Positions 1-64,000 of a stretch of DNA of 64,000 nucleotides are shown in pieces. The DNA is from Dehalococcoidia bacterium. Lineage in GTDB: Bacteria; Chloroflexota; Dehalococcoidia; Bin125. The notes below the pieces were generated by a model. It was given only the letters and a program-made list of their open reading frames with translations. It ran no database searches and was not told the DNA's origin. A program made the position numbers and the translations under genes. Every line of letters starts with the position of its first letter. Position 1 is the first letter of the stretch. The stretch is taken from positions 2,671,399-2,735,398 of the forward strand of contig OZ250140.1 in NCBI GenBank assembly GCA_965237475.1. Direction: 5' to 3'.

Positions 1-3000
1 GATGTCGCGAGTCACGTTCCACTCGAAGTCAACCTCCGAGGGGATCGGGATCGGCGGCGGTCCCCCGCCTCCGCCGCCACCCCCGCCGCCGCCACTGCTA
101 CCACGTGAGGCTGCGGTGACGGTAATTGTCACGCTGATCGTGGTGTCGATCGCCGGGTCGGGCTCGCCCGCTTCGTTCTTGCCGTCGCTAACGGACACGG
201 AGACGATGTACTCCGTCGTGCGCACGCCGGACGTTGGGCCCTTGGTCAGCAACTGGCCGGAGGCCGTGTCGATGTCGAAGGAGGCCGCGTCGGGGCCGCC
301 CAGGCTGTAGCTCAGGGAGTCGTTGTCGGCATCCGTGGCCCGCACGGGCGCGCCGATGTTCTCGCCGGCGGGAGTGTTCCGAGCGACGGAGCGGGTTGTA
401 CTGGCGCCCTCCGCGAACACCGGAGCGCGCGCGCCCGGCGCTCCCCGCACCGGATTGGCCGAAACCGCCAGAGCACTCTTGTCAGACGGTTCCCCGTCGG
501 TGTAGGCGGCGGTGGCGCGCAGGTAGTCGCCCACGTCTGCGGCAACCGCCTTGTAGGTGTCTGTGTCGGCCCCACCAATGGGGGTCCAGGAGGAGGTCCC
601 GTTGGGAGAACGCTGCCACGCCCAGGTGATGCTGCTCAGGTCGCCGTCGGGGTCGTCCAGCGTGGCGGTGAGGGTGGTACCAACCTGGGGCTGCAGCGAC
701 GACAGCGCGACCGTGCCGGGTTCCTCCACGTTCCCGACGCCGATGGTGACCGTGACGGTGTCGAAGACGCCAGACTGGTCGGTGGCGGTGACCGTCAGCG
801 TGTAGCTTGACTCGTCCTCGAAGTCGAGGGCGGCGCGGGTCCGGAGTTGGCCGGTTGAGGTGCCGATGTCGAAGAACTCTGCGCTGGTGTCGTCCAGGGA
901 GTAGGTCAACGCGTCGCCGCTATCGGTGTCGGTGGCCTCGATGGGGTCGCCGAGCTCCATGCCTGCCGGCGTGTCCTCGGGCACGCTAAGCGTGCGAGGC
1001 ACAGTCGACGGGAACGAGGGCGCGTTGTTGCCGGACACCGCTGTCCGCACGGGATGGACCGAGGCCGCCCGGGCGCTCTTGCCCGAGCCTTCCCCGTCGT
1101 CGTATGAGGCGGTCGCTTGCAGGTGGCGGCCCACATCGCCGGCGACCGGCGTGTAGGTGTCTGTGTCGGCCCCACTGATGGGGGTTCCAGGCGGGCGCTC
1201 CCACTGCCAGGTCTCGCCGGAAACGTTGTCGTCGGGGTCCGTCAGGGTGGCTTGCAGCGGGGTTCCAACGATGGGCTGCGGCGAAGACAGCGTGAGTGTC
1301 CCCGCTTCATTGACGTTCTCCACGGTGATGGTGACCGTGACGCTGTCGTCCGCACCGGACGGGTCGGTGGCGGTGACCGTCAGGGTGTAGTTGGGCGTGT
1401 CCTCGTAGTCCAGGGCGGCCTTGGTCTGCAACCGGCCGGACGCGGCGTCGATGTGGAAGGCGTCGGCCCCGGCCCGGTCCAGGCTGTAGGTCAGGGGGTC
1501 GTTGTCGGGGTCGGTGGCCATCAATGGCGCGCCGAGGTTCACGCCCGCGGCCGTGTTCTCCGGGATCGTGCGGCTGTCCGCCGCCGCCGGGAAGGCCGGG
1601 GGTTCATTCACGTTGGCGACCAGAATCGTCACACTGATCGTGTCGTCCGTCCTCTCGTCAGCGTCGCTGTTGGCATCCTTGCCGTCGCTGACGGAGACGG
1701 TGACGCGGTAGCTGTCCCCGGTTTCATAGTCGAGGGCGGCTTTGGTGCGTAGCTGGCCGGTGGAGGCGTCAATGTCAAAGGACTCCGCGCCGGCGGCGTC
1801 CAACGAGTAGGTCAGGGTGTCGTTGTCGGCGTCGGTGGCCGTCACCGCAGCGCCGATGATCACGCCCGCGCCGGTGTTCTCGGCCACGCCGCGCGTCGTG
1901 GTCGCGCCCTCGCCGAAGACCGGCGGCGTGTTCGCCCGGCGCGTCACCGTCACGGTGTAGCTGTGCGGCGTCGGGCTGCCGTCCGCGGTGGTGACCTCAA
2001 TGGTGATCACGTTCGAGCCCACGCCGAGGGGTACCGAGTCGCCGCTCGTGTAGGTGTCCGCGGCCTTCGTGATGGCAATCGTGTCGACGGGGTTGTATGC
2101 CGTCGCGCTCACGGCCGGGGATGTCACATCGTGGTCCACGGAAGCGGTATAGGCGACGGTGCGACTGGCGAAGTCCGGCTCGATGGTCGCGCCGCTGAAC
2201 GTCAGTGACCTGAGGCTGCAGAACGGCAGGTTCAGGCCGGGGGTGTCGCCGTCGTCAGCGGTGTCGCCGTCGCCGTTCGCGTCCACCGCGATGAAGTCAT
2301 GGGCCGGGACGCCGATCGGCAGGTCCGGGGCGGTGAGGAGGTCGCGCAACCCGTCGGGCACGCACCCGGTCAACGCGTTGCCCGCGAAGCGTGCGGTCGC
2401 CAATCCATTGAGGGCGCCCAGCGCTTCCGGGATCGGCCCGGTCAGCCGGTTCCGGGAAAGGTGGAGCAGATCCAGTTGCGTGAGGCTGCCCAACTCCTCC
2501 GGGATCGTCCCCGTCAACTGGTTGCCCCGCAGCGACAACTCCTGCAGTTGCGTGAGGCTGTCCAGCCAATCCGGGATCGACCCGCTCAACTGGTTGTCGC
2601 CGAGGTGGAGGTCCTGGAGCCGGGTGAGGGCGCGCAAGTCCGGGAGCATCCCCCTCAACCGGTTGTCCCCGAGATCCAGGGTCGTCAACTCGGTCAGGCC
2701 GCCCAGCTCGGCCGGCAGGTTCCCGCGCAAGTTGTTGGAAGAGAGGTCCAGGCCGGTGACGCGGCCGCCGCTCGCGGTGACGCCATACCAGTCATCGAGC
2801 GGTTCTGTGCTGCTCCCCCAGTTGGTGCCGTCCGTCCAGCTCGCGCCGCCGGTGCTGTTGTACAGCGCCATCAGCGCGTCCGCGTCCGACGCCTCCGACC
2901 CATCGCGGAACACCTGCACGGTGTAGGTCTGCTTGAGGAGGGCGGAGTTTGACGGCGTGACTTCGATGGTGATCTCGTTCGATCCCACGTCCAGCGGCAC

Positions 3001-5379
3001 CTCGTCTCCGTTGGCGTAGGTGTTCGCGCCCTTCCTGATCGACAATCGGTCACCGGCAGCGGCATCGGCCAACGTCGCCGTCAGCGTCGTGGATTCCACA
3101 GTGTTGGCCACGTCGGCGGTGTAGACCGCAGTGCCACTGGCGAAGGACGGATCGAGGGTCACGCCGCTGAACGCCAGCGCGTTGAGCATGCAGAAGGGGA
3201 GGCTCAGGCCGGGGGTGTCGTCCGGGTCGTCGGTGTCGCCGTCGCCGTTCGCGTCCACCGCGATGAAGTCATGGGGCGGGGCGCCGCTTGGCTGGTCCGG
3301 CGCGTTGAGGAGATAGCGCAACCCTGGGGGCACGCACCCGGTCAACTCATTGCGTGCGAAGCCTGCGACCGTTAACTGGGTAAGGTTGCCCAGCTCCGGT
3401 GGGATCTCCCCCGTCAACTCGTTTTGCCGGACAGACAGCCCCGTCAGCTGGCTGAGGCTGCCCAGCGAGGCGGGGATCGCCCCGCTCAACTGGTTGCCCC
3501 ACAGCCACAGTCCCTGCAGGTTCGTGAGGTCGCCCAGCCAGCTTGGGATCGACCCGGTTACCTGGTTGCGCGCGATAGACAGTTCCTGCAGGTTGGTGAG
3601 GCGGCGGAGGTCTGGGATCGGCCCGTCCAACGCGTTATCCTGCAGACCCAGATGCTGCAGACCGGTGAGGTTGCGGAGCCAGGCGGGGATCGGCCCGCTC
3701 AACCGGTTCTGACTCAGGTACAAGCGCTGCAGGTTGGTGAGGGCGCTGAGGTCTGGAATCGGCCCGCTCAACTCGTTGCCCCATAGATACAAATAGAACA
3801 GGCCGGTGAAGTCGCCCAACCAGGCCGGGATTGGCCCTGTCAACTGGTTTGCGTTCAGGTACAGGGCTTGCAGCCCCGTGAGGCTGCCCAACTCCTCCGG
3901 GATCGTCCCGCTCAACTGGTTTCCACTGAGCGACAGTTCGGTCAGGTTGGTGAGCTTCCCCAGCGAGGGGGGGATCGACCCGCTCAACTCGTTGCCCCAC
4001 AGATACAAAACGAACAGGCCGGTGAAGTCGCCCAACCAGGCCGGGATTGCCCCCGTCAACTGGTTTTCGCTCAGGTACAAGTATCGCATCCCGGTGAGAG
4101 TGGCCAGGTCCGGGATCGGACCGCTCAGCTCGTTTGCACTGAGCGATAGTTGGGTCAGGTTGGTGAGCTTGCCCAGCGAGCCGGGGATCTCGCCGGTCAA
4201 CTGATTGCCCCACAGAATCAGTTGCAACAGGCTGGCGAGGTCGCCCAGCGAGGCGGGGATCTCGCCCGTCAACTGATTGCCCTGCAGTTCCAGGTACTCC
4301 AGGTTCGGCAGGCCGCCCAGCGAGGCGGGGATCGCTCCCTCCAACTGGTTAGCGTCCAGCTGCAGGGTGACCAGCTTGGTGAGGTCGCCCAGCGACGCCG
4401 GGATCCGCCCGCTCAACTCGTTGTTGTTCAGGTGCAGCTCGAGCAACTCACCGAGGTTACCGAGCGAGGCGGGGATCGACCCGCTCAACTCGTTGTCGTA
4501 TAGAATCATGTTGGTCAACTGGCCGAGGTTGCCCAGCGAGGACGGGATCGGCCCGCTCAACTGGTTTCCGTATAGTCGCAGATACAGCAGTTGGCTGAAG
4601 TTGCCAAACGAGTCCGGGATCGGCCCGCTCAACTGATTGCCCCACAGATTTAGGTACTGCAACTGCGCGAGGTTGCCCAGCGAGGACGGGATCGGCCCAC
4701 TCAACTGGTTTCGATCGAGATACAGATCGACCAACTGGTCGAGGTTGCCCAACTCCCTCGGCAACGTGCCTACCAAGTTGTTGTTCCACACGCCCAGGTA
4801 TGAGACGCGGCCGTCGGTGTTCGTGTTGACCTGAAACCAGTCCCCGATCGCTACCGTGCTGCCCCAGTCGGTGTTTTCCGTCCAGTCCGGGCCGGCGGTG
4901 CTGTTGTACAGCGCCATCAGGCCGATCGTGTCCTGCGCGGCCGGTCCGTCGCGGATCACCAGCACGCCATAGGTCTGCGTTGTCGTTGTCGCGCCATCCG
5001 TGTGGGTCACCAGCACGTCGAAGCGCTTGCCCTCCGTCGGGATGTCCACCTGCTGGCCGCCGGTGTTCGGGTCGCCGTCCGCGAGCGTCGTTGCGTCGGT
5101 CTCCTGATAGGCCACGACACCGTCGCCGTCGGGCGCGCCCGCGACCGTGATCTGGGTCACGCTGTCGGCCACGGGGACGGTGTAGAAATAGACCGTGCTG
5201 CTGAACGCCGGGTAGAGCGTGCCCGGCGTCACCGTCAGCGCGCGCAGTGCGGCCTCATCCGCGGTGTGGGCGCGTACCAGGCCAGGCCGTGAAATGAAGG
5301 ACGCAAGCGCGGCGATCAGGGCGACAACGGCGACGATCCCTAGCGCGGAAACCGCAGTCGTGAGGGCTTTTTCACGCAT
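1..5379 (-). CDS. Giant secreted/surface protein (>1793 aa, runs off the window): signal/TM segment, cadherin-like beta-sandwich, ~21 plant-type LRRs, beta-sandwich, ~6 LRRs, beta-sandwich, several cadherin repeats, Gly-rich linker
   Basis: Manual minus-strand translation from ATG 5379 (MREKALTTAVSALGIVAVVALIAALASF) stays open to position 1. It contains repeated LxxLxLxxNxLSGxIPxxLGxL units, two LRRNT caps (ALYNST.G..W) and cadherin motifs (AENT...ATDAD.D.LTYSL...LDYE). Absent from the ORF track because the stop lies outside the window. Confidence 0.92.
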   Translation of the reverse strand, partial: MREKALTTAVSALGIVAVVALIAALASFISRPGLVRAHTADEAALRALTVTPGTLYPAFSSTVYFYTVPVADSVTQITVAGAPDGDGVVAYQETDATTLADGDPNTGGQQVDIPTEGKRFDVLVTHTDGATTTTQTYGVLVIRDGPAAQDTIGLMALYNSTAGPDWTENTDWGSTVAIGDWFQVNTNTDGRVSYLGVWNNNLVGTLPRELGNLDQLVDLYLDRNQLSGPIPSSLGNLAQLQYLNLWGNQLSGPIPDSFGNFSQLLYLRLYGNQLSGPIPSSLGNLGQLTNMILYDNELSGSIPASLGNLGELLELHLNNNELSGRIPASLGDLTKLVTLQLDANQLEGAIPASLGGLPNLEYLELQGNQLTGEIPASLGDLASLLQLILWGNQLTGEIPGSLGKLTNLTQLSLSANELSGPIPDLATLTGMRYLYLSENQLTGAIPAWLGDFTGLFVLYLWGNELSGSIPPSLGKLTNLTELSLSGNQLSGTIPEELGSLTGLQALYLNANQLTGPIPAWLGDFTGLFYLYLWGNELSGPIPDLSALTNLQRLYLSQNRLSGPIPAWLRNLTGLQHLGLQDNALDGPIPDLRRLTNLQELSIARNQVTGSIPSWLGDLTNLQGLWLWGNQLSGAIPASLGSLSQLTGLSVRQNELTGEIPPELGNLTQLTVAGFARNELTGCVPPGLRYLLNAPDQPSGAPPHDFIAVDANGDGDTDDPDDTPGLSLPFCMLNALAFSGVTLDPSFASGTAVYTADVANTVESTTLTATLADAAAGDRLSIRKGANTYANGDEVPLDVGSNEITIEVTPSNSALLKQTYTVQVFRDGSEASDADALMALYNSTGGASWTDGTNWGSSTEPLDDWYGVTASGGRVTGLDLSSNNLRGNLPAELGGLTELTTLDLGDNRLRGMLPDLRALTRLQDLHLGDNQLSGSIPDWLDSLTQLQELSLRGNQLTGTIPEELGSLTQLDLLHLSRNRLTGPIPEALGALNGLATARFAGNALTGCVPDGLRDLLTAPDLPIGVPAHDFIAVDANGDGDTADDGDTPGLNLPFCSLRSLTFSGATIEPDFASRTVAYTASVDHDVTSPAVSATAYNPVDTIAITKAADTYTSGDSVPLGVGSNVITIEVTTADGSPTPHSYTVTVTRRANTPPVFGEGATTTRGVAENTGAGVIIGAAVTATDADNDTLTYSLDAAGAESFDIDASTGQLRTKAALDYETGDSYRVTVSVSDGKDANSDADERTDDTISVTILVANVNEPPAFPAAADSRTIPENTAAGVNLGAPLMATDPDNDPLTYSLDRAGADAFHIDAASGRLQTKAALDYEDTPNYTLTVTATDPSGADDSVTVTITVENVNEAGTLTLSSPQPIVGTPLQATLTDPDDNVSGETWQWERPPGTPISGADTDTYTPVAGDVGRHLQATASYDDGEGSGKSARAASVHPVRTAVSGNNAPSFPSTVPRTLSVPEDTPAGMELGDPIEATDTDSGDALTYSLDDTSAEFFDIGTSTGQLRTRAALDFEDESSYTLTVTATDQSGVFDTVTVTIGVGNVEEPGTVALSSLQPQVGTTLTATLDDPDGDLSSITWAWQRSPNGTSSWTPIGGADTDTYKAVAADVGDYLRATAAYTDGEPSDKSALAVSANPVRGAPGARAPVFAEGASTTRSVARNTPAGENIGAPVRATDADNDSLSYSLGGPDAASFDIDTASGQLLTKGPTSGVRTTEYIVSVSVSDGKNEAGEPDPAIDTTISVTITVTAASRGSSGGGGGGGGGGGPPPIPIPSEVDFEWNVTRDI

Positions 5380-5649
5380 GGCAGAACATTACATTCATGT
5401 GCTCGACGGGCTTGCGTCGAAGCGAGCGTTCTGGGGCGACGTTCCTTCTCAGTCGCTCCGCGTCGTTGCAAGCCCTCGAGGCGGACATCGATACACGGTC
5501 GCCCCCAAGCCTGTTGCCCTTCGCGAATCGAAGGGAGGAGGAAACGTCCGACGATTCTAAACGAACGCCCGTCAACTGTGCATAGTCGTGGGTGTGACCA
5601 CCGGCGTCCGCGCGCGCGGGTGGCCTGGTACACCCGCACTGATCTCGGA

Positions 5650-5967
5650 ATGGAGTGGGTCTCGGCCGAGGACCGCTGCCCGGCCGGGTTTCGGCTCAAC
5701 CGCCTCGAGGCGATCGAGCAAGCTCTGCAGCGGTTCCACGACGGGCTGGCCTTGCTCCCGATCGACGCACGCGCGTTGGGCGGGCGGATGAGGGCGGGCC
5801 ATGGGGAGTACTACCGCGAACTGCAGGCGCCGCTGGAGGCCACCCGACAGCCAGGTCCGCCGGCGGGTGAGCTCGCACGAGTGCAGCAGCTTGACACGCT
5901 CCTGCACTCGGCCGACGCATGCTGTCGCGCGGTCGGCGCGACCTTGACGGTCCTCAGCGCGATCTGA
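5650..5967 (+). CDS. Hypothetical helical protein (~105 aa)
   Basis: ORF with plausible codon usage filling the gap before the amine oxidase; no recognisable motif. Confidence 0.5.
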   Translation: MEWVSAEDRCPAGFRLNRLEAIEQALQRFHDGLALLPIDARALGGRMRAGHGEYYRELQAPLEATRQPGPPAGELARVQQLDTLLHSADACCRAVGATLTVLSAI

Positions 5968-6167
5968 CGTCAAGTGGCATACGATCGTGCGTCATCTCTC
6001 TCTGGTACGCGGGGTTGCGTTCGGTTTCCGGGCGAGGAGCATGAGGTACTCCTTCGTCCCGCAGAGGCGCCGGCGGACTGAGCCTTGCCCCGAGGGTAGA
6101 CTGGCCGCATGTCGCCGGCGGCGTGTCACCGCACACCCGCGTGCACGGCTCCCCGCGGGAGAGAAAA

Positions 6168-8099
6168 ATGGTCGTCCAAGAGGCTCAGGCCGACACCAGC
6201 GCCGACGCGCGTCAGAACCCGCACCCGCTTGACCCGCTCGGCGCGAGCGAAATCGAACAGGCCGCCGCGCTCTGCCGAGAGCGCAACAGCTCCGACAGGC
6301 TGCGCTTCGTCAGCATCGCCCTGCAAGAGCCCGCCAAGTCCGACGTCTATGCCTTCACGCCCGGCGCCGAGATCGCACGCCGTGCGTTCGTCGTCATGCT
6401 CGACCGCGCCGACGGCAACGTCTACGAGGCGATCGTCGACCTCAGCGGCGGCCGCATCGAGTCTTGGCAGCATCGGCCCGGCGTGCAGACGATTCCGCTG
6501 CTCGAGGAGTTCCAGCAGGCGGAAGCTCTGATCAAGGCCGACGCCAACTGGCTCGCCGCCATGAAGAAGCGCGGCCTCACCGACGTCGACACGATCTGGG
6601 TCAACCCCTGGCCGGCCGGCAACTTCGGCGATCCCGACGAAGAGGGCCACCGCCTCTTGCGCGGCGTCAGCTACGCGCGCGACGAGATGGCCTCACACGG
6701 CTACGCCCGCCCCGTCGAAGGCATCGTCGCGCTCGTCGACCTCAACGAAGAGCGTGTCGTCAAGGTCTTCGACGAGGGCGACGCGCCGGTCCCGACCGCC
6801 GATGTCCGCTACGACGCCGAGTCCCAGCCGTCGCTGCGCGACGACCTCAAGCCACTCGAGATCAGCCAGCCTGAGGGCGTCAGCTTCGAACTCGATGGCC
6901 ACGAGCTGCGCTGGCAGAAATGGCGCATGCGCGTCTCCCTCCATCCCCGCGAGGGGCTCGTGCTACACCAGGTCGGCTACCAGGATGGCGATGAGCTGCG
7001 GTCAATTATGTACCGCGCCGCGCTCTCGGAGATGGTCGTCCCCTACGGCGACACCAGCGTCGGGCAGTACTGGAAGAACGCGTTCGACAGCGGCGAGATC
7101 GGCCTTGGCCGGTTCAGCAACTCGCTCGAGTTGGGCTGCGACTGCCTTGGCGAGATCACCTATCTCGACGGCGTCGTCAACAACGAGGTGGGCGGCTCCC
7201 GCGTCCTCTCGAACGCCGTCTGCATCCACGAGGAGGACTCCAACCTGCTCTGGAAGCACACCGACCGCCACAACGACATGCACGCCGAGGTGCGGCGCAA
7301 CCGCCGCCTGGTCGTCTCCTCCTGGGCCACCGTGGGCAACTACGACTACGGCTTCTACTGGTACTTCTACCAGGACGGCAGCATTGAGCACGAGATCAAA
7401 CTGACCGGGATCATCCAGACCAAGGGCGTCTCGGACGACGAGCCCTCGATCACCGCCCATCGGGTCGCCAAGAACCTGGCCGGCCCGATCCACCAGCACT
7501 TCTTTAGCGTGCGCATGGACCTCGACATCGACGGCACTGAGAACAGCGTCTACGAGGTCGACAGCGAGCCGTTGCCCGCCGCCCAGAACCCCTACAACAA
7601 CGCCTTCCAGGCGGTGCAGACCCTGATCGGATCGGAGTCCCAGTCGGCCCGCAAGGTCAACTCGCATGCGGCGCGCCACTGGCGGGTCGTCAATCCCGAG
7701 CGGCTCAACGCCGTCGGCGAGCCCGTCGCCTACGCCATTTTTCCCGGTGAGACCTGCGCCATGATGGCCGGCGAGGACTCCGCCGTCGGCAGGCGCGCCA
7801 GCTTCGCGCGCAACCAGCTCTGGGTCACGCAGTTCGCCCCCGACGAGCTCTACGCCGCCGGCGACTACCCCGCGCAGTCCAGCGGCGGCGACGGACTTCC
7901 GGCCTTCACCGCGCAGAACCGCGCGCTCGAAGGCGAGGACGTGGTGCTCTGGTACACCGTCGGCGTCAACCACATCGTGCGCCCCGAGGACTTCCCGGTC
8001 AGCCCGGTCCACAACAGCGGCTTCGCTCTGCGACCGTGGGGCTTCTTCGACGCCAACCCCGCACTCGACGTCGCGCCGCCCGAGGGGCATTGCGACTGA
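6168..8099 (+). CDS. tynA: Copper-containing primary amine oxidase
   Basis: HPLDPL N-terminus, NSLELGCDCLG, TPQ-precursor motif TVGNYDY, copper ligands HQH and later H (NHIVRPEDFPV), FFDANPALD C-terminus. Confidence 0.95.
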   Translation: MVVQEAQADTSADARQNPHPLDPLGASEIEQAAALCRERNSSDRLRFVSIALQEPAKSDVYAFTPGAEIARRAFVVMLDRADGNVYEAIVDLSGGRIESWQHRPGVQTIPLLEEFQQAEALIKADANWLAAMKKRGLTDVDTIWVNPWPAGNFGDPDEEGHRLLRGVSYARDEMASHGYARPVEGIVALVDLNEERVVKVFDEGDAPVPTADVRYDAESQPSLRDDLKPLEISQPEGVSFELDGHELRWQKWRMRVSLHPREGLVLHQVGYQDGDELRSIMYRAALSEMVVPYGDTSVGQYWKNAFDSGEIGLGRFSNSLELGCDCLGEITYLDGVVNNEVGGSRVLSNAVCIHEEDSNLLWKHTDRHNDMHAEVRRNRRLVVSSWATVGNYDYGFYWYFYQDGSIEHEIKLTGIIQTKGVSDDEPSITAHRVAKNLAGPIHQHFFSVRMDLDIDGTENSVYEVDSEPLPAAQNPYNNAFQAVQTLIGSESQSARKVNSHAARHWRVVNPERLNAVGEPVAYAIFPGETCAMMAGEDSAVGRRASFARNQLWVTQFAPDELYAAGDYPAQSSGGDGLPAFTAQNRALEGEDVVLWYTVGVNHIVRPEDFPVSPVHNSGFALRPWGFFDANPALDVAPPEGHCD

Positions 8100-8253
8100 C
8101 CGCCGGGCGACTGCACCTACCCCTGCCGAGCCGGGTCGAGCGAGGTCCGTCTTCCCGTTCGTGCTGCCCGCCCTGCTTGTCCTGAGCTTGCCGAAGGGAG
8201 CCCGCCGAAGGCAGCTTGTCCCCAGAGCGAGCTTTCCCTGTCAGGGAGGCACT

Positions 8254-8472
8254 AGCCGGCTGCTGAAAAAGACAACGCGCCCGCTCTCCTCTCTCCCCCC
8301 GCGATGCGGGGGGAGATGTCCCGTAGGGACAGAGGGGGGCCCGGCCGTGCCGGACCAGATGGGCCACGCCGTTGCGTCGGGGCTGCAGCCCCCCTCTGCC
8401 TTCGGCATCTCCCCCCGCGATGCGGGGGGAGAGAGGAGAGCGCCAACCGGCGGACTTTTTCAGCAGCCTGCT
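8254..8472. mobile_element. MITE (~220 bp) with 18-bp terminal inverted repeats, carrying an inverted pair of palindromic repeats
   Basis: AGCCGGCTGCTGAAAAAG (8254-8271) and CTTTTTCAGCAGCCTGCT (8455-8472) are inverted repeats with 1 mismatch; the interior is non-coding with CCCCCTCTG..CATCTCCCCC..GGGGGAGA hairpins. Confidence 0.7.
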
Positions 8473-8641
8473 GAGGCGACGTCAAGATTCCATCGAATGC
8501 GCGCGCGCTCGTCTTCGACGGCGCCGCCGGGACAGCAGCGCGTGCGTCTTGCCACCACCGAAGGGGGTTCTGCGTGACCGAGGGGCCGTCGCGACTATTG
8601 TCCTACCATCGACCCCACGGGCGGTTGCAGCGCACGTGGGC

Positions 8642-9093
8642 GCGGTCAGCGGTGCGGCCCCGCGATCAGGCCGGCCCGGGCCCCCACCGCCACGCGCCAG
8701 AAGGGGGAGCGCGGGCTGTTGCCCGCGACTCCTACCCATCCAACCGGTCGGGCGGCTAGGCCCGCTTGAAGTAGTGCGGGTACTCCAGCGCCGCGTTGAG
8801 CGAGTTCGTCCGCACCACGTAATCCGTCACGTTTCCCAGGTTCGACTGGAATGCCAGGAACGTCCCGGCTGCTCCCTGCTGGCTCGGCGTGAAGTAGTGC
8901 CAACCGGCCTCGTACTGCTGCGCCTCCAGGATCGCTAGCCGGTGCTCCTCGAAGTCCGTGGTTTGGAGCATCGTGTCGAGCAGCGCGTTCAGTACGGGAT
9001 CGCTCGCGGCGCTGTGCGAGAGGATGCTGTTATTCCGGACCGCGCCCGGCGGGTAGTAGTGCTCGTACTGGCCAACAGCCCCGGCGCCACGCG
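8642..9093. repeat. Direct repeat copy 1: 3' end of the SBP gene plus downstream DNA
   Basis: Aligns by eye, with scattered substitutions, to 13165-13590. Confidence 0.9.
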
Positions 9094-10669
9094 GGATGTG
9101 CGCCAGCCCGGGATGGTTCCCCACCGCCGTAGTGATGATGTAGTCCGAAGAGTAATCCTGGGGCCGCAGGGTCAACTCGATGCCCGCCTCCTGGGCGAAC
9201 ACCGCAATCAGTTCCGTCATGATGTTGAACGGCTCGCCGTAGCGCGCCGTCGTGGTGCTCAAGACCGTCTCGAACCCGTCCGGGTACCCGGCCGCGTCCA
9301 GCCGCTGCTTCGCCCCCGCGATATCTAGCCGGAACGTCTCGGCCCCCGCATCCGACATCTGCGGGTCCGACGGTTTGAACTGGAACTGCCGCTGCGGATC
9401 CAGCCAGAACGGCCGCTCCAACGCCGGCACCGTCGTGTTCCACAGCAGCGGCATGTCGATCCCCAGCGCCCGCACGCCGCTCACGTTGTAGGCCGCCTCC
9501 AGCATCCCATCCCGGTCCAGCGTCATCGACACCGCCTGTCGCACCCGCGGGTCCTGCCAGGGCTTGTCCTGCGACTCCGGGGTCCCCGAGTAGGAGATGT
9601 AGCTGGCCCCAATAAAGCTCTCCCGCACGTCGACGATTGTCTCCGGATCGTTGTCCAGCACCCGCTCCAGGTCCTGCCCCTGGACATCTAGCCAGTCCAG
9701 GTTGCCGGCCTGGAACTGGGTCAGCCGCGTCGCGTACTCCGGGATGAAGTTGATCACGAGCCCGTCCACGTAGGGCCCGCCTTCGATGATGTGCCAGTCC
9801 GGGTTGCTGCGGAAGGTCGCCGCGACCCCTGTCTGGTACGAGTCCATAATCCACGGACCCGTCCCGACCAACTGCTGCGACGGGTCGAACAGATCCCCCG
9901 TCTCGCGCGGCATCTGGAACACGTAGAACGGATCGGTCACGAACATCAGACCACGCGGCTGGTTCAGCGTCCATCTGACCGTGTGCGACTCCACCGCCTC
10001 CAGGCCGGCCAGCCAGTCGAAGTCGGGGGATTGTGCGTGGGCCGCCGTCCCCGCGATCTCGCCCCGGAACCGGGACATCGAGAACTGTAAGTCCTCGGCG
10101 TCGTACTCGCGGCTCACTGGCGGGTGGAACATCACCCCACGGCGCAGGTTGGTGATGTACTCCAAGCCATCCGGGTCCACGATCTCAAACGTCTCGATCA
10201 GGTCGGATTCGACCTCGCCCAGCGTCGGCTCGATCCCCGGCCCCGCTTTCTGCCGCATCAGCTGGCTGTAGGAAAACGCCGCAATCTGCTCTGTCGTGAA
10301 ACTCGTCCCGACGAACGGGTCCAGGTTCGTCGGGTCGCCCGCGAGCCAGGTGTTGAACGTGCCACCGCGGACGGCCCCACCGGCCAGGACTTGTTCCGCG
10401 GGCTGCTCTTGCTCCGCGACCTGCGCGGCCTGTTGCTCGGCGGCCTGCTCCTCGACCTGCGCGACCTGCGCGGCCTGTTGCTCGGCCTGTTGCTCGACGG
10501 CCTGCTCCTCGACCTCGGCGGCGGCGTCATCGTCGTCGCCGCCGCAGCCGACCAGGGCGAGGCCGGCCGCGCCGACGCCCGCGCGGGCGCTCACGTTCAG
10601 CAGCGCGCGCCGACTCAGACGCGAACGCTGAAGACGCTGCCAATAGGTGCGTTCTTGCCTCAATGTCAT
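8756..10669 (-). CDS. ABC transporter substrate-binding protein, family 5 (Opp/Dpp-like), Tat-exported lipoprotein
   Basis: SRRALL twin-arginine signal, LVGC lipobox, E/Q/A-rich linker, RGGT, GTGPW and DPRVRQAVS motifs. Confidence 0.93.
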   Translation of the reverse strand: MTLRQERTYWQRLQRSRLSRRALLNVSARAGVGAAGLALVGCGGDDDDAAAEVEEQAVEQQAEQQAAQVAQVEEQAAEQQAAQVAEQEQPAEQVLAGGAVRGGTFNTWLAGDPTNLDPFVGTSFTTEQIAAFSYSQLMRQKAGPGIEPTLGEVESDLIETFEIVDPDGLEYITNLRRGVMFHPPVSREYDAEDLQFSMSRFRGEIAGTAAHAQSPDFDWLAGLEAVESHTVRWTLNQPRGLMFVTDPFYVFQMPRETGDLFDPSQQLVGTGPWIMDSYQTGVAATFRSNPDWHIIEGGPYVDGLVINFIPEYATRLTQFQAGNLDWLDVQGQDLERVLDNDPETIVDVRESFIGASYISYSGTPESQDKPWQDPRVRQAVSMTLDRDGMLEAAYNVSGVRALGIDMPLLWNTTVPALERPFWLDPQRQFQFKPSDPQMSDAGAETFRLDIAGAKQRLDAAGYPDGFETVLSTTTARYGEPFNIMTELIAVFAQEAGIELTLRPQDYSSDYIITTAVGNHPGLAHIPRGAGAVGQYEHYYPPGAVRNNSILSHSAASDPVLNALLDTMLQTTDFEEHRLAILEAQQYEAGWHYFTPSQQGAAGTFLAFQSNLGNVTDYVVRTNSLNAALEYPHYFKRA

Positions 10670-10918
10670 TTTGTGTTGCCTCTTACTTCCGATGTCGCCC
10701 TGTGCGCCGGCATAAGCTGGCCCGTCACACTTGGCTCCATGTCACGCTCCTACCCCACCGGCTCGGCCAGCGGGCATCTCGTCGCCGGAATCTCCACCCC
10801 GAATTGCCGCAACGCCGACGCTCCGTTCCAGAACTCCGTCAAAGACACTCGGAAGCGTTCATCGCCTCCCGCACTATTCGGGCGGATTATAGGGAATCAG
10901 AACTGCAAAGGGGGTTCA

Positions 10919-11163
10919 CACGAGCTACACGGACTGCTGCGGCAGCCGCCGGATCGTGCGCGACTTGAGGAGCTGGTGGACGCGGACTTCGTGTTGCGCG
11001 ATGAGCCGGTTGCCTGGCGCCTGGATGGGCGTGAGCAGCTGTGGCGTCTGATCGAGGAGCGAGGCGGCGGGAGCGCCGGCGAAGGCGGGGACGTTGAGTC
11101 CGGAGATTATGTGGGTGATGCGGAGGGCGGGGCCCTTCGCTGGACGTGGCGGGCGCCGGGCTC
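10919..11163 (+). pseudogene. Remnant of a SnoaL/NTF2-like gene
   Basis: Protein-like stretch LEELVDADFVLRDEPVAWRLDGREQL...GDAEGGALRWTW with no start codon, cut off at the stop of the permease gene. Confidence 0.4.
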
Positions 11164-12082
11164 AGTCCGCGCCGCGCAGCCGAGGGTCAAGGACATCGCG
11201 CAGGGCGTCGCCCCACATGTTGAACGCGAAGACGGTCAGGGTGAGCGCTGCCCCCGGAAAGAGGGCGAGGTGCGGGTTCTGGACCATTTGCGTCTGCGCC
11301 TCCTGCAGCATCCGCCCCCAGGACGGGAAGGGCGGTGGTGTCCCGTAGCCGAGGAAGGCGAGCGCCGACTCGACGAGGATCATTTCGCCGATCTGGACCG
11401 AGGCATTGACGATGATGATGGGCATGAGGTTGGGCAGGATGTGCCGGACCAGGACCCGGCTGTTGCTCGCGCCAAGGGTCTGGGCGGCCTCCACGTAGCT
11501 GTTGGCCCTGATCGAGATGGTGGCGCTGCGGATGATCCGGCTGGTCCCCGCGGCGAAGAGGATCCCGAGGATCATCACGAGAGCGGTCCGGTTGTTGCCA
11601 AAGATCGAGACGATGAAGAGCACAAAGATGAGGCCCGGGAAGGCCAGCCAGGTGTCGACGACGCGCTGGATCACGATGTCGACCCAGCCCCGGAAGTAGG
11701 CGGAGACAGCGCCGATCACGATCGAGAGCACGCCGGAGATGATCACGGCGCTGAACCCGATCAGGACGGAAGTTTGGGCCCCGTAGAGCACGCGGCTGAA
11801 GACGTCGCGGCCCGTGTTGTCAGTGCCGAAGAAATGGTCCCAGCTGGGCGGGGCAAAGCGGTTGGCCAGGTCGATCTGCTCGAAGCTCTGTTTGGCGAAG
11901 AGGCTCGGTTCGATCCCGACGATGACGAGCAGGACCACCACCACGGCCCCGGCGGCGCCGAGCGGTTTTCGGCGCGCGAAGTGCCACAGGCCCCCGAGCA
12001 CGCGGCGGGGCAGGGGCGCCCGCAAGACGAGCTCTGCGACGCTCTGTTGCTCGCGCTGCTGCGAGTCGCCTCCGTCACTCAT
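11162..12082 (-). CDS. ABC transporter permease (DppC/OppC type)
   Basis: HFFGTDNTGRDVFSR, EAA motif (YVEAAQTLGAS), RHILPN, SWGRML, GDALRDVLDPR. Confidence 0.95.
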   Translation of the reverse strand: MSDGGDSQQREQQSVAELVLRAPLPRRVLGGLWHFARRKPLGAAGAVVVVLLVIVGIEPSLFAKQSFEQIDLANRFAPPSWDHFFGTDNTGRDVFSRVLYGAQTSVLIGFSAVIISGVLSIVIGAVSAYFRGWVDIVIQRVVDTWLAFPGLIFVLFIVSIFGNNRTALVMILGILFAAGTSRIIRSATISIRANSYVEAAQTLGASNSRVLVRHILPNLMPIIIVNASVQIGEMILVESALAFLGYGTPPPFPSWGRMLQEAQTQMVQNPHLALFPGAALTLTVFAFNMWGDALRDVLDPRLRGAD

Positions 12083-13031
12083 CGCCGTACCGAATCCGGG
12101 GGTCGAGCAGCGAGTACGTCATGTCCGTGAACAGGTTCGAGACGAGCACGACGACGGCGGAGATGAGCACGATGGCTTGCACGACGGGGTAGTCGCGCGA
12201 GTTGATCGAGGTCAGCAGGTACCTGCCCATGCCGGGGATCGAGAAGATGGTCTCGAGGATCACGGTCCCACCAACGACGACGGGGACCTGGAGGCCAATC
12301 ACGGTGACCACGGGGAGCATCGCGTTGCGCAGCTCGTGCCGGAGTATGATCGAGTGCTCCGACAGACCCTTCGCCCTGGCGGTGCGGACGTAGTCCTGGC
12401 GGACGACCTCCAGCATCGTGGAGCGCGTGAGCCGCATCACGGTGCCCGAGAGCGCCGCGCCGAGAATAATCGTGGGCACCCACATGAGCCGGAGGTTGTC
12501 GATTGGGTCGCTCCAGATCCCGCGGTACTGCAAGGGGGGGACCCAGCCGAACCAGATGAAGCCATAGGTGATCGCCATGAGCGCGAGCCAGAAGCTGGGG
12601 ATGGCGAGGAGCAGAATGGCGAGACTACGCGCAACATAATCGATTCGCGTGTCCTGACGGACCGCGGCGATGATGCCGACAGGCAGGGCGATGGCGACAG
12701 AGACCATCAGCGCCAGCAGGCCCAGCTCGAACGTCGCAGGCAGCCGCGTTTCCAGCTCGGAGCCCACGCTGCGCCCGCTGAGAATCGAAGTGCCGAAGTC
12801 GCCCCGGAAGAGGTCGGCGATCCAGCCGCCGTACTGGACGAAGACACTGTCGTTGAGGGAGTACTGTGCTTCGAGCTGTTCGCGGATCGCGGGATCAACG
12901 TTGCCGAAGTCGCCGAGGATCTGATCCACGACATCGCCGGGCAGGAAGCGCACCGAGAGGAACACGACGACGGTGACCCCAAAGAGGGTGGGAATTAGCA
13001 GCAGGGTCCGGCGGGCGAGGTAGTTCGTCAT
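12075..13031 (-). CDS. ABC transporter permease (DppB/OppB type)
   Basis: GDFGTS, RLPATFEL, QDYVRTARAKGL, ETIFSIPGMG, RDYPVVQ, LLDPRIR. Confidence 0.95.
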   Translation of the reverse strand: MTNYLARRTLLLIPTLFGVTVVVFLSVRFLPGDVVDQILGDFGNVDPAIREQLEAQYSLNDSVFVQYGGWIADLFRGDFGTSILSGRSVGSELETRLPATFELGLLALMVSVAIALPVGIIAAVRQDTRIDYVARSLAILLLAIPSFWLALMAITYGFIWFGWVPPLQYRGIWSDPIDNLRLMWVPTIILGAALSGTVMRLTRSTMLEVVRQDYVRTARAKGLSEHSIILRHELRNAMLPVVTVIGLQVPVVVGGTVILETIFSIPGMGRYLLTSINSRDYPVVQAIVLISAVVVLVSNLFTDMTYSLLDPRIRYGDE

Positions 13032-13164
13032 CACGCGTCCCCCAGGTTCCGCTACCGTCCGACTACTCGACGGCGTTGGAAGGCGTCCCGCGAGGCGGGC
13101 CCGAGCGCCGCGATCCTCCGGGCGCACGCCGGGATCGATGTCCTCGTGGCCGCGGCGCTGTCGG

Positions 13165-13590
13165 GCGGTCAGCGGTGCGGCCCCGCGATCGCCGGCCCGG
13201 GCCCCCGCCGCCGCGCGCCACAGGGAGGAGCGCAGGCTGTTGCCCGCGACTCTTACTCATCCAACCGATCGGGCGGGAACTCCAGCGCCGCGTTGAGCGA
13301 GGTCGTCCGCACCACGTAATCCGTCACGTTCCCGATGTTCGACTGGAACGCCAGGAACGTCCCGACTGCTCCCTGCTGGTTCGGCGCGAAGTAGTGCAAG
13401 CCGGCCTCGTACTCCTGCGCCTCCAGTATCGCTAGCCGCTGCTCCTCGAAGTCCCTGGTTTGGAGCATCGTGTCGAGCAGGGCGTTCAGTACGGGATCGC
13501 TCTCGTCGCTGTGCGAGAGGATGCTGTTATTCCGGACCCCGCCCGGCCGGTAGTAGACCTCGTACTGGCCAACAGCCCCGGCGCCACGCG
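13165..13590. repeat. Direct repeat copy 2 of the SBP 3' end, with a ~24-nt deletion removing the original stop
   Basis: Homologous to 8642-9093; lacks CTAGGCCCGCTTGAAGTAGTGCGG, deleted between GCGG microhomologies. Confidence 0.9.
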
Positions 13591-13915
13591 ACTCTGCCAA
13601 TCCCTCGATCAATCCCAGCCTCCGCGCTGCGGCGATCCCTCCCTCATCTTGCAAGGCTTCGAGCCGGAGCCCGGTACACTGACGCAGGCGGCGGGCGTCG
13701 CCTGGACCAGTGACCAGGTCCAGGTGCTGGGGGAGCGGGTCGGCGAGCGGCTCATCGTGAGTGGCGCCAGCCTCGCGAACCAGAGACTCCAGGACGAGGT
13801 CGCTCAGCTCGATCGACAGCGGACTCAGCAGCGTCGGGTTGTGCATCTGATCCCAGCGCCAAGAACCCTCCGCCATCTCGGAATCCGTCCATTCCAGCTC
13901 AAACCGGGTCCGCAC
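13253..13915 (-). pseudogene. Chimeric ORF: N-terminus resembling the leader of Chloroflexi PEP-utilising enzymes, fused in frame to the last ~105 aa of an SBP paralogue
   Basis: C-terminal RGAGAVGQYEVYY...LNAALE nearly matches the SBP at 8756-10669. The N-terminal FELEW...WRWDQMHNP..LSPL assignment is from memory only. Confidence 0.6.
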
Positions 13916-14102
13916 GCATACGTGCGACGTTGACTCGTTGCCTCATCGTGGCCTCCTACTCCCGCGTGTCGTCTGTCGCGATTCTGGGCGAATTGACACG
14001 GCTCGGCTGGGGTCACCCACGCTCGGACCATCGCGCGCTCACTGCTTGCATCGATTCCGCGCCGAGCCTAGGCTACGCCATCGAACCGGCGGGGGGGTGT
14101 GG

Positions 14103-14417
14103 ATGCCGTCTCAATATCCGATCGATCCAAGCCGTACCGATCTCGCCCGGGAGTTCATGGCCAACCCCATGGGCCCCCACAGCGCCGCGCTCCAGCGCAT
14201 CGTTACGCGCATGCGCGACACCGAAGCGGCCGGCCGCTACGTCCTCGTCACGCGCGTCCCGTACAAAGAGTGGGTGCTCGCGCAGCTCTCCGGCCAGCGC
14301 GGCGTTGATCTCAGCCTCAACGAAGACCAGGTCTTCACTTCCCTCGAAGACGCAGAGCGCGCGGTGTTCAAACTGCGCTGGGAACTGATCACCGGCGCCG
14401 CACTCGGACTCGACTAA
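14103..14417 (+). CDS. N,N-dimethylformamidase small-subunit-like protein
   Basis: EF.ANP.GPHS..LQR....MR, GRYVLV...PY.EW, F.S.EDAE.AVFK.RW pattern; lies directly upstream of the large subunit. Confidence 0.8.
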   Translation: MPSQYPIDPSRTDLAREFMANPMGPHSAALQRIVTRMRDTEAAGRYVLVTRVPYKEWVLAQLSGQRGVDLSLNEDQVFTSLEDAERAVFKLRWELITGAALGLD

Positions 14418-14439
14418 TTCAGCGCAGAGGGAGCGATCC

Positions 14440-16671
14440 ATGCTCGAAAAGAAGATCGCGGGCTACAGCGACGAGATCAGCGTCGCTCCCGGCGAACGCA
14501 TCCGCTTCATGGTGAGCTGCGAGCCGGGAGTCGACCGCTACCAGGCCGACATCGTCCGCCTCATCTCCGGTGATCGCCAGCCCGGCGGGCCCGGCTACCG
14601 CGATGAACTCCTGTCATCGCCCGTCAGTGGCGAGTACCCCGGCCGCACGCAAGAGACCTACTGCGGATCCTACGCCGTCGTCCCCCACGGCCCCGCCTTT
14701 GGCGGCCTCAGCGATCTCACCCTCCAGGCCACCATCTTTCCCACCCTCCCCAGCCTCCGTCGCGCCTGCCTCATCTCCAAGATGGACGTCGCCGCCGGTC
14801 GCGGCTTCGCGCTCTGGACCGATCCCGCACAGGGCCTCGTCCTGGAACTCGGGGACGGCGCCGGGGGCCTGCGCGAATTCGCCCTCGGGCATCCCTTCGT
14901 CGCCCGCGAGTGGTACCTGGTCAGCGCCACGTACCACGCCGTCAGCGGCGAAGTGCACCTGCGGCAACAGCTGCTGGACTCCTACGCCCGTGACACGTCG
15001 AGCGGCGAGGCCAGACACACGAGCGAGGGGACCGCTGTCGTCGACTGCGACGCGCCACTCCTGCTCGCGGCCGCCAGCCGTGAAGAGGCCCGCGGGAAAC
15101 CGATCGGGGAGATGATCTTCAACGGTCGGATCGAGCGTCCAGTCGTCGCCTCCCGCGCCCTGGAGCGCAGCGAAATTGAAGCCCTTCGCGGCGACGCAGT
15201 TCCGCCCGCCCTGCGTGCCGACATTTGCGCCGCCTGGGACTTCGCCCGCGCGATCGAGACGGACGACATCATCGACATCTCCCCCAACCGCGCCCACGGC
15301 CAGCTGATCAACCTCCCGATTCGCGCCGTGCGCGGCTCCACCTGGACAGGCGAGGAGCTGAATTTCCGCCACGCGCCGGATCAGTACGCCGCCATCCACT
15401 TCATAGATGACTCGCTCTACGACTGCGAATGGGACGCCGACTTCGAACTGGAAGTCCCCGCCGGCACGCCGAGCGGCCTCTACGCCGCCCGGATCACGGC
15501 CGGGGACCAGGAAGACCACATCAGCTTCGTCGTGCGCCCACCCCGTGATCGCGCCAGCGCGTCGCTGGCCCTGCTCATCCCCACGGCCAGCTACATGGCA
15601 TACGGCAACTCCCGCGGCGGTATCGAGTCCGGAGCCGAGCTGCACGCCAACCGCCTCGCCGTGATCGGTCCGGAGGACCGCTACCTCAACCGCCACCCGG
15701 AGTACGGCAACTCCATGTACGACAACCACAACGACGGGACGGGCGTCTGTTACTCCTCTCGTCTCCGCCCGCTGATCAACATCCGCCCGACCCACTCCTG
15801 GCTCTGGCAGCTCAGCGCCGACATGCACCTCGTCGAATGGCTCGAATCGCAAGCCATCCCCTTCGACGTCATCACCGACGAAGACATGCACCAGGACGGC
15901 GTTTCACTCCTGGAGCGCTACGCCTGCGTGATGACCTGCAGCCACCCGGAGTACTACTCCACCCCCATGTGGGACGCCGTTCACGCCTTCACCCAGCGCG
16001 GCGGCCGGCTGATGTACATGGGCGGCAACGGCTTTTACTGGCGCGTCGCTTACCGCGACGACAAACCGGGTGTCATGGAGATGCGCCGGACCGAAGACGG
16101 ATCCCGCTCCTGGGCCAGTGAGCCGGGGGAGTACTACATGGCCTTCAGCGGCGAGTACGGTGGGCTCTGGTGGCGCGCCGGGCGCACGCCGCAGTACCTC
16201 GTCGGCAATGGCTTCATCGCCCAGGGGTTCGACCACTCCTCCTTCTTCCGCCGCGCCCCCGGCGGCCACGACCCCCGCGCCGCCTTCATCTTCGAGGGCG
16301 TCGAGGGCGAGATCATCGGGGACTTCGGTCTGATCGGCGGCGGCGCCGCCGGCCTCGAACTGGACTCAGCCAGCCGTGGCTATGGGACGCCACCCCACGC
16401 CCTCACCGTCGCTACGTCCGAGCAGCACACCGACGCCTACATCCGTGTCAACGAGGACATCGGTCACATGCTGCTCGCGATCGGGGGACAGGACGATCCC
16501 CAGGTGCACGCCGACATGGTCTTTTTCGAGACGCCGCGCGGCGGCGCCGTGTTCTCGACCGGCTCGATCGGCTGGAGTGCCTCGCTATTCCACAACAATC
16601 ACGACAACAACGTCTCGCGTATCACGCGGAACGTGCTCGACCGATTCTTGGACGCAACCGCGTTCGCGTAG
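14440..16671 (+). CDS. N,N-dimethylformamidase large-subunit family protein (LamG-like domain plus catalytic domain)
   Basis: SVAPGE.I.FMVS, PTASYMAYGN, SMYDNHNDG.GVCYSSRLRP, HPEYYS, MYMGGNGFYW, GGAAGLELD, GGAVFSTGSI. Confidence 0.9.
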   Translation: MLEKKIAGYSDEISVAPGERIRFMVSCEPGVDRYQADIVRLISGDRQPGGPGYRDELLSSPVSGEYPGRTQETYCGSYAVVPHGPAFGGLSDLTLQATIFPTLPSLRRACLISKMDVAAGRGFALWTDPAQGLVLELGDGAGGLREFALGHPFVAREWYLVSATYHAVSGEVHLRQQLLDSYARDTSSGEARHTSEGTAVVDCDAPLLLAAASREEARGKPIGEMIFNGRIERPVVASRALERSEIEALRGDAVPPALRADICAAWDFARAIETDDIIDISPNRAHGQLINLPIRAVRGSTWTGEELNFRHAPDQYAAIHFIDDSLYDCEWDADFELEVPAGTPSGLYAARITAGDQEDHISFVVRPPRDRASASLALLIPTASYMAYGNSRGGIESGAELHANRLAVIGPEDRYLNRHPEYGNSMYDNHNDGTGVCYSSRLRPLINIRPTHSWLWQLSADMHLVEWLESQAIPFDVITDEDMHQDGVSLLERYACVMTCSHPEYYSTPMWDAVHAFTQRGGRLMYMGGNGFYWRVAYRDDKPGVMEMRRTEDGSRSWASEPGEYYMAFSGEYGGLWWRAGRTPQYLVGNGFIAQGFDHSSFFRRAPGGHDPRAAFIFEGVEGEIIGDFGLIGGGAAGLELDSASRGYGTPPHALTVATSEQHTDAYIRVNEDIGHMLLAIGGQDDPQVHADMVFFETPRGGAVFSTGSIGWSASLFHNNHDNNVSRITRNVLDRFLDATAFA

Positions 16672-16959
16672 GAGCCCCGCCGCGGAAACGCGCGCGGCGC
16701 AATCGTTCCCCGCTTGACGCCCCCGCGGCTCGCTCCGAAGACGCCTCGCGGCCCATGCGTGTCCGCTCGGAAGCCTCACGATGAGCTGTGGATCGTGCCG
16801 GTCCTCGCGCCAGACAGACGGGCAAGGGGCCTCCGCACCCTCAGGTGCGGACGAGCTGCGGGCGTGTCGGATCAGGCACGCGCAGGACGATTAGACTGCG
16901 ACCGACCCCCAGATCCCTGGCTGTTTCCGCCGCGAACCGCGACACATCGTTCGCATCAC

Positions 16960-17290
16960 TGCCGGCCTCGGGGTAGATGGCCCCGGACGTGAACACACCA
17001 CTCTCCTCGACCATGCGCTCCCAGTCCGCGGGCGTGTAGCACCAGTTCGGCGGCCCCCAGCTCAACTTCAGCGCTTCCGCCGGATCCGGATCGGCCACCA
17101 CGATCGATTCCGGCGTTGCCCGCACCTCGACGCCCCGGTTGGGCTCCACGGCGGCGCGGCAGAGGGAGTCAATCTCGCGCCGCAGCAGGTTGGCTTGCTC
17201 ATCGCCCAAGGACTGGTTGAGCCGGGTGGACTCGACCACATCGGTGAAGAGGACCGTGACGGTCCCTCCGGAGACGTTTGCGTGATCCTC
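16960..17290 (-). pseudogene. Mosaic of gene fragments: class III adenylate/guanylate cyclase N-terminus joined to a possible VOC/glyoxalase C-terminus
   Basis: GTVTVLFTDVVESTRL...GD...GVEV stops just before the conserved K..GD; followed by ADPD..ALKLSWG. Confidence 0.55.
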
Positions 17291-17300
17291 GTCGGAGACC

Positions 17301-17393
17301 CTGTAGGGGCGACCCTTGTGGTCGCCCTCCCCGTCACGTTTCGATCTCCCAGATAGCCGGCAGACAGGGCGACCACAAGGGTCGCCCCTACAG
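17301..17393. repeat. Inverted pair of GTAG-type REP elements (REPIN-like)
   Basis: CTGTAGGGGCGACCCTTGTGGTCGCCCT and its exact reverse complement AGGGCGACCACAAGGGTCGCCCCTACAG, ~37 nt apart. Confidence 0.85.
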
Positions 17394-17808
17394 ATTCCTC
17401 GGTAGAGCGAGATTCGATATACGCAATGGTCTCCCCCGGTAGTTGGTTGGAGTGCGTCGTTGCCATGACTCCGGCCCAGTCCCGCGCAGTCTGACCCGCT
17501 GCTCAACAATCGACAAACTTCCACCGCCCCGAAGCGAACTGAGGCCGTGCGAGCCGTCGAGGTGGTGAGAACGAAAAGCGGGGGCGGTCACGGCGCGCTT
17601 GGGCTCCCGGGCGAGGTACGCCCCGAGGGTGCGGAGCGGGACGTGGGAGCGGCCATGCGGACCTGGATGTGCGGCGGCGCCCTCCGCCGTGTCGAGGAAG
17701 GCTGGGCACGACGTTTGACCACAACCAAACGATCGCGCCGGCTGTGTTGGGCCGAGCGACTTGGCTCGGGCGTCCCGTTGATCGGCGCCGCGTCGATTGG
17801 GTTTCTGC

Positions 17809-17884
17809 TGGTGGAGCTGGGGGGACTCGAACCCCCGGCCTTTTGACTGCCAGTCAAACGCTCTCCCAACTGAGCTACAGCCCC
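17809..17884 (-). tRNA. tRNA-Ala (GGC)
   Basis: GGGGCTG/CAGCTCC acceptor stem with G3:U70, anticodon arm TTTGA-CTGGCAG-TCAAA, GTTCGAGT T-loop, encoded CCA; 76 nt. Confidence 0.97.
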
Positions 17885-18085
17885 ACGGTCTCCGGCTGCT
17901 CGCCAGCGTAGGTGGGCGCTGAGCGAGGCGCCAGCGCCGCCCTGTTTACCCACGCGTCACATTTTCCAGACCCAGCTGACACGCAGCGGTAATGTCGGAG
18001 AGAGCCCGATATCCTTGCCGCTCAGGCGCGGCACTAAACTGGCCGTGGATTTGATTGTCGAGCGGATCGCGGAGCTCAACCGTCC

Positions 18086-19066
18086 ATGAAGGCACTGCAG
18101 GACCTCTGGCACAGCAATCCCTACGCCGTCGCTGCGGCGGTAGTCGCCCCGATCGTGTTCGGCGTCACCTTCGCCCTGATCTGGCTGCTCTCCAGCGGAG
18201 GCGGCGGCGACGCGCAGACCATCGCTGACCGACAGTCGCCCCCCGCGGCCCAGGCGACTCCCGCCGTCGTGGAGGTCCAGAGCGAGTCCGGCGCCGAGGC
18301 GCAAGCGCAGCAGGTCGCGACCGCGCGATCGAGCGACCGCGCGTCCGTAACCGAGCAGCCCCGACCACAGGTCGCGGAGCCCCCTGAGGACGCCGCGGAA
18401 ACTGATCAAGCCGGGCCTGAGGCCGATGTCCCCGAGGTGGATGAGCCAGCCGAAGAAGAGGCGCTACCGCCGCTTGAGGATGTGTTGGTTGAGGAGATTG
18501 ACGAATCGACCTTCCGATACGGGATCGAGAAGGAACGCGGGGCAATTCTGCCGATCGACAACGGCATCGTCCCGTCCAGCGGCCCCGATTACGCGACCTC
18601 CTGGGAGCTGCTCCTGCCGACCGCCCGGATCCGTGCCGATATCGTCCAGGTCGGCCGCACCCCGCGCGGCGCGATCGGCGCGCCCGACAACCCGTTCGTG
18701 ATCGGCTGGTTCAACGTCGGCGCCGAGCCCGGCGAGCCTGGCAATGCGATCCTCGCCGGCCACCGCGACTACGAAGACATCGATGGCAACGTTGGCACCG
18801 GCGTCTGCTGGGAGCTGAACCGCGTCAAGGTCGGTGACCAGATGATCATCCGCGACGCGGAACAGAACATCGCCTGGGTCTACGAAGTCACCGAGGCCGT
18901 GACCCTCGACCCGAACGATCCCAACTCCGCGCGCTACCTCGCCGCAACCGACGAGTCCGTGCTCACCCTGATCACCTGCACCGGCGCGTTCAACCCGAAG
19001 ACCCACACCTACTCGCACCGCCTGGTGATCGTCGGCGTGCTCCAGGCCACCGCCTCCACCACCTAA
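18086..19066 (+). CDS. Class F sortase with N-terminal TM helix and acidic linker
   Basis: PGEPGNAILAGHRD, LTLITCTG and HRL give the His/Cys/Arg triad. Confidence 0.9.
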   Translation: MKALQDLWHSNPYAVAAAVVAPIVFGVTFALIWLLSSGGGGDAQTIADRQSPPAAQATPAVVEVQSESGAEAQAQQVATARSSDRASVTEQPRPQVAEPPEDAAETDQAGPEADVPEVDEPAEEEALPPLEDVLVEEIDESTFRYGIEKERGAILPIDNGIVPSSGPDYATSWELLLPTARIRADIVQVGRTPRGAIGAPDNPFVIGWFNVGAEPGEPGNAILAGHRDYEDIDGNVGTGVCWELNRVKVGDQMIIRDAEQNIAWVYEVTEAVTLDPNDPNSARYLAATDESVLTLITCTGAFNPKTHTYSHRLVIVGVLQATASTT

Positions 19067-19125
19067 CGCTCTGGCTCCCCCTGCGTCGCGGGGGGGCTGT
19101 CGCGAAGCGGCGGAGCCCCTCCGAC

Positions 19126-20067
19126 CTAGCCCTCAGCCAGCCGTCCCGCCAACTGCAGCGCATCGACCGGCCAAAACCGCTGCGGCCGCGGGTTCGCGAC
19201 CCCCGGCCTCTCGCGGTCCGCCCGACAGTTCAGCACCGCGTTCGCCCACTGCGCGGGAATCGCATCGATCCCCCACACGGCGCCCAGCAGCGCCCCGCAG
19301 ATCGCCGCGTTCGTATCGGTGTCGCCGCCGCGCATCACGGTGTCCACGACGCCCTCCTCCAGATCGACCGCGTGCACCAGCTGCCACAGCGCGTTGCGAA
19401 ACGCGATCAGCACCCAGCCGGCCTGACTGAGGAAATCCCCCGGCGGCGCGACCGCTGCGCCGCGCACAGCTTCGAGCAGGCTGCTGTCGACATCCGCCGC
19501 TTCCGCGTAACCCACGATTCGGCGATAGAGCTCGCGCCGATCGCAGCCCGTGCGAATCACGTGCGCAATCGCCATGGCGAACAACTCGTTGGCCTCCAGG
19601 CAGACCAGGTTGGGATGCGTGATCCCCGCATCGGTCCGCGCCCAGGTCGCCAGGTCGGACAGTTCGTGCGTCGCACCGAAGATCGCCAGTGGCGAAATCC
19701 GCATCAGCGCTCCATTCGCCTGACTGTGCGGATTCATCCGCCCGCGCAGCGCGCCGCTGACCGTGATCCCGGCGTCGAAGGGCCCTGTGTCCAGCCATGC
19801 GACATACGCCTCGCGCACGGCCTCGACATCGAACTCGCCGCGTTCCGCGAGCACCCGCGCCAGCGCGAGCGCCATCTCTGAGTCGTCGGTCGGCTGGCCC
19901 GCCAGCGTGCCCCAGACTCCGCCGTCGGCCAACTCCCGCACGCCGTCTGGATATGCCGCGCGAATTTGCGGCGCCGACTGAAACTCGACCAGACTGCCCA
20001 GCGAATCACCGGCCAGCTGCCCCATCAAGCAACCCTGCGCGCGAGAGAGGACACCGGGGTTCACCAT
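19126..20067 (-). CDS. ADP-ribosylglycohydrolase family protein
   Basis: GDSLG, TDDSEM, NGALMRISP, GGDTDTNAAICGALLGA. Confidence 0.93.
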   Translation of the reverse strand: MVNPGVLSRAQGCLMGQLAGDSLGSLVEFQSAPQIRAAYPDGVRELADGGVWGTLAGQPTDDSEMALALARVLAERGEFDVEAVREAYVAWLDTGPFDAGITVSGALRGRMNPHSQANGALMRISPLAIFGATHELSDLATWARTDAGITHPNLVCLEANELFAMAIAHVIRTGCDRRELYRRIVGYAEAADVDSSLLEAVRGAAVAPPGDFLSQAGWVLIAFRNALWQLVHAVDLEEGVVDTVMRGGDTDTNAAICGALLGAVWGIDAIPAQWANAVLNCRADRERPGVANPRPQRFWPVDALQLAGRLAEG

Positions 20068-20122
20068 CGGCCTACCACATCCTGACCGTCGCTAACCGTC
20101 GCTGACTGATCGCTACCGGGGT

Positions 20123-22882
20123 CTACCAGTATTCGCGCCGCTTGCCGCGCTTTCGGTCGCGACGCCATTCCTTGGCGTCGGCGACCCGCTCCACGGCCAC
20201 AGCGCAGACCTTGTATTCGGGAATCCGCGCCTGTTGGTCGAAGACGTTGTTGGTCAGCCAGTTGGCGGCGCTCTGCTGTAGCCGTACGAACGGCACGAAG
20301 ATCGAGCCGGCCGCCACATCGTCCGTCACGAATGCGACGCCTTCCAGCCGTCCGCGCCGGGAGGCCACCTGGATCGCCTCGCCCGACTCAATCTCGATTC
20401 GCGCCGCGTCCTGCGGGTGAATCGCGATGCGCAGCTCCGGCCAGGAGTCGACCAGCCCGTCGACCCGGCGCGTCATCGTGCCCCCGTGCCAGTGGTAAAG
20501 CACTCGCCCCGTGTTGAGCACGAACGGGTAGCGCTCGTCGGGCGCCTCCTCGCTCGGCGCGGTCTGCCGCACGGGGATGAACTTGCCCTTGCCGCGCGGG
20601 AAATCCTCGCCGTAGAGGCGCGGCGTGCCGGGATGCCCGGCGTCCGGGCAGGGCCACTGGATCCCGCCCTCGGCGTCCAGCCGCGCGTGCGACAACCCGC
20701 CCAGCATCGGCGTCAGCGAGGCCATCTCGTCGAATACCGACGACGCCGTCGGATGATCAAACCCCGCGACCGACAGCCCCAGTCGCGAGGCCACTCGCAG
20801 CGCCAGGTCCTGGACGATCTCCCAGTCCGGCCGCGCCTGCCCGACCGGCTCGATCACCTGTCGCACCCGCTGCACGCGCCGCTCGGAGTTGGTGAACGTG
20901 CCCTCCTTCTCCGCGAACGACGCGGCCGGCAGCACCACATCCGCCAGCTCTGCCGTCTCGTGCATGAAGATGTCCTGCACCACGAGGAAGTCGAGCCGCT
21001 CGAACGCCTCGCGCGCGTGGGCCAGGTTCGGCTCGGTCAGCAACGGGTTCTCGCCGACGATGTACATGCAGCGAACCCGTTCGTCGGTTGCGCCGCTCAG
21101 GATCGACTCCACCATGTCGGTCGCGCGCAAGCCCTCCTCGGACGGCAGCGACGCGCCCCAAACCGACTCGAAGCGCTCGATCACCTCGGGCACGTAGCGC
21201 TGATAGCCGGGCAGCGCGTCGGGCACGCAGCCCGCGTCGCCGGCGCCCTGCACGTTGTTCTGCCCGCGCAGCGGTGAGACTCCGTTGCCCACCCGACCGA
21301 CCTGCCCGGTCAGCAGGGCCAGATTGAGCAACGCGGTCGCGTTGGCCGTGCCGTTGGTGTGCTGGGTGACGCCCATCCCCCAGATCAGGCAGGAGCCGCC
21401 GCCCGCGTCCCCCCGAGGCCGCGCATACAGCCGCGCCGCCCGCCGCAGCAGCTCGGCCGGCACGCCGGAGAGCTCCTCGACCCGCTCGGGTGTGTACTCG
21501 CCGAGCTCGGCCAGCCACTCGGTGTAGCCCTCGGTGCGCGTCTCGATGAACCGCTCATCGGCCAGACCTTCGTCCAGAATCACCCGCGCCATCCCGTTCA
21601 GCACCGCGACATCGGTGCCCGGGTACTCCCGCAGCCAGAGGTCGGTGTGGTCGCAGAGCTCGATCCGCTTCGGGTTGAGCACGATCAGCGCCGCCCCGCG
21701 CTGGTCGATCGCGCGCCGCATCCGGCTCGCCACGACCGGATGGTTCGACGACGGGTCGGCGCCGACCACGAACAGGCAGTCGGTCGCCTCATAGTCGCTG
21801 TACGAGTTCGAGGTCGCGCCGCTGCCCAGCTGCGCCAGCATCGCCTCAACGGACGGCGAGTGACAGAGCCGCGTGCAGTGGTCGACGTTGTTGGTCGACA
21901 TGACCGCGCGTACCAGCTTCTGCAGGAGGTAGTTGTCCTCGTTCGTCGCCTTGGCGCTGGAGAACGCCCCGAACGCCCCGCGATGCTCGGCGAACTTGTC
22001 GGCCACGAGATCGAGCGCCTCATCCCAGGTGGCCGGCTCCAGCCCGCCGGCGCGCCGGATCAGCGGCTGGGTCAGGCGATCGGGATGATTCACGAACGAC
22101 GTCCCAAACCGGCCCTTCACGCAGAGCAGTCCCAATGACGACCGATTCTGCGGGTCGTCGTCAACGTGGATCAGCTGGCCCGCCTCAGCCGTCACGCGAA
22201 TCCCGCAGCCCACTCCGCAGTAGGGGCAGACCGTCGACACCGTCTTCGGCCCGGCCGCGCCGCGCTTGCCGACCAGCGCCTCGGTCGGGCAGGCCGCCAC
22301 GCACGAGCCGCACGAGGTGCAGGTCGACTCGCCCAGCGGGTCCTCGTCGAACGCCGCGATCCGCGCCGCCTTGCCGAGCCCCGCGATCCCAATCGCGCCG
22401 ATGTGCTGCCGGTCGGTGCAGGCCGAGACGCAGCGCCCGCAGAGGATGCACTGCGACGCATCGAACTTGTAGAAGTGATTGCTCTCGTCGAGCGTCGGGT
22501 TGGCCTTGATTCTCCAACGCGAGGCGTCGGCCGTATGCGTCCTCGCGTGGTGGCTGAGCTCGTTCTCGCCGATCGGCTGCGCGTCGTCGCGCATCGCCAG
22601 CGTCAGCTCGAGAATGCCCCGTCGCGTCTCCACGGCGGCCTCGCTGTTCGTGCGAATCGCCAAGCCTTCGCGAACGGGCGTGGAACATGCCGCCGGCAGC
22701 CCGCGCACGCCATCGATCTCCACCAGGCACGTCCGACAAGCGCCCAGCGCCGGCCCGTCCGCATCCTTACAAAGGTGCGGCAGGTCGATCCCCGCGCCCA
22801 ACACCGCATCGAGCACCGAGCCGCCGGTCGTCGCCTTGAACGACGCTCCGTCGATCGTGATCGCGACAGTCTCAGCAGTCAT
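20123..22882 (-). CDS. fdhF: Formate dehydrogenase alpha subunit (Mo/W-bisPGD, Cys-type) with N-terminal Fe-S domains
   Basis: GACRTCLVE, CILCGRC, CTSCGSCVAACP, CPYCGVGC, DHCTRLCH, LRGQNNVQG, PEYKVCAV. Confidence 0.93.
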   Translation of the reverse strand: MTAETVAITIDGASFKATTGGSVLDAVLGAGIDLPHLCKDADGPALGACRTCLVEIDGVRGLPAACSTPVREGLAIRTNSEAAVETRRGILELTLAMRDDAQPIGENELSHHARTHTADASRWRIKANPTLDESNHFYKFDASQCILCGRCVSACTDRQHIGAIGIAGLGKAARIAAFDEDPLGESTCTSCGSCVAACPTEALVGKRGAAGPKTVSTVCPYCGVGCGIRVTAEAGQLIHVDDDPQNRSSLGLLCVKGRFGTSFVNHPDRLTQPLIRRAGGLEPATWDEALDLVADKFAEHRGAFGAFSSAKATNEDNYLLQKLVRAVMSTNNVDHCTRLCHSPSVEAMLAQLGSGATSNSYSDYEATDCLFVVGADPSSNHPVVASRMRRAIDQRGAALIVLNPKRIELCDHTDLWLREYPGTDVAVLNGMARVILDEGLADERFIETRTEGYTEWLAELGEYTPERVEELSGVPAELLRRAARLYARPRGDAGGGSCLIWGMGVTQHTNGTANATALLNLALLTGQVGRVGNGVSPLRGQNNVQGAGDAGCVPDALPGYQRYVPEVIERFESVWGASLPSEEGLRATDMVESILSGATDERVRCMYIVGENPLLTEPNLAHAREAFERLDFLVVQDIFMHETAELADVVLPAASFAEKEGTFTNSERRVQRVRQVIEPVGQARPDWEIVQDLALRVASRLGLSVAGFDHPTASSVFDEMASLTPMLGGLSHARLDAEGGIQWPCPDAGHPGTPRLYGEDFPRGKGKFIPVRQTAPSEEAPDERYPFVLNTGRVLYHWHGGTMTRRVDGLVDSWPELRIAIHPQDAARIEIESGEAIQVASRRGRLEGVAFVTDDVAAGSIFVPFVRLQQSAANWLTNNVFDQQARIPEYKVCAVAVERVADAKEWRRDRKRGKRREYW

Positions 22883-23066
22883 CACCACTCCTCTCCGTTG
22901 ATGTTATCGGAGCGAGGTCTGTTGCTGATCCGCTCGCGGCTTGATATCTCGACCACGGACTGGGGCAGATCCCCGATCGGCTGAAGGCTTCGACGTTTGT
23001 CGGAGCCTTCTGCTCGTCCCGCGCCGGACACCGTCAGCCGTTGTTCTGAGTTTCGATCCGCCCCTC

Positions 23067-23227
23067 CCGTCATTCCTGCGCAGGCAGGAATCCAGGCGGG
23101 CACTGGGCCAATTTGTCCTCCGCACGTCCGGCGGCGCGACGACGGATGTTGGCGAGGCCGTAGCGAGGCCGGCACGGTGGCGGGGGTTGGGGGATCGCCT
23201 GGATTCCTGCCTGCGCAGGAATGACGG
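23067..23227. repeat. Perfect 32-bp inverted repeat pair of the GTCATTCC-N-GGAATC type
   Basis: CCGTCATTCCTGCGCAGGCAGGAATCCAGGCG (23067-23098) and its reverse complement (23196-23227). Confidence 0.9.
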
Positions 23228-23296
23228 AAAGGGAGGCGCAAATGAGAGAGACGGCGGCGGGGACGACGGAGGGGGGGGCAGGAACGGCTGAGTTAG

Positions 23297-23483
23297 GGCC
23301 TGTTCAAACAGCTCCCACCTGAAGGCGTCGAGGGCAATCCAGAGGCCCCAATCCCAGCATGGCCGCGCCCACATCGTCATACCGCGCCCACTCCGTCATT
23401 CCCGCGACGGAGCGCGGGAATGACGGGTCATCGCGGGAGTGACGATGAAGTGTTGGTCTGGCGACCGTCAATCTGAACAGGCC
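23297..23483. mobile_element. MITE (187 bp) sharing ends with the IS5 element at 30508-31358
   Basis: TTAG|GGCCTGTTCA ... TGAACAGGCC|TTAG: perfect 10-bp TIR identical to the IS ends, 4-bp target duplication, internal GTCATTCCCGCG..CGCGGGAATGAC hairpin. Confidence 0.8.
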
Positions 23484-25112
23484 TTAGGCCACTGACCCGC
23501 CAAACTGGCGACGGGCGCTGGTCACCGGGTTCGGCGCCATCTGGCCGTGGCCGCACAACGACGCCGTTGCGAGCAACGGCAAGAGCGTCTCGATGTCGCG
23601 CCCGGCGGAGGCGTCGCCGCCGTTCAGACGCTCGAGCGCCTCTACCAGCCGGCCTGTGCCCTCGCGGCAGGGCGTGCACTTCCCGCAGGACTCAGCCGCG
23701 TTGTACTGCGCCTGCACCGCCAAGGCCGCTTCGATGCCGAACTCCCGCGGGATGCCGATGATCCCGCCAGCGCCCAGCACCGCCCCGGCGCCATCCAGCG
23801 AGCCGGGAGCGATCGGCGTGTTGAACGCCTCGGGCGCGAGAAATCCGCCCGAGGGTCCGCCGATCGCGATGCCAACCAGGTCCGCGCTCGGCCTCGCCAG
23901 GTCGACGATCTCCGCCACCGGTGTGCCCAGCGGGAGCTCCAGCAGCCCCAGCCGCTCGAAGGCGCCCGAGATTGACAGCACTTTGGTCCCCGGTGCGTCC
24001 TCCATGCCCGTCTCGCGAAACCAGTCGGCGCCGTATTCGAGGATGTCGGGCAGATTCGCCAGCGTCTCGACGTTGTTGATTACCGTCGGACGCCCCCACA
24101 GGCCGTGCTCGGTCGGCAGCGGCGGCTTGAGCCGCGGCACCGCACGACGACCCTCGATCGACTCCATGATCACCGACTCTTCGCCGCACACATAGCCGCC
24201 CGCCCCGCGCCGGATCTCAATCTCCAGCCCCGGGTCGTGTGCGCCGCTCGATGTCAACCGACCGGACGCTCGCGCCGCCGCAATCGCGGCCTCCACCGCC
24301 GCCGCCGAGCGGTCGGCCATCCCGTTGATGTAGCAATACGCCTTGCGCGCGCCGATCGCGTAGCAGGCGATTCGCACCGCCTCGATCAACCGTCCCGCGT
24401 CGCGCTCCATGATCGCGCGGTCCTTGAAGACGCCCGGCTCGCCCTCCTCGGCGTTCACGAGCAGCAGCGGTTCGCCGCTCAGCGCCGCGTTCTCAACCGC
24501 CCCGCGCCACTTGATGTGCACCGGAAAATACGCCCCGCCGCGACCACGCAACCCGGACGCAGCGACTACCTCGATCACCTCACTCGGGAGCATCCCCGCC
24601 GCCGCCGCCCAGCCGCACCAGTTGCCGTCCCGTTGCGCCATCACCCGCATGAGTCCGCCCGGAACAGTCCCGCGAGCGGCCGCGAACAGCTCGTCGCCGA
24701 CCGATGTTTCGATCGAGGCCGAGCCGGTCGCCATCAGCGGCGCCGCCGCGCAGAGGAACATACACTCGTGCGCCTCGACCTCACGACCCTCCGCGCGCAA
24801 CTCCTGCGTCAGGCGCGCGCTGCCCGCGATCCGGCATGTCAGGCCGCCGCAGACGCGCACGGCCGCGTCGTTGGGCGCGGAGAAGCGGAACTCCGAGTAC
24901 GACGTGGCCACCGCGTACAGCTCCGACTTCGGTGCGTGCACCCAGGCCGCCACCCGTTCCATCCCCGCGGCCGACAGATACCCCTCGATCTGGTGCAACA
25001 GGTGCAGCGCCGGGAGCGTCTGCGTGCGTTCGCGCGGTACCGCTGCGAGCGCCGCATCCAGCTCAGTCGAGCCGCCGATTGTGACCATGCCCGCCACTCG
25101 CCTTCCGCTCAT
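23484..25112 (-). CDS. NuoE-NuoF-like fused diaphorase subunit of an NAD-dependent formate dehydrogenase
   Basis: N-terminal VATSYSEF..VCGGLTC..C.FLC..AP (NuoE-like), then SGLRGRGGAYF, NAEEGEPG, GAGGYVCGEE, ESCGKCTPCREG, SLCGHG. The start may be 25088. Confidence 0.88.
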   Translation of the reverse strand: MSGRRVAGMVTIGGSTELDAALAAVPRERTQTLPALHLLHQIEGYLSAAGMERVAAWVHAPKSELYAVATSYSEFRFSAPNDAAVRVCGGLTCRIAGSARLTQELRAEGREVEAHECMFLCAAAPLMATGSASIETSVGDELFAAARGTVPGGLMRVMAQRDGNWCGWAAAAGMLPSEVIEVVAASGLRGRGGAYFPVHIKWRGAVENAALSGEPLLLVNAEEGEPGVFKDRAIMERDAGRLIEAVRIACYAIGARKAYCYINGMADRSAAAVEAAIAAARASGRLTSSGAHDPGLEIEIRRGAGGYVCGEESVIMESIEGRRAVPRLKPPLPTEHGLWGRPTVINNVETLANLPDILEYGADWFRETGMEDAPGTKVLSISGAFERLGLLELPLGTPVAEIVDLARPSADLVGIAIGGPSGGFLAPEAFNTPIAPGSLDGAGAVLGAGGIIGIPREFGIEAALAVQAQYNAAESCGKCTPCREGTGRLVEALERLNGGDASAGRDIETLLPLLATASLCGHGQMAPNPVTSARRQFGGSVA

Positions 25113-25176
25113 GCGCCGCGTCAGTCTACGCGCGGCCGCCGCCCGTACCATTCGAGGCATTGAGCGGAGCGCAGCC

Positions 25177-26208
25177 ATGCCAGATGACCGCCCCGATCGT
25201 CCCAACTCCTACGCGGAGGCTCACCGCGTGGCCAGACCGCTCGCCCAATACGGTCCCTCGCACACCTTCCTCGGCGTCCCGCGCGCCGAACTTCGCGAGC
25301 CGGACAGCTGGGCCGCCGCGCAGGCCGTGATCATCGGCGCCCCGTTCGACGCGGGCACGACCTGGCGGCCCGGGGCGCGCTTCGGTCCCCGCGCGATCCG
25401 CGGGACCGACAATCTGCCGCACACCGGCTACCGGCCGCACCTCGCGCTCCGCATCGATCCGCTGCACGAGCTCGGCGTCGTCGATGTCGGCGATGTCTAC
25501 ATGCCGCAGCTCGACAGCGAGGGCGGTCTGCAGCGACTGATGGACGCCTGCGAGCGCGTCGCCGCCGCCGGCGCGGTGCCCGTCGTGCTCGGCGGCGACC
25601 ACACGATCACCTACGCCACTGCCTCCGGCGTCGCCAAACATCACGGCTTCGGCCGCGTCTCGATGATCCACTTCGACGCCCACGCCGACACCGGCGATTC
25701 GGACGGCGGCCTCTGGGGCCACGGCACGCCGATGCGGCGACTGATCATGTCGGGCGCGGTCCGCGGCGACCGCTTCCTGCAGATCGGCCTGCGCGGCTAC
25801 TGGCCGGACCCGCCGATTCTCGAATGGATGGCCGAACAGCACATGCGCTGGTATGAGATGACGGAGGTCGTCCAGCGCGGACTCGATCAGTGCCTGTCAG
25901 AGGCGCTCGAACGCGCTGCGGAGGATTGCGACGGTGTGTTCCTCTCCGTGGATGTCGATGTCGTCGATCCGGGCATGGCGCCGGGCACCGGGACGCCCGA
26001 GTCAGGTGGGCTGACGTCGCGACAGCTGCTCGATGCGGTCCGCCGCATCGCCCTCGAAGCCCCGCTGCTCGGCGTCGATGTGGTCGAAGTCGCGCCCGCC
26101 TACGACCACGCCGAGATCACCGCGCTGCTCGGCAACCGGATCACGCTCGAAGCGCTCAGCGGGATCGCCGCCCGCCGCCGGGCCGCGGCCGATGGTCAAG
26201 TAGGCTGA
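25177..26208 (+). CDS. speB: Agmatinase/ureohydrolase family protein
   Basis: RPGARFGP, GGDHTIT, DAHADT, HGTP, SVDVDVVDPGMAPGTGTP. Confidence 0.9.
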   Translation: MPDDRPDRPNSYAEAHRVARPLAQYGPSHTFLGVPRAELREPDSWAAAQAVIIGAPFDAGTTWRPGARFGPRAIRGTDNLPHTGYRPHLALRIDPLHELGVVDVGDVYMPQLDSEGGLQRLMDACERVAAAGAVPVVLGGDHTITYATASGVAKHHGFGRVSMIHFDAHADTGDSDGGLWGHGTPMRRLIMSGAVRGDRFLQIGLRGYWPDPPILEWMAEQHMRWYEMTEVVQRGLDQCLSEALERAAEDCDGVFLSVDVDVVDPGMAPGTGTPESGGLTSRQLLDAVRRIALEAPLLGVDVVEVAPAYDHAEITALLGNRITLEALSGIAARRRAAADGQVG

Positions 26209-26227
26209 CGCGGAGCGAGGCGCCTCC

Positions 26228-27241
26228 ATGACCACCCCCTTCCGCTACGGCGTGCTTCAATTCTTCTCGTGGCCGGGGCGGCGCGTGCCGCTCGCGACCG
26301 TCTACGAACGGGCGCTCAACCGCATCGACATCATGGATGAGACGGGCTACGACTGCGTCTGGCTTGCCGAGCACCACTTCAACACCTACAGCGTGTGCCC
26401 CTCGGTCCACCTGATGGGCATGCACGTTGCAGGGCGCACGAAGAACATCCGGATCGGTACCGCGGTCACCCTGGCGTCGTTCTACCACCCCTTGCGGATC
26501 GCCGAGGAGGTCGCGCTGCTTGACGTGCTCTCCGGCGGGCGCGTCAACTGGGGCGCGGGCCGCGGTTTCGACCAGACCGAGTTTCGCGCGTTCAACGTCC
26601 CCATCGAGGAGTCATACCCGCGCTTCCGCGAGAGCGTCCAGATCGTGCTCGAAGCCTGGCGCAACGAGCGCATCACCTGGCACGGCGACTACTGGGACTT
26701 CGACGAGATCGAGGTCCTGCCGAAGCCGCACCAGCAGCCCACGCCGCCCTTCTGGGTCGCCGCCGGCTCGCCCGACGCGCTCGACTGGGCCGGTCAGCAG
26801 GGCTACTCGATCCTCATGGGTCCTCACGCGCAGCACCGCGAGATCGCCGAGCAGCGCGACGGATACCTGCGCCAGCTCGAGCGGCACGGCCACCCAACCG
26901 AGGGCCGCACGCTGCCGATCGCCCGGCTGATCGCCGTCGCCGAGACTGACGCGGAGGCCGAAGAGATCGCGCGCCGCGGCGCGCAGTGGACCGTCGGCTC
27001 CTACGGCAGCGGGAGCAAGGCGGGTGCGGAACGGGCCAGCAACGCCGCGCGGCGCGATCCCGATCAGGACCCTGTCGAGCGCTACCTCAACAACGTCGTG
27101 ATCCACGGCTCGGCGAGCAAGGTCGCCGACACGATCAGCGAGCTGCGCGAGACGATCTCGCTCGACTATCTGATCGCCGCGCCCTTCTCGCACGACTCCT
27201 TCGTCCGTTTCACCAACGATGTGCTGCCCAGAATCCGCTAG
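26228..27241 (+). CDS. LLM-class (luciferase-like) flavin-dependent oxidoreductase
   Basis: WLAEHHF, HPLRIAEE.A.LD.LSGGR, PKP.QQP.PP.W. Confidence 0.93.
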   Translation: MTTPFRYGVLQFFSWPGRRVPLATVYERALNRIDIMDETGYDCVWLAEHHFNTYSVCPSVHLMGMHVAGRTKNIRIGTAVTLASFYHPLRIAEEVALLDVLSGGRVNWGAGRGFDQTEFRAFNVPIEESYPRFRESVQIVLEAWRNERITWHGDYWDFDEIEVLPKPHQQPTPPFWVAAGSPDALDWAGQQGYSILMGPHAQHREIAEQRDGYLRQLERHGHPTEGRTLPIARLIAVAETDAEAEEIARRGAQWTVGSYGSGSKAGAERASNAARRDPDQDPVERYLNNVVIHGSASKVADTISELRETISLDYLIAAPFSHDSFVRFTNDVLPRIR

Positions 27242-27267
27242 CGACCAGACCCACAGGGAGGCGCCGC

Positions 27268-28122
27268 ATGGCCTACGAATTCATCACCCTCGAGCGCAAG
27301 GGCAAGCAGGGCGGCATCGTCTGGCTGGAGTTCAACCGCCCCGAGAAGCTCAACGCGCTCACCTTCCCGCTGCTCGCTGAGATGTACGACGTGTTGACCC
27401 GGCTGCGGATGGACCGCACGGCCCGCGTGCTGGTGATCACCGGCAAGGGCCGCGGCTTCTGCGCGGGCATGGATGTCAGCGGCGCCGGCCGCGGCCTGAG
27501 CGACTTCTGGGCCGAGCACTCCGATCCGTTCGTGGGCCACCCCGCGCCCGAGGGCCGGGTCGATAACGAGGGCGACCGGCTCAACTTCCGCTTCGAAACC
27601 AGGACCTACGCCGAGCTGCGCCGACTCGACATTCCCGTGATCGCCGGGATCAACGGCCCCTGCGTCGGCGCCGGCTTCGACATGGCCTGCCTCGCCGATC
27701 TCGCCGTCGCGTCGACCAGCGCCCGCTACCAGGTCGCCTACGTCAAGCGCGGCCTCTACGCCGACCTCGGCGGTTTCTGGGCGATCCCCAAGATCATCGG
27801 CTGGCGCAAGGCGATGGAGATGATGTTCACCGGCCGGTTCATGACGGCGGAAGAGGGCCACGAGGCCGGCGTCAGCAACTACCTCGTGGCGCCCGAAGAC
27901 TTCCAGCAGAAGCTGCTCGAATTCGCCGAAGAGGTCGAGGCCGGCCCGCCAATTGGCCAGAAGGTAGGCAAGCTGATGGCCTATCGCACCGCCAACCTCG
28001 ACTACGAAAGCGCGCTCGAAATCTCCGGCGCCGTCCTCCCGCTGGTCCAGGAGTCGTTCGACGGGCTGGAGGGCGGGCGGAGCTTCCGCGAGCGCCGGGA
28101 GCCCCGTTTCAGCGGCTTCTAA
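27268..28122 (+). CDS. Enoyl-CoA hydratase/isomerase family protein
   Basis: NRPEKLNAL, GRGFCAGMD, PVIAGINGPCVGAG, F.E.R.P.F.G. Confidence 0.93.
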   Translation: MAYEFITLERKGKQGGIVWLEFNRPEKLNALTFPLLAEMYDVLTRLRMDRTARVLVITGKGRGFCAGMDVSGAGRGLSDFWAEHSDPFVGHPAPEGRVDNEGDRLNFRFETRTYAELRRLDIPVIAGINGPCVGAGFDMACLADLAVASTSARYQVAYVKRGLYADLGGFWAIPKIIGWRKAMEMMFTGRFMTAEEGHEAGVSNYLVAPEDFQQKLLEFAEEVEAGPPIGQKVGKLMAYRTANLDYESALEISGAVLPLVQESFDGLEGGRSFRERREPRFSGF

Positions 28123-28166
28123 GCCCGCGGCGGGAGAGCAATCGATGCGAGCGGAGCCCAACTCAG

Positions 28167-28373
28167 ATGTGTAGAAGTATCAAGCGTCTGCGCACCCGCG
28201 ATGGCGAGCGCCCCCCGCAGGAGGTTGAGGAGGCTGCTCTCCAGTTCGTGCGCAAGATCAGCGGCATGCGCGCGCCCTCTCAGCGCAACGCCGAGGCCTT
28301 CGACGCCGCCGTCAGCGAAATCGCCGCCGCCAGCGAGCGCCTGCTGGAGCGTCTGCCGCCGCTGCAACGCTGA
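28167..28373 (+). CDS. DUF2277 family small protein
   Basis: MCRSIK.L...AALQFVRKISG..PS..N.EAF..AV pattern. Confidence 0.85.
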   Translation: MCRSIKRLRTRDGERPPQEVEEAALQFVRKISGMRAPSQRNAEAFDAAVSEIAAASERLLERLPPLQR

Positions 28374-28401
28374 CTCCTGCGCTCCCCCCGCATTGCGGGG
28401 G

Positions 28402-28452
28402 CCCCCCTCTGTCACTGCGTGACATCTCCCCCCGCCAAGCGGGGGGAGAGGG
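28402..28452. repeat. Copy of the dispersed CCCCCTCTG..CATCTCCCCC..GGGGGAGA palindrome family
   Basis: Same layout as copies at ~8390, 33685, 41015, 41209, 47798 and 48013. Confidence 0.8.
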
Positions 28453-28567
28453 GACAAGCGGGGGGAGATAGGGTCTGGGATTTGGGCGAAGGTCTCGAGA
28501 GGGGAGCAGGGAGCATGCAGCCACGTATGCTGCCTCCATCCCAGGACAGCCCAGCGCGGAGCGACCA

Positions 28568-29734
28568 ATGACCGACTTCTCACTGACCGAAGCCGACCGC
28601 CTTGTGCAGCGAACCGCGCACCAATTCTCCGCCAAAGAGGTCCGCCCCGTCGCTCGGGAATACGACGAGCGCAACGAATTCGCCTGGGATGTCGCCGCCA
28701 AGGCCGCTGAGATTGGGCTCACCGGCGTCCCGCTGGGCGGGCAGGCCGCGGAGCCCGGGATTACCGCGATGATCACGGCGGAGGAGCTGTCATGGGGCTG
28801 CGCCGGGATCGCCCTCGGCACTCAGGTCAGCGGCCTCGCCGCCACCGCGATCTCGGTGATCGGGACCGAGGAGCAGTGCGATCGCTTCCTGCCGATGTGC
28901 ACCTGCGAAGACGGTCAGCTGCGGCTCGGCGCACTCGCCCTGACCGAGCCCGACGCCGGCTCCGACGCCGGCACGCTCCAGACCCGCGCCACCCGCGACG
29001 GCGACGAATACGTGATCAACGGGACCAAGCGCTTCATCACCGGCGGCGGGATCTCCGACCTGACCGTGGTGTTCGCCCGCGAAGGCAGCGGCAGCGGCTG
29101 GCGCGACGTTTCCGCCTTCGTGGTGCCTAACGACAGTCCCGGCTTCAGCCAGATCAAGGTCTGGGACAAGATGGGCATCCGCGCCAGCCACACCGCCGAC
29201 CTCGCCTTCGACGAGGTCCGCATCCCCGCCGACCACCGGCTCGGCATTCCCGACCCCGACTTCCGCAGCGGCGGCCGCGGGGCGCTCGGCACGCTGGCCG
29301 CGACGCGCCCCTGGATCGGCGCGTTCGCCGTCGGCCTCGCTCGCGCCGCCTTCGAGTACTCCGCCGACTACGCCCGCGAGCGCAAGACCTTCAACCGCCC
29401 GCTGATCGAGCATCAGGGCGTCGGCTTCATGCTGGCCGACATGGACATCGCGATCGACGCTGCCCGTCTGCTGACCTGGCGCGCGGGCGAGATGGCCGCG
29501 TCGGGCGAGCCATTCCTGCTGGAGGAAGCCAGCAAGGCCAAGACCTTCGCCTCGGACATGGCGATGAAGGTGACGACGGATGCCGTCCAGGTCTGCGGCG
29601 GCGTCGGCTTCATGCGCGAGATGCCGCTGGAGAAGTGGATGCGCGACGCGAAGATCTTTCAGATCTTCGAAGGGGCGAATCAGATTCAGCGGATGGTGAT
29701 TGCGCGGAATATTCAGGAGCGGTTCTTCAACTAA
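28568..29734 (+). CDS. Acyl-CoA dehydrogenase
   Basis: [48 protein letters not shown]. Confidence 0.96.
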   Translation: MTDFSLTEADRLVQRTAHQFSAKEVRPVAREYDERNEFAWDVAAKAAEIGLTGVPLGGQAAEPGITAMITAEELSWGCAGIALGTQVSGLAATAISVIGTEEQCDRFLPMCTCEDGQLRLGALALTEPDAGSDAGTLQTRATRDGDEYVINGTKRFITGGGISDLTVVFAREGSGSGWRDVSAFVVPNDSPGFSQIKVWDKMGIRASHTADLAFDEVRIPADHRLGIPDPDFRSGGRGALGTLAATRPWIGAFAVGLARAAFEYSADYARERKTFNRPLIEHQGVGFMLADMDIAIDAARLLTWRAGEMAASGEPFLLEEASKAKTFASDMAMKVTTDAVQVCGGVGFMREMPLEKWMRDAKIFQIFEGANQIQRMVIARNIQERFFN

Positions 29735-29771
29735 CGGCCTGCGGTGGCGCTGGTGATGCGCGCCGTTTCAC

Positions 29772-30032
29772 CTAGTCCAGCGGTTGAATCTTGCCAGGAT
29801 GCCTGTCTTGCTGCGTGAGGCTCCATGCGCGTAGCAGCTCGGATTGTCGCAGCCGGGCCCAGCGCAGCACGAGTGCGTGCTGGCGCGCTGGCAGGCTGCC
29901 AGCGCGACTCTGTAGCGCTTCAATGTCAAACGGCACGTTCTGATCCCCGTACAGCGCGTGGAAGTGCGGCGGTCCGTGGTCGCCGAAGAACATCTGGATG
30001 ACGATGCCCTGAAATCGGCAGAGTTCAGGCAT
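29772..30032 (-). CDS. DUF4160 family protein (putative toxin)
   Basis: MPELCRFQGIVIQMFFGDHGPPHFHALYG...GSLP...W...I.PL. Confidence 0.9.
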   Translation of the reverse strand: MPELCRFQGIVIQMFFGDHGPPHFHALYGDQNVPFDIEALQSRAGSLPARQHALVLRWARLRQSELLRAWSLTQQDRHPGKIQPLD

Positions 30033-30315
30033 GCACCCCTTGACCGGCCGGGAGGGGGTACATTTCGTCCCAACTGAGGCCCGTCAGATCCGCGTAGAGC
30101 GCATCAGCGCAGAGTTCGATGTCACCGTCCCACGCGATTGAACGATGCGGAGAGACATGCACTCGCGCGAAGAACGTGCGATCCCGCCACGCCTGGAAGA
30201 TGGGCTTTTCGGCAAGGTGCGACAGGTCAAGCTCGCCGCAGACGCCGTCAGCGTATTCGAGCCAGACCCGGTAGCCCTCGCGCGCCTCAACGTGGATCGG
30301 CTGCACAAGTTGCAT
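30025..30315 (-). CDS. DUF2442 family protein (putative antitoxin)
   Basis: V.AREGYRVWL.Y.DG..GELDLS...F..V.V....IAW.GDIELCADALY; overlaps the DUF4160 start by 8 nt. Confidence 0.88.
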   Translation of the reverse strand: MQLVQPIHVEAREGYRVWLEYADGVCGELDLSHLAEKPIFQAWRDRTFFARVHVSPHRSIAWDGDIELCADALYADLTGLSWDEMYPLPAGQGVHA

Positions 30316-30373
30316 GCCGCGAGGATACCCGATCGTGCCGCGATCGGCGGCCACGGAGGTTGAATTCGGGCCG

Positions 30374-30507
30374 CCGTAGGCTTCACGCGCGAAGCCCCGC
30401 TGGAGAAGTGGATGCGCGACGCGAAGATCTTTCAGATCTTTGAGGGGGCGAATCAGATTCAGCGGATGGTGATCGCGCGGCGCATTCAGGAGCGGTTCTT
30501 CAACTAG
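30374..30507 (+). repeat. Second copy of the 3' ~130 bp of the acyl-CoA dehydrogenase gene
   Basis: Near-identical to ~29601-29734, encoding ...[35 protein letters not shown]. Confidence 0.92.
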
Positions 30508-31358
30508 GGCCTGTTCACATCGGCTGAGGGTTGTGGCAGAGTGAGGAGGGTTGGCGGCGCGGTCTTGGTGAGCAGATGACAAACCAGAAGCGACTGACCG
30601 ACGCGCAGTACGCGCGGATTGCGGCGTTGCTGCCGCCGCCGAGCAACCATCTCAAGATTCCTCATCGTCAGGTGCTCGACGCGTGGTTGTACGTGCTCTA
30701 TCAGGGTTGCACCTGGCGCGGGCTGCCGACGGAGTTCGGCAACTGGCACACGATCTATGTGCGGCTCAACCGCTGGGCCACAGCGGGCGTGCTGGCACGG
30801 GTCGCCGCTGCGTTGCAGCGCGAGGCGCTGGCCGGCGTGGACCTGGACACGCTCGCGCTGGACAGCACGATCATCAAGTTTCACGCCCACGGGACGGGCG
30901 CGCCCACAAAAAGGGGCGTCAGGCGATCGGCCGCTCGCGCGGCGGCCTGACCTGCAAGCTGCACGTCGTCGCGGCCGACGACCGCACCCCGCTCGCGTTC
31001 GCGCTCTCACCGGGTCAGGCCGGCGATGGACCGGCCGGACGCGCGTTGTTGCGCAGGCTGGGACCGGTCAGCGGTTGCCCGGCGTTGGTCATGGATCGCG
31101 CCTACGAGGGAAACCGGACCCGCCGCCTGGCCGTCGAGTTGGGCTACGACCCGGTGGTCCCGCCCAAGTCCAATCGCCGCCAACCCTGGGACTACGACGC
31201 CGTTCGCTACCGCAAGCGCAACGAGATCGAACGCTTCTTCTGTCGGCTCAAGCGCTTCCGCCGCATCGCTACGCGCTACGACAAGCTCGACGTCATCTTC
31301 CTCAGCCTGATCTACCTCGTGCTCATCTACGACGCACTGCAATCGATGTGAACAGGCC
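30508..31358 (+). mobile_element. IS5-family insertion sequence (IS427-like subgroup), ~850 bp
   Basis: TIR GGCCTGTTCACATC/GATGTGAACAGGCC, CTAG on both sides, two overlapping transposase ORFs. Confidence 0.93.
30576..31351 (+). CDS. IS5-family transposase, OrfA (30576-30950) plus OrfB joined by -1 frameshift
   Basis: OrfA LTD.Q..RI..LLP...GC.WR.LP..FG.W.TIY.R..RW; slippery AAAAAGGGG at 30908-30916; OrfB GRSRGG...K.H, DRAY, RNEIERFF.RLK.FRRIATRYDK. Confidence 0.9.
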
Positions 31359-31397
31359 CTAGGGTGTTGGCGTCTGCCCGGGAGCTATGCTGACGCC

Positions 31398-31757
31398 ATG
31401 ACGACTGCTCGCGCGACTCACTACAACGATCTGAGCGCGGAGTATCTGCGCAAGGCGCGGGCGCATTTGGCCGAGGGCGATCTGACGCAGGCGTCGGAGA
31501 AGGGCTGGGGCGCGGCGGCGACGGCTGTGAAGGCGGTGGCGGAGGCTCGGGGATGGCAGCACGACGGCCATCGGGATTTGTGGCATGTCGTACGACAGCT
31601 CGTCCGCGAGACCAGCGATCGCGACCTGCGCCTTCATTTCGGCTACGCGCAGACGATGCACATCAACTTCTATGAGGCATGGTTGGAGCGTGACGACGTC
31701 GAGGAGTACCTCGTTCAAGTTGAGCAACTGGTGGGCAAGCTGGACGCTTTGGCGTAG
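31398..31757 (+). CDS. PaREP1 family (HEPN-like) protein, copy 1
   Basis: A..HL..GDL.QASEKGWGAAA.AVKA...H.NFYE. Confidence 0.88.
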   Translation: MTTARATHYNDLSAEYLRKARAHLAEGDLTQASEKGWGAAATAVKAVAEARGWQHDGHRDLWHVVRQLVRETSDRDLRLHFGYAQTMHINFYEAWLERDDVEEYLVQVEQLVGKLDALA

Positions 31758-31810
31758 CGCGGGCGCGTCCCTTCGGCCCCGATCGAGTCGGCGCGGGTAT
31801 GCTGGGCGGC

Positions 31811-32170
31811 ATGACGACCGCCCGGACGGGTCACTACAGCGATTTGAGCGCCGAGTACCTGCGCAAGGCGCGGGCGCATCTGGCTGAAGGCGATCTGACG
31901 CAGGCGTCGGAAAAGGGCTGGGGCGCGGCGGCGGTGGCGGTGAAGGCAGTGGCCGAGGCGCGGGGGCTGCGGCATGAAGGGCATCGGGAGCTGTGGCGAG
32001 CGTTGGAACGACTGGCGGAGGAGACCGGCGACGGGGAGCTTCGCGCGCAGTTCGGACTCGCAGGGGCGTTGCATACCAACTTCTACGAGGCGTGGCTCGG
32101 CGCGGAGACGGTTGAGGACTACCTCGGCCACGTCGAGCGGCTGGTGGGGAAGTTGGGCGCGCTGGCGTAG
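31811..32170 (+). CDS. PaREP1 family (HEPN-like) protein, copy 2
   Basis: Tandem paralogue; N-terminal half nearly identical to copy 1. Confidence 0.88.
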   Translation: MTTARTGHYSDLSAEYLRKARAHLAEGDLTQASEKGWGAAAVAVKAVAEARGLRHEGHRELWRALERLAEETGDGELRAQFGLAGALHTNFYEAWLGAETVEDYLGHVERLVGKLGALA

Positions 32171-32205
32171 CGCGGATATCGGCCACCCATGTCGAAGACC
32201 GAGCA

Positions 32206-33027
32206 TCATTGGCCCCGTCGCGTAGCGACCCATTCTTCCCTGCTTCGAAAGTGATCAGCGACCCGTGTATTCCGGTTCTTCAGGAACTCGGTCGGAATAT
32301 CGGCCGCCAGAGGATCGGTTTGGTGTCTCTCAACCGTGGGAAACAACACATTCGCGACGAGACCGTTACCGCCCACCAGCATGAAGGCACCGGTTAACCT
32401 GAGTTTGAGGCGATCATCGAGTGACAGGAATGCCTTCTCGCGATCTCGATGGGGCTCCCTCAAGATCGTGACGAACAAATGCGACATGTGCGCTAACCAT
32501 GGAATCGTTCGGTTCCAATAGCGACCCACTTCGTCGAGGCGAGCGGCAGTGTACATCGCGCACTCCGCGATGCTCTGGGGCCTTTTCCCGTCGCTCCTGT
32601 TGGTGGCTTGATAATGCTGATTGGGATAAGGAGGCTCTTCCGGAAACAATCTGACTAAAGTGGTCTCGTCTGCCAGCATCTGGTCGGTACCAGGTAGATT
32701 GTCAGAGTCACGGTTTACTAGCTCCACTGTCTTTCGCAATGCATCCCGGTACGTAGCTGACGAATTCCAAATCACGTTGTAGGATGGCATGCCGACGACG
32801 AACTGGCCGAATCCTAGCCAGTGATGTCGGACCGCTTCGTCCATTCCGCCGATGACCCGCTCCCGGACGTCATTGTCCTGACCCATCAGCGCCGCGAATT
32901 CATCGCACATGACTGACAGAAGCGGATCTGAATCTGCCCACGCCTTGGACGCATCGCGAAACCGGTTGCGCAAGAATGTCCATGCGGTCTCGTGGTTCGT
33001 CGGCGGCTCAGTTGGGAATAGACGCAT
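32206..33027 (-). CDS. Hypothetical protein (~273 aa), lower GC, with an internal RLFP.EPP repeat
   Basis: Long open frame with atypical codon usage; ATG lies 2 nt after the HNH stop; no family recognised. Confidence 0.7.
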   Translation of the reverse strand: MRLFPTEPPTNHETAWTFLRNRFRDASKAWADSDPLLSVMCDEFAALMGQDNDVRERVIGGMDEAVRHHWLGFGQFVVGMPSYNVIWNSSATYRDALRKTVELVNRDSDNLPGTDQMLADETTLVRLFPEEPPYPNQHYQATNRSDGKRPQSIAECAMYTAARLDEVGRYWNRTIPWLAHMSHLFVTILREPHRDREKAFLSLDDRLKLRLTGAFMLVGGNGLVANVLFPTVERHQTDPLAADIPTEFLKNRNTRVADHFRSREEWVATRRGQ

Positions 33028-33029
33028 CT

Positions 33030-33269
33030 TCAACCCCTCGATACCATCCTCCCGCGATGCTTGTTCTCCGCTCGCAGCCCATTCAACGTTAGGCGGTCGG
33101 ACTTGATTCGGTTGCATGGGCCACATAGGAGCATGCGGTTGGAGATGTGGTTGAGGCCGCCCTCGGAGCGCGGCGTTTTGTGATCCAGCTGGAGGTAGAG
33201 CGGGTCGTCGAAGTCGCGGTCGCAGCCTGCGCAGACCATCCCGTTCTCCTCGATCAGGATGTCGACCAT
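33030..33269 (-). CDS. Small HNH endonuclease (possibly the C-terminal remnant of a larger gene)
   Basis: CAGC...LDHKTPRSEGG.N..SN..LLCGPCNRIKS. Confidence 0.8.
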   Translation of the reverse strand: MVDILIEENGMVCAGCDRDFDDPLYLQLDHKTPRSEGGLNHISNRMLLCGPCNRIKSDRLTLNGLRAENKHRGRMVSRG

Positions 33270-33684
33270 CTGCGCGCAGCGCCATGTTCAGAGTCCCGTG
33301 CAGATGTTCGCACGCTGACGGGCGGCTGGCAAGGCTGCGTGGGTGCGGGCCCCCCTCAGCGCCCTGGCTGTCCAGGGGCAAGCTGCTGTTTGGCAGCTCC
33401 CCCGCGGGGGGAGCAGGGGAGCGTGGGCGGCGGTGATCAGTTTGGGGGGATTTTTCGTTCTCGGCCGGGTTTCGGGAGTTGTTTCTATCTGGTCGGGAGG
33501 CGTGGGGGCGATCAATTTCGTTTGGCGGTGTTCAGTGAGGATCGGGCGCGGTGATCGGGGTCGGCTCGATCCGGCGGGTCTGACGGAGGCGTCGGCGCGG
33601 TTGCGCGTGATGCGCATCAGTGGAACTCCTGTTCTGATGCGATGGTACCAGGGTTCTGCGATGTCGGGGATGCGCTGTCGCCCC

Positions 33685-33864
33685 TCCCCCCTCTGCCTGC
33701 GGCATCTCCCCCTCAGGGGGGAGAGTGGAGAGGGCAGTGGCTGGCAAGCGCGGCGGCTCCCCCCTCTGCCTGCGGCATCTCCCCCCTCAGGGGGGAGAGT
33801 GGAGAGGGCAGTGGCTGGCGAGCGCGGCGGCTCCCCCCTCTGCTTGCGGCATCTCCCCCCTCAG
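33685..33864. repeat. Tandem array of 73-74-bp palindromic units; the third unit is split by an IS and resumes at 35087-35108
   Basis: Units start at 33685, 33758 and 33832: TCCCCCCTCTGCCTGCGGCATCTCCCCC(C)TCAGGGGGGAGAGTGGAGAGGGCAGTGGCTGGC. Confidence 0.9.
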
Positions 33865-35086
33865 GAGACCTGCGCGTAAGTCGTGTTGGTGCTGGTTTGA
33901 CGGGGAGCGGCCCGTTGTCGGGGGCGTGATTGTGGTGTGGCTCGGTTGGATCGTCGGGCAGCGCGCGGAGCGGGGTGCGGTGTGCGCCGGCGGTGGGCTC
34001 GAGCGGCGCGTTCGGGGCGGCGTGGGCTGAGTCAGCGGCTGTTCAGGCGAGCGCGCGGCTGAGCAGCGTATCGGCGCGTCGGAGGTTGTAGGCCATGCAC
34101 TTGAAGAGCAGTTCGAGCGTGTTGCGTTCGAGTCCGAGATAGCGCACGCGGCGGTAGCCGTAGTGCTGCTTGAGGGTGGCGAAGACGCGTTCCACGGCTG
34201 CGCGGCGGCGTTCGATCAGCTCGTTGCGGCGCCGCTGCCAATGCGGCAGCTGGGGCAAGTACTTGTGTCGGCGGTGTTTGATCCGGTCCTTGACCCCGGC
34301 CGCGCGCAGGCGCCGGCGACGCGCTTTGTCCTCGTAGGCGCGGTCGGCGTAGACGGCCTGCTCGTCGCCCACGATCAAGCCGTCCGCCACTTCGGTCTCG
34401 TTCACGTGGGCCGGCTGCAGCTCGGCCCGGCGGACCAGGCCCGAACCCTGGTCGACGCCGAGATGGCCCTGATAGCCGAAGTACGAGCGCCCGCCCTTGC
34501 GCGTCCAGCTGGCGTCCCGGTCGCGCTCGCTGCGCGCGCCCGCGCCCGCACCGTGCGCGGGCCGGCGGACCTGCGCCTCGACCAGCGTGGCGTCCAGCAG
34601 CGTGCCCTGCTTGAGCACCAGCGCCTGCGCCTCCAACTGACCGTTGAGCTCGTCGAACAGCGGCCGGGCCAAGCCGCGCCGCACCAGCTGGAGGCGGAAG
34701 CGGCTCACCGTCGAGCGGTCCGGCGCGTCCGCGTCCAGACCGAGCCCGACGAAGCGGCGGAATGAGACCCGGTCCCAGAGCGCCGCTTCCAACTGCTCGT
34801 CCGACAGCGCGTACCACTCGCGCAGCAGCAACGCCTTGACCATCAGCAACGGCGGATAGGCCGGCCGGCCGCGCGGCGCGTCGTAGACCACCGAGACGAT
34901 CGCGGCCAACGGCGCCCAGTCGACCAGCGCCGTAATCCGCTCCAGCTGAGCGTTGCGGCCCAAGCGCTGCGGCGCCAGCGCCTCAATGAACGTCTCGCCG
35001 CCGGACTCGCGATGCATGGCCTGCCTCCTACCTGATGCATTCGTTCCCCGCCATGATCGCCGATCCCCGATTTACGCGCAGGTCTC
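33865..35086 (-). mobile_element. IS5-family insertion sequence (~1220 bp)
   Basis: 15-bp TIR GAGACCTGCGCGTAA/TTACGCGCAGGTCTC, CTCAG on both sides (TCA if the TIR is extended by 1 bp). Confidence 0.93.
34043..35017 (-). CDS. IS5-family DDE transposase
   Basis: GRPAYPP..M.K.LLL..WY.LSD, SFRRF.G, PD.ST..RFR, DAT, FGY..H..VD, YADRAY, R..VE..F..LK. Confidence 0.95.
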   Translation of the reverse strand: MHRESGGETFIEALAPQRLGRNAQLERITALVDWAPLAAIVSVVYDAPRGRPAYPPLLMVKALLLREWYALSDEQLEAALWDRVSFRRFVGLGLDADAPDRSTVSRFRLQLVRRGLARPLFDELNGQLEAQALVLKQGTLLDATLVEAQVRRPAHGAGAGARSERDRDASWTRKGGRSYFGYQGHLGVDQGSGLVRRAELQPAHVNETEVADGLIVGDEQAVYADRAYEDKARRRRLRAAGVKDRIKHRRHKYLPQLPHWQRRRNELIERRRAAVERVFATLKQHYGYRRVRYLGLERNTLELLFKCMAYNLRRADTLLSRALA

Positions 35087-35254
35087 CTCAGGGGGGAGAG
35101 TGGAGAGGGGGATGCTTGGCTATAGCGCGCCGGCCCAGGAGAGCAGCATCCAGACCAGGACGCCTGCGAATGCGCCGAGCACGGTTAGCTGGAACAGGAT
35201 CAATAGCTCGGTGGGTCCTCGCCTCGGCATGACGGGCAGCATACCCTCGGACTC

Positions 35255-35578
35255 ATGCTTGAACTCAGCGAGTGGCGCGACATCGGCCTGATCTTGCTCG
35301 CGGTCGCGTTCGCGGTCGTCTTGGTGGGCTTCCTGGTGTTGACGCTGATCGCCGGGTGGATCGGCTTTCGCGTCATCCGTGGACTCCAGCGCGCCCACGA
35401 CGAGCGGCTGCTGACAGCGCTGAGCACGATCGAACAGCGGCAGGCCAGCTGGCGCGAGCAAGGCCTGCTCGAGCCGCAGGGCCTGCCCGAACTGGCCCGC
35501 CGGCTCGCTGCGCTGCGGCACCGGCGGCGGTCCAAGCCGAAACGGCGTCTCTGGGGCCTGCTCCCGCCCGCGCGTTAG
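35255..35578 (+). CDS. Hypothetical membrane protein
   Basis: One long hydrophobic helix followed by a basic tail. Confidence 0.6.
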   Translation: MLELSEWRDIGLILLAVAFAVVLVGFLVLTLIAGWIGFRVIRGLQRAHDERLLTALSTIEQRQASWREQGLLEPQGLPELARRLAALRHRRRSKPKRRLWGLLPPAR

Positions 35579-35675
35579 CGGCCTCGCGGTTGTTCCGCGC
35601 CCCGCTCTGGCCTAGCCTTTGGCCTGATCGCGACCGCCCAGCGGGGGCCGGCGCGCAAATTTTGAAGGGACGCCC

Positions 35676-36791
35676 ATGAAGGCGGCAATCTTCGACCCCG
35701 AGAATCAGGCAAAAGACGGCGACCGCTCGGTGCTTGAGGTGCACGACATTGACGTGCGCGACCCGGAGCCCTCTGAAGTCCTGGTCCGAACCACCACCAG
35801 TGGCGTCTGCCACAGCGACCTGCACTTTATCGATGGCAAGTGGGCGGCCGCCTTCGGCGGGCTGCCGGCCGTGCTCGGCCACGAGGCCGCCGGCGTGGTT
35901 GAGTCCGTCGGCGACGATGTCACCTACGTGCGGCCCGGCGACAACGTGATCATGTCGTTCCGCCCCTTCTGCGGGGAGTGCTACTGGTGCCTGCGCGGCG
36001 AGCCGAACCTGTGCCCGGCGCCCAACGACGCCGCGCTCTCGCGTAGCCGCCTCACCTGGGACGGCCGCCCGGTGGTGCAGATGGCCTCGGTCGGTTCGTT
36101 CGGTGAGTACATGCTCACCACCCAGGCCGGTGTGCTGAAGATTCCCGAAGACATCCCGCCGGCCGAGGCGGCGCTGGTTGGCTGCGGCGTGATGACCGGC
36201 GTCGGCGCGGCGCTCTACACCGCGAAGGTGCCCGGCGGCGCGGTGGTGGCGGTGATCGGCTGCGGCGGCGTTGGTCTCAACGTCATCCAGGGTTGCCGGA
36301 TCGCGGGCGCCAGTCAGATCATCGCCGTCGACATCCTCGACAACAAGCTCGAGATGGCGACCAACTTCGGCGCGACGAGCACGATCAACGCGGCCAACGT
36401 TGACGCCGTCGAGGCCGTCAAGGAGGCGACCGGGGGCGACGGCGTGGAGATTGCCTTCGAGGCGATCGGCAACGTCAACGCCGCTCGCCAGGCCTGGGAC
36501 ATGGTCCGCGCCGGCGGCACCGCGTGCATCGTGGGGATGATGCCGCTGGGCTCCGAGGTCAGCCTGCCGGGTCCCGAGTTCCTGCAGGAGAAGAAGGCGA
36601 TCGGCTGCATGTACGGCAGCACCCGCTTCCGCGAGCACATGCCGAAGCTGCTCGACCTCTACCGCCAGGACAAGCTGGATCTGACCGGTCTGGTCACGAG
36701 GCGCTTCGAGCTGGGCGAGATCAACGAGGCGTTTGCCGCGATGCAGAACGGCGAAGTCGCGCGCGGGGTGCTGGACATCTCGCAGCCCTAG
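35676..36791 (+). CDS. Zn-dependent alcohol dehydrogenase (class III-like MDR)
   Basis: GVCHSD, GHEAAG, CGECYWC..G.PNLC, GCGVMTG, GCGGVG. Confidence 0.95.
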   Translation: MKAAIFDPENQAKDGDRSVLEVHDIDVRDPEPSEVLVRTTTSGVCHSDLHFIDGKWAAAFGGLPAVLGHEAAGVVESVGDDVTYVRPGDNVIMSFRPFCGECYWCLRGEPNLCPAPNDAALSRSRLTWDGRPVVQMASVGSFGEYMLTTQAGVLKIPEDIPPAEAALVGCGVMTGVGAALYTAKVPGGAVVAVIGCGGVGLNVIQGCRIAGASQIIAVDILDNKLEMATNFGATSTINAANVDAVEAVKEATGGDGVEIAFEAIGNVNAARQAWDMVRAGGTACIVGMMPLGSEVSLPGPEFLQEKKAIGCMYGSTRFREHMPKLLDLYRQDKLDLTGLVTRRFELGEINEAFAAMQNGEVARGVLDISQP

Positions 36792-36860
36792 GCGGCGGTC
36801 AAGCGCGCGCACGGAACGGCCCCCGTAAGGGGGTCGTTCTGTCCCTCCGAAGCGGAACAA

Positions 36861-38186
36861 GTGACCGCCGTGTTCCCCGAACCCAACCTGGTTGAATCGC
36901 TGCCGCCTCGTTCCGCGCCGCGCGCGGCTCGATCGGGGACGCCCGAGGACGCGCTTGGTCAAATCCCGGATGGGGCGCGGGTGGTGATCCCGCCGCTCTC
37001 GGGGACTCCGTTCGGCTTGCTTGAGGAGCTCGACCGGCTGCGCGAGCGCTGGAGCCAGATCGAGCTTGCCGGCGGGCAGCTGCTGCAGGCGATCGCACCG
37101 CTCAACCACCCCGGCGAGCCATTCAGCTTCACCACGTACCAGATGAGCGGCCCCTACCGTCTCGCCGAGGAGGCCGGCGTCCTGCGACATGTCGCGGCGT
37201 CCTACGCGCTGGTGCCGCAGCTCTTTGCGCCCGACAGCGCGCTGCCGGCCGATGCGGTGTTGGTGCAGGTCAGCCGGCCCAATGCAGAAGGCATGCACTC
37301 GCTGGGCAGCTCGGTTGGCGGCATCGTTCACGCGATCCGCACGGCGCCGCTGGTGATCGCTCAGATCAACCCTCGCGTGCCCTACAGCTTCGGGGCCTCT
37401 GAAGTCCGCGCTGAGGAGTTCGACTGGCTAGTCGAGCTGGAGTGCGGCATCCCCGAGGCCAACCGTGCGCCGCCCGGACCGGTCGAGCGCCAGATCGCCG
37501 AACACGTGGTGTCGCTCGTGCCCGACGGGGCGACGCTGCAGTTTGGGATCGGCGCGATGCCCGAGGCGATCATGGGCCTGCTGAGCAGCCGCTCCGAGCT
37601 GGGCATCCACTCCGGGCTGATCAGCGACGGGATCGTCGACCTGCTCGAGAGCGGCGCGATCACGGGCGCCCGCAAGGCGACGGCGCCGGGCTTCATCGTC
37701 GCCACCGAGGCGATCGGCACGGCCTCGCTCTACCGCTGGCTGGATCGCAACGAGAGCGTGCGCTTCGCCCCTGCGAGCTACACCCACTCGCCGACGGTGC
37801 TGGCCCAGCAGCGGAACTTCGTCGCGATCAACTCGGCTGTTGAGGTCGCGCTCGATGGCACGGTCAACGCCGAGTCGATCCGTGGACGGCGCATCTCGGG
37901 ACCCGGCGGACAGCCCGACTTCGCGGCATCAGCGGTGATTCACGGCGGCGCGAGCGTGATCGCGCTGCCCTCGACCGCCGCGCGCGGTCGGGTTTCGCGA
38001 ATCGTCAAGCAGCTGCCCCAGGGCGCAGCGGTCACGACTCCGTCCTACTTCGCCGACATCGTCGTCACGGAGTACGGGATCGCGCGTCTACGCGGCCGCA
38101 CGATGGACCAGCGAGCTGATGCGCTGCGCCAAATCGCGCACCCCGAATTCCGCGCCGGACTCGCCGGCGACCCCGGATCCAACTGA
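36861..38186 (+). CDS. Acetyl-CoA hydrolase / 4-hydroxybutyrate CoA-transferase family protein
   Basis: DGATLQFGIG, INSAVEV.LDG, SG.GGQ.DF, SRIV, VVTEYGIA.LRG, IAHPEFR. Confidence 0.92.
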   Translation: MTAVFPEPNLVESLPPRSAPRAARSGTPEDALGQIPDGARVVIPPLSGTPFGLLEELDRLRERWSQIELAGGQLLQAIAPLNHPGEPFSFTTYQMSGPYRLAEEAGVLRHVAASYALVPQLFAPDSALPADAVLVQVSRPNAEGMHSLGSSVGGIVHAIRTAPLVIAQINPRVPYSFGASEVRAEEFDWLVELECGIPEANRAPPGPVERQIAEHVVSLVPDGATLQFGIGAMPEAIMGLLSSRSELGIHSGLISDGIVDLLESGAITGARKATAPGFIVATEAIGTASLYRWLDRNESVRFAPASYTHSPTVLAQQRNFVAINSAVEVALDGTVNAESIRGRRISGPGGQPDFAASAVIHGGASVIALPSTAARGRVSRIVKQLPQGAAVTTPSYFADIVVTEYGIARLRGRTMDQRADALRQIAHPEFRAGLAGDPGSN

Positions 38187-38375
38187 ACGTCGCCGACTCG
38201 ATGCGCCGGCCTGGTTCGCGGACGGATCGCGCTGCTCTCCCTGAGCGGCCGAGTGCGAACTCGGACGCGCAGCGTGCGACGCCTGTGCGACACCCGTCAC
38301 GCTGCTTTGACACAAGGCATCGCCGTGGGTCATATTCTGAGTTTGGAAACCCCGTTCCACAGCGCGGAGATCATC

Positions 38376-38816
38376 ATGCCCGAAGCCATCGAAGACATGC
38401 TCGCCAATACCTCCCTGTTCGCTCGCGTCGATCGCGCGCACCTCGGCGAGATTGCGGCCTGGGTTCAGCTGCAGACGTTCGACACCGGCCAGACGATCGA
38501 GCGCGAGGGCGACCTCGGCACCGCGCTGCACGTGATTCGCAGTGGCGGCGTTGATGTCTACCAGGGCTACGGCTCCGACCACCAGCAGCATCTCGCCAGC
38601 TTCGGCGAGGGCGATTTCTTCGGCGAGATGGCGCTCCTGCTCGGCCGTCCGCGCAGCGCGACCGTGATCGCCAACGAGCCCACCGAGTGCATCGTGATTC
38701 TGCGCAACACGGTCGAGGAGCAGGCCACCGTCGCGCTGCTCTGGTCGATGCTGCACCACATCGCCGAGCGCCTCTCGAGCGCCGACGAGCAGCTCGGCGA
38801 GATGGCCTCGCACTAG
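38376..38816 (+). CDS. Stand-alone cyclic-nucleotide-binding domain protein
   Basis: EGD.G..L.VI.SG.V, GDFFGEMALL...PRSATV.A. Confidence 0.9.
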   Translation: MPEAIEDMLANTSLFARVDRAHLGEIAAWVQLQTFDTGQTIEREGDLGTALHVIRSGGVDVYQGYGSDHQQHLASFGEGDFFGEMALLLGRPRSATVIANEPTECIVILRNTVEEQATVALLWSMLHHIAERLSSADEQLGEMASH

Positions 38817-38851
38817 CCAGCGGGCACGAGTTGGCACGGAGGGTCGGGCGC

Positions 38852-39781
38852 TCAGCCGCCGATCGTGGTGGCGCCCAGCGCCTCGACGACCCGCGCCAGC
38901 GCCTGCGTCCCATCGTCGCCAGCCCCCTGCGCCTGGAGTTGGTAATACAGCTGGTGCACCAGCGATGTGTTCGGCAGCGGCTGCAACACGTCGTCGGCCG
39001 CGTCCAGCGCCAGACGCAGGTCCTTCTGCATCAGCCGGATCATGAAGCCCGGCGCGAAGTCGCGCCCCACGATCCGCGGGCCGAGGATCGAGAGCTGCCA
39101 CGATCCGGCTGCGCCGGCGCTGATCGCGGCCAGCATGCGCTGCGGATCGACGCCCGACTTCTGCGCCAGCGCCAGCGCCTCGCAGACGCCCAGCAGCGCC
39201 CCGGCGATCGCGACCTGATTGCACAGCTTGACCGTCTGGCCGGCCCCGTTCGGCCCGCAGTGCGTGATCGTCCGGCCCATCGCTTCGAGGATCGGCCGGC
39301 AGCGCTCCAGCACCTCAGCCTCGCCCCCGACCATGATCGAGAGCGTCCCGGCCTTCGCGCCGGTGTCGCCGCCCGAGACCGGCGCGTCGAGCATCGCCAC
39401 GCCCTGCGCCCTCAGCTGCCCGGCGATCGAGCGCGTCACCGCCGGGCTGATCGTGCTCATGTCGACCACCACTGAGCCCGACGCCAACCCGCCGATCGCC
39501 GCGCGTTCGGCGTCGCCGTCCGGCCCATCGACCAGCACCTCCTGGACATCGCTGCTGTCGGTCACGATCGTCACCAGCACGTCCGACGCCTCGGCCACGG
39601 CTCGCGGCGACTCAGCCGCCAGCGCGCCCAGCTCGGTGCACGCGTCGACCCCGGCCTGGCTGCGATTCCAGACGGTCGGCACGATCCCCGAGCCGATCAG
39701 GTTGGCCACCATCGGCCGGCCCATGATCCCCAGGCCGATGAAGCCGACCCGCTGCTCGTTGGTTGTTCCGTTCGCTGCCAT
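38852..39781 (-). CDS. 3-hydroxyisobutyrate dehydrogenase / tartronate semialdehyde reductase family oxidoreductase
   Basis: GFIGLGIMG, DMSTISP, DAPVSGG, GQTVKLCNQ, KDL.LA. Confidence 0.93.
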   Translation of the reverse strand: MAANGTTNEQRVGFIGLGIMGRPMVANLIGSGIVPTVWNRSQAGVDACTELGALAAESPRAVAEASDVLVTIVTDSSDVQEVLVDGPDGDAERAAIGGLASGSVVVDMSTISPAVTRSIAGQLRAQGVAMLDAPVSGGDTGAKAGTLSIMVGGEAEVLERCRPILEAMGRTITHCGPNGAGQTVKLCNQVAIAGALLGVCEALALAQKSGVDPQRMLAAISAGAAGSWQLSILGPRIVGRDFAPGFMIRLMQKDLRLALDAADDVLQPLPNTSLVHQLYYQLQAQGAGDDGTQALARVVEALGATTIGG

Positions 39782-39846
39782 GACTCCCGCCTTCCGCCGC
39801 TGCTTACCGCGTCGCATCTCGCGATCGGCGGCTATGGTAGGCGCGA

Positions 39847-40146
39847 ATGCCCCTCTATCTCGCCACCGCGCACTGCAGCGACGGCGCGTTTGCTCGGCTC
39901 GGCCTCGCCGAGAGCATCGCCGCGATCGAACAGTCCGCGCGGATGACCGGAGGCCGCCTGATTGAGGCGCTGCTGCTCGACGCCGACGAGCTGGCGCTGA
40001 TCATCGAGACGCCCGATTCGCCATCGCTTGCGCGCATCCAGCTCGAGGCGCAGGATCTGGACATACAGATACGCGCGCGTCCCGCGCTGCCGCGCATCGA
40101 GGCCGAAGCGCTCGACCGCGCGCATCGAGAGCGGCGACCCGCCTGA
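39847..40146 (+). CDS. Small protein, divergent GYD-domain-like
   Basis: MP.Y...G...GG.L....I.E.PD layout; TATGGT -10 element 8 nt upstream. Confidence 0.5.
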   Translation: MPLYLATAHCSDGAFARLGLAESIAAIEQSARMTGGRLIEALLLDADELALIIETPDSPSLARIQLEAQDLDIQIRARPALPRIEAEALDRAHRERRPA

Positions 40147-40168
40147 ACAACCCGGACGGAGACAGCGC

Positions 40169-40363
40169 ATGACCACCGAATCGCGATGCGAAGAGATGCG
40201 CGCCGAGCGCGCGCGGCTCAACATCGAGGCCGACTCGATGCCCGGCCGGCTGCCGCCCGGGCCTGGCCAGCCAATCGGCCCCGGCAACCCGGAGCTGCGG
40301 CGCATCTACGACCGAATCAACGACTTGCGTAAAGAGCTTCTCGCGCTGGGCTGCACTCCGTAA
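40169..40363 (+). CDS. Hypothetical 64-aa protein
   Basis: GGAG ribosome-binding site before the ATG; helix, Pro/Gly loop, helix, with terminal cysteines. Confidence 0.6.
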   Translation: MTTESRCEEMRAERARLNIEADSMPGRLPPGPGQPIGPGNPELRRIYDRINDLRKELLALGCTP

Positions 40364-40369
40364 CGAGAG

Positions 40370-40398
40370 GTGACAGCCAGCCTCCGTCGCGCTACGAT
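40370..40398 (+). promoter_or_regulatory. Sigma70-type promoter for the riboswitch transcript
   Basis: GTGACA (40370-40375), 17-nt spacer, TACGAT (40393-40398). Confidence 0.7.
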
Positions 40399-40417
40399 GG
40401 CAACACAATTGAATATG

Positions 40418-40599
40418 AGGGCCGAATCCCCGCAGACTGACATCTGGGGGGAACGGGGGACCCAAACCCGTCGGCCGACCACCAGCCACCCAAATTGGCG
40501 CTGGCAGTCGGACGGCAAAGGGGTGAACGAAGCGCAAGCTTCGCGGCACACTTCCTCGTGCCGAACCCGACAGCTAACCCCGTAGGCGACCGAGGGAGA
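40418..40599 (+). ncRNA. Cyclic di-AMP (ydaO/yuaA) riboswitch aptamer
   Basis: Conserved blocks in order: GCCGAATCC, GGAACGGGGGACCCA, GGGGTGAA, CCGAACCCGACAGCTAACCCCGTAGGC; pseudoknot CTTCCTC/GAGGGAG. Confidence 0.92.
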
Positions 40600-40616
40600 T
40601 TCGCGTTTCGCCGGTC

Positions 40617-40649
40617 GCCAGCCGTTGTTTGTTCTGCGGCTGGCTTTTT
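40617..40649 (+). terminator. Intrinsic terminator of the riboswitch expression platform
   Basis: GCCAGCCG/CGGCTGGC stem plus TTTTT; overlapped by the competing hairpin GGCGACCG/CGGTCGCC (40585-40619). Confidence 0.8.
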
Positions 40650-40819
40650 GGTTGAAGCGCGATCGCACAGCTTGTGCATCGCCCCGTCGCTGCGGCCCAC
40701 CCAACTCACGGGAATCTCGTCGGTATACCCGACGTGATGGCCACAGGACGGGGTTTCTCGCTCGCTCCGTCCTGCCTCCTGGGCCGACCCGGGGCTTCGA
40801 AGCCCCGGGTTCGGTCTTT
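40650..40819 (+). ncRNA. Candidate structured small RNA read through from the riboswitch
   Basis: Four consecutive hairpins (40659-40682, 40718-40734, 40744-40774, 40782-40816) ending in TTT; no ORF with an RBS. Confidence 0.45.
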
Positions 40820-40877
40820 AACGACCGCGGTCACTGGCTGGAAGATCGTCGCGCGACCTTTGCGTCGTTCGCCCTAA

Positions 40878-41320
40878 GAATCCTCTGAACAACTCTCCCC
40901 CCCGCTCTGCGGGGACCTGCGCGTAAGTCCCACTGCTCCGACCTTCCCTGCCGGTTGCGGTGTAACGAGGTGACGGTGGGGAGCTTCCGCTATCTGGTGA
41001 GGGCGCGCCCGGAGCCCCCCTCTGCCTGCGGCATCTCCCCCCGCGGAGCGGGGGGAGAGGGGAAATGGAGACTACGCGCGGGTTTCCTCAGGGAGAGAGG
41101 TTGGGAAGGGAGCGCCTGATCCCAAATGCTCCCCCCGCGGGGGAGCTGTCGCGCAGCGACTGAGGAGGAGGCTCCCAGCTGCGTGAGCGGTGGCGATGCG
41201 CGCGGCCTCCCCCTCTGCCCCTGCGGGGCATCTCCCCCTCAGGGGGAGAGATTGGGAAGGGAGCGGATGCCGCTGAAGACATTGGGTGGTCAGCGGGGAT
41301 CCGACTTGTTCAGAGGATTC
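40878..41320. mobile_element. Composite MITE (443 bp) containing a nested MITE (40912-41086) and several palindromic repeats
   Basis: CTAA|GAATCCTCTGAACAA ... TTGTTCAGAGGATTC|CTAA: perfect 15-bp TIR and 4-bp duplication. Inner ends GGGACCTGCGCGTAAGTC ... TACGCGCGGGTTTC match the IS at 33865. Confidence 0.85.
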
Positions 41321-42115
41321 CTAACGGCCCACGAACGCCGGCTGACGCTTCGCCAGGAACGCCTTCGCGGCTTCCTTGTTGTCCTCGCCGGTGAAGGACA
41401 GCCCCACGTGCGCGCCTTCCTGGTAGAGCGAATCGGACAGGTTGTGGTTCGCGCCGAAGTTCAGCGTCCACTTCATCATCGCCAGCACCGATGTCGGGCC
41501 CTGCGCGATCTCACGGCAGAACTCCAACCCGCGCGGGATCAGCTCGTCGTGGGGCACGACCTGCGTCACGATCCCCAGCTCCTCCGCCTCGGCGGCGTCG
41601 ATCCGCCGGTCCAGCATCAGCAGCTCGCGGGCCTTGGTGATGCCGACCATGCGCTGCAGGAACCAGGCGCAGCCGTAGTCGCCCGACACGCCGATGTTGC
41701 GGAACGCCGTGACGAAGCGCGCGCGGTCCGACGCGACCCGGAAGTCGGTCGCGAGGCAGAGGCCCAGACCGCCGCCCGCCGCCGGACCGTTGACCAGCGC
41801 CACCGTCGGCGTGCCCATCTCGTGCAGCATCCCCGAGGTCTGCATCTGACTGCGGTGGCTCAGGCGGTTGCTGACGCCCGGCCCCGGCCGACGCCCGCCC
41901 GAGCGGCTCATATTGTTGATGTCGGCGCCCGCCGAGAAGCCGCGGCCCGCGCCGGTCAGCGCCACGCAGCGAATCTCCGAGTCGTCTTCACAGTCGACCA
42001 GTGCCTCCACCAGGCGCGGCAGCAGGTCCTCGCCGAACGCGTTCAGGCGCTCCGGCCGGTTGAGCGTGATCAGCGCGACGCCGTCGTCCCGCTTGTCGAG
42101 CATCACAGTTGTCAT
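41321..42115 (-). CDS. Enoyl-CoA hydratase/isomerase family protein
   Basis: LNRPERLNA, GRGFSAGAD, VNGPAAGGG, D.G..W.L.R.VG, AFLAKRQP.F.GR. Confidence 0.93.
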   Translation of the reverse strand: MTTVMLDKRDDGVALITLNRPERLNAFGEDLLPRLVEALVDCEDDSEIRCVALTGAGRGFSAGADINNMSRSGGRRPGPGVSNRLSHRSQMQTSGMLHEMGTPTVALVNGPAAGGGLGLCLATDFRVASDRARFVTAFRNIGVSGDYGCAWFLQRMVGITKARELLMLDRRIDAAEAEELGIVTQVVPHDELIPRGLEFCREIAQGPTSVLAMMKWTLNFGANHNLSDSLYQEGAHVGLSFTGEDNKEAAKAFLAKRQPAFVGR

Positions 42116-42191
42116 CGCGAGGTCGTCTTTCCGTTTCGCACAGCAGCACGAAGCGTAGCCGGGCAGTGCGCAGCGATACACTGCGCAGGCA

Positions 42192-42896
42192 ATGTGCGGC
42201 CGGTTCACGCTCACCGTCACCTCGCTGGAGATGTTTGCCCAGACTCAGCAGCTCGCCGCGCAGATTTTCGATCCCGTCCGCTACCGCCCTCGCTACAACA
42301 TCGCCCCGACCAACGAGCACGTGATCGTCCGCATCGAGGCCGAGGATTTCGCCGCCCAGAACGCAAAGTGGGGCCTGATCAACAGCTGGGCCAAAGACGC
42401 GAAGCGGGCCGGACGCCAGATCAACGCGCGTTGCGAGACACTCGGCTCGTCGCGCGTCTGGAAGCCCGCCTTCCAGACGCGCCGCTGCGCCATCCCGGCG
42501 GACGGCTGGTTCGAGTGGACCGGCCCCAAAAACAAACGCCAGCCGCACTGGATTCACCGGCCCGACGCTGAGCCCTTCCTGTTCGCCGGCCTCTACGAAC
42601 GCTGGACCCCGCGCGATGGCGGCGACGCAGCTACGCCGATCACGACCTTCACGATCATCACCACCGACGCCAACGAGCAGCTCGCATCGATTCACAATCG
42701 CATGCCCGTGGTGCTGCCCAACGACCGGCTGGAGGCCTGGCTCGATCCCCGCGTCACGGATCTCGAGCGGCTGCAACCGCTACTGCAGTCCGCGCCCGAC
42801 GACGCATTCGTGAGCCTCGCGGTCTCGCCGCGCGTGAACTCGGTGCGCAACGACGACCCTGAGCTGCTTGCTCCGCAGGAACAGCTTTCTTTCTGA
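42192..42896 (+). CDS. SOS response-associated peptidase (SRAP/YedK/HMCES) abasic-site protection protein
   Basis: MCGRF, RYNIAPT, WGL, INAR.ET, RC.IPADG..EW, H.RMPV. Confidence 0.95.
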   Translation: MCGRFTLTVTSLEMFAQTQQLAAQIFDPVRYRPRYNIAPTNEHVIVRIEAEDFAAQNAKWGLINSWAKDAKRAGRQINARCETLGSSRVWKPAFQTRRCAIPADGWFEWTGPKNKRQPHWIHRPDAEPFLFAGLYERWTPRDGGDAATPITTFTIITTDANEQLASIHNRMPVVLPNDRLEAWLDPRVTDLERLQPLLQSAPDDAFVSLAVSPRVNSVRNDDPELLAPQEQLSF

Positions 42897-42922
42897 GTCT
42901 GCGGTTAAGTCTGAGAGGCCCC

Positions 42923-43462
42923 ATGTTCACCGAGATCGACGCCTTCCTGCGCTATTTCCGCTCGGTCAATCGTCGCGCCGTGCGCGATGTCACGGCGCTG
43001 CCGCCGGAGGCCGACGGCTGGACGCCGACCGGCGGTGAGGGCGAACTGGTCGGTGAGGGGGCCTGGTCGATCAACAAGCTGATCGGGCACATGTGCGGCT
43101 CGCGGTTGTATTTCGCCAGCGCCTACCGGCGCGAGGGCTGGATCTCGCCCGAGCCGCCGGACGTGAGCCGCGCCGAACTCTGGGCGCCTGCGCTCGACGA
43201 CAGCTTCGGGCGCTTCTCCGAGCTGGTCACAGAGGTCGGACCCGAAGGCCTGAAGCGCCAGGTCCCGATGATCGACACCCCCGACGGCTCGCTGAGCGGC
43301 TGGCGCTTGCTGATGATGATGCTGGAGCACGACATTCATCACCGCAGCCAGATCGACACCTACGCCGGGCTCAACGGCTGGGACCCGCCGGACATCTATT
43401 TCCGCAGCGCCGAATCGATCGCCGAGCTACAGGACGCGCAGCGCGCCAAGTACCGCGGATGA
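42923..43462 (+). CDS. DinB family protein
   Basis: WS....GH and EHDIHHRSQI..Y. Confidence 0.85.
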   Translation: MFTEIDAFLRYFRSVNRRAVRDVTALPPEADGWTPTGGEGELVGEGAWSINKLIGHMCGSRLYFASAYRREGWISPEPPDVSRAELWAPALDDSFGRFSELVTEVGPEGLKRQVPMIDTPDGSLSGWRLLMMMLEHDIHHRSQIDTYAGLNGWDPPDIYFRSAESIAELQDAQRAKYRG

Positions 43463-44415
43463 CGCCACCGACACTGGACGATGTCCGCCGCGCGGCTGAG
43501 ATCATCGCTGCGCATCTTGCGCTGCCCACTCCGCTGGTGCACAGCGTCGCGCTGTCCGAGCGTTGGGATGCGGATGTCTCACTGAAGCTCGAGTGCGTCA
43601 CGCCGACCAGCGCCTTCAAAGTCCGCGGCGGCGTCCATCTGGTCAGCAGGCTTAGCGCGGACGAGCTGAACCGCGGGCTCGTGACCTCCTCGACCGGCAA
43701 CCACGGGCAGTCGATCGCCTTCGCCGCCGCCTCGGTGGGGGCGAAGGCGACGGTCTTCATGCCGACCGACGCCAACGTCGACAAGATCGCGGCGATCGAG
43801 CGCCTCGGGGGCACGGTCGAGCTGGTCGGCGAGCGCTTCGATGAGGCGCGCGTGCGCGCCGAGGAGTTCGCCGCCGAGCGCGGCGCCCGCTACGTCGAGC
43901 CCGTCGAGGAGCCGTTGTTGATCGCGGGCGTCGCCAGCGCCGCGTTGGAGGTGCTCGAAGGCCAACAGCCTGAGACCGAGCTGATCATCCTCCCGCTCGG
44001 CGGCGGCACCGGCGCCTCGGGCTGGGTCACTGTCCGCGACGGCCTGCAACATCCCGCGGAAATCTGGGCGGCTCAATCCGCTCAGTCGCCCGCCGCGCAC
44101 GACGCCTGGCGCTCCGGTGAAATGCAGACGCGGCCCAACACCAGCCTCGCCGAAGGCATCGCGACGGCCGTCCCGTTCCCGTTCGCGCTCAGCATCCTGC
44201 GCGCGACGCTCGATGACTTTGTGCTCGTCGATGACGCTCAGATCATCGAGGCGATCCGACTGCTCTGGGACGCGCAACACGTCATGGCCGAGCCCGCCGG
44301 CGCGGTCGGCATCGCCGCCGCCGAGCAGGAGCGGGAACGTGTTCGGGGCAAGCGGGTCGTGGTCGTGATCACCGGCGCCAACGCCACCCGCGCCCAGCTG
44401 CGGGAGTGGCTCTAA
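43459..44415 (+). CDS. Threonine/serine dehydratase family PLP enzyme
   Basis: KLE...PT.AFKVRG, STGNHGQS, P.GGG.G, EPAGA, TGAN. Confidence 0.92.
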   Translation: MTPPTLDDVRRAAEIIAAHLALPTPLVHSVALSERWDADVSLKLECVTPTSAFKVRGGVHLVSRLSADELNRGLVTSSTGNHGQSIAFAAASVGAKATVFMPTDANVDKIAAIERLGGTVELVGERFDEARVRAEEFAAERGARYVEPVEEPLLIAGVASAALEVLEGQQPETELIILPLGGGTGASGWVTVRDGLQHPAEIWAAQSAQSPAAHDAWRSGEMQTRPNTSLAEGIATAVPFPFALSILRATLDDFVLVDDAQIIEAIRLLWDAQHVMAEPAGAVGIAAAEQERERVRGKRVVVVITGANATRAQLREWL

Positions 44416-44434
44416 GCGCGGCTCAGGTGGGTGA

Positions 44435-44728
44435 TCAGTCGCCGGCGAACTCGTTGATTCGGGCGGCCAGCACGAAGTCGAAGTCGGTGATCCCGCCGGC
44501 GTCGTGGGTGTTCAGCGCGATGTTGACCGTGTTGTAGACGTTCGACCAGTTGGGATGGTGGTCGAGCTTCTCGGCGACCAGCGCCACCGACGACATGAAG
44601 CCGAAGGCGGCTACAAAGTCGCCAAACCCGAACGTGCGCTGCAGCGATCCCTCGGCGTGCGACCACCCGGGGATCTCGGCGAGGCGCCCCGCGACCTCTG
44701 CATCGTCCAGCTTGCGTCGCTCCGGCAT
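44435..44728 (-). CDS. Pterin-4-alpha-carbinolamine dehydratase
   Basis: [15 protein letters not shown]...[13 protein letters not shown]. Confidence 0.93.
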
Positions 44729-44788
44729 GATCAGGCCTCCCCGTTCGCTCTGCTCGCGTGCGAGTATACGAGCGATGGGGGCTCCACC

Positions 44789-45223
44789 ATGACCACCCTC
44801 GACGATGTCAGCGAGCTGCTCGGCGAGAGTCGCTCGGGGCACCTCGCCACCGCCTCGATTGAGGCCGACCCGCACCTGATTCCCGTCGTCTATGCCCTCC
44901 ACGACGACGCGATCTGGATCGCGATCGACGAGAAGCCGAAGACCACGCTGCGCCTGCGGCGGCTGCGCAACATCGAGGAGAACCCCCGCTTCGCGCTGCT
45001 CGTCGACCACTACTCCGACGACTGGTCGCAGCTCTGGTGGGTCCTACTGCGCGGCCCGGCCGAAGTCTGGTGGCCGCAGACCTGGGACGCCGCTGCCGCT
45101 GAGGCCGCGATCGCCGCGCTGCGGGCCCGCTACCCGCAGTACGAGGAGATGGCGCTGGAGGAGCGTCCGCTGCTGCGGCTGACGGCGGAGCGGGTGACGC
45201 GCTGGTCGGCGACTCGCGATTGA
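44789..45223 (+). CDS. PPOX-class F420-dependent oxidoreductase (Rv0121-like)
   Basis: PHL.PV, D.KPK....L.RLRNI..NP, DHYSDDW..LWWV. Confidence 0.9.
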
Positions 45224-45241
45224 CGCCGCAGCCATTCGCGC

Positions 45242-46039
45242 TCAGACCTTGGACCAGTCGTGCCCCATGACCTCGTCCCAGCGCGGGTCGAAGCCCGTCC
45301 AGCCGCCGTCAACCACCAGCTTCTGACCGGTAATCAGGCTTGATGCATCGGAGGCCAGAAAGAGTGCCGCCTGTGCGATGTCGATCCGCTCCCCCGCCCG
45401 CCCCATCGGCTGCAGCGACGCCCAGCGCTGCCGCGTCTGCTCAAGCTGTTCATCGGTGCGCGCACCCTGACCCGTCACAATGGTGCCCGGACAGATGCAG
45501 TTGATCCGGATCCCCTTCGACGCCCACTCGCCCGCCGCCGCCTGCACCATCGCAATCACCGCCCCTTTCGAGGCGGCGTAGGCCGCGACCCCCGGCACCC
45601 CGACCAGACCGGCGATCGATGCCGTCACGATGATGGAACCGCCGCCTGCGCGTTCGAGGTGGGGGATGCCGTACTTCATGCCCAACCAGACGCCGCGGAT
45701 GTTGACGGCGGTGACGAGGTCGTAGGTGGCTTCGGGGCAGTCGCGGACGTTGCCTTCGTCGCCGCCGACGCCGGCGTTGTTGTAGATGACGTCGATGCGT
45801 CCCCAGCGCTCGACGGCGGCGTGGAACATGGCCTGGACGTCTTCGCCGTGACGGATGTCAGTCTCGATGAAGGCGGCGCGGGATCCGATGTCCTGGGCGA
45901 CCCATTCGCCGCGCTCTGTGTTGCGGTCGGCGATGAGGACGTTGGCTCCTTCGGCGGCGAAGAGTCGGGCGGCGGCTTCGCCGATCCCGGAAGCGGCTCC
46001 GGTGACGACGGCGGTCTTGCCTGCGAGTCGGTCTGCCAT
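45242..46039 (-). CDS. Short-chain dehydrogenase/reductase, paralogue 3
   Basis: TGAASGIG, NNAG, YAASK, VDGG. Confidence 0.95.
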   Translation of the reverse strand: MADRLAGKTAVVTGAASGIGEAAARLFAAEGANVLIADRNTERGEWVAQDIGSRAAFIETDIRHGEDVQAMFHAAVERWGRIDVIYNNAGVGGDEGNVRDCPEATYDLVTAVNIRGVWLGMKYGIPHLERAGGGSIIVTASIAGLVGVPGVAAYAASKGAVIAMVQAAAGEWASKGIRINCICPGTIVTGQGARTDEQLEQTRQRWASLQPMGRAGERIDIAQAALFLASDASSLITGQKLVVDGGWTGFDPRWDEVMGHDWSKV

Positions 46040-46054
46040 GCTGCTACCCCTTGC

Positions 46055-46861
46055 TCAGGCCGGAGCGCGGCCTGTGAAATCCTCCCAGCGGCGGTCGATC
46101 GCGGTCCAGCCACCGTCGACGACGATCGCCTGGCCGGTGACGAAGCTGGACTCGTCGGACGCGAGCCAGAGTACGGTCTGTGCGATATCGAGGCTCTCGC
46201 CACCGCGGCCGAGCGGCGTGACCGCGGCGCCGCTCGCGCGACGCCGGTCGACGTCGGCCCGATCCTGCTCGCCTTCGCTGTCGTCACGAAGCCGGGTGGC
46301 GATCGAGCCGGGGCAGACGCAGTTGATCCGGATGCCCTTCGCTGCCCACTCACCGGCGGCGGCGCGGGTCAGGGCGATCACGCCGCCCTTGGAGGCGCAG
46401 TAGGCGCTCGCGCCGGCGAGGCCGCTGATGCCCGCGATCGAGGCGGTCGAGATGATCGAGCCGCCGCCGGCCGCTTCGAGGTGAGGAATCGCGTACTTCA
46501 TGCCCAGCCAGACGCCGCGCAGGTTGATCGCCATGATCTCGTCGAAGAGCGACTCGGGGCAGTCGCGCACGGTGCCCTCGATGGCGGCGATGCCGGCGTT
46601 GTTGTAGACGATGTCGATCCGGCCCCAGCGTTCAGCGGCAGCGGAGAACATTGCCTGGACGTCTTCGCCCTGGCTGACGTCGCCGACGAATGGCGCCGCC
46701 TGGGCGCCGATGCCGGCGGCGATCCGCTCGGCACGCTCCTGCCAGCGGTCGGCGACGAGCACGTTGGCGCCCTCTTCGGCAAAGAGTTCGGCGGCGGCGC
46801 GGCCCAAACCGGAGCCGGCGCCGGTGATCACTGCGGTCTTGCCTGTCAGACGGTCGGTCAT
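46055..46861 (-). CDS. Short-chain dehydrogenase/reductase, paralogue 2
   Basis: TGAGSGLG, NNAG, YCASK, VDGG. Confidence 0.95.
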   Translation of the reverse strand: MTDRLTGKTAVITGAGSGLGRAAAELFAEEGANVLVADRWQERAERIAAGIGAQAAPFVGDVSQGEDVQAMFSAAAERWGRIDIVYNNAGIAAIEGTVRDCPESLFDEIMAINLRGVWLGMKYAIPHLEAAGGGSIISTASIAGISGLAGASAYCASKGGVIALTRAAAGEWAAKGIRINCVCPGSIATRLRDDSEGEQDRADVDRRRASGAAVTPLGRGGESLDIAQTVLWLASDESSFVTGQAIVVDGGWTAIDRRWEDFTGRAPA

Positions 46862-46870
46862 GTTGTCCTC

Positions 46871-47677
46871 CTAGCTGAAGTCTCGGCCGGTCAGGTTTCC
46901 GAAGCGCGCGTCGACGCCCGTCCAGCCGCCGTCGACGACGATTGCCTGGCCGGTTACGAAGGTCGATTCAGCGGAGGCGAGCCAGAGCGCGGCGTTGGCG
47001 ATGTCGCGCCCCTCGCCGCTGCGGCCCAGCGGAGTGATCACCGCGCCGCGGGCGCGGCGCCGGTCGAGCTGGGCCGGGTCCTGCGGACCCTGGCTATTGT
47101 CGCCGATCCGGGTCGCGATCACGCCCGGGCAGATGCAGTTGATCCGAATGCCGGCCGACGCCCATTCACCCGCCGCCGCCCGGGTCAGCGCGATCACGCC
47201 GCCCTTGGATGCGCAGTAGGCGGCGATTCCGGAGAGGCCGGATAGTCCAGCGACCGACGCGGTCGAGATGATCGAGCCACCGCCGGCGGCCTCGAGGTAG
47301 GGGATGCTGTACTTGATGCCCAGCCAGACGCCGCGGAGGTTGACCGCGATGATTTCGTCGAAGACGGATTCGGGGCAGTCGCGCACGTTGTCTTCGGGCC
47401 CGCCGAGGCCCGCGTTGTTGTAGACGATGTCGATTTGGCCCCAGCGCTCCGCCGCGGCGCTGAACATCGCCTGCACATCCTCGCCCTGGGAGACATCGCC
47501 GACGAAGGCGGTGGCCTGTGCGCCGATGCCGGCGGCGACGCGCTCGGCGCGCTCTTCCCAGCGGTCGACGATGAGCACGTTGGCGCCCTCGGCGGCGAAG
47601 AGTTCGGCCGTGGCCTGGCCCATGCCTGATCCAGAGCCGGTGATCACCGCGGTTTTGCCGGCCAGTCGGTCAGCCAT
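46871..47677 (-). CDS. Short-chain dehydrogenase/reductase, paralogue 1
   Basis: TGSGSGMG, NNAG, YCASK, VDGG. Confidence 0.95.
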   Translation of the reverse strand: MADRLAGKTAVITGSGSGMGQATAELFAAEGANVLIVDRWEERAERVAAGIGAQATAFVGDVSQGEDVQAMFSAAAERWGQIDIVYNNAGLGGPEDNVRDCPESVFDEIIAVNLRGVWLGIKYSIPYLEAAGGGSIISTASVAGLSGLSGIAAYCASKGGVIALTRAAAGEWASAGIRINCICPGVIATRIGDNSQGPQDPAQLDRRRARGAVITPLGRSGEGRDIANAALWLASAESTFVTGQAIVVDGGWTGVDARFGNLTGRDFS

Positions 47678-47732
47678 GTTGATTCCCTTCAGCTCCGCCC
47701 GAAGGCTAAGGCCCGCGTCGGTGGTGCGTATC

Positions 47733-48120
47733 GGGGGAGATGTCACGGAGTGGCAGAGGGGGGCGCCCCGCGCTGCCGCCGGTGTACCGCGTGGAAGCCC
47801 CCCTCTGCCTGCGGCATCTCCCCCCGCCGAGCGGGGGGAGAGGGGAAATGGGGACTACGCGCAGGTCCCCTCGGGGGTGAAGGGATCCGGATTCCGTTGA
47901 GCACTCAATGTGCTCAACGGGGGAGAGCTGTCGCGCAGCGACTGAGGGGGAGGGCGGAAGGCTGATTAGACGCCAAGCCGCGCACGGTAACGCCGGCTGA
48001 GCGCGACGCACTCCCCCTCTGCCTGCGGCATCTCCCCCTCAGGGGGCGAGATTGGGAAGGGATCGGATGCCCCTGAACACATTGGGTGGTCAAGGGGGAT
48101 CCGACTTGTTCAGAGCGTTC
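47733..48120. mobile_element. Partial relative of the composite MITE at 40878-41320
   Basis: ~47795-48120 parallels ~41013-41320, including the inner end TACGCGCAGGTCCC and the outer end TTGTTCAGAGCGTTC|CTAG; no left end found. Confidence 0.7.
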
Positions 48121-49383
48121 CTAGGTCAGCGCGTCGGCGATGGCGAGTTGGGCGATCTGTTCATCGTCGTAGCCGAGAATCTCGTGCAGCACCAGGTCGT
48201 TATCTCGGCCGATCGTGGGCGCCGCGCTGCGGTAGCTCGGCGGCGTGTCGGAGAGGTAGCCCTTGGCCGCCTCGACGACGGTCTGCCCGTGCACCGGATG
48301 ATCGAGCGTTACGAAGTGCCCGCGGTGCTGAAGCTGCAGATCGGCGATGCATGAGGTGCTGTTCTGGACCGCGTGCGCCGGGACGTTGATGGCCTGCAGG
48401 ATGCGCTCCGTCTCGAACGCCGAGCGGCCCGCGCACCACTCGGAGAGCAGCGCGTTCAGCTCATCGGCTGCGGCCAGGCGCGATTCGGCGCCCGCATAGC
48501 GGGGATCATCGGCCAGGCCGGACTGTCCCAGCGCCATGCAGAGGCGCGACCAGTCGGCGTTGTCGCGCACCGCGATCGCGACCCACTCGTCGTCGCCGAT
48601 GCATTCGTAGACGCCGTGCGGCGCCATCTGCCGGTCCACATTGCCGACAAGCTCGGGCACGTGGCCGTTGACGGTGTAGTCGAGCAGCGCCGTGCTCATG
48701 AAGTGCAGCGAGGATTCGGCCTGCGCCTGATCGATGTAGCAGCCCTCACCGGTGCGGTCGCGATGGTCCAGCGCGGCCAGAATCGCGGGTACCGCGAAGC
48801 GCGGACTGAGGTAATCGGTATAGGCGGAATACGGTCCGGCGGGGTCGTCGCCCGGCTCGCCGGCCAGTGCGATGAAGCCGCCGATCGCCGCGCCCATCGT
48901 GCCGAAACCGGCGACGTTCGAGAGCGGCCCATCCTGGCCGAACAGGCAGGTGCTGAGCATGATCAGGTCGGGCCGCAGCTCGCGGAGTGATTCGTAGTCC
49001 ATCCCCCAGCCGCGCATCGCGCGGGGCGAAAACGACTCGCAGAGCACGTCGCACCAGCGAATCAGGTCCAGCAGCACGCCGCGGCCCTGCTCGGTCGCCA
49101 GGTTGAGCGACAGCCCGAGCTTGTTCACGTTCATGTTGCCGAACAGGCCCGAATGGTCGAGCCCCTGGGCGTTGTTGTGGAAGGGCCCGATCCCACGCGC
49201 CGTCTCGATCCGGTTGGCGCTCTCGATCCGGACCACCGTGGCGCCGAAGTCGGCCAGCAGACGGGTCGCAGTCGGCCCGGCGACCACCCACATCAGGTCG
49301 ACCACCTTGAGGCCCGCGAGCGCTCCCGACTGATCTTGCATGGCTGCTTGCGTGTTGGTTTGCATGTTGGACTGCGTGGTCAC
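48121..49383 (-). CDS. Family III (CaiB/BaiF) CoA-transferase, BbsF-like subunit
   Basis: GP...LAD.GA.V..IE, N.NK, D...E.F.P, catalytic Asp region YTDY, AP.IG.DN. Confidence 0.92.
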   Translation of the reverse strand: MTTQSNMQTNTQAAMQDQSGALAGLKVVDLMWVVAGPTATRLLADFGATVVRIESANRIETARGIGPFHNNAQGLDHSGLFGNMNVNKLGLSLNLATEQGRGVLLDLIRWCDVLCESFSPRAMRGWGMDYESLRELRPDLIMLSTCLFGQDGPLSNVAGFGTMGAAIGGFIALAGEPGDDPAGPYSAYTDYLSPRFAVPAILAALDHRDRTGEGCYIDQAQAESSLHFMSTALLDYTVNGHVPELVGNVDRQMAPHGVYECIGDDEWVAIAVRDNADWSRLCMALGQSGLADDPRYAGAESRLAAADELNALLSEWCAGRSAFETERILQAINVPAHAVQNSTSCIADLQLQHRGHFVTLDHPVHGQTVVEAAKGYLSDTPPSYRSAAPTIGRDNDLVLHEILGYDDEQIAQLAIADALT

Positions 49384-50621
49384 TAGATCACCCCCTCCGC
49401 GCTCAGTGCGGTCAGTTGATCGGTGTCGATTCCGAGCTCGCCGTAGACCTCGGCGTTGTGCTCACCCAGCGTCGGCGCGCGGCGGCGGTAGCTGATCGGC
49501 TTGGTTGAGAGCCGAACGAACGGCCCCGGAAAGCTGACCGGCCCGTCCCAGCCAGGCAGCTCGTGCGTCTGCCAGAAATTGCGGGCCGCAAACTGCTCGC
49601 TTCCGGCCACCTCGTCGACGGTGGTGACCGGGACGATCAGCAGGCCGCGCGAACGGGCCTCAGCGAACAGCTCGGCGCGGGTGCGTTTCGCGATGAACTC
49701 GCCGACCACGCCGAGCAGCCGGTCCCATTCGCTGAGCGGCACTTCGCCGCTGAGGAACAGCGCGCCGAGACCAATCCAGTCAAGGTCGCGGTCGGCCTGG
49801 TCGCATTCGCCCTCGTCGAACATCCAGTTCATCAGGCGCTGTGAGAAGGGGCCGATGCCGGTGCCGAAGAAGAACGTGAGCGAGATGTGCCCGTCGAGCG
49901 CGCGCCAGATTAGCTTGCCGCGGAACGGTCCGACGACCATCCCGCCGGCCACGCGCTGCGTCTCGACCGCGCCGATCCCGGCCGAAACGATGGTCGACAT
50001 CGTCGCCGCGGCGACCGCTTGCTGGGCGGAGATATCAACGTGCTGACCGCGTCCCGTCGAGCGCCGCGCGTGCAGCGCGACGAGCGCCGCGGAGGCGGCC
50101 TCGCCCGAAGCGTGATGCCAGGCCTGCGGCACCGATACCCGCACCGGCTCCCGGCCCGCGTCGCCGGCCAGAATCAGCGGGCCGCCGGCCGCCATCAGAA
50201 TCAGGTCCGTCGCCTCATACGTGGCCTTCGGCCCGTCCTGCCCGAACCCGCTGATCGAGACGTAGATCAGATTCTCGTTCAGCGCGCGCAGGTCCTCGAA
50301 CCCCAGCCCGCGTGAGGCCATCAGCCCCGGCGTCTCCGACTCGATCACGAAGTCGGTCGTCGCCGCGAGCCGTCGGACCAGGTCCTGCCCGGCGGCCGTG
50401 TCGAGGTCGCAGCTGATCCCGCGTCGGTTGCGCGCGTAGGCCCACCAATAGAGCGATCGATCGGGGTCGGCCTCGTCGCCCGCGAACGGCGCCAGATTGC
50501 GCGCGGGCGAGCCGCCGGGCGGCTCGACGACGATCACATCCGCGCCGAGGTCGGCGAGGATCTGGCCGGCGAGCAGGCCGCGTTCGTTGCTCAGATCCAG
50601 CACTCGGTAGGGGCTTAGCAT
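49383..50621 (-). CDS. Family III CoA-transferase, BbsE-like subunit
   Basis: LADLGADV..VEPPGG, SISGFGQDGP, G.GQHVDIS, APTLGEHN; no Asp at the catalytic position (PQAWHHA). Confidence 0.92.
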   Translation of the reverse strand: MLSPYRVLDLSNERGLLAGQILADLGADVIVVEPPGGSPARNLAPFAGDEADPDRSLYWWAYARNRRGISCDLDTAAGQDLVRRLAATTDFVIESETPGLMASRGLGFEDLRALNENLIYVSISGFGQDGPKATYEATDLILMAAGGPLILAGDAGREPVRVSVPQAWHHASGEAASAALVALHARRSTGRGQHVDISAQQAVAAATMSTIVSAGIGAVETQRVAGGMVVGPFRGKLIWRALDGHISLTFFFGTGIGPFSQRLMNWMFDEGECDQADRDLDWIGLGALFLSGEVPLSEWDRLLGVVGEFIAKRTRAELFAEARSRGLLIVPVTTVDEVAGSEQFAARNFWQTHELPGWDGPVSFPGPFVRLSTKPISYRRRAPTLGEHNAEVYGELGIDTDQLTALSAEGVI

Positions 50622-50711
50622 CGCGGCGCCTTCTTCCCAAGCAGTTCCCAAGCAGTTCCTGACCAGCTCTCGACCAGCCTTGACAGCGCGAATCGTACCG
50701 CGCGCTCAGCG

Positions 50712-51791
50712 CTATTGCAGCGCGCCCGCCGCGGCGATCGTCCAGCTCGCCTCAACATCATCGCCGCGATGCGCGTGCAGCGTGCGGTGCAGCAGCATCG
50801 TCGAGTCGGAGTAGTGCGGAATCAGCCGCACGCGGTCGCCCGGCTGCACCACGGCGCCGTGAGCAAGCGCCAGATGCGTGTGCTCGGCGCTGAGTCCGAC
50901 GCAGCGAATCCCGTCGGGCGCGACGACCTGCGGCAGGCCGGTGTGCCGCCCCGTCGATTTCCAGCCCGCGTCGGCGGCCGCCCGACCGGACGCGGCGGCG
51001 CTCACGACCTGGGCCGACAGCGACAGCGCCCGCTGGTGTCCCGCCACGCCCATCGACTCGTAGGTCAGGTCCATCAGCACCGCGCCTCCGGCCTGTAGCT
51101 CGGTGAGCATGCCCTGCTGCAGCACGAAGCGGTAGTTGCCGCTGCCGCCGCCGCTGAGCACGCCGACCTCGATGCCCGCGGCTTCGACATCACGACGTGC
51201 GCGACTCAGCAGCTCGCCCGAGATCCGGGTTTGCCGCTCCTTCTCCTCCGGCTCCAGGCCCATCACGTGACCCTCGTAGCCCATCAGCCCGCGCAGCCGG
51301 ACGCCCTCAAGCTCGCCGGCCAGCAGGCAGAGCGCCGCCGCATCGGACGGGTCGACCCCACAGCGGTGCAGATTCACGTCCACATCAACCAGGACATCGA
51401 CGGTGACGCCGGCTGCGACCGCCTGCCCTGCGATCATCCTCAGATTCGCGTCATCGTCGACCGCCACGCAGATCGTCGCTGCGCGCGCCAGGCCGACGAG
51501 CCGTCCGACCTTCTCTTGCCCGACGACCTCGTTGGCGATCAGGATGTCGTCGAGGCCGCCGGCGACCATCGCCTCAGCCTCCGAGACCTTGGCGCAGGTG
51601 ATCCCCACCGCCCCGCAGCCCACGACGATCCGCGCCAGCTCCGGGGTCTTGCAGGCCTTCACGTGCGGACGCCAGGCGAGCCCTGCGTCGGCGCAGCGCG
51701 CGGCCATGTGCCGCGCGTTGTGTTCGACGGCGTCGAGGTCGACGAGTAGGGCTGGGGTATCGAGTTGGTCGATTTGGTTGGGAGTGGTCAT
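50712..51791 (-). CDS. D-threonine aldolase / DSD1 family PLP enzyme
   Basis: DTPAL.VD, RPH.K, RCGV, GLMGYEGH, DAG.K, LSAEH. Confidence 0.9.
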   Translation of the reverse strand: MTTPNQIDQLDTPALLVDLDAVEHNARHMAARCADAGLAWRPHVKACKTPELARIVVGCGAVGITCAKVSEAEAMVAGGLDDILIANEVVGQEKVGRLVGLARAATICVAVDDDANLRMIAGQAVAAGVTVDVLVDVDVNLHRCGVDPSDAAALCLLAGELEGVRLRGLMGYEGHVMGLEPEEKERQTRISGELLSRARRDVEAAGIEVGVLSGGGSGNYRFVLQQGMLTELQAGGAVLMDLTYESMGVAGHQRALSLSAQVVSAAASGRAAADAGWKSTGRHTGLPQVVAPDGIRCVGLSAEHTHLALAHGAVVQPGDRVRLIPHYSDSTMLLHRTLHAHRGDDVEASWTIAAAGALQ

Positions 51792-51833
51792 TGCGCGAGG
51801 ATACGGTTTGACAGCGAAGTGGAGGCGATTGCG

Positions 51834-52568
51834 ATGACGTTTGTGACCGTGAACGGGGTAAGGCTGTTCTACCACGAGCAGGGCGATCCGAGCCAGCCGA
51901 CCGTGCTGTTCGTGCATGGGACGCAGGGCAACGCGTCCGCCTGGTCGGACACGATCGACGCGCTCAGCGACCGATTTCATTGCCTGGCGCTGAATCACCG
52001 CGGGCGAGCGCCCTCGGAGGGGCCCGATGATCCGTCGGCCTACCGGATCGAGAACTTCGCCGACGATCTGGCCGCGTTCGTTGAGCAGCAGGGCGTGCAG
52101 AGCTTCAGCATGATCGGGTGGTCGCTGGGCGTGCGCACGTCGCTGAGTTATCTGGAGCGTCACGGACAGGAGCGGGTGCGCTCGCTGATCACCGTGGGCG
52201 GTCCGCCGTCACCGCGCTTCGGCGGCCAGGCGTTGCAAGCGCCGAACCGGGATCGCGAGCTGGAGCCGCATCGTTGGGGTGAGACGTTCGAGCCGATCAC
52301 GGGGGTCTGCTGGGAGGGCTCGCACGCCTCGCGCGCGAGTTGCGACCTCGAGTGGTTCCTCCCGGAGGTTGCAATCCCGGTCGGCATCTTCCACGGGCGG
52401 CTGGATCCGATTGCGCCGTTTGCGGCTGCGGAGGCGATGGCGGAGGCGATTCCTGGGTCGGAGCTGCACCCGTTCGAGGAGAGCGGCCACGCGCCGCTCG
52501 TCACCGAGCCCGAACTCTTCCTCGACCGCGCCGTCAGCTTTCTCAGCGCCACGGCGACGGCAATCTAG
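51834..52568 (+). CDS. Alpha/beta hydrolase
   Basis: FVHG, GWSLG nucleophile elbow, G..D, SGH. Confidence 0.92.
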   Translation: MTFVTVNGVRLFYHEQGDPSQPTVLFVHGTQGNASAWSDTIDALSDRFHCLALNHRGRAPSEGPDDPSAYRIENFADDLAAFVEQQGVQSFSMIGWSLGVRTSLSYLERHGQERVRSLITVGGPPSPRFGGQALQAPNRDRELEPHRWGETFEPITGVCWEGSHASRASCDLEWFLPEVAIPVGIFHGRLDPIAPFAAAEAMAEAIPGSELHPFEESGHAPLVTEPELFLDRAVSFLSATATAI

Positions 52569-53113
52569 GGCTCGATGAAGATGATCTTGACGGGGAAGGT
52601 CGGAAACTGGCGCTGCAGTCCGATGATGTCCGCGACGAGCATTTCGCCACGGCCAACGCCGGAGGACATCTCGGCGGCCAGCCGGAACGAGGGCACGATC
52701 TCGACGCCGACATCGGCCTCATTCTGGCGGTAGAAGTACTCGAGCTTCGCCATGTCGTAGAACATCGCGAAGTACTTGCCGAGCTGGACCTCGATCAGCA
52801 CGCGGTCCTTGGCGAAGTCGATCTGTTTATCGCCGCCACGGATCTCGGACGTATCCCAACCCGGGATCTCGATCTTCACGCGCCGCTTCAATTCGCTGAA
52901 GCCGCGGGACGTGAACTCGCGCTTGAACGCAGCGTTCATCGCCTTGGGGTTGTACAGCAGGCGGTTTCCTCGCGACTTTTCGCGGCTGACCTTGGTCCTG
53001 AAGTCGGAGCCCGTGGCGACGATCGCGTCGTTTACCTGGGCGTCCAGCTCCGGAAAGCGGAGGGCGAGAATCTCTGCGCCGCCGAGATGGGAGTAGGCGT
53101 GGACGACGCGCAT
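52565..53113 (-). CDS. BglII/BstYI family type II restriction endonuclease
   Basis: QIDFAKDRV.IEVQ.GKY..M.YD..K, VG.EI.P, MSSGV. Confidence 0.85.
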   Translation of the reverse strand: MRVVHAYSHLGGAEILALRFPELDAQVNDAIVATGSDFRTKVSREKSRGNRLLYNPKAMNAAFKREFTSRGFSELKRRVKIEIPGWDTSEIRGGDKQIDFAKDRVLIEVQLGKYFAMFYDMAKLEYFYRQNEADVGVEIVPSFRLAAEMSSGVGRGEMLVADIIGLQRQFPTFPVKIIFIEP

Positions 53114-53123
53114 GGATCTTCGC

Positions 53124-54008
53124 CTACAGCAGCGGACGCGTGATCGGCCGCGGGGGCTGGTAGACGGGGCGCGTCATCGGACGAGTGCGCAGACTCCCGT
53201 TCCACGCAGCCTCAATTCGCTCGACGCCGATGCGGTGGTAGTCGGGGTCAAGCTCCGCTCCGGCGGCGCGTCGGCCATGCCGGATCGCGCCAACTGCTGC
53301 TGATGCAACGCCCATGTATGGGTCGAGCACCAAGTCGCCCGGCTCGGTCATCGAAAGCACGAGTCGCTCGACGAGTTCGACCGGGAACTGGCAGGGGTGC
53401 TCGGTCTTCTCGACGTGGTTGTTCTTGACGTTGGGGAAGATCCAGACATCGCCCGGATTCTTTCCAAGCGGATTGCCGGAAAGCTGGCCCGCGCGCGGGC
53501 CTTTGAAGTGGCGCTTATTCGGGTACTTCTGCGGCACGCGGATCGCGTCGACGTCGAAGACGTAACCGTCTGACTTCGTGAACCACGAAATCGTTTCGTA
53601 GCGGCCCGAGAAGCGCTTCGTGCAGTGCAGGCCATGTTCGAAGTGCCAGACGATGCGATTGCGCATCTTGAGACCGAGGCTGCGGAAGATGGGAAAGAGC
53701 AGCGCATCGAGCGGTACGATCTCGCCGTCGCGAACGTAGTTTCCGGTCTGCCAGCAGAGCGAGCCGTCGTGCGCCATCACGCGCACGCACTCTTCGATCA
53801 CCCGAGCCTGAGCCGCCACGTAGTCCTCAAGCGTGCGGCTCTCTTCGTAGGCCTTGCCGATGTTGTAGGGGGGCGAGGTGACGACCAGGCGGGCCGCGCC
53901 GGGTGGCATCATCGCGAGGAGGTCGAGGCAGTCGCCGCGCTGGAACGAGACCAGCGCGGCCGGGTCCCAGCGCAGTGAGAGGCGGGACGCCTCAGTCGCT
54001 GTTGTCAT
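53124..54008 (-). CDS. Beta-class N4-cytosine/N6-adenine DNA methyltransferase
   Basis: TSPPYN near the N-terminus; GKNPGDVW, HPCQFP and DPYMG near the C-terminus; directly upstream of the endonuclease. Confidence 0.93.
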   Translation of the reverse strand: MTTATEASRLSLRWDPAALVSFQRGDCLDLLAMMPPGAARLVVTSPPYNIGKAYEESRTLEDYVAAQARVIEECVRVMAHDGSLCWQTGNYVRDGEIVPLDALLFPIFRSLGLKMRNRIVWHFEHGLHCTKRFSGRYETISWFTKSDGYVFDVDAIRVPQKYPNKRHFKGPRAGQLSGNPLGKNPGDVWIFPNVKNNHVEKTEHPCQFPVELVERLVLSMTEPGDLVLDPYMGVASAAVGAIRHGRRAAGAELDPDYHRIGVERIEAAWNGSLRTRPMTRPVYQPPRPITRPLL

Positions 54009-54113
54009 TGGCCAACTCTCCGGCGGGGTCGGTCCCCGCTGACCAGACGGATGCTAGCACAACCGTTCGCGGTCGCTGCGCGGAGTCCGCGTTATGCGAA
54101 CCCGGACGGCAGG

Positions 54114-54860
54114 TCAGGCGTCCGCCGCTTCGTCTTCGCGGCCGGCGCGGTAGAAGTGGTGGTAGAGCGCGGCGGCGGCTACGGCGCCGATGGCGGGGCC
54201 GAGCACGTAGAGCCAGAACGAATCGAACGCGTTTGAGATCAGCGCCGGGCCGAAGGTCCGCGCCGGGTTGACCGACGCGCCGGTCATCGGCAGGGCGACG
54301 AGATGAATCAGCAGCACGGTGAGGCCGATCGCCGCCGGGGCCGCGACGCCGAAGCCCTTCTTCGACACGGCGGTCGCGAAGATCACCGAGACCAGCGCCG
54401 CCGTGAGGATGATCTCGATCAGCAGCGCGCCGCCGTCGCCGCCGACGATGCCGGTGTTGACCGCGTGAGCGCCGAAGTTGCTGAGATTGCCGATGTCGTC
54501 GATCACGATGACGTACAGCAGGGCGGTTGCCAACGCGGCGCCGACCAGCTGAGCCACCATGTACACCAGCCCGGGGCCGACCTTGATGTTCTTGGTCACG
54601 ATCATCGCCAACGACACCGCGGGGTTGATGTGGCCGCCGGAAATGTTGGCCGTCGCGTAGACCATCGTCGCGATGCCCAGCCCGTGTGCGATCGCGATGA
54701 CCAGCACGGCGGAGTTGGCGTCGATGCCGCTCGCGACCGCGCCGATCGCGGCGCCGGTTCCCATCAGCACGAACAGCATCGTGCCGAGCAATTCGGCGGT
54801 GTAGGCGCGGACGTTCGAGCCCGAGGCGATCTCGTCGAGCCCGAGTTCGAAGTCGTTCAC
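54114..54860 (-). CDS. Aquaporin (MIP family)
   Basis: SGGHINPAV and GASVNPART; six hydrophobic helices. Confidence 0.95.
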   Translation of the reverse strand: MNDFELGLDEIASGSNVRAYTAELLGTMLFVLMGTGAAIGAVASGIDANSAVLVIAIAHGLGIATMVYATANISGGHINPAVSLAMIVTKNIKVGPGLVYMVAQLVGAALATALLYVIVIDDIGNLSNFGAHAVNTGIVGGDGGALLIEIILTAALVSVIFATAVSKKGFGVAAPAAIGLTVLLIHLVALPMTGASVNPARTFGPALISNAFDSFWLYVLGPAIGAVAAAALYHHFYRAGREDEAADA

Positions 54861-54908
54861 TGCGGAAAGCCTCCCGTTCGCGCGGCTCGTGCGGCTGGAG
54901 GCCCGAGC

Positions 54909-55781
54909 TTAGTCGCCCACTTCGAGCGGCAGCGACGGATCGGCGGCCCACTCCGACATCGAGGCGTCATAGACGGCCACATCGTTGTAGCCCAGCAGCG
55001 AGAGCACGAACGCGTCGTTGCTCGCCGCGATCCCGCCACCGCAGTAGGTGATCACCCGCTCATGCGGCGTGGCCCCCACATCGGCGAACTGACCCGCCAG
55101 CGTTTCGGCATCCAGATAGGCCTTCGTGGCCGGATCGATCAGCTCCATCGACGGCACGTTCGAGCTGCCCGGGATGTGGCCAGCACGGCCATAGGTGCGC
55201 CCCTGGTCGGCCCCACTGTGCTGATCGCGGCCCAGCGCGTTGATCACGCAGGCGCCACCGTTCAGTGTCGCCACCATCTCCTCGCGATCGGCGAAGCGGG
55301 CGGCATCGAAGCGCGCCTCGAACGTCGTGGGCGCATAGCTCGCCGGCTCCGTCGCGACATCGCGCCCCTCCGTGATCCACTTGGTCCAGCCGCCGTCGAG
55401 CACGGCCGCGCGCTCACAGCCCATGGCGCGGAACATCCACCAGAGCCGCGCCGCCCACATGCTGCCGAGCCGGTCGTAGAGGACCAGGCGGTCGCCCGCG
55501 CTGATCCCATGGCGACCGGCGGCCTCCGCGAACGCGGTTTCGCCCGGCATCATGAAGCGCAGCCGCTGGTCGTTGTCGGAGAACTGCTGCTGCAGGTCGA
55601 GGAAGCCCGAGCGGGGGATGTGGCCCGACTGCCACTCGGCGACGCCGCCCTCGACCCGGTAGCCGCCGCCCTCGCGCGGGCGCAAGAACACGGTGCACTC
55701 GAACACGCGCAGGTCAGGATCGTCAAGATGCTCGGCGAGCCACTCGGTTGAAACCAGCAGTTCGGGGTTTGCGAAGGCCAT
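54909..55781 (-). CDS. Tandem-rhodanese sulfurtransferase (SseA-like)
   Basis: GHIP twice, AARLWW, YCGGGIAA, YD.S..EW. Confidence 0.93.
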   Translation of the reverse strand: MAFANPELLVSTEWLAEHLDDPDLRVFECTVFLRPREGGGYRVEGGVAEWQSGHIPRSGFLDLQQQFSDNDQRLRFMMPGETAFAEAAGRHGISAGDRLVLYDRLGSMWAARLWWMFRAMGCERAAVLDGGWTKWITEGRDVATEPASYAPTTFEARFDAARFADREEMVATLNGGACVINALGRDQHSGADQGRTYGRAGHIPGSSNVPSMELIDPATKAYLDAETLAGQFADVGATPHERVITYCGGGIAASNDAFVLSLLGYNDVAVYDASMSEWAADPSLPLEVGD

Positions 55782-55883
55782 GTTGGAACTCCTCTCGGGG
55801 CGGTTGATCGGACGACCGCGAGTTTAGCGATTATCCTGGCTTAGGCCTTCCGTTTCACCCACCATCCGGCCCCCGGAATCTCT

Positions 55884-56840
55884 ATGTACCTCAACACGTT
55901 CGCGCCGACCACGGCGTCCGTCGACATGACTCAGACCGACGAGTTTGCCAGCCTGCTCACGAGCGCTTCTGACCTGGGCATCCCGCACTCCGGCGAGGTG
56001 CGCTACGTCTCGCGCAACGTGGTGATCAATCACCTCCGGCTGCACCTGCTGGAATGGGGCGACCCCCAACACCAGCCGATCGTCCTGCTGCACGGCGCGA
56101 ATCAGTCGGCCCACTCCTGGGACCTCGTCTCGCTCAGCCTCGCCGACCGCTACCACATCTACGCGCTCGACCAACGCGGGCACGGCGACAGTGAGTGGGC
56201 CCGCGACGCCGAATACGGCCCCGAGCACATGGCCCGCGACGCGCTCAGCCTGATCGCCGAGGAGTCGATCGTCGACCCGATCGTGATCGGCCACTCGATG
56301 GGCGGGATGGTCACGATGCGCCTGACCGCGCTCGATCCGTCGCTGCCCAAGGCCGTCGGACTGGTCGACATCGGACCGGAAGTCTCACAACGCGGCGCGG
56401 AGACGATCCGCAACTTCGTGTTGCGCAACACCGAGTTCGACGAGCTCGACGAGTTCATCGACCGGGTCGTCGCCTACGACCCGTTCCGCTCCCGCGAGCA
56501 CATCGAGCGCACCGCCCGCTACAACCTCGTGCAGCGCTCCGACGGCCGCTACGTCAGCAAGTCCGACCGCATCCTGCACGACCCGGATTTTCGCCGTGGC
56601 GGACGATCAGGCTCCGAGCGCCAGGATGTCGCGCTGGGCTTCCACGCCTTCCCCGGACCGACGCTGCTGATCCGTGGCGAGCGCTCGAACATCCTCGAAG
56701 CGGAATCGGCCAAGCGGTTCGTCGCCGAGCTGCCCAACGCCGGGTTGGTTGAGGTCGCCGACTGCGGACACAACGTGCACTCGCAGAACACTCCGGGATT
56801 CCTCGCGGCGCTGAACCCCTGGCTCGGATCGATCGTCTGA
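55884..56840 (+). CDS. Alpha/beta hydrolase
   Basis: LLHG, DQRGHG.S, GHSMGG, RGE.S, GH.VH. Confidence 0.92.
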   Translation: MYLNTFAPTTASVDMTQTDEFASLLTSASDLGIPHSGEVRYVSRNVVINHLRLHLLEWGDPQHQPIVLLHGANQSAHSWDLVSLSLADRYHIYALDQRGHGDSEWARDAEYGPEHMARDALSLIAEESIVDPIVIGHSMGGMVTMRLTALDPSLPKAVGLVDIGPEVSQRGAETIRNFVLRNTEFDELDEFIDRVVAYDPFRSREHIERTARYNLVQRSDGRYVSKSDRILHDPDFRRGGRSGSERQDVALGFHAFPGPTLLIRGERSNILEAESAKRFVAELPNAGLVEVADCGHNVHSQNTPGFLAALNPWLGSIV

Positions 56841-56878
56841 CGCGCTCTGACCATGCGCCCCGCGGCTACACTGCTGCC

Positions 56879-58282
56879 ATGGCTGATCAGTACGTCGCCA
56901 CCGACAAGCGAACCGGGTTCGAGGTCGCCGTCACCGGCAAATTCCCCGAACATCCCGACGATCGGATGCGGATCGCCCGCACCACGACGCTCTTCACCAG
57001 GTTGATGTCGACGCTGCTGCAGAAGGAGGAAACGGCCCGACGCCTCGGCTTCCGCGCGATTGAAACCCAGCTCGAACTGGCCGACGCCCTGATCCGTCAG
57101 GACCACACCGAGGTCCAGCGGCTGGTCCGCGAAACGCTCACCTCGATGGGCGTCGGCGAGGACCAGCTGCGCGAGCTGGCCGAGCGTCTGCGCGACGCCG
57201 GCGGCCTCGATCCAGCGGTCGCCCAGGAACTCGGGCGTGCCTTCGGTCTCGATATGGACGAGGCGATGCCCGCCAAGCAATCCGACGAGGCGCAGGAGCT
57301 CAGGCTCGACCCGCAGGTCGTCGCAGGCATCGAGGAGGCGCTGGACGCCGCGGGCGTCGATCAGGCTGAGGAGGCGTCGACGGACGCTGATCCCGAGGCC
57401 GAGCGCGCGGGCGGCGACGACTCCGACCAGAAGCTGTCGAGGTCGTTCCTCGCCGTGTTTGACGAGCAGATCCCCAAGCCGCTCTCCAGCGCTTTCACCG
57501 AGCTGCTGATGGGGACGTTCCTGGAGACCTTCCGAGGCGCGTTTATCGCAGCCTGCGTCCCGCTCCAGGACCAGGCGGTCGAAGCAGCGATCGACGAAAC
57601 AGCCGACGTCACGACGGGACAGGCCCGCTCAACCGTCGACAGCAAGCCGCTCGGCGATCTTCTGTCCAGAGAGCTGCCGAACGCGCTCGACAACGCCCTG
57701 GACACGGCGATCGCGAGGTCCGTCAGCAGCGCCCGCACCGACGAGCACAACGTGCAAATCGACCACGCGCTGACGACCGCGCTCGAGCAGGCGGTCAGCC
57801 TCCCGCTCTACGATCTCAGCGGCGGCGACAAGCGCGAGCTGCTGGAGTTCTTCAACACCGCCTTCGACCTCTGCTACCACGAGGCGATCGGGGGCGGCTT
57901 TCGGATGACGTTCAACAGCGTCTTCGTGGAATCGTTCCGAGCCGGCTTTCTCGAAGCGGCGGTCAGCGCGCTCGATGGCTTGCGCGCCGTCGTCGGCGAC
58001 GACCGACGCGGCGCGCTGGATGACGCGCTCGGCGGGGCTTCCTTCGAACTGAGCGGCGATGCCTTGAAGGCGGCCGTGGCGGTTGCCCTGCGGCCGGCCT
58101 TCGACGCGGGCCGCAAGCGGGCGTTCGACGATTCGTTCGCCAAGCCGCGGATGGGCAGCTTTGCCGATACGATCGTGGACGAACTTGAGCAAGCGAGGAT
58201 TCGCAACGTCGGGCGCGTGCTCTCCGCGATCCGCGCCGAGCCGAAGCGCCGCAGCTACGGGCCCGACGCCGGATCGGATTAA
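56879..58282 (+). CDS. Hypothetical acidic, helical protein (467 aa)
   Basis: Long ORF with host-like codon usage; TACACT -10 element 6 nt upstream of the ATG. Confidence 0.8.
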   Translation: MADQYVATDKRTGFEVAVTGKFPEHPDDRMRIARTTTLFTRLMSTLLQKEETARRLGFRAIETQLELADALIRQDHTEVQRLVRETLTSMGVGEDQLRELAERLRDAGGLDPAVAQELGRAFGLDMDEAMPAKQSDEAQELRLDPQVVAGIEEALDAAGVDQAEEASTDADPEAERAGGDDSDQKLSRSFLAVFDEQIPKPLSSAFTELLMGTFLETFRGAFIAACVPLQDQAVEAAIDETADVTTGQARSTVDSKPLGDLLSRELPNALDNALDTAIARSVSSARTDEHNVQIDHALTTALEQAVSLPLYDLSGGDKRELLEFFNTAFDLCYHEAIGGGFRMTFNSVFVESFRAGFLEAAVSALDGLRAVVGDDRRGALDDALGGASFELSGDALKAAVAVALRPAFDAGRKRAFDDSFAKPRMGSFADTIVDELEQARIRNVGRVLSAIRAEPKRRSYGPDAGSD

Positions 58283-58328
58283 TCAGCACATCGCGGACGC
58301 ATGAACTGGACATGAACTGGAGTTGCAG

Positions 58329-58862
58329 ATGAGCGGCACCGTTGGCTATATCAAGGACATGCTGAGCTTCATTCAGGGCGGCTTTCGCGACGCGCGCGAC
58401 GGGCAGACGGCGGAGCAGCTGCACTACGTGCCGGACGGCGAGAGCCACTCCGTCGCCTGGGTGCTCTGGCACGCCGCGCGGATCGAAGACCTGCTCGTCA
58501 ACGGGGCCTGGCAGGGCAAGCGCGAAATCTGGCGCGAAGGCGAATGGGCGGCCAAGACCGGCCTGCCCGAGCGCGGCTTCGGCACCGGCCAGTCAACCGC
58601 GGAGGCCGCGGCCGTGCGGATCACCGACCTCGACGCGATGTGGGAATACCAGGACGCGGTCAACGCCAACACGCAGGCCTTCCTCGACGGCCTCAGCGAT
58701 GATGATCTCGATCGCGAGATCAAGCTGGGCGACCGCGATGAGACGCTCGGGCAATCGATCACATTGCACCTCTGCACGCATCTCAATGGCCACCGGGGCG
58801 AGATCAACCTGATTCGCGGCATGCACGGGCTCGACCCGGTGATGCCCAATCGCGGCGGCTAG
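58329..58862 (+). CDS. DinB family protein
   Basis: S.AW.LWH.AR.ED and H..GH.GEI. Confidence 0.85.
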   Translation: MSGTVGYIKDMLSFIQGGFRDARDGQTAEQLHYVPDGESHSVAWVLWHAARIEDLLVNGAWQGKREIWREGEWAAKTGLPERGFGTGQSTAEAAAVRITDLDAMWEYQDAVNANTQAFLDGLSDDDLDREIKLGDRDETLGQSITLHLCTHLNGHRGEINLIRGMHGLDPVMPNRGG

Positions 58863-58895
58863 CAGGGCAACAGGCAGGAACGGCGGGAGACTCGA

Positions 58896-59777
58896 ATGCA
58901 GGTCGTGGTTACAGGCGCGAGCGGGTTGGTCGGCACAGCCCTGCTCAAGGCCCTGCGCGCGCGTGCGACATCGGTCACCGCCGTCTCGCGTCGCCCCGCC
59001 GGCCAGGAGCAGATGCCCGGCGTGACCTGGATCGGCTGGGACGGACTGACCGACGCCGTGGCCGGCGCAGCCGGCGTCGTGCATCTCGCCGGCGCCGGGA
59101 TCGTCGACAAGCGCTGGAGCAGCGAGCGCAAGACGCTGCTGCGCAGCAGCCGCGTCGAGCGCACCCGCCAGGTGGTCGAGGCGATCACTGAATCGGGCGA
59201 GAAGCCCGCTGTGCTCGTGGCCGCATCGGCGATCGGCTACTACGGCAACGAAACATCGCGCGAGTGCACCGAGCTCGCCCCGCCCGGCAACGACTTCCTC
59301 GCGCGGCTGTGCCAGGACTGGGAGGCCGCCACCGAAGCCGCCGGCGTGCGCACCGTGAAGCTGCGCTTCGGCATCGTGCTCTCGCCCGAGGGCGGCGCGC
59401 TGGCCAAGCTCCTGCTGCCGTTCCGCCTGGGCCTGGGGGGACCGATCGGCCGCGGCCGCAACTACTGGTCGTGGGTGCACATCGACGACGCGGTCGGGGT
59501 GATCCTGCACGCGCTCTCCACCAACAGCGTCTCCGGCGCGCTCAACGTGACCGCTCCGAAGCCGGCCCGCAACGCCGAGTTTTCACGCATTCTGGGCGCG
59601 GTCCTGCAGCGACCCGCGCTGTTTCCGCTGCCGCCATTGGCCCTCCAACTGCTGCTCGGGGAGGGCTCGACCGTGCTCACGGCCAGCCAGCGAGTGCTGC
59701 CCACTCGCACGCTCGAATCGGGCTACGCCTTTGAACACCCCGAGCTCGAGCCGGCGCTGCGCGGCCTGGTCGGATAG
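58896..59777 (+). CDS. TIGR01777 (YfcH-like) NAD-dependent epimerase family protein
   Basis: TGASGLVG, HLAG, ASAIGYYG, FLA.LC.DWE, GLGG..G.G, SWVH.DD, SQRV.P. Confidence 0.93.
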   Translation: MQVVVTGASGLVGTALLKALRARATSVTAVSRRPAGQEQMPGVTWIGWDGLTDAVAGAAGVVHLAGAGIVDKRWSSERKTLLRSSRVERTRQVVEAITESGEKPAVLVAASAIGYYGNETSRECTELAPPGNDFLARLCQDWEAATEAAGVRTVKLRFGIVLSPEGGALAKLLLPFRLGLGGPIGRGRNYWSWVHIDDAVGVILHALSTNSVSGALNVTAPKPARNAEFSRILGAVLQRPALFPLPPLALQLLLGEGSTVLTASQRVLPTRTLESGYAFEHPELEPALRGLVG

Positions 59778-59791
59778 GCGACGGGACGCCG

Positions 59792-60958
59792 GTGTCCCAG
59801 CCGCTCCGCTACGGGCTCAACCCACACCAGAGCCCCGCCACGTACGAGGCGATCGGCGACGCGCTGCCGTTCGAGGTGCTCAACGGCCAGCCCGGCTACA
59901 TCAACGTGCTTGACGCGCTCAGCTCCTGGCAGCTGGTGCGCGAACTCAGCGCTGCGACCGGGCTCGCGGCCGCGGCCTCGTTCAAGCACGTCAGCCCCGC
60001 CGGCGCCGCGGTCGCGACCCCGCTCAACGATGCGCTCCGCGCCGCCTATCTGCTGCCCGATCACGAGCTCTCGCCAACCGCGACCGCGTACGTGCGCGCC
60101 CGTGGCGGCGACCTCACCTCCGCCTACGGCGACTTCGCCGCCGTCAGCGAGCCGGTTGACGCCTCGCTCGCCCGCGTGCTGCGGCGCGAAGTCTCCGACG
60201 GCGTGATCGCGCCCGGCTACGAGCCCGACGCGCTCGAGATCATCAGCAAGAAGAAGGGCGGACGCTACCTGGTGCTGCAGGCCGACCCAGCGTTCGAGCC
60301 CCCGGCCGACGAGGCGCGCGAACTCTTCGGCGTACGGCTGCAGCAGCCCGCCGATACGCGCCCGATCGGCGACGGGCTCTTCGGGAACGTCGTGACCGAA
60401 GCCAGCGAGTTCCCCGCTGAGGCCCGCCGCGACCTGCTGATCGCCACCATCGCGCTGCGCTATACCCAGTCGAACTCCGTCTGCGTCGCGGCCGACGGTC
60501 AGGTGATCGGCCTTGGCGCGGGCCAGCAGTCGCGCATCCACTGCACCCGGCTGGCCTGTGGCAAGGCCGACCGCTGGATGCTCCAGCAGCACCCCCAGGT
60601 CTTGTCGCTTGCGCTGCGCGAGGGCCTGCGGCGCGCGGACCGGATCAACGCCCGCGAGCAGTACATCCACTGGGCCGAGCTGTCGGGCGCCGAGCGCGAC
60701 CAGCTGGCCACGGTGATCGACCCGCTGCCGGCGCCGCTGACCGCCGAGCAACGCGACGAATGGATCGCCGGCTTCCGCAACGTGCTCAGCCACGACGCCT
60801 TCATTCCCTTCCGCGACAACATCGACCGCGCCCAGGCCAGCGCCGTCAATCAGATCCTGCAGCCGGGCGGCAGCATCGCCGACGCCGAAGTGATCGCCGC
60901 CGCGAATGCTTATGGCATCGCGATGGCGCATACGGGCCAGCGGCTGTTCCGCCACTAA
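59792..60958 (+). CDS. Stand-alone AICAR transformylase (PurH C-terminal domain only)
   Basis: LRYG.NPHQ, SFKHVSPAG, S.YGDF, TQSNSV, GAGQQSRIHCTR, DAF.PF.D, QPGGS, RLF.H; no IMP cyclohydrolase domain. Confidence 0.9.
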   Translation: MSQPLRYGLNPHQSPATYEAIGDALPFEVLNGQPGYINVLDALSSWQLVRELSAATGLAAAASFKHVSPAGAAVATPLNDALRAAYLLPDHELSPTATAYVRARGGDLTSAYGDFAAVSEPVDASLARVLRREVSDGVIAPGYEPDALEIISKKKGGRYLVLQADPAFEPPADEARELFGVRLQQPADTRPIGDGLFGNVVTEASEFPAEARRDLLIATIALRYTQSNSVCVAADGQVIGLGAGQQSRIHCTRLACGKADRWMLQQHPQVLSLALREGLRRADRINAREQYIHWAELSGAERDQLATVIDPLPAPLTAEQRDEWIAGFRNVLSHDAFIPFRDNIDRAQASAVNQILQPGGSIADAEVIAAANAYGIAMAHTGQRLFRH

Positions 60959-60979
60959 GCTCGCTGTAGGAGCCTCGCT

Positions 60980-63856
60980 GTGCCGTCGCCGCCCACGATG
61001 ACCGTCGACCAGTTTGTGGAGAAGTGGTCGAACACGTCCGTCCGTGAAAACCAGGGCTCGCAGACTCACTTCAATGATCTATGCGCGATGCTGGGCGTGG
61101 AGACGCCGATTGAGGCGGATCCGACAGGTCAGACATATTGCTTCGAGAAGCGCGTCGTTAGGCCGGACGGCTCTACGGGCACGGCCGATGTCTGGAAGCG
61201 GGGTTGCTTCGGCTGGGAATACAAGGGCCAACGCAAGAGCCTGACCGCAGCCTATGCGCGGCTGTCGGGCTATCGCGACGGGCTTGAAAACCCGCCGCTG
61301 TTGGTCGTCTCGGACATGTACCGCTTCGAGATTCATACAGCGTTCGAACAGGCTCCGGCGCGGCTGATCAATTTCAACCTCAAAGACCTACGCGAAAACC
61401 CCACTCACTTCACCCGCATCCTCCGCGACGCGTTTCTCGACGCGGGCAACCTGCATCCGCACAATGACCCGCGGTACATCACCGATGAGGCCGCGAATAG
61501 GTTTGGCGAAGTGGCGTCGGCGCTACGTGATCGCGACGGTCACGACGCTGCGGTCGTCTCCCGCTTCCTCAATCGCATTATCTTTTGCCTGTTCGCCGAA
61601 GGCGTGCGGCTGTTCGACTATGAGGGTCGGCGGCACCGTCCCGTCTCCGAGCTGCTGGAGACGCTCGCGACCCGACCGGAGCTCGCGCGCGCGATCATTC
61701 GCGATCTCTTCAACGCCATGGCTGACCAGTCGACGCCGAATTTTGGGCTGATCCCGATTCGTTGGTTCAATGGCGGGCTATTCGATCAGAACGCGGCCGC
61801 TGAAACGATCGCGCTGACCGGTGATCTGGTCACGGTGCTGCAAGCAACCTCAGAGTTGGACTGGTCCAAGATCGACCCAGCTGTCTTCGGCACGTTGTTT
61901 GAGCGCGGACTTGACCCGAAGCGCCGTGGGCAGCTTGGGGCGCACTTCACTGACGCTGGCAACATCATGCGCGTTCTCCAGCCGGTGATCATGCAGCCGT
62001 TGCGCCGAGAGTTTGAGCAACTCAAGCAGGAGTGCAGCGACGCCTCGGATGATCACGTCGTCAGTGATTCGCCGCCGCCAGCCTACGGACGCTTGTCGCT
62101 GCCCAAAGACGGCGATGAAACCAGCCCTGCGGCACACATCCGCAGATTTCACGATCGGCTCGCCAACGTAAGGGTGCTCGACCCCGCCTGTGGCTCGGGC
62201 AACTTCCTCTATGTCGCCATGCGTGAGTTGAAGACGCTCGAACACGAGCTGATCGATTGGGCGAAATCTGCGCACAGGGTGAACGGTCTCAACCGACGCG
62301 TTGGTCCACAGAACATGCTCGGCATCGACATCGATCCGTTCGCTGTCGATCTCACGCGAATGTCGCTCTGGATCGGCGACCTGCAGTGGGGCTACGAACG
62401 CAACCTGCGCGATCTGCGCGACCCGGTGCTCGGCGCAGTCGAGCAAATCGAGTGCCGCGACGCGATTGTGGCGGAAAATGAAAGCGGCAAGCCTGTCGCC
62501 GCCGTCTGGCCGGCCGCCGATGTCATTATCGGCAACCCACCGTTTCTTGGAATGAAGAAGATGCGCGACGAGCTCGATGGCGGCTACGTTGACCGACTTA
62601 ACGTTGCCTACGGCGAGGAGATGGACGCTCGCGCTGACCTCTGCGTCTATTGGCACGAACTGGCTCGCCGACAGATCGAGCGCGGTGCATCACGACGTGC
62701 CGGACTGCTCGCAACCGGCAGCATCAGTGCGCCGTTCAGCCGCCCCGTGCTGCAGCGAATCGCTGATAGTGGCGGCATCTTCTTTGCCTATAGTGACGAG
62801 CCGTGGGTGAACGACGACGGCGCCGCTGTGCGGATCGCCATCGTCGGGCAGGATGATGGTTCCGAAACCGACTATGTGCTCGACGGTGAGCATGTGTCGC
62901 AGATCAATCCTAACCTCACGAGCGGGCCGTACGTCGTACACGCGCCACAGCTTGCTGAGAACGCACGGGTCGCGTTCCAGGGCGACATTCGCAACGGTCG
63001 GTTTGACATTCCATTCGACGACGCGCAGCGCATGTTCAATGCTCCTACCAACGTAAACGGACGTCCTAATCGTGATGTCGTCTTTCCCTTCGTGAATGCA
63101 CGCGACCTCGCACAGCGACCGCGTGATCGGCACGTGATCGGCTTCGGCCAAGACATGTCGCGACGCGACGCCGCGAGGTACGAGTTGCCGTTCGGACACG
63201 TGCGTAAGTTCGTTCGACCTGAACGGGCGAAGAGCCAGAGCAAGCGGCTGCGCGACAACTGGTGGCTGCACGAATCGTGGCGACCAGGCATGCGCGCGGC
63301 GCTCGGCGGCCTGGATCGCTTTGTTGGCACGCCGATCACATCGCGGCATCGTTTCTACGTCTGGTTGGACGGCAATGTCACGCCTGACGCGACGGTCGTG
63401 GCGATCGCGCGCGACGACGATTATGCGTTCGGCGTCCTGCACTCGCGCATTCACGAAGTATGGGCCGTCGCGCAGGGCTCACGTCTTGGCGTCGGTAACG
63501 ACCTGCGCTACGTTCACACCCAGTGCTTCAACACTTTCCCGTTTCCTTGGCCGTTGGACACGCGCGACGCAGACCTGACAAACGGGCAGCAGACGTATCG
63601 CCACGCAATCGCCGACGCCGCGCGAGCGCTCGACGCTGACCGCAGCTACTGGCTCAATCCCACGGGCGTCAATCCGATGTTGCTCCAGGACCGCACGATC
63701 ACTGCTCTTTACAACGAGCGGCCTCCGTGGCTGTTCGACCTTCACGACGTGCTCGACAAAGCCGTGGCGGCCGCCTACGGCTGGGCGGCGGATTTGACAG
63801 ATGACGCGATCCTGGAACGGCTCAACGAGCTCAACCGTGAGCGCGCGGGGGTGTAA
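60980..63856 (+). CDS. Type IIG/IIL (MmeI/YeeA-like) restriction-modification enzyme
   Basis: N-terminal AD...F.WEYK nuclease motif, WFNGGLF, FGTLFE, GAHFT, LDPACGSGNFL, GNPPF, C-terminal LD.AV..AYGW. Confidence 0.92.
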   Translation: MPSPPTMTVDQFVEKWSNTSVRENQGSQTHFNDLCAMLGVETPIEADPTGQTYCFEKRVVRPDGSTGTADVWKRGCFGWEYKGQRKSLTAAYARLSGYRDGLENPPLLVVSDMYRFEIHTAFEQAPARLINFNLKDLRENPTHFTRILRDAFLDAGNLHPHNDPRYITDEAANRFGEVASALRDRDGHDAAVVSRFLNRIIFCLFAEGVRLFDYEGRRHRPVSELLETLATRPELARAIIRDLFNAMADQSTPNFGLIPIRWFNGGLFDQNAAAETIALTGDLVTVLQATSELDWSKIDPAVFGTLFERGLDPKRRGQLGAHFTDAGNIMRVLQPVIMQPLRREFEQLKQECSDASDDHVVSDSPPPAYGRLSLPKDGDETSPAAHIRRFHDRLANVRVLDPACGSGNFLYVAMRELKTLEHELIDWAKSAHRVNGLNRRVGPQNMLGIDIDPFAVDLTRMSLWIGDLQWGYERNLRDLRDPVLGAVEQIECRDAIVAENESGKPVAAVWPAADVIIGNPPFLGMKKMRDELDGGYVDRLNVAYGEEMDARADLCVYWHELARRQIERGASRRAGLLATGSISAPFSRPVLQRIADSGGIFFAYSDEPWVNDDGAAVRIAIVGQDDGSETDYVLDGEHVSQINPNLTSGPYVVHAPQLAENARVAFQGDIRNGRFDIPFDDAQRMFNAPTNVNGRPNRDVVFPFVNARDLAQRPRDRHVIGFGQDMSRRDAARYELPFGHVRKFVRPERAKSQSKRLRDNWWLHESWRPGMRAALGGLDRFVGTPITSRHRFYVWLDGNVTPDATVVAIARDDDYAFGVLHSRIHEVWAVAQGSRLGVGNDLRYVHTQCFNTFPFPWPLDTRDADLTNGQQTYRHAIADAARALDADRSYWLNPTGVNPMLLQDRTITALYNERPPWLFDLHDVLDKAVAAAYGWAADLTDDAILERLNELNRERAGV

Positions 63857-64000
63857 GCTCTTCAGGTGACTGCTTCAGCTTTGTCCGCTGTGCGCACTGT
63901 GCGTTTGGGGGGATCCACCGCTGCGACGCTCGCAGCGGTTGGCATTGGCGGCTAAGCGCGCCCACCTCCCGCTCCCAGCGACCCGGACAACCTCACCCAT

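Follow-up and report, generated by a model that had tools for sequence, protein, structure and literature searches.

A c-di-AMP riboswitch aptamer joined to a conserved structured RNA module across one order of Dehalococcoidia suggests signalling through a small RNA

EutX of Enterococcus and Rli55 and AspocR of Listeria are non-coding RNAs under the control of B12 riboswitches, where the ligand decides whether the full-length RNA is made. RNAs of this type act by sequestering an ANTAR-type regulator or as antisense RNA. The riboswitch transcripts SreA and SreB of Listeria double as trans-acting small RNAs. A SAM-I riboswitch/small RNA of Desulfovibrio vulgaris is reported to act on distant mRNAs (bioRxiv 10.1101/803072). 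In Vibrio cholerae, the c-di-GMP riboswitch Vc2 is reported to set the level of a small RNA that lies upstream of it, via RNA stability (bioRxiv 10.1101/617340).

The usual associations of c-di-AMP riboswitches are K+ and amino-acid transporters, cell-wall remodelling and osmotic-shock genes, and the ydaO section and reference list of the review that gives these associations name protein-coding ones only (PMC7266159). The reviews and literature surveyed present c-di-AMP riboswitches, in the text available, only as cis regulators of adjacent genes. A literature search that included the available text of PMC7266159 and PMC10907184 found no c-di-AMP riboswitch controlling a small RNA; the original ydaO reports and the supplementary gene-association tables lay outside its scope, and the latter could bear on the point. 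A search on Dehalococcoidia together with small RNA or riboswitch gave no paper naming Dehalococcoidia among the matches listed.

The locus described here lies in a Dehalococcoidia genome of 3.02 Mb in one contig, within a stretch of 64,000 nucleotides (the window). It is best explained as a self-contained non-coding transcription unit, in which a promoter is followed by an aptamer, a terminator-like hairpin (T1), a spacer, and an RNA of three hairpins that ends in a second terminator hairpin (T2). The coordinates of these features, and of the surrounding elements, are collected in Table 1.

Table 1. Features of the riboswitch locus and its surroundings, in window positions.
Feature	Position	Strand	Evidence
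Promoter-like site, sigma-70 type (-35 GTGACA, 17-nt spacer, -10 TACGAT)	40370-40398	+	promoter scan
c-di-AMP (ydaO-type) aptamer, with ~60-nt insertion in one stem and conserved G/A-rich 3' tail	40410-40603	+	RF00379
Hairpin starting in the 3' strand of the aptamer closing helix (earlier 'antiterminator')	~40586-40618	+	minimum-energy and centroid folds
T1, terminator-like hairpin: 9-bp stem 40617-40644, then UUUUU 40645-40649	40617-40649	+	fold
Variable spacer	40650-40709	+	length and sequence differ between genera
Conserved 3' RNA module, 111 nt, new motif	40710-40820 (contig 2712108-2712218)	+	covariance models R1, R2; 111 bits
Hairpin 1, variable sequence, covarying stem	40718-40734	+	fold; 6/7 pairs compensatory
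Hairpin 2, nearly invariant C/U-rich 9-nt loop at 40755-40763	40744-40774	+	fold; 3/8 pairs compensatory
Unpaired CCUCCU linker, anti-Shine-Dalgarno-like	40775-40780	+	fold
T2, GC-rich terminator hairpin and short U tract, holds palindrome 40787-40810	40781-40820	+	fold; 12/12 pairs compensatory
MITE-like inserted element between T2 and the convergent gene	40875-41323		terminal inverted repeats
Convergent enoyl-CoA hydratase gene, bounds the unit	41321-42208	-	PF00378, E 4e-53
X15 contig	40480-40826		metatranscriptome
X16 contigs	40417-40589 and 40560-40747		metatranscriptome
X17 contig	40497-40677		metatranscriptome
X18 contig	40495-40778		metatranscriptome

The promoter described in the initial annotation was recovered by the promoter scan, and is the sole promoter-like site between 39800 and 41600, a region where 0.1 such sites would be expected by chance. 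Across the family, a promoter-like -35/-10 pair keeps its spacing to a conserved 5' leader in 30 of 37 elements, and no second promoter-like site was found by the scan between the aptamer and the module of the source genome.

The aptamer, which had been described as intact and ydaO-type, matches RF00379 over its full length (model positions 1-134 of 134) and scores 73 bits, where the gathering score is 38 (E 5e-15); a genome-wide covariance search gave the same result at this site. In the alignment to the model, the paired columns of the consensus helices and the pseudoknot are filled, with three non-canonical pairs. By every sequence criterion available the element is a predicted c-di-AMP riboswitch (RF00379). 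The usual context of the class, the 5' leader of a protein-coding gene, is not found here. The only other family above its gathering score in the whole window is a tRNA, and in a permissive Rfam scan of 40300-41400 all other matches were far below their gathering scores. The genome encodes a diadenylate cyclase domain (PF02457, DAC; 122 bits, in an open frame of 318 aa), as expected of an organism that can make c-di-AMP.

A second RF00379 copy in the genome precedes a KamA-family radical SAM gene (E 5e-37, below the NCBIfam curated cut-offs), which we take to be a gene that may serve osmolyte synthesis. Thirteen further aptamers of the family that have no module were examined, and ten of them precede genes that, judged by eye, share the same N-terminal pattern, showing that this riboswitch class is in normal use there. 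Of the remaining three, one has a small cysteine-rich frame downstream, one was missed by the anchor sequence, and one is a weak aptamer with a degenerate module-like sequence behind it. The G/A-rich tail motif is kept in 40 module-linked elements and differs in the aptamers before KamA-family genes, so that the tail belongs to the module-linked expression platform.

Downstream of the spacer, the sequence 40710-40822 (113 nt) folds with a z-score of -5.4 into hairpin 1, hairpin 2, the linker and T2. The CCTCCT noted in the initial annotation coincides exactly with the linker, which is the only unpaired stretch between hairpin 2 and T2 in the minimum-energy fold; in g7, the largest genus, most elements have CUUCCU instead. 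Conservation extends over ten genera for both of the unpaired segments, the hairpin-2 loop and the CCUCCU/CUUCCU linker. The 24-nt palindrome was likewise confirmed, as a self-match on the minus strand; T2 is followed by only 4 T in the next 8 bases.

A covariance model was built from eight same-genus copies of the module, used to align 20 sequences, rebuilt, and used to align 43, of which 37 are distinct. In the latter, 98.6% of 992 pair cells hold standard pairs, and compensatory changes on both sides occur in 21 of 27 pairs, with all three helices represented. The observed pairing and covariation values were reached by none of 500 shuffles, and pairing falls to 36-57% when the partners are slid by 1-3 columns. 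Fitting the alignment to the model biases it towards the structure, but the margin is still large. The first 20 module sequences gave the same picture in all three helices, and hairpin 2 and T2 had been found earlier by a separate MAFFT/RNAalifold run. All six reading frames are interrupted by stops in 7-26 of the 37 distinct modules, none being open in every copy, and the loop anchor lies 47-54 nt into the module, with all residues modulo 3 represented. The module is a structured, non-coding RNA with covarying stems. It matches no Rfam family and, given its strong covariation, defines a new RNA family of ~111 nt.

A DNA search with 40370-40877 found matches in 28 of 41 related genomes. In two genomes of the same genus the whole stretch is 92-96% identical; in five others of the genus identity is 75-77% and the match ends at 40819-40821, i.e., at the end of T2, so that conservation of the segment downstream of the riboswitch runs as far as the predicted RNA does. 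In the remaining genera of the family two islands are retained, the core of the aptamer and ~70 nt corresponding to 40746-40822. Every family locus inspected has the same order of parts: aptamer, variable spacer, hairpin, hairpin with C/U loop, CCUCCU-type linker, and GC hairpin with T tract.

The module was found in 64 of 65 family genomes (66 copies), and RF00379 also in 64 of 65 (84 copies). Each of the 66 modules follows an aptamer on the same strand, at a distance of 72-142 nt (median 104); 18 aptamers have no module. In 48 of the 65 genomes, including all 37 of g7, the module-linked copy is the only RF00379 match. One genome of the same genus as the source (G006, 94% complete) carries neither aptamer nor module. 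Searching at the level of the order yielded no genomes beyond the 65 of the family, which is the whole order. In a sample of 151 genomes of the class (strict filters, 25 candidates scored per genome), only the seven from this family matched, and none of the 144 others did. A loose-pattern scan of a public collection (at least 120 matches, mostly by chance) gave four true modules among 80 loci examined, all from Dehalococcoidia MAGs, and carries no information on distribution outside the order. The combination of c-di-AMP aptamer and new structured RNA motif is fixed across one order of Dehalococcoidia.

Between T2 and the convergent gene, the source genome carries a MITE-like element with terminal inverted repeats at 40875-40906 and 41292-41323 (81% complementary). 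The insertion is not seen at five related loci (L006, L007, L009, L010 and L011), and it is not part of the RNA unit. The initial annotation had reasoned that removal of this element would leave no room for a gene, and this agrees with the first four of these loci, where the stop codon of the convergent gene lies ~10-60 nt from T2. No protein-coding gene occupies the position in relatives. The hydratase gene is the neighbour in most elements of genus g1 and also at L011, L014 and L018 (g7, g8), whereas in at least nine elements, belonging to six other genera, a different gene follows, in some cases on the same strand. Among the loci inspected, no neighbouring gene stays with the unit from genus to genus.

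Contigs from four metatranscriptome runs, belonging to three studies, span the 3' half of the aptamer and T1, and extend into the module region. One of them (X15) runs past T2 into the inserted element. No contig covers 40000-40375, and 40846-40892 is also uncovered, a weak hint as to the limits of the transcript. This coverage fits a single transcript that starts near 40404 and reads through T1; neither ends nor strand can be read from the contigs, DNA may be present in the libraries, and the runs were chosen because they contain this stretch.

T1 looks like an intrinsic terminator in the source genome, as judged from its predicted fold (-19 kcal/mol, z-score -3.8). The terminator proposed for this position in the initial annotation is thus reproduced in its 9-bp stem and U tract, but not by the consensus terminator scan, which returned no sites and flagged neither T1 nor T2. 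The antiterminator role proposed for the hairpin that precedes it is not supported: this hairpin overlaps the T1 stem by only 2-3 nt, and both are present together in the minimum-energy fold. Of 40 distinct family elements, 19 have a T1-like hairpin with U tract; 17 of the 19 elements of g7 lack it, as does genus g3. With T1-like terminators missing in 21 of the 40, gating by termination cannot be the general mechanism.

The reading we favour, with a probability of roughly 0.55, is that the unit encodes a regulatory small RNA gated by the riboswitch. The state of the aptamer would decide if the 3' module is produced at all, or which fold it takes; in the source genome, binding of c-di-AMP would lead to termination at T1. 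We infer the direction of the switch and its mechanism, which could be termination, refolding or decay. The full-length RNA would then act in trans through the exposed hairpin-2 loop and the CCUCCU linker, and the likely pairing sites would be the G/A-rich ribosome-binding regions of mRNAs. An exposed CCUCCU beside a terminator is typical of base-pairing small RNAs.

A bolder version of this reading is tentative, and we would not count on it. It holds that the main RNA-level output of c-di-AMP in the order is a trans-acting hub small RNA, whose CCUCCU, exposed behind a hairpin and resembling the 3' end of 16S rRNA, competes for Shine-Dalgarno sites. A fall in c-di-AMP would then reprogramme translation of a set of mRNAs, in place of cis control of transporter or cell-wall genes.

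Possible targets were sought by scanning for pairing in the start regions of 3269 genes, which were called by third-position GC content. With 13-nt seeds from the loop and the linker, the first percentile and the minimum over these start regions were within the range of 10 shuffled seeds. A 32-nt seed gave its best match at a gene for a vWA/YfbK-type lipoprotein (by Pfam), at -52.1 kcal/mol with the next at -45.4; this best match is not significant, as -52.1 was reached by 2 of 12 shuffled seeds. Of 30 orthologue loci of the vWA gene, 19 were evaluated, one of them without a start codon; the other 11 could not be matched to a small-RNA locus of the same genome, G006 having none at all. The start regions were scored with the small-RNA seed of the respective genome and ranked as percentiles against the background of genome G000, not that of each genome, among relatives that are not independent. 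Six genomes of g1 (two subclades) fall at 0.03-0.28%, ten of g7 at 1.8-9.5% and G019 at 3.6%; G007, where the start codon is clearly miscalled, is at 27% and G008 at 67%. The small RNA of G074 has an A where its relatives have G, and its vWA mRNA has the matching U. G006, which has no small RNA, carries a similar site at its vWA gene. The vWA lipoprotein gene is a candidate target as a lead only. Genes for family-5 solute-binding proteins, which share an N-terminal motif and were considered as targets pairing through the loop and the Shine-Dalgarno sequence, were rejected: the complementary codons are not kept in true orthologues (74-77% identity), and the Shine-Dalgarno sequence does not track the CCUCCU/CUUCCU difference.

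The absence of significant signal from these scans would also be expected if the gated RNA sequesters a protein, as the B12-controlled EutX and Rli55 do, with the hairpin-2 loop and its neighbours forming the protein site. A loop that is nearly invariant while its stem covaries is what a recognition site should look like. However, no conserved neighbouring gene travels with the unit across genera, and the exposed CCUCCU next to a terminator is a feature of base-pairing small RNAs, so we consider sequestration unlikely.

Slightly less likely again is that the module serves the aptamer itself, as a long-range expression platform or as the stabilising 3' end of a sponge RNA that binds c-di-AMP, or that it acts via its own folding or decay. 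The predicted folds lend this some weight. In the g7 consensus fold, the 3' strand of the aptamer closing helix and the tail pair with a conserved segment ~110 nt downstream, and a further helix, which encloses both hairpins, competes with the T2 base. When 40560-40880 of the source genome is folded, spacer segments are paired with hairpin-2 sequence in the minimum-energy structure. However, the g7 long-range pairs show no compensatory change, their columns being invariant, and they are therefore neither supported nor refuted by covariation. Covariation is equally uninformative for pairing of the aptamer tail with the hairpin-2 loop or linker, and of the spacer with hairpin 2 or T2, where the partners are nearly invariant. 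An invariant loop and an exposed CCUCCU, both maintained through ten genera, would not be needed in a mere stabiliser.

It is very improbable that read-through acts in cis on the convergent enoyl-CoA hydratase gene, by antisense or transcriptional interference. The convergent arrangement at most g1 elements and at three loci of other genera would allow it, as would the RNA-library contig that continues past T2, but the strong GC-rich hairpin of T2 intervenes, the downstream neighbour changes between genera, and the conserved module would be left unexplained. The initial annotation had offered either a structured small RNA or an antisense RNA as the output of the riboswitch; the former is consistent with the conserved, covarying RNA and the lack of a gene, while an antisense role against the crotonase (hydratase) gene is contradicted by T2 and by the changing neighbours. 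The least probable explanation, which can be practically discarded, is a small protein encoded downstream of the riboswitch, such as the 67-codon GTG-40674/ATG-40737 frame: this is open here and in the closest relative, but it has no Pfam match, its ATG is ATC in five relatives of the same genus, it crosses T2 into unconserved sequence, and no frame stays open through all 37 modules, where spacing shifts by non-multiples of three and the stems covary.

The pairing of aptamer and module, kept through one order, suggests that the c-di-AMP signal acts here through a regulatory small RNA. If true, this would be the first known case of a c-di-AMP riboswitch with a small RNA as its output. A riboswitch of this kind, linked to a conserved non-coding RNA in each genus sampled and the only one of its class in 48 of 65 genomes, would bring a trans-acting level into c-di-AMP signalling. 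The module would also offer a rare handle on RNA regulation in Chloroflexota.

Compared with canonical RF00379 riboswitches, the aptamer class is the same and the host has a diadenylate cyclase domain, but here there is no controlled ORF, and a structured RNA with its own terminator lies downstream; the module-linked aptamers also differ in their 3' tail from the gene-linked copies of the same family. The plan of an aptamer followed by a non-coding RNA body is shared with EutX, Rli55 and AspocR. The ligand class differs, and the module matches none of the known RNA families in Rfam. RNAs of the EutX and Rli55 type have a ligand-dependent terminator between the aptamer and the RNA body; a T1-like hairpin with U tract is present in the source genome and in 19 of the 40 elements, and no clear alternative pairing appears in the fold. 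In SreA, SreB and the Desulfovibrio SAM-I case, the terminated riboswitch is itself the small RNA and a gene follows, while here the module is separate and there is no gene. Like Vc2, the unit couples a cyclic-dinucleotide riboswitch to a small RNA, a coupling that is proposed in the present case. Vc2 has c-di-GMP as its ligand, the small RNA upstream, tfoY downstream and a mechanism based on stability, in contrast to the c-di-AMP aptamer, downstream module and proposed read-through of the unit described here. With trans-acting, base-pairing small RNAs, finally, the unit shares a promoter-like site of its own, a 3' terminator hairpin with U tract, and conserved unpaired segments that are candidate seeds.

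The 64-codon frame that lies upstream of the element has no match in Pfam or NCBIfam. A C-terminal end resembling that of the frame is found upstream of the element at two loci in relatives (L011 and L019). On the other side of the element, beyond the GC-rich terminator hairpin that closes the RNA module, is a MITE-like insertion containing internal palindromes of G-runs and C-runs. Matches to the Rfam whalefall-1 model within it are weak (22 bits, compared with a gathering score of 37), and arrays of similar repeats occupy the same intergenic spot in relatives (loci L004, L008 and L018). A single contig from the metatranscriptome run X15 carries 53 other letters in place of 87 nt at the boundary between the hairpin and the insertion (window 40826–40914), a difference suggesting that strains vary at the edge of the insertion.

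Features flanking the element, and the second aptamer of the genome
Feature	Location	Strand	Remark
64-codon frame	window 40169–40363	+	directly 5′ of the element's promoter
MITE-like insertion	window 40875–41323		32-nt terminal inverted repeats
Second c-di-AMP aptamer (locus L002)	G000:C1:883100–883225	−	51 bits

G006, a genome of the same genus that is 94% complete, yielded no match to RF00379 and no copy of the module. Despite this, its vWA lipoprotein gene, the candidate target of the proposed small RNA, has a start region similar to the one found in its relatives. In the genome carrying the window (G000, 3.0 Mb), the family-5 solute-binding protein domain (PF00496) has 42 matches, many of them grouped in tandem clusters, and several of these proteins start with a common N-terminal motif.

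Two further aptamers are present in the relative G018. Downstream of one (L182, G018:C20:600–1900) is a short frame (about 75 aa) that contains two CxxC pairs. The other (L189, G018:C227:2600–3900) is weak (39 bits) and precedes degenerate module-like sequence, which is not matched by the module's covariance model R2 at E 1e-4; this locus may be a decaying third copy.

The second aptamer of G000 precedes a KamA-family radical SAM gene. Among 13 further aptamers of the family that lack the module and were inspected, 10 show this pairing. The arrangement may place a beta-amino-acid osmolyte pathway under the control of the riboswitch.
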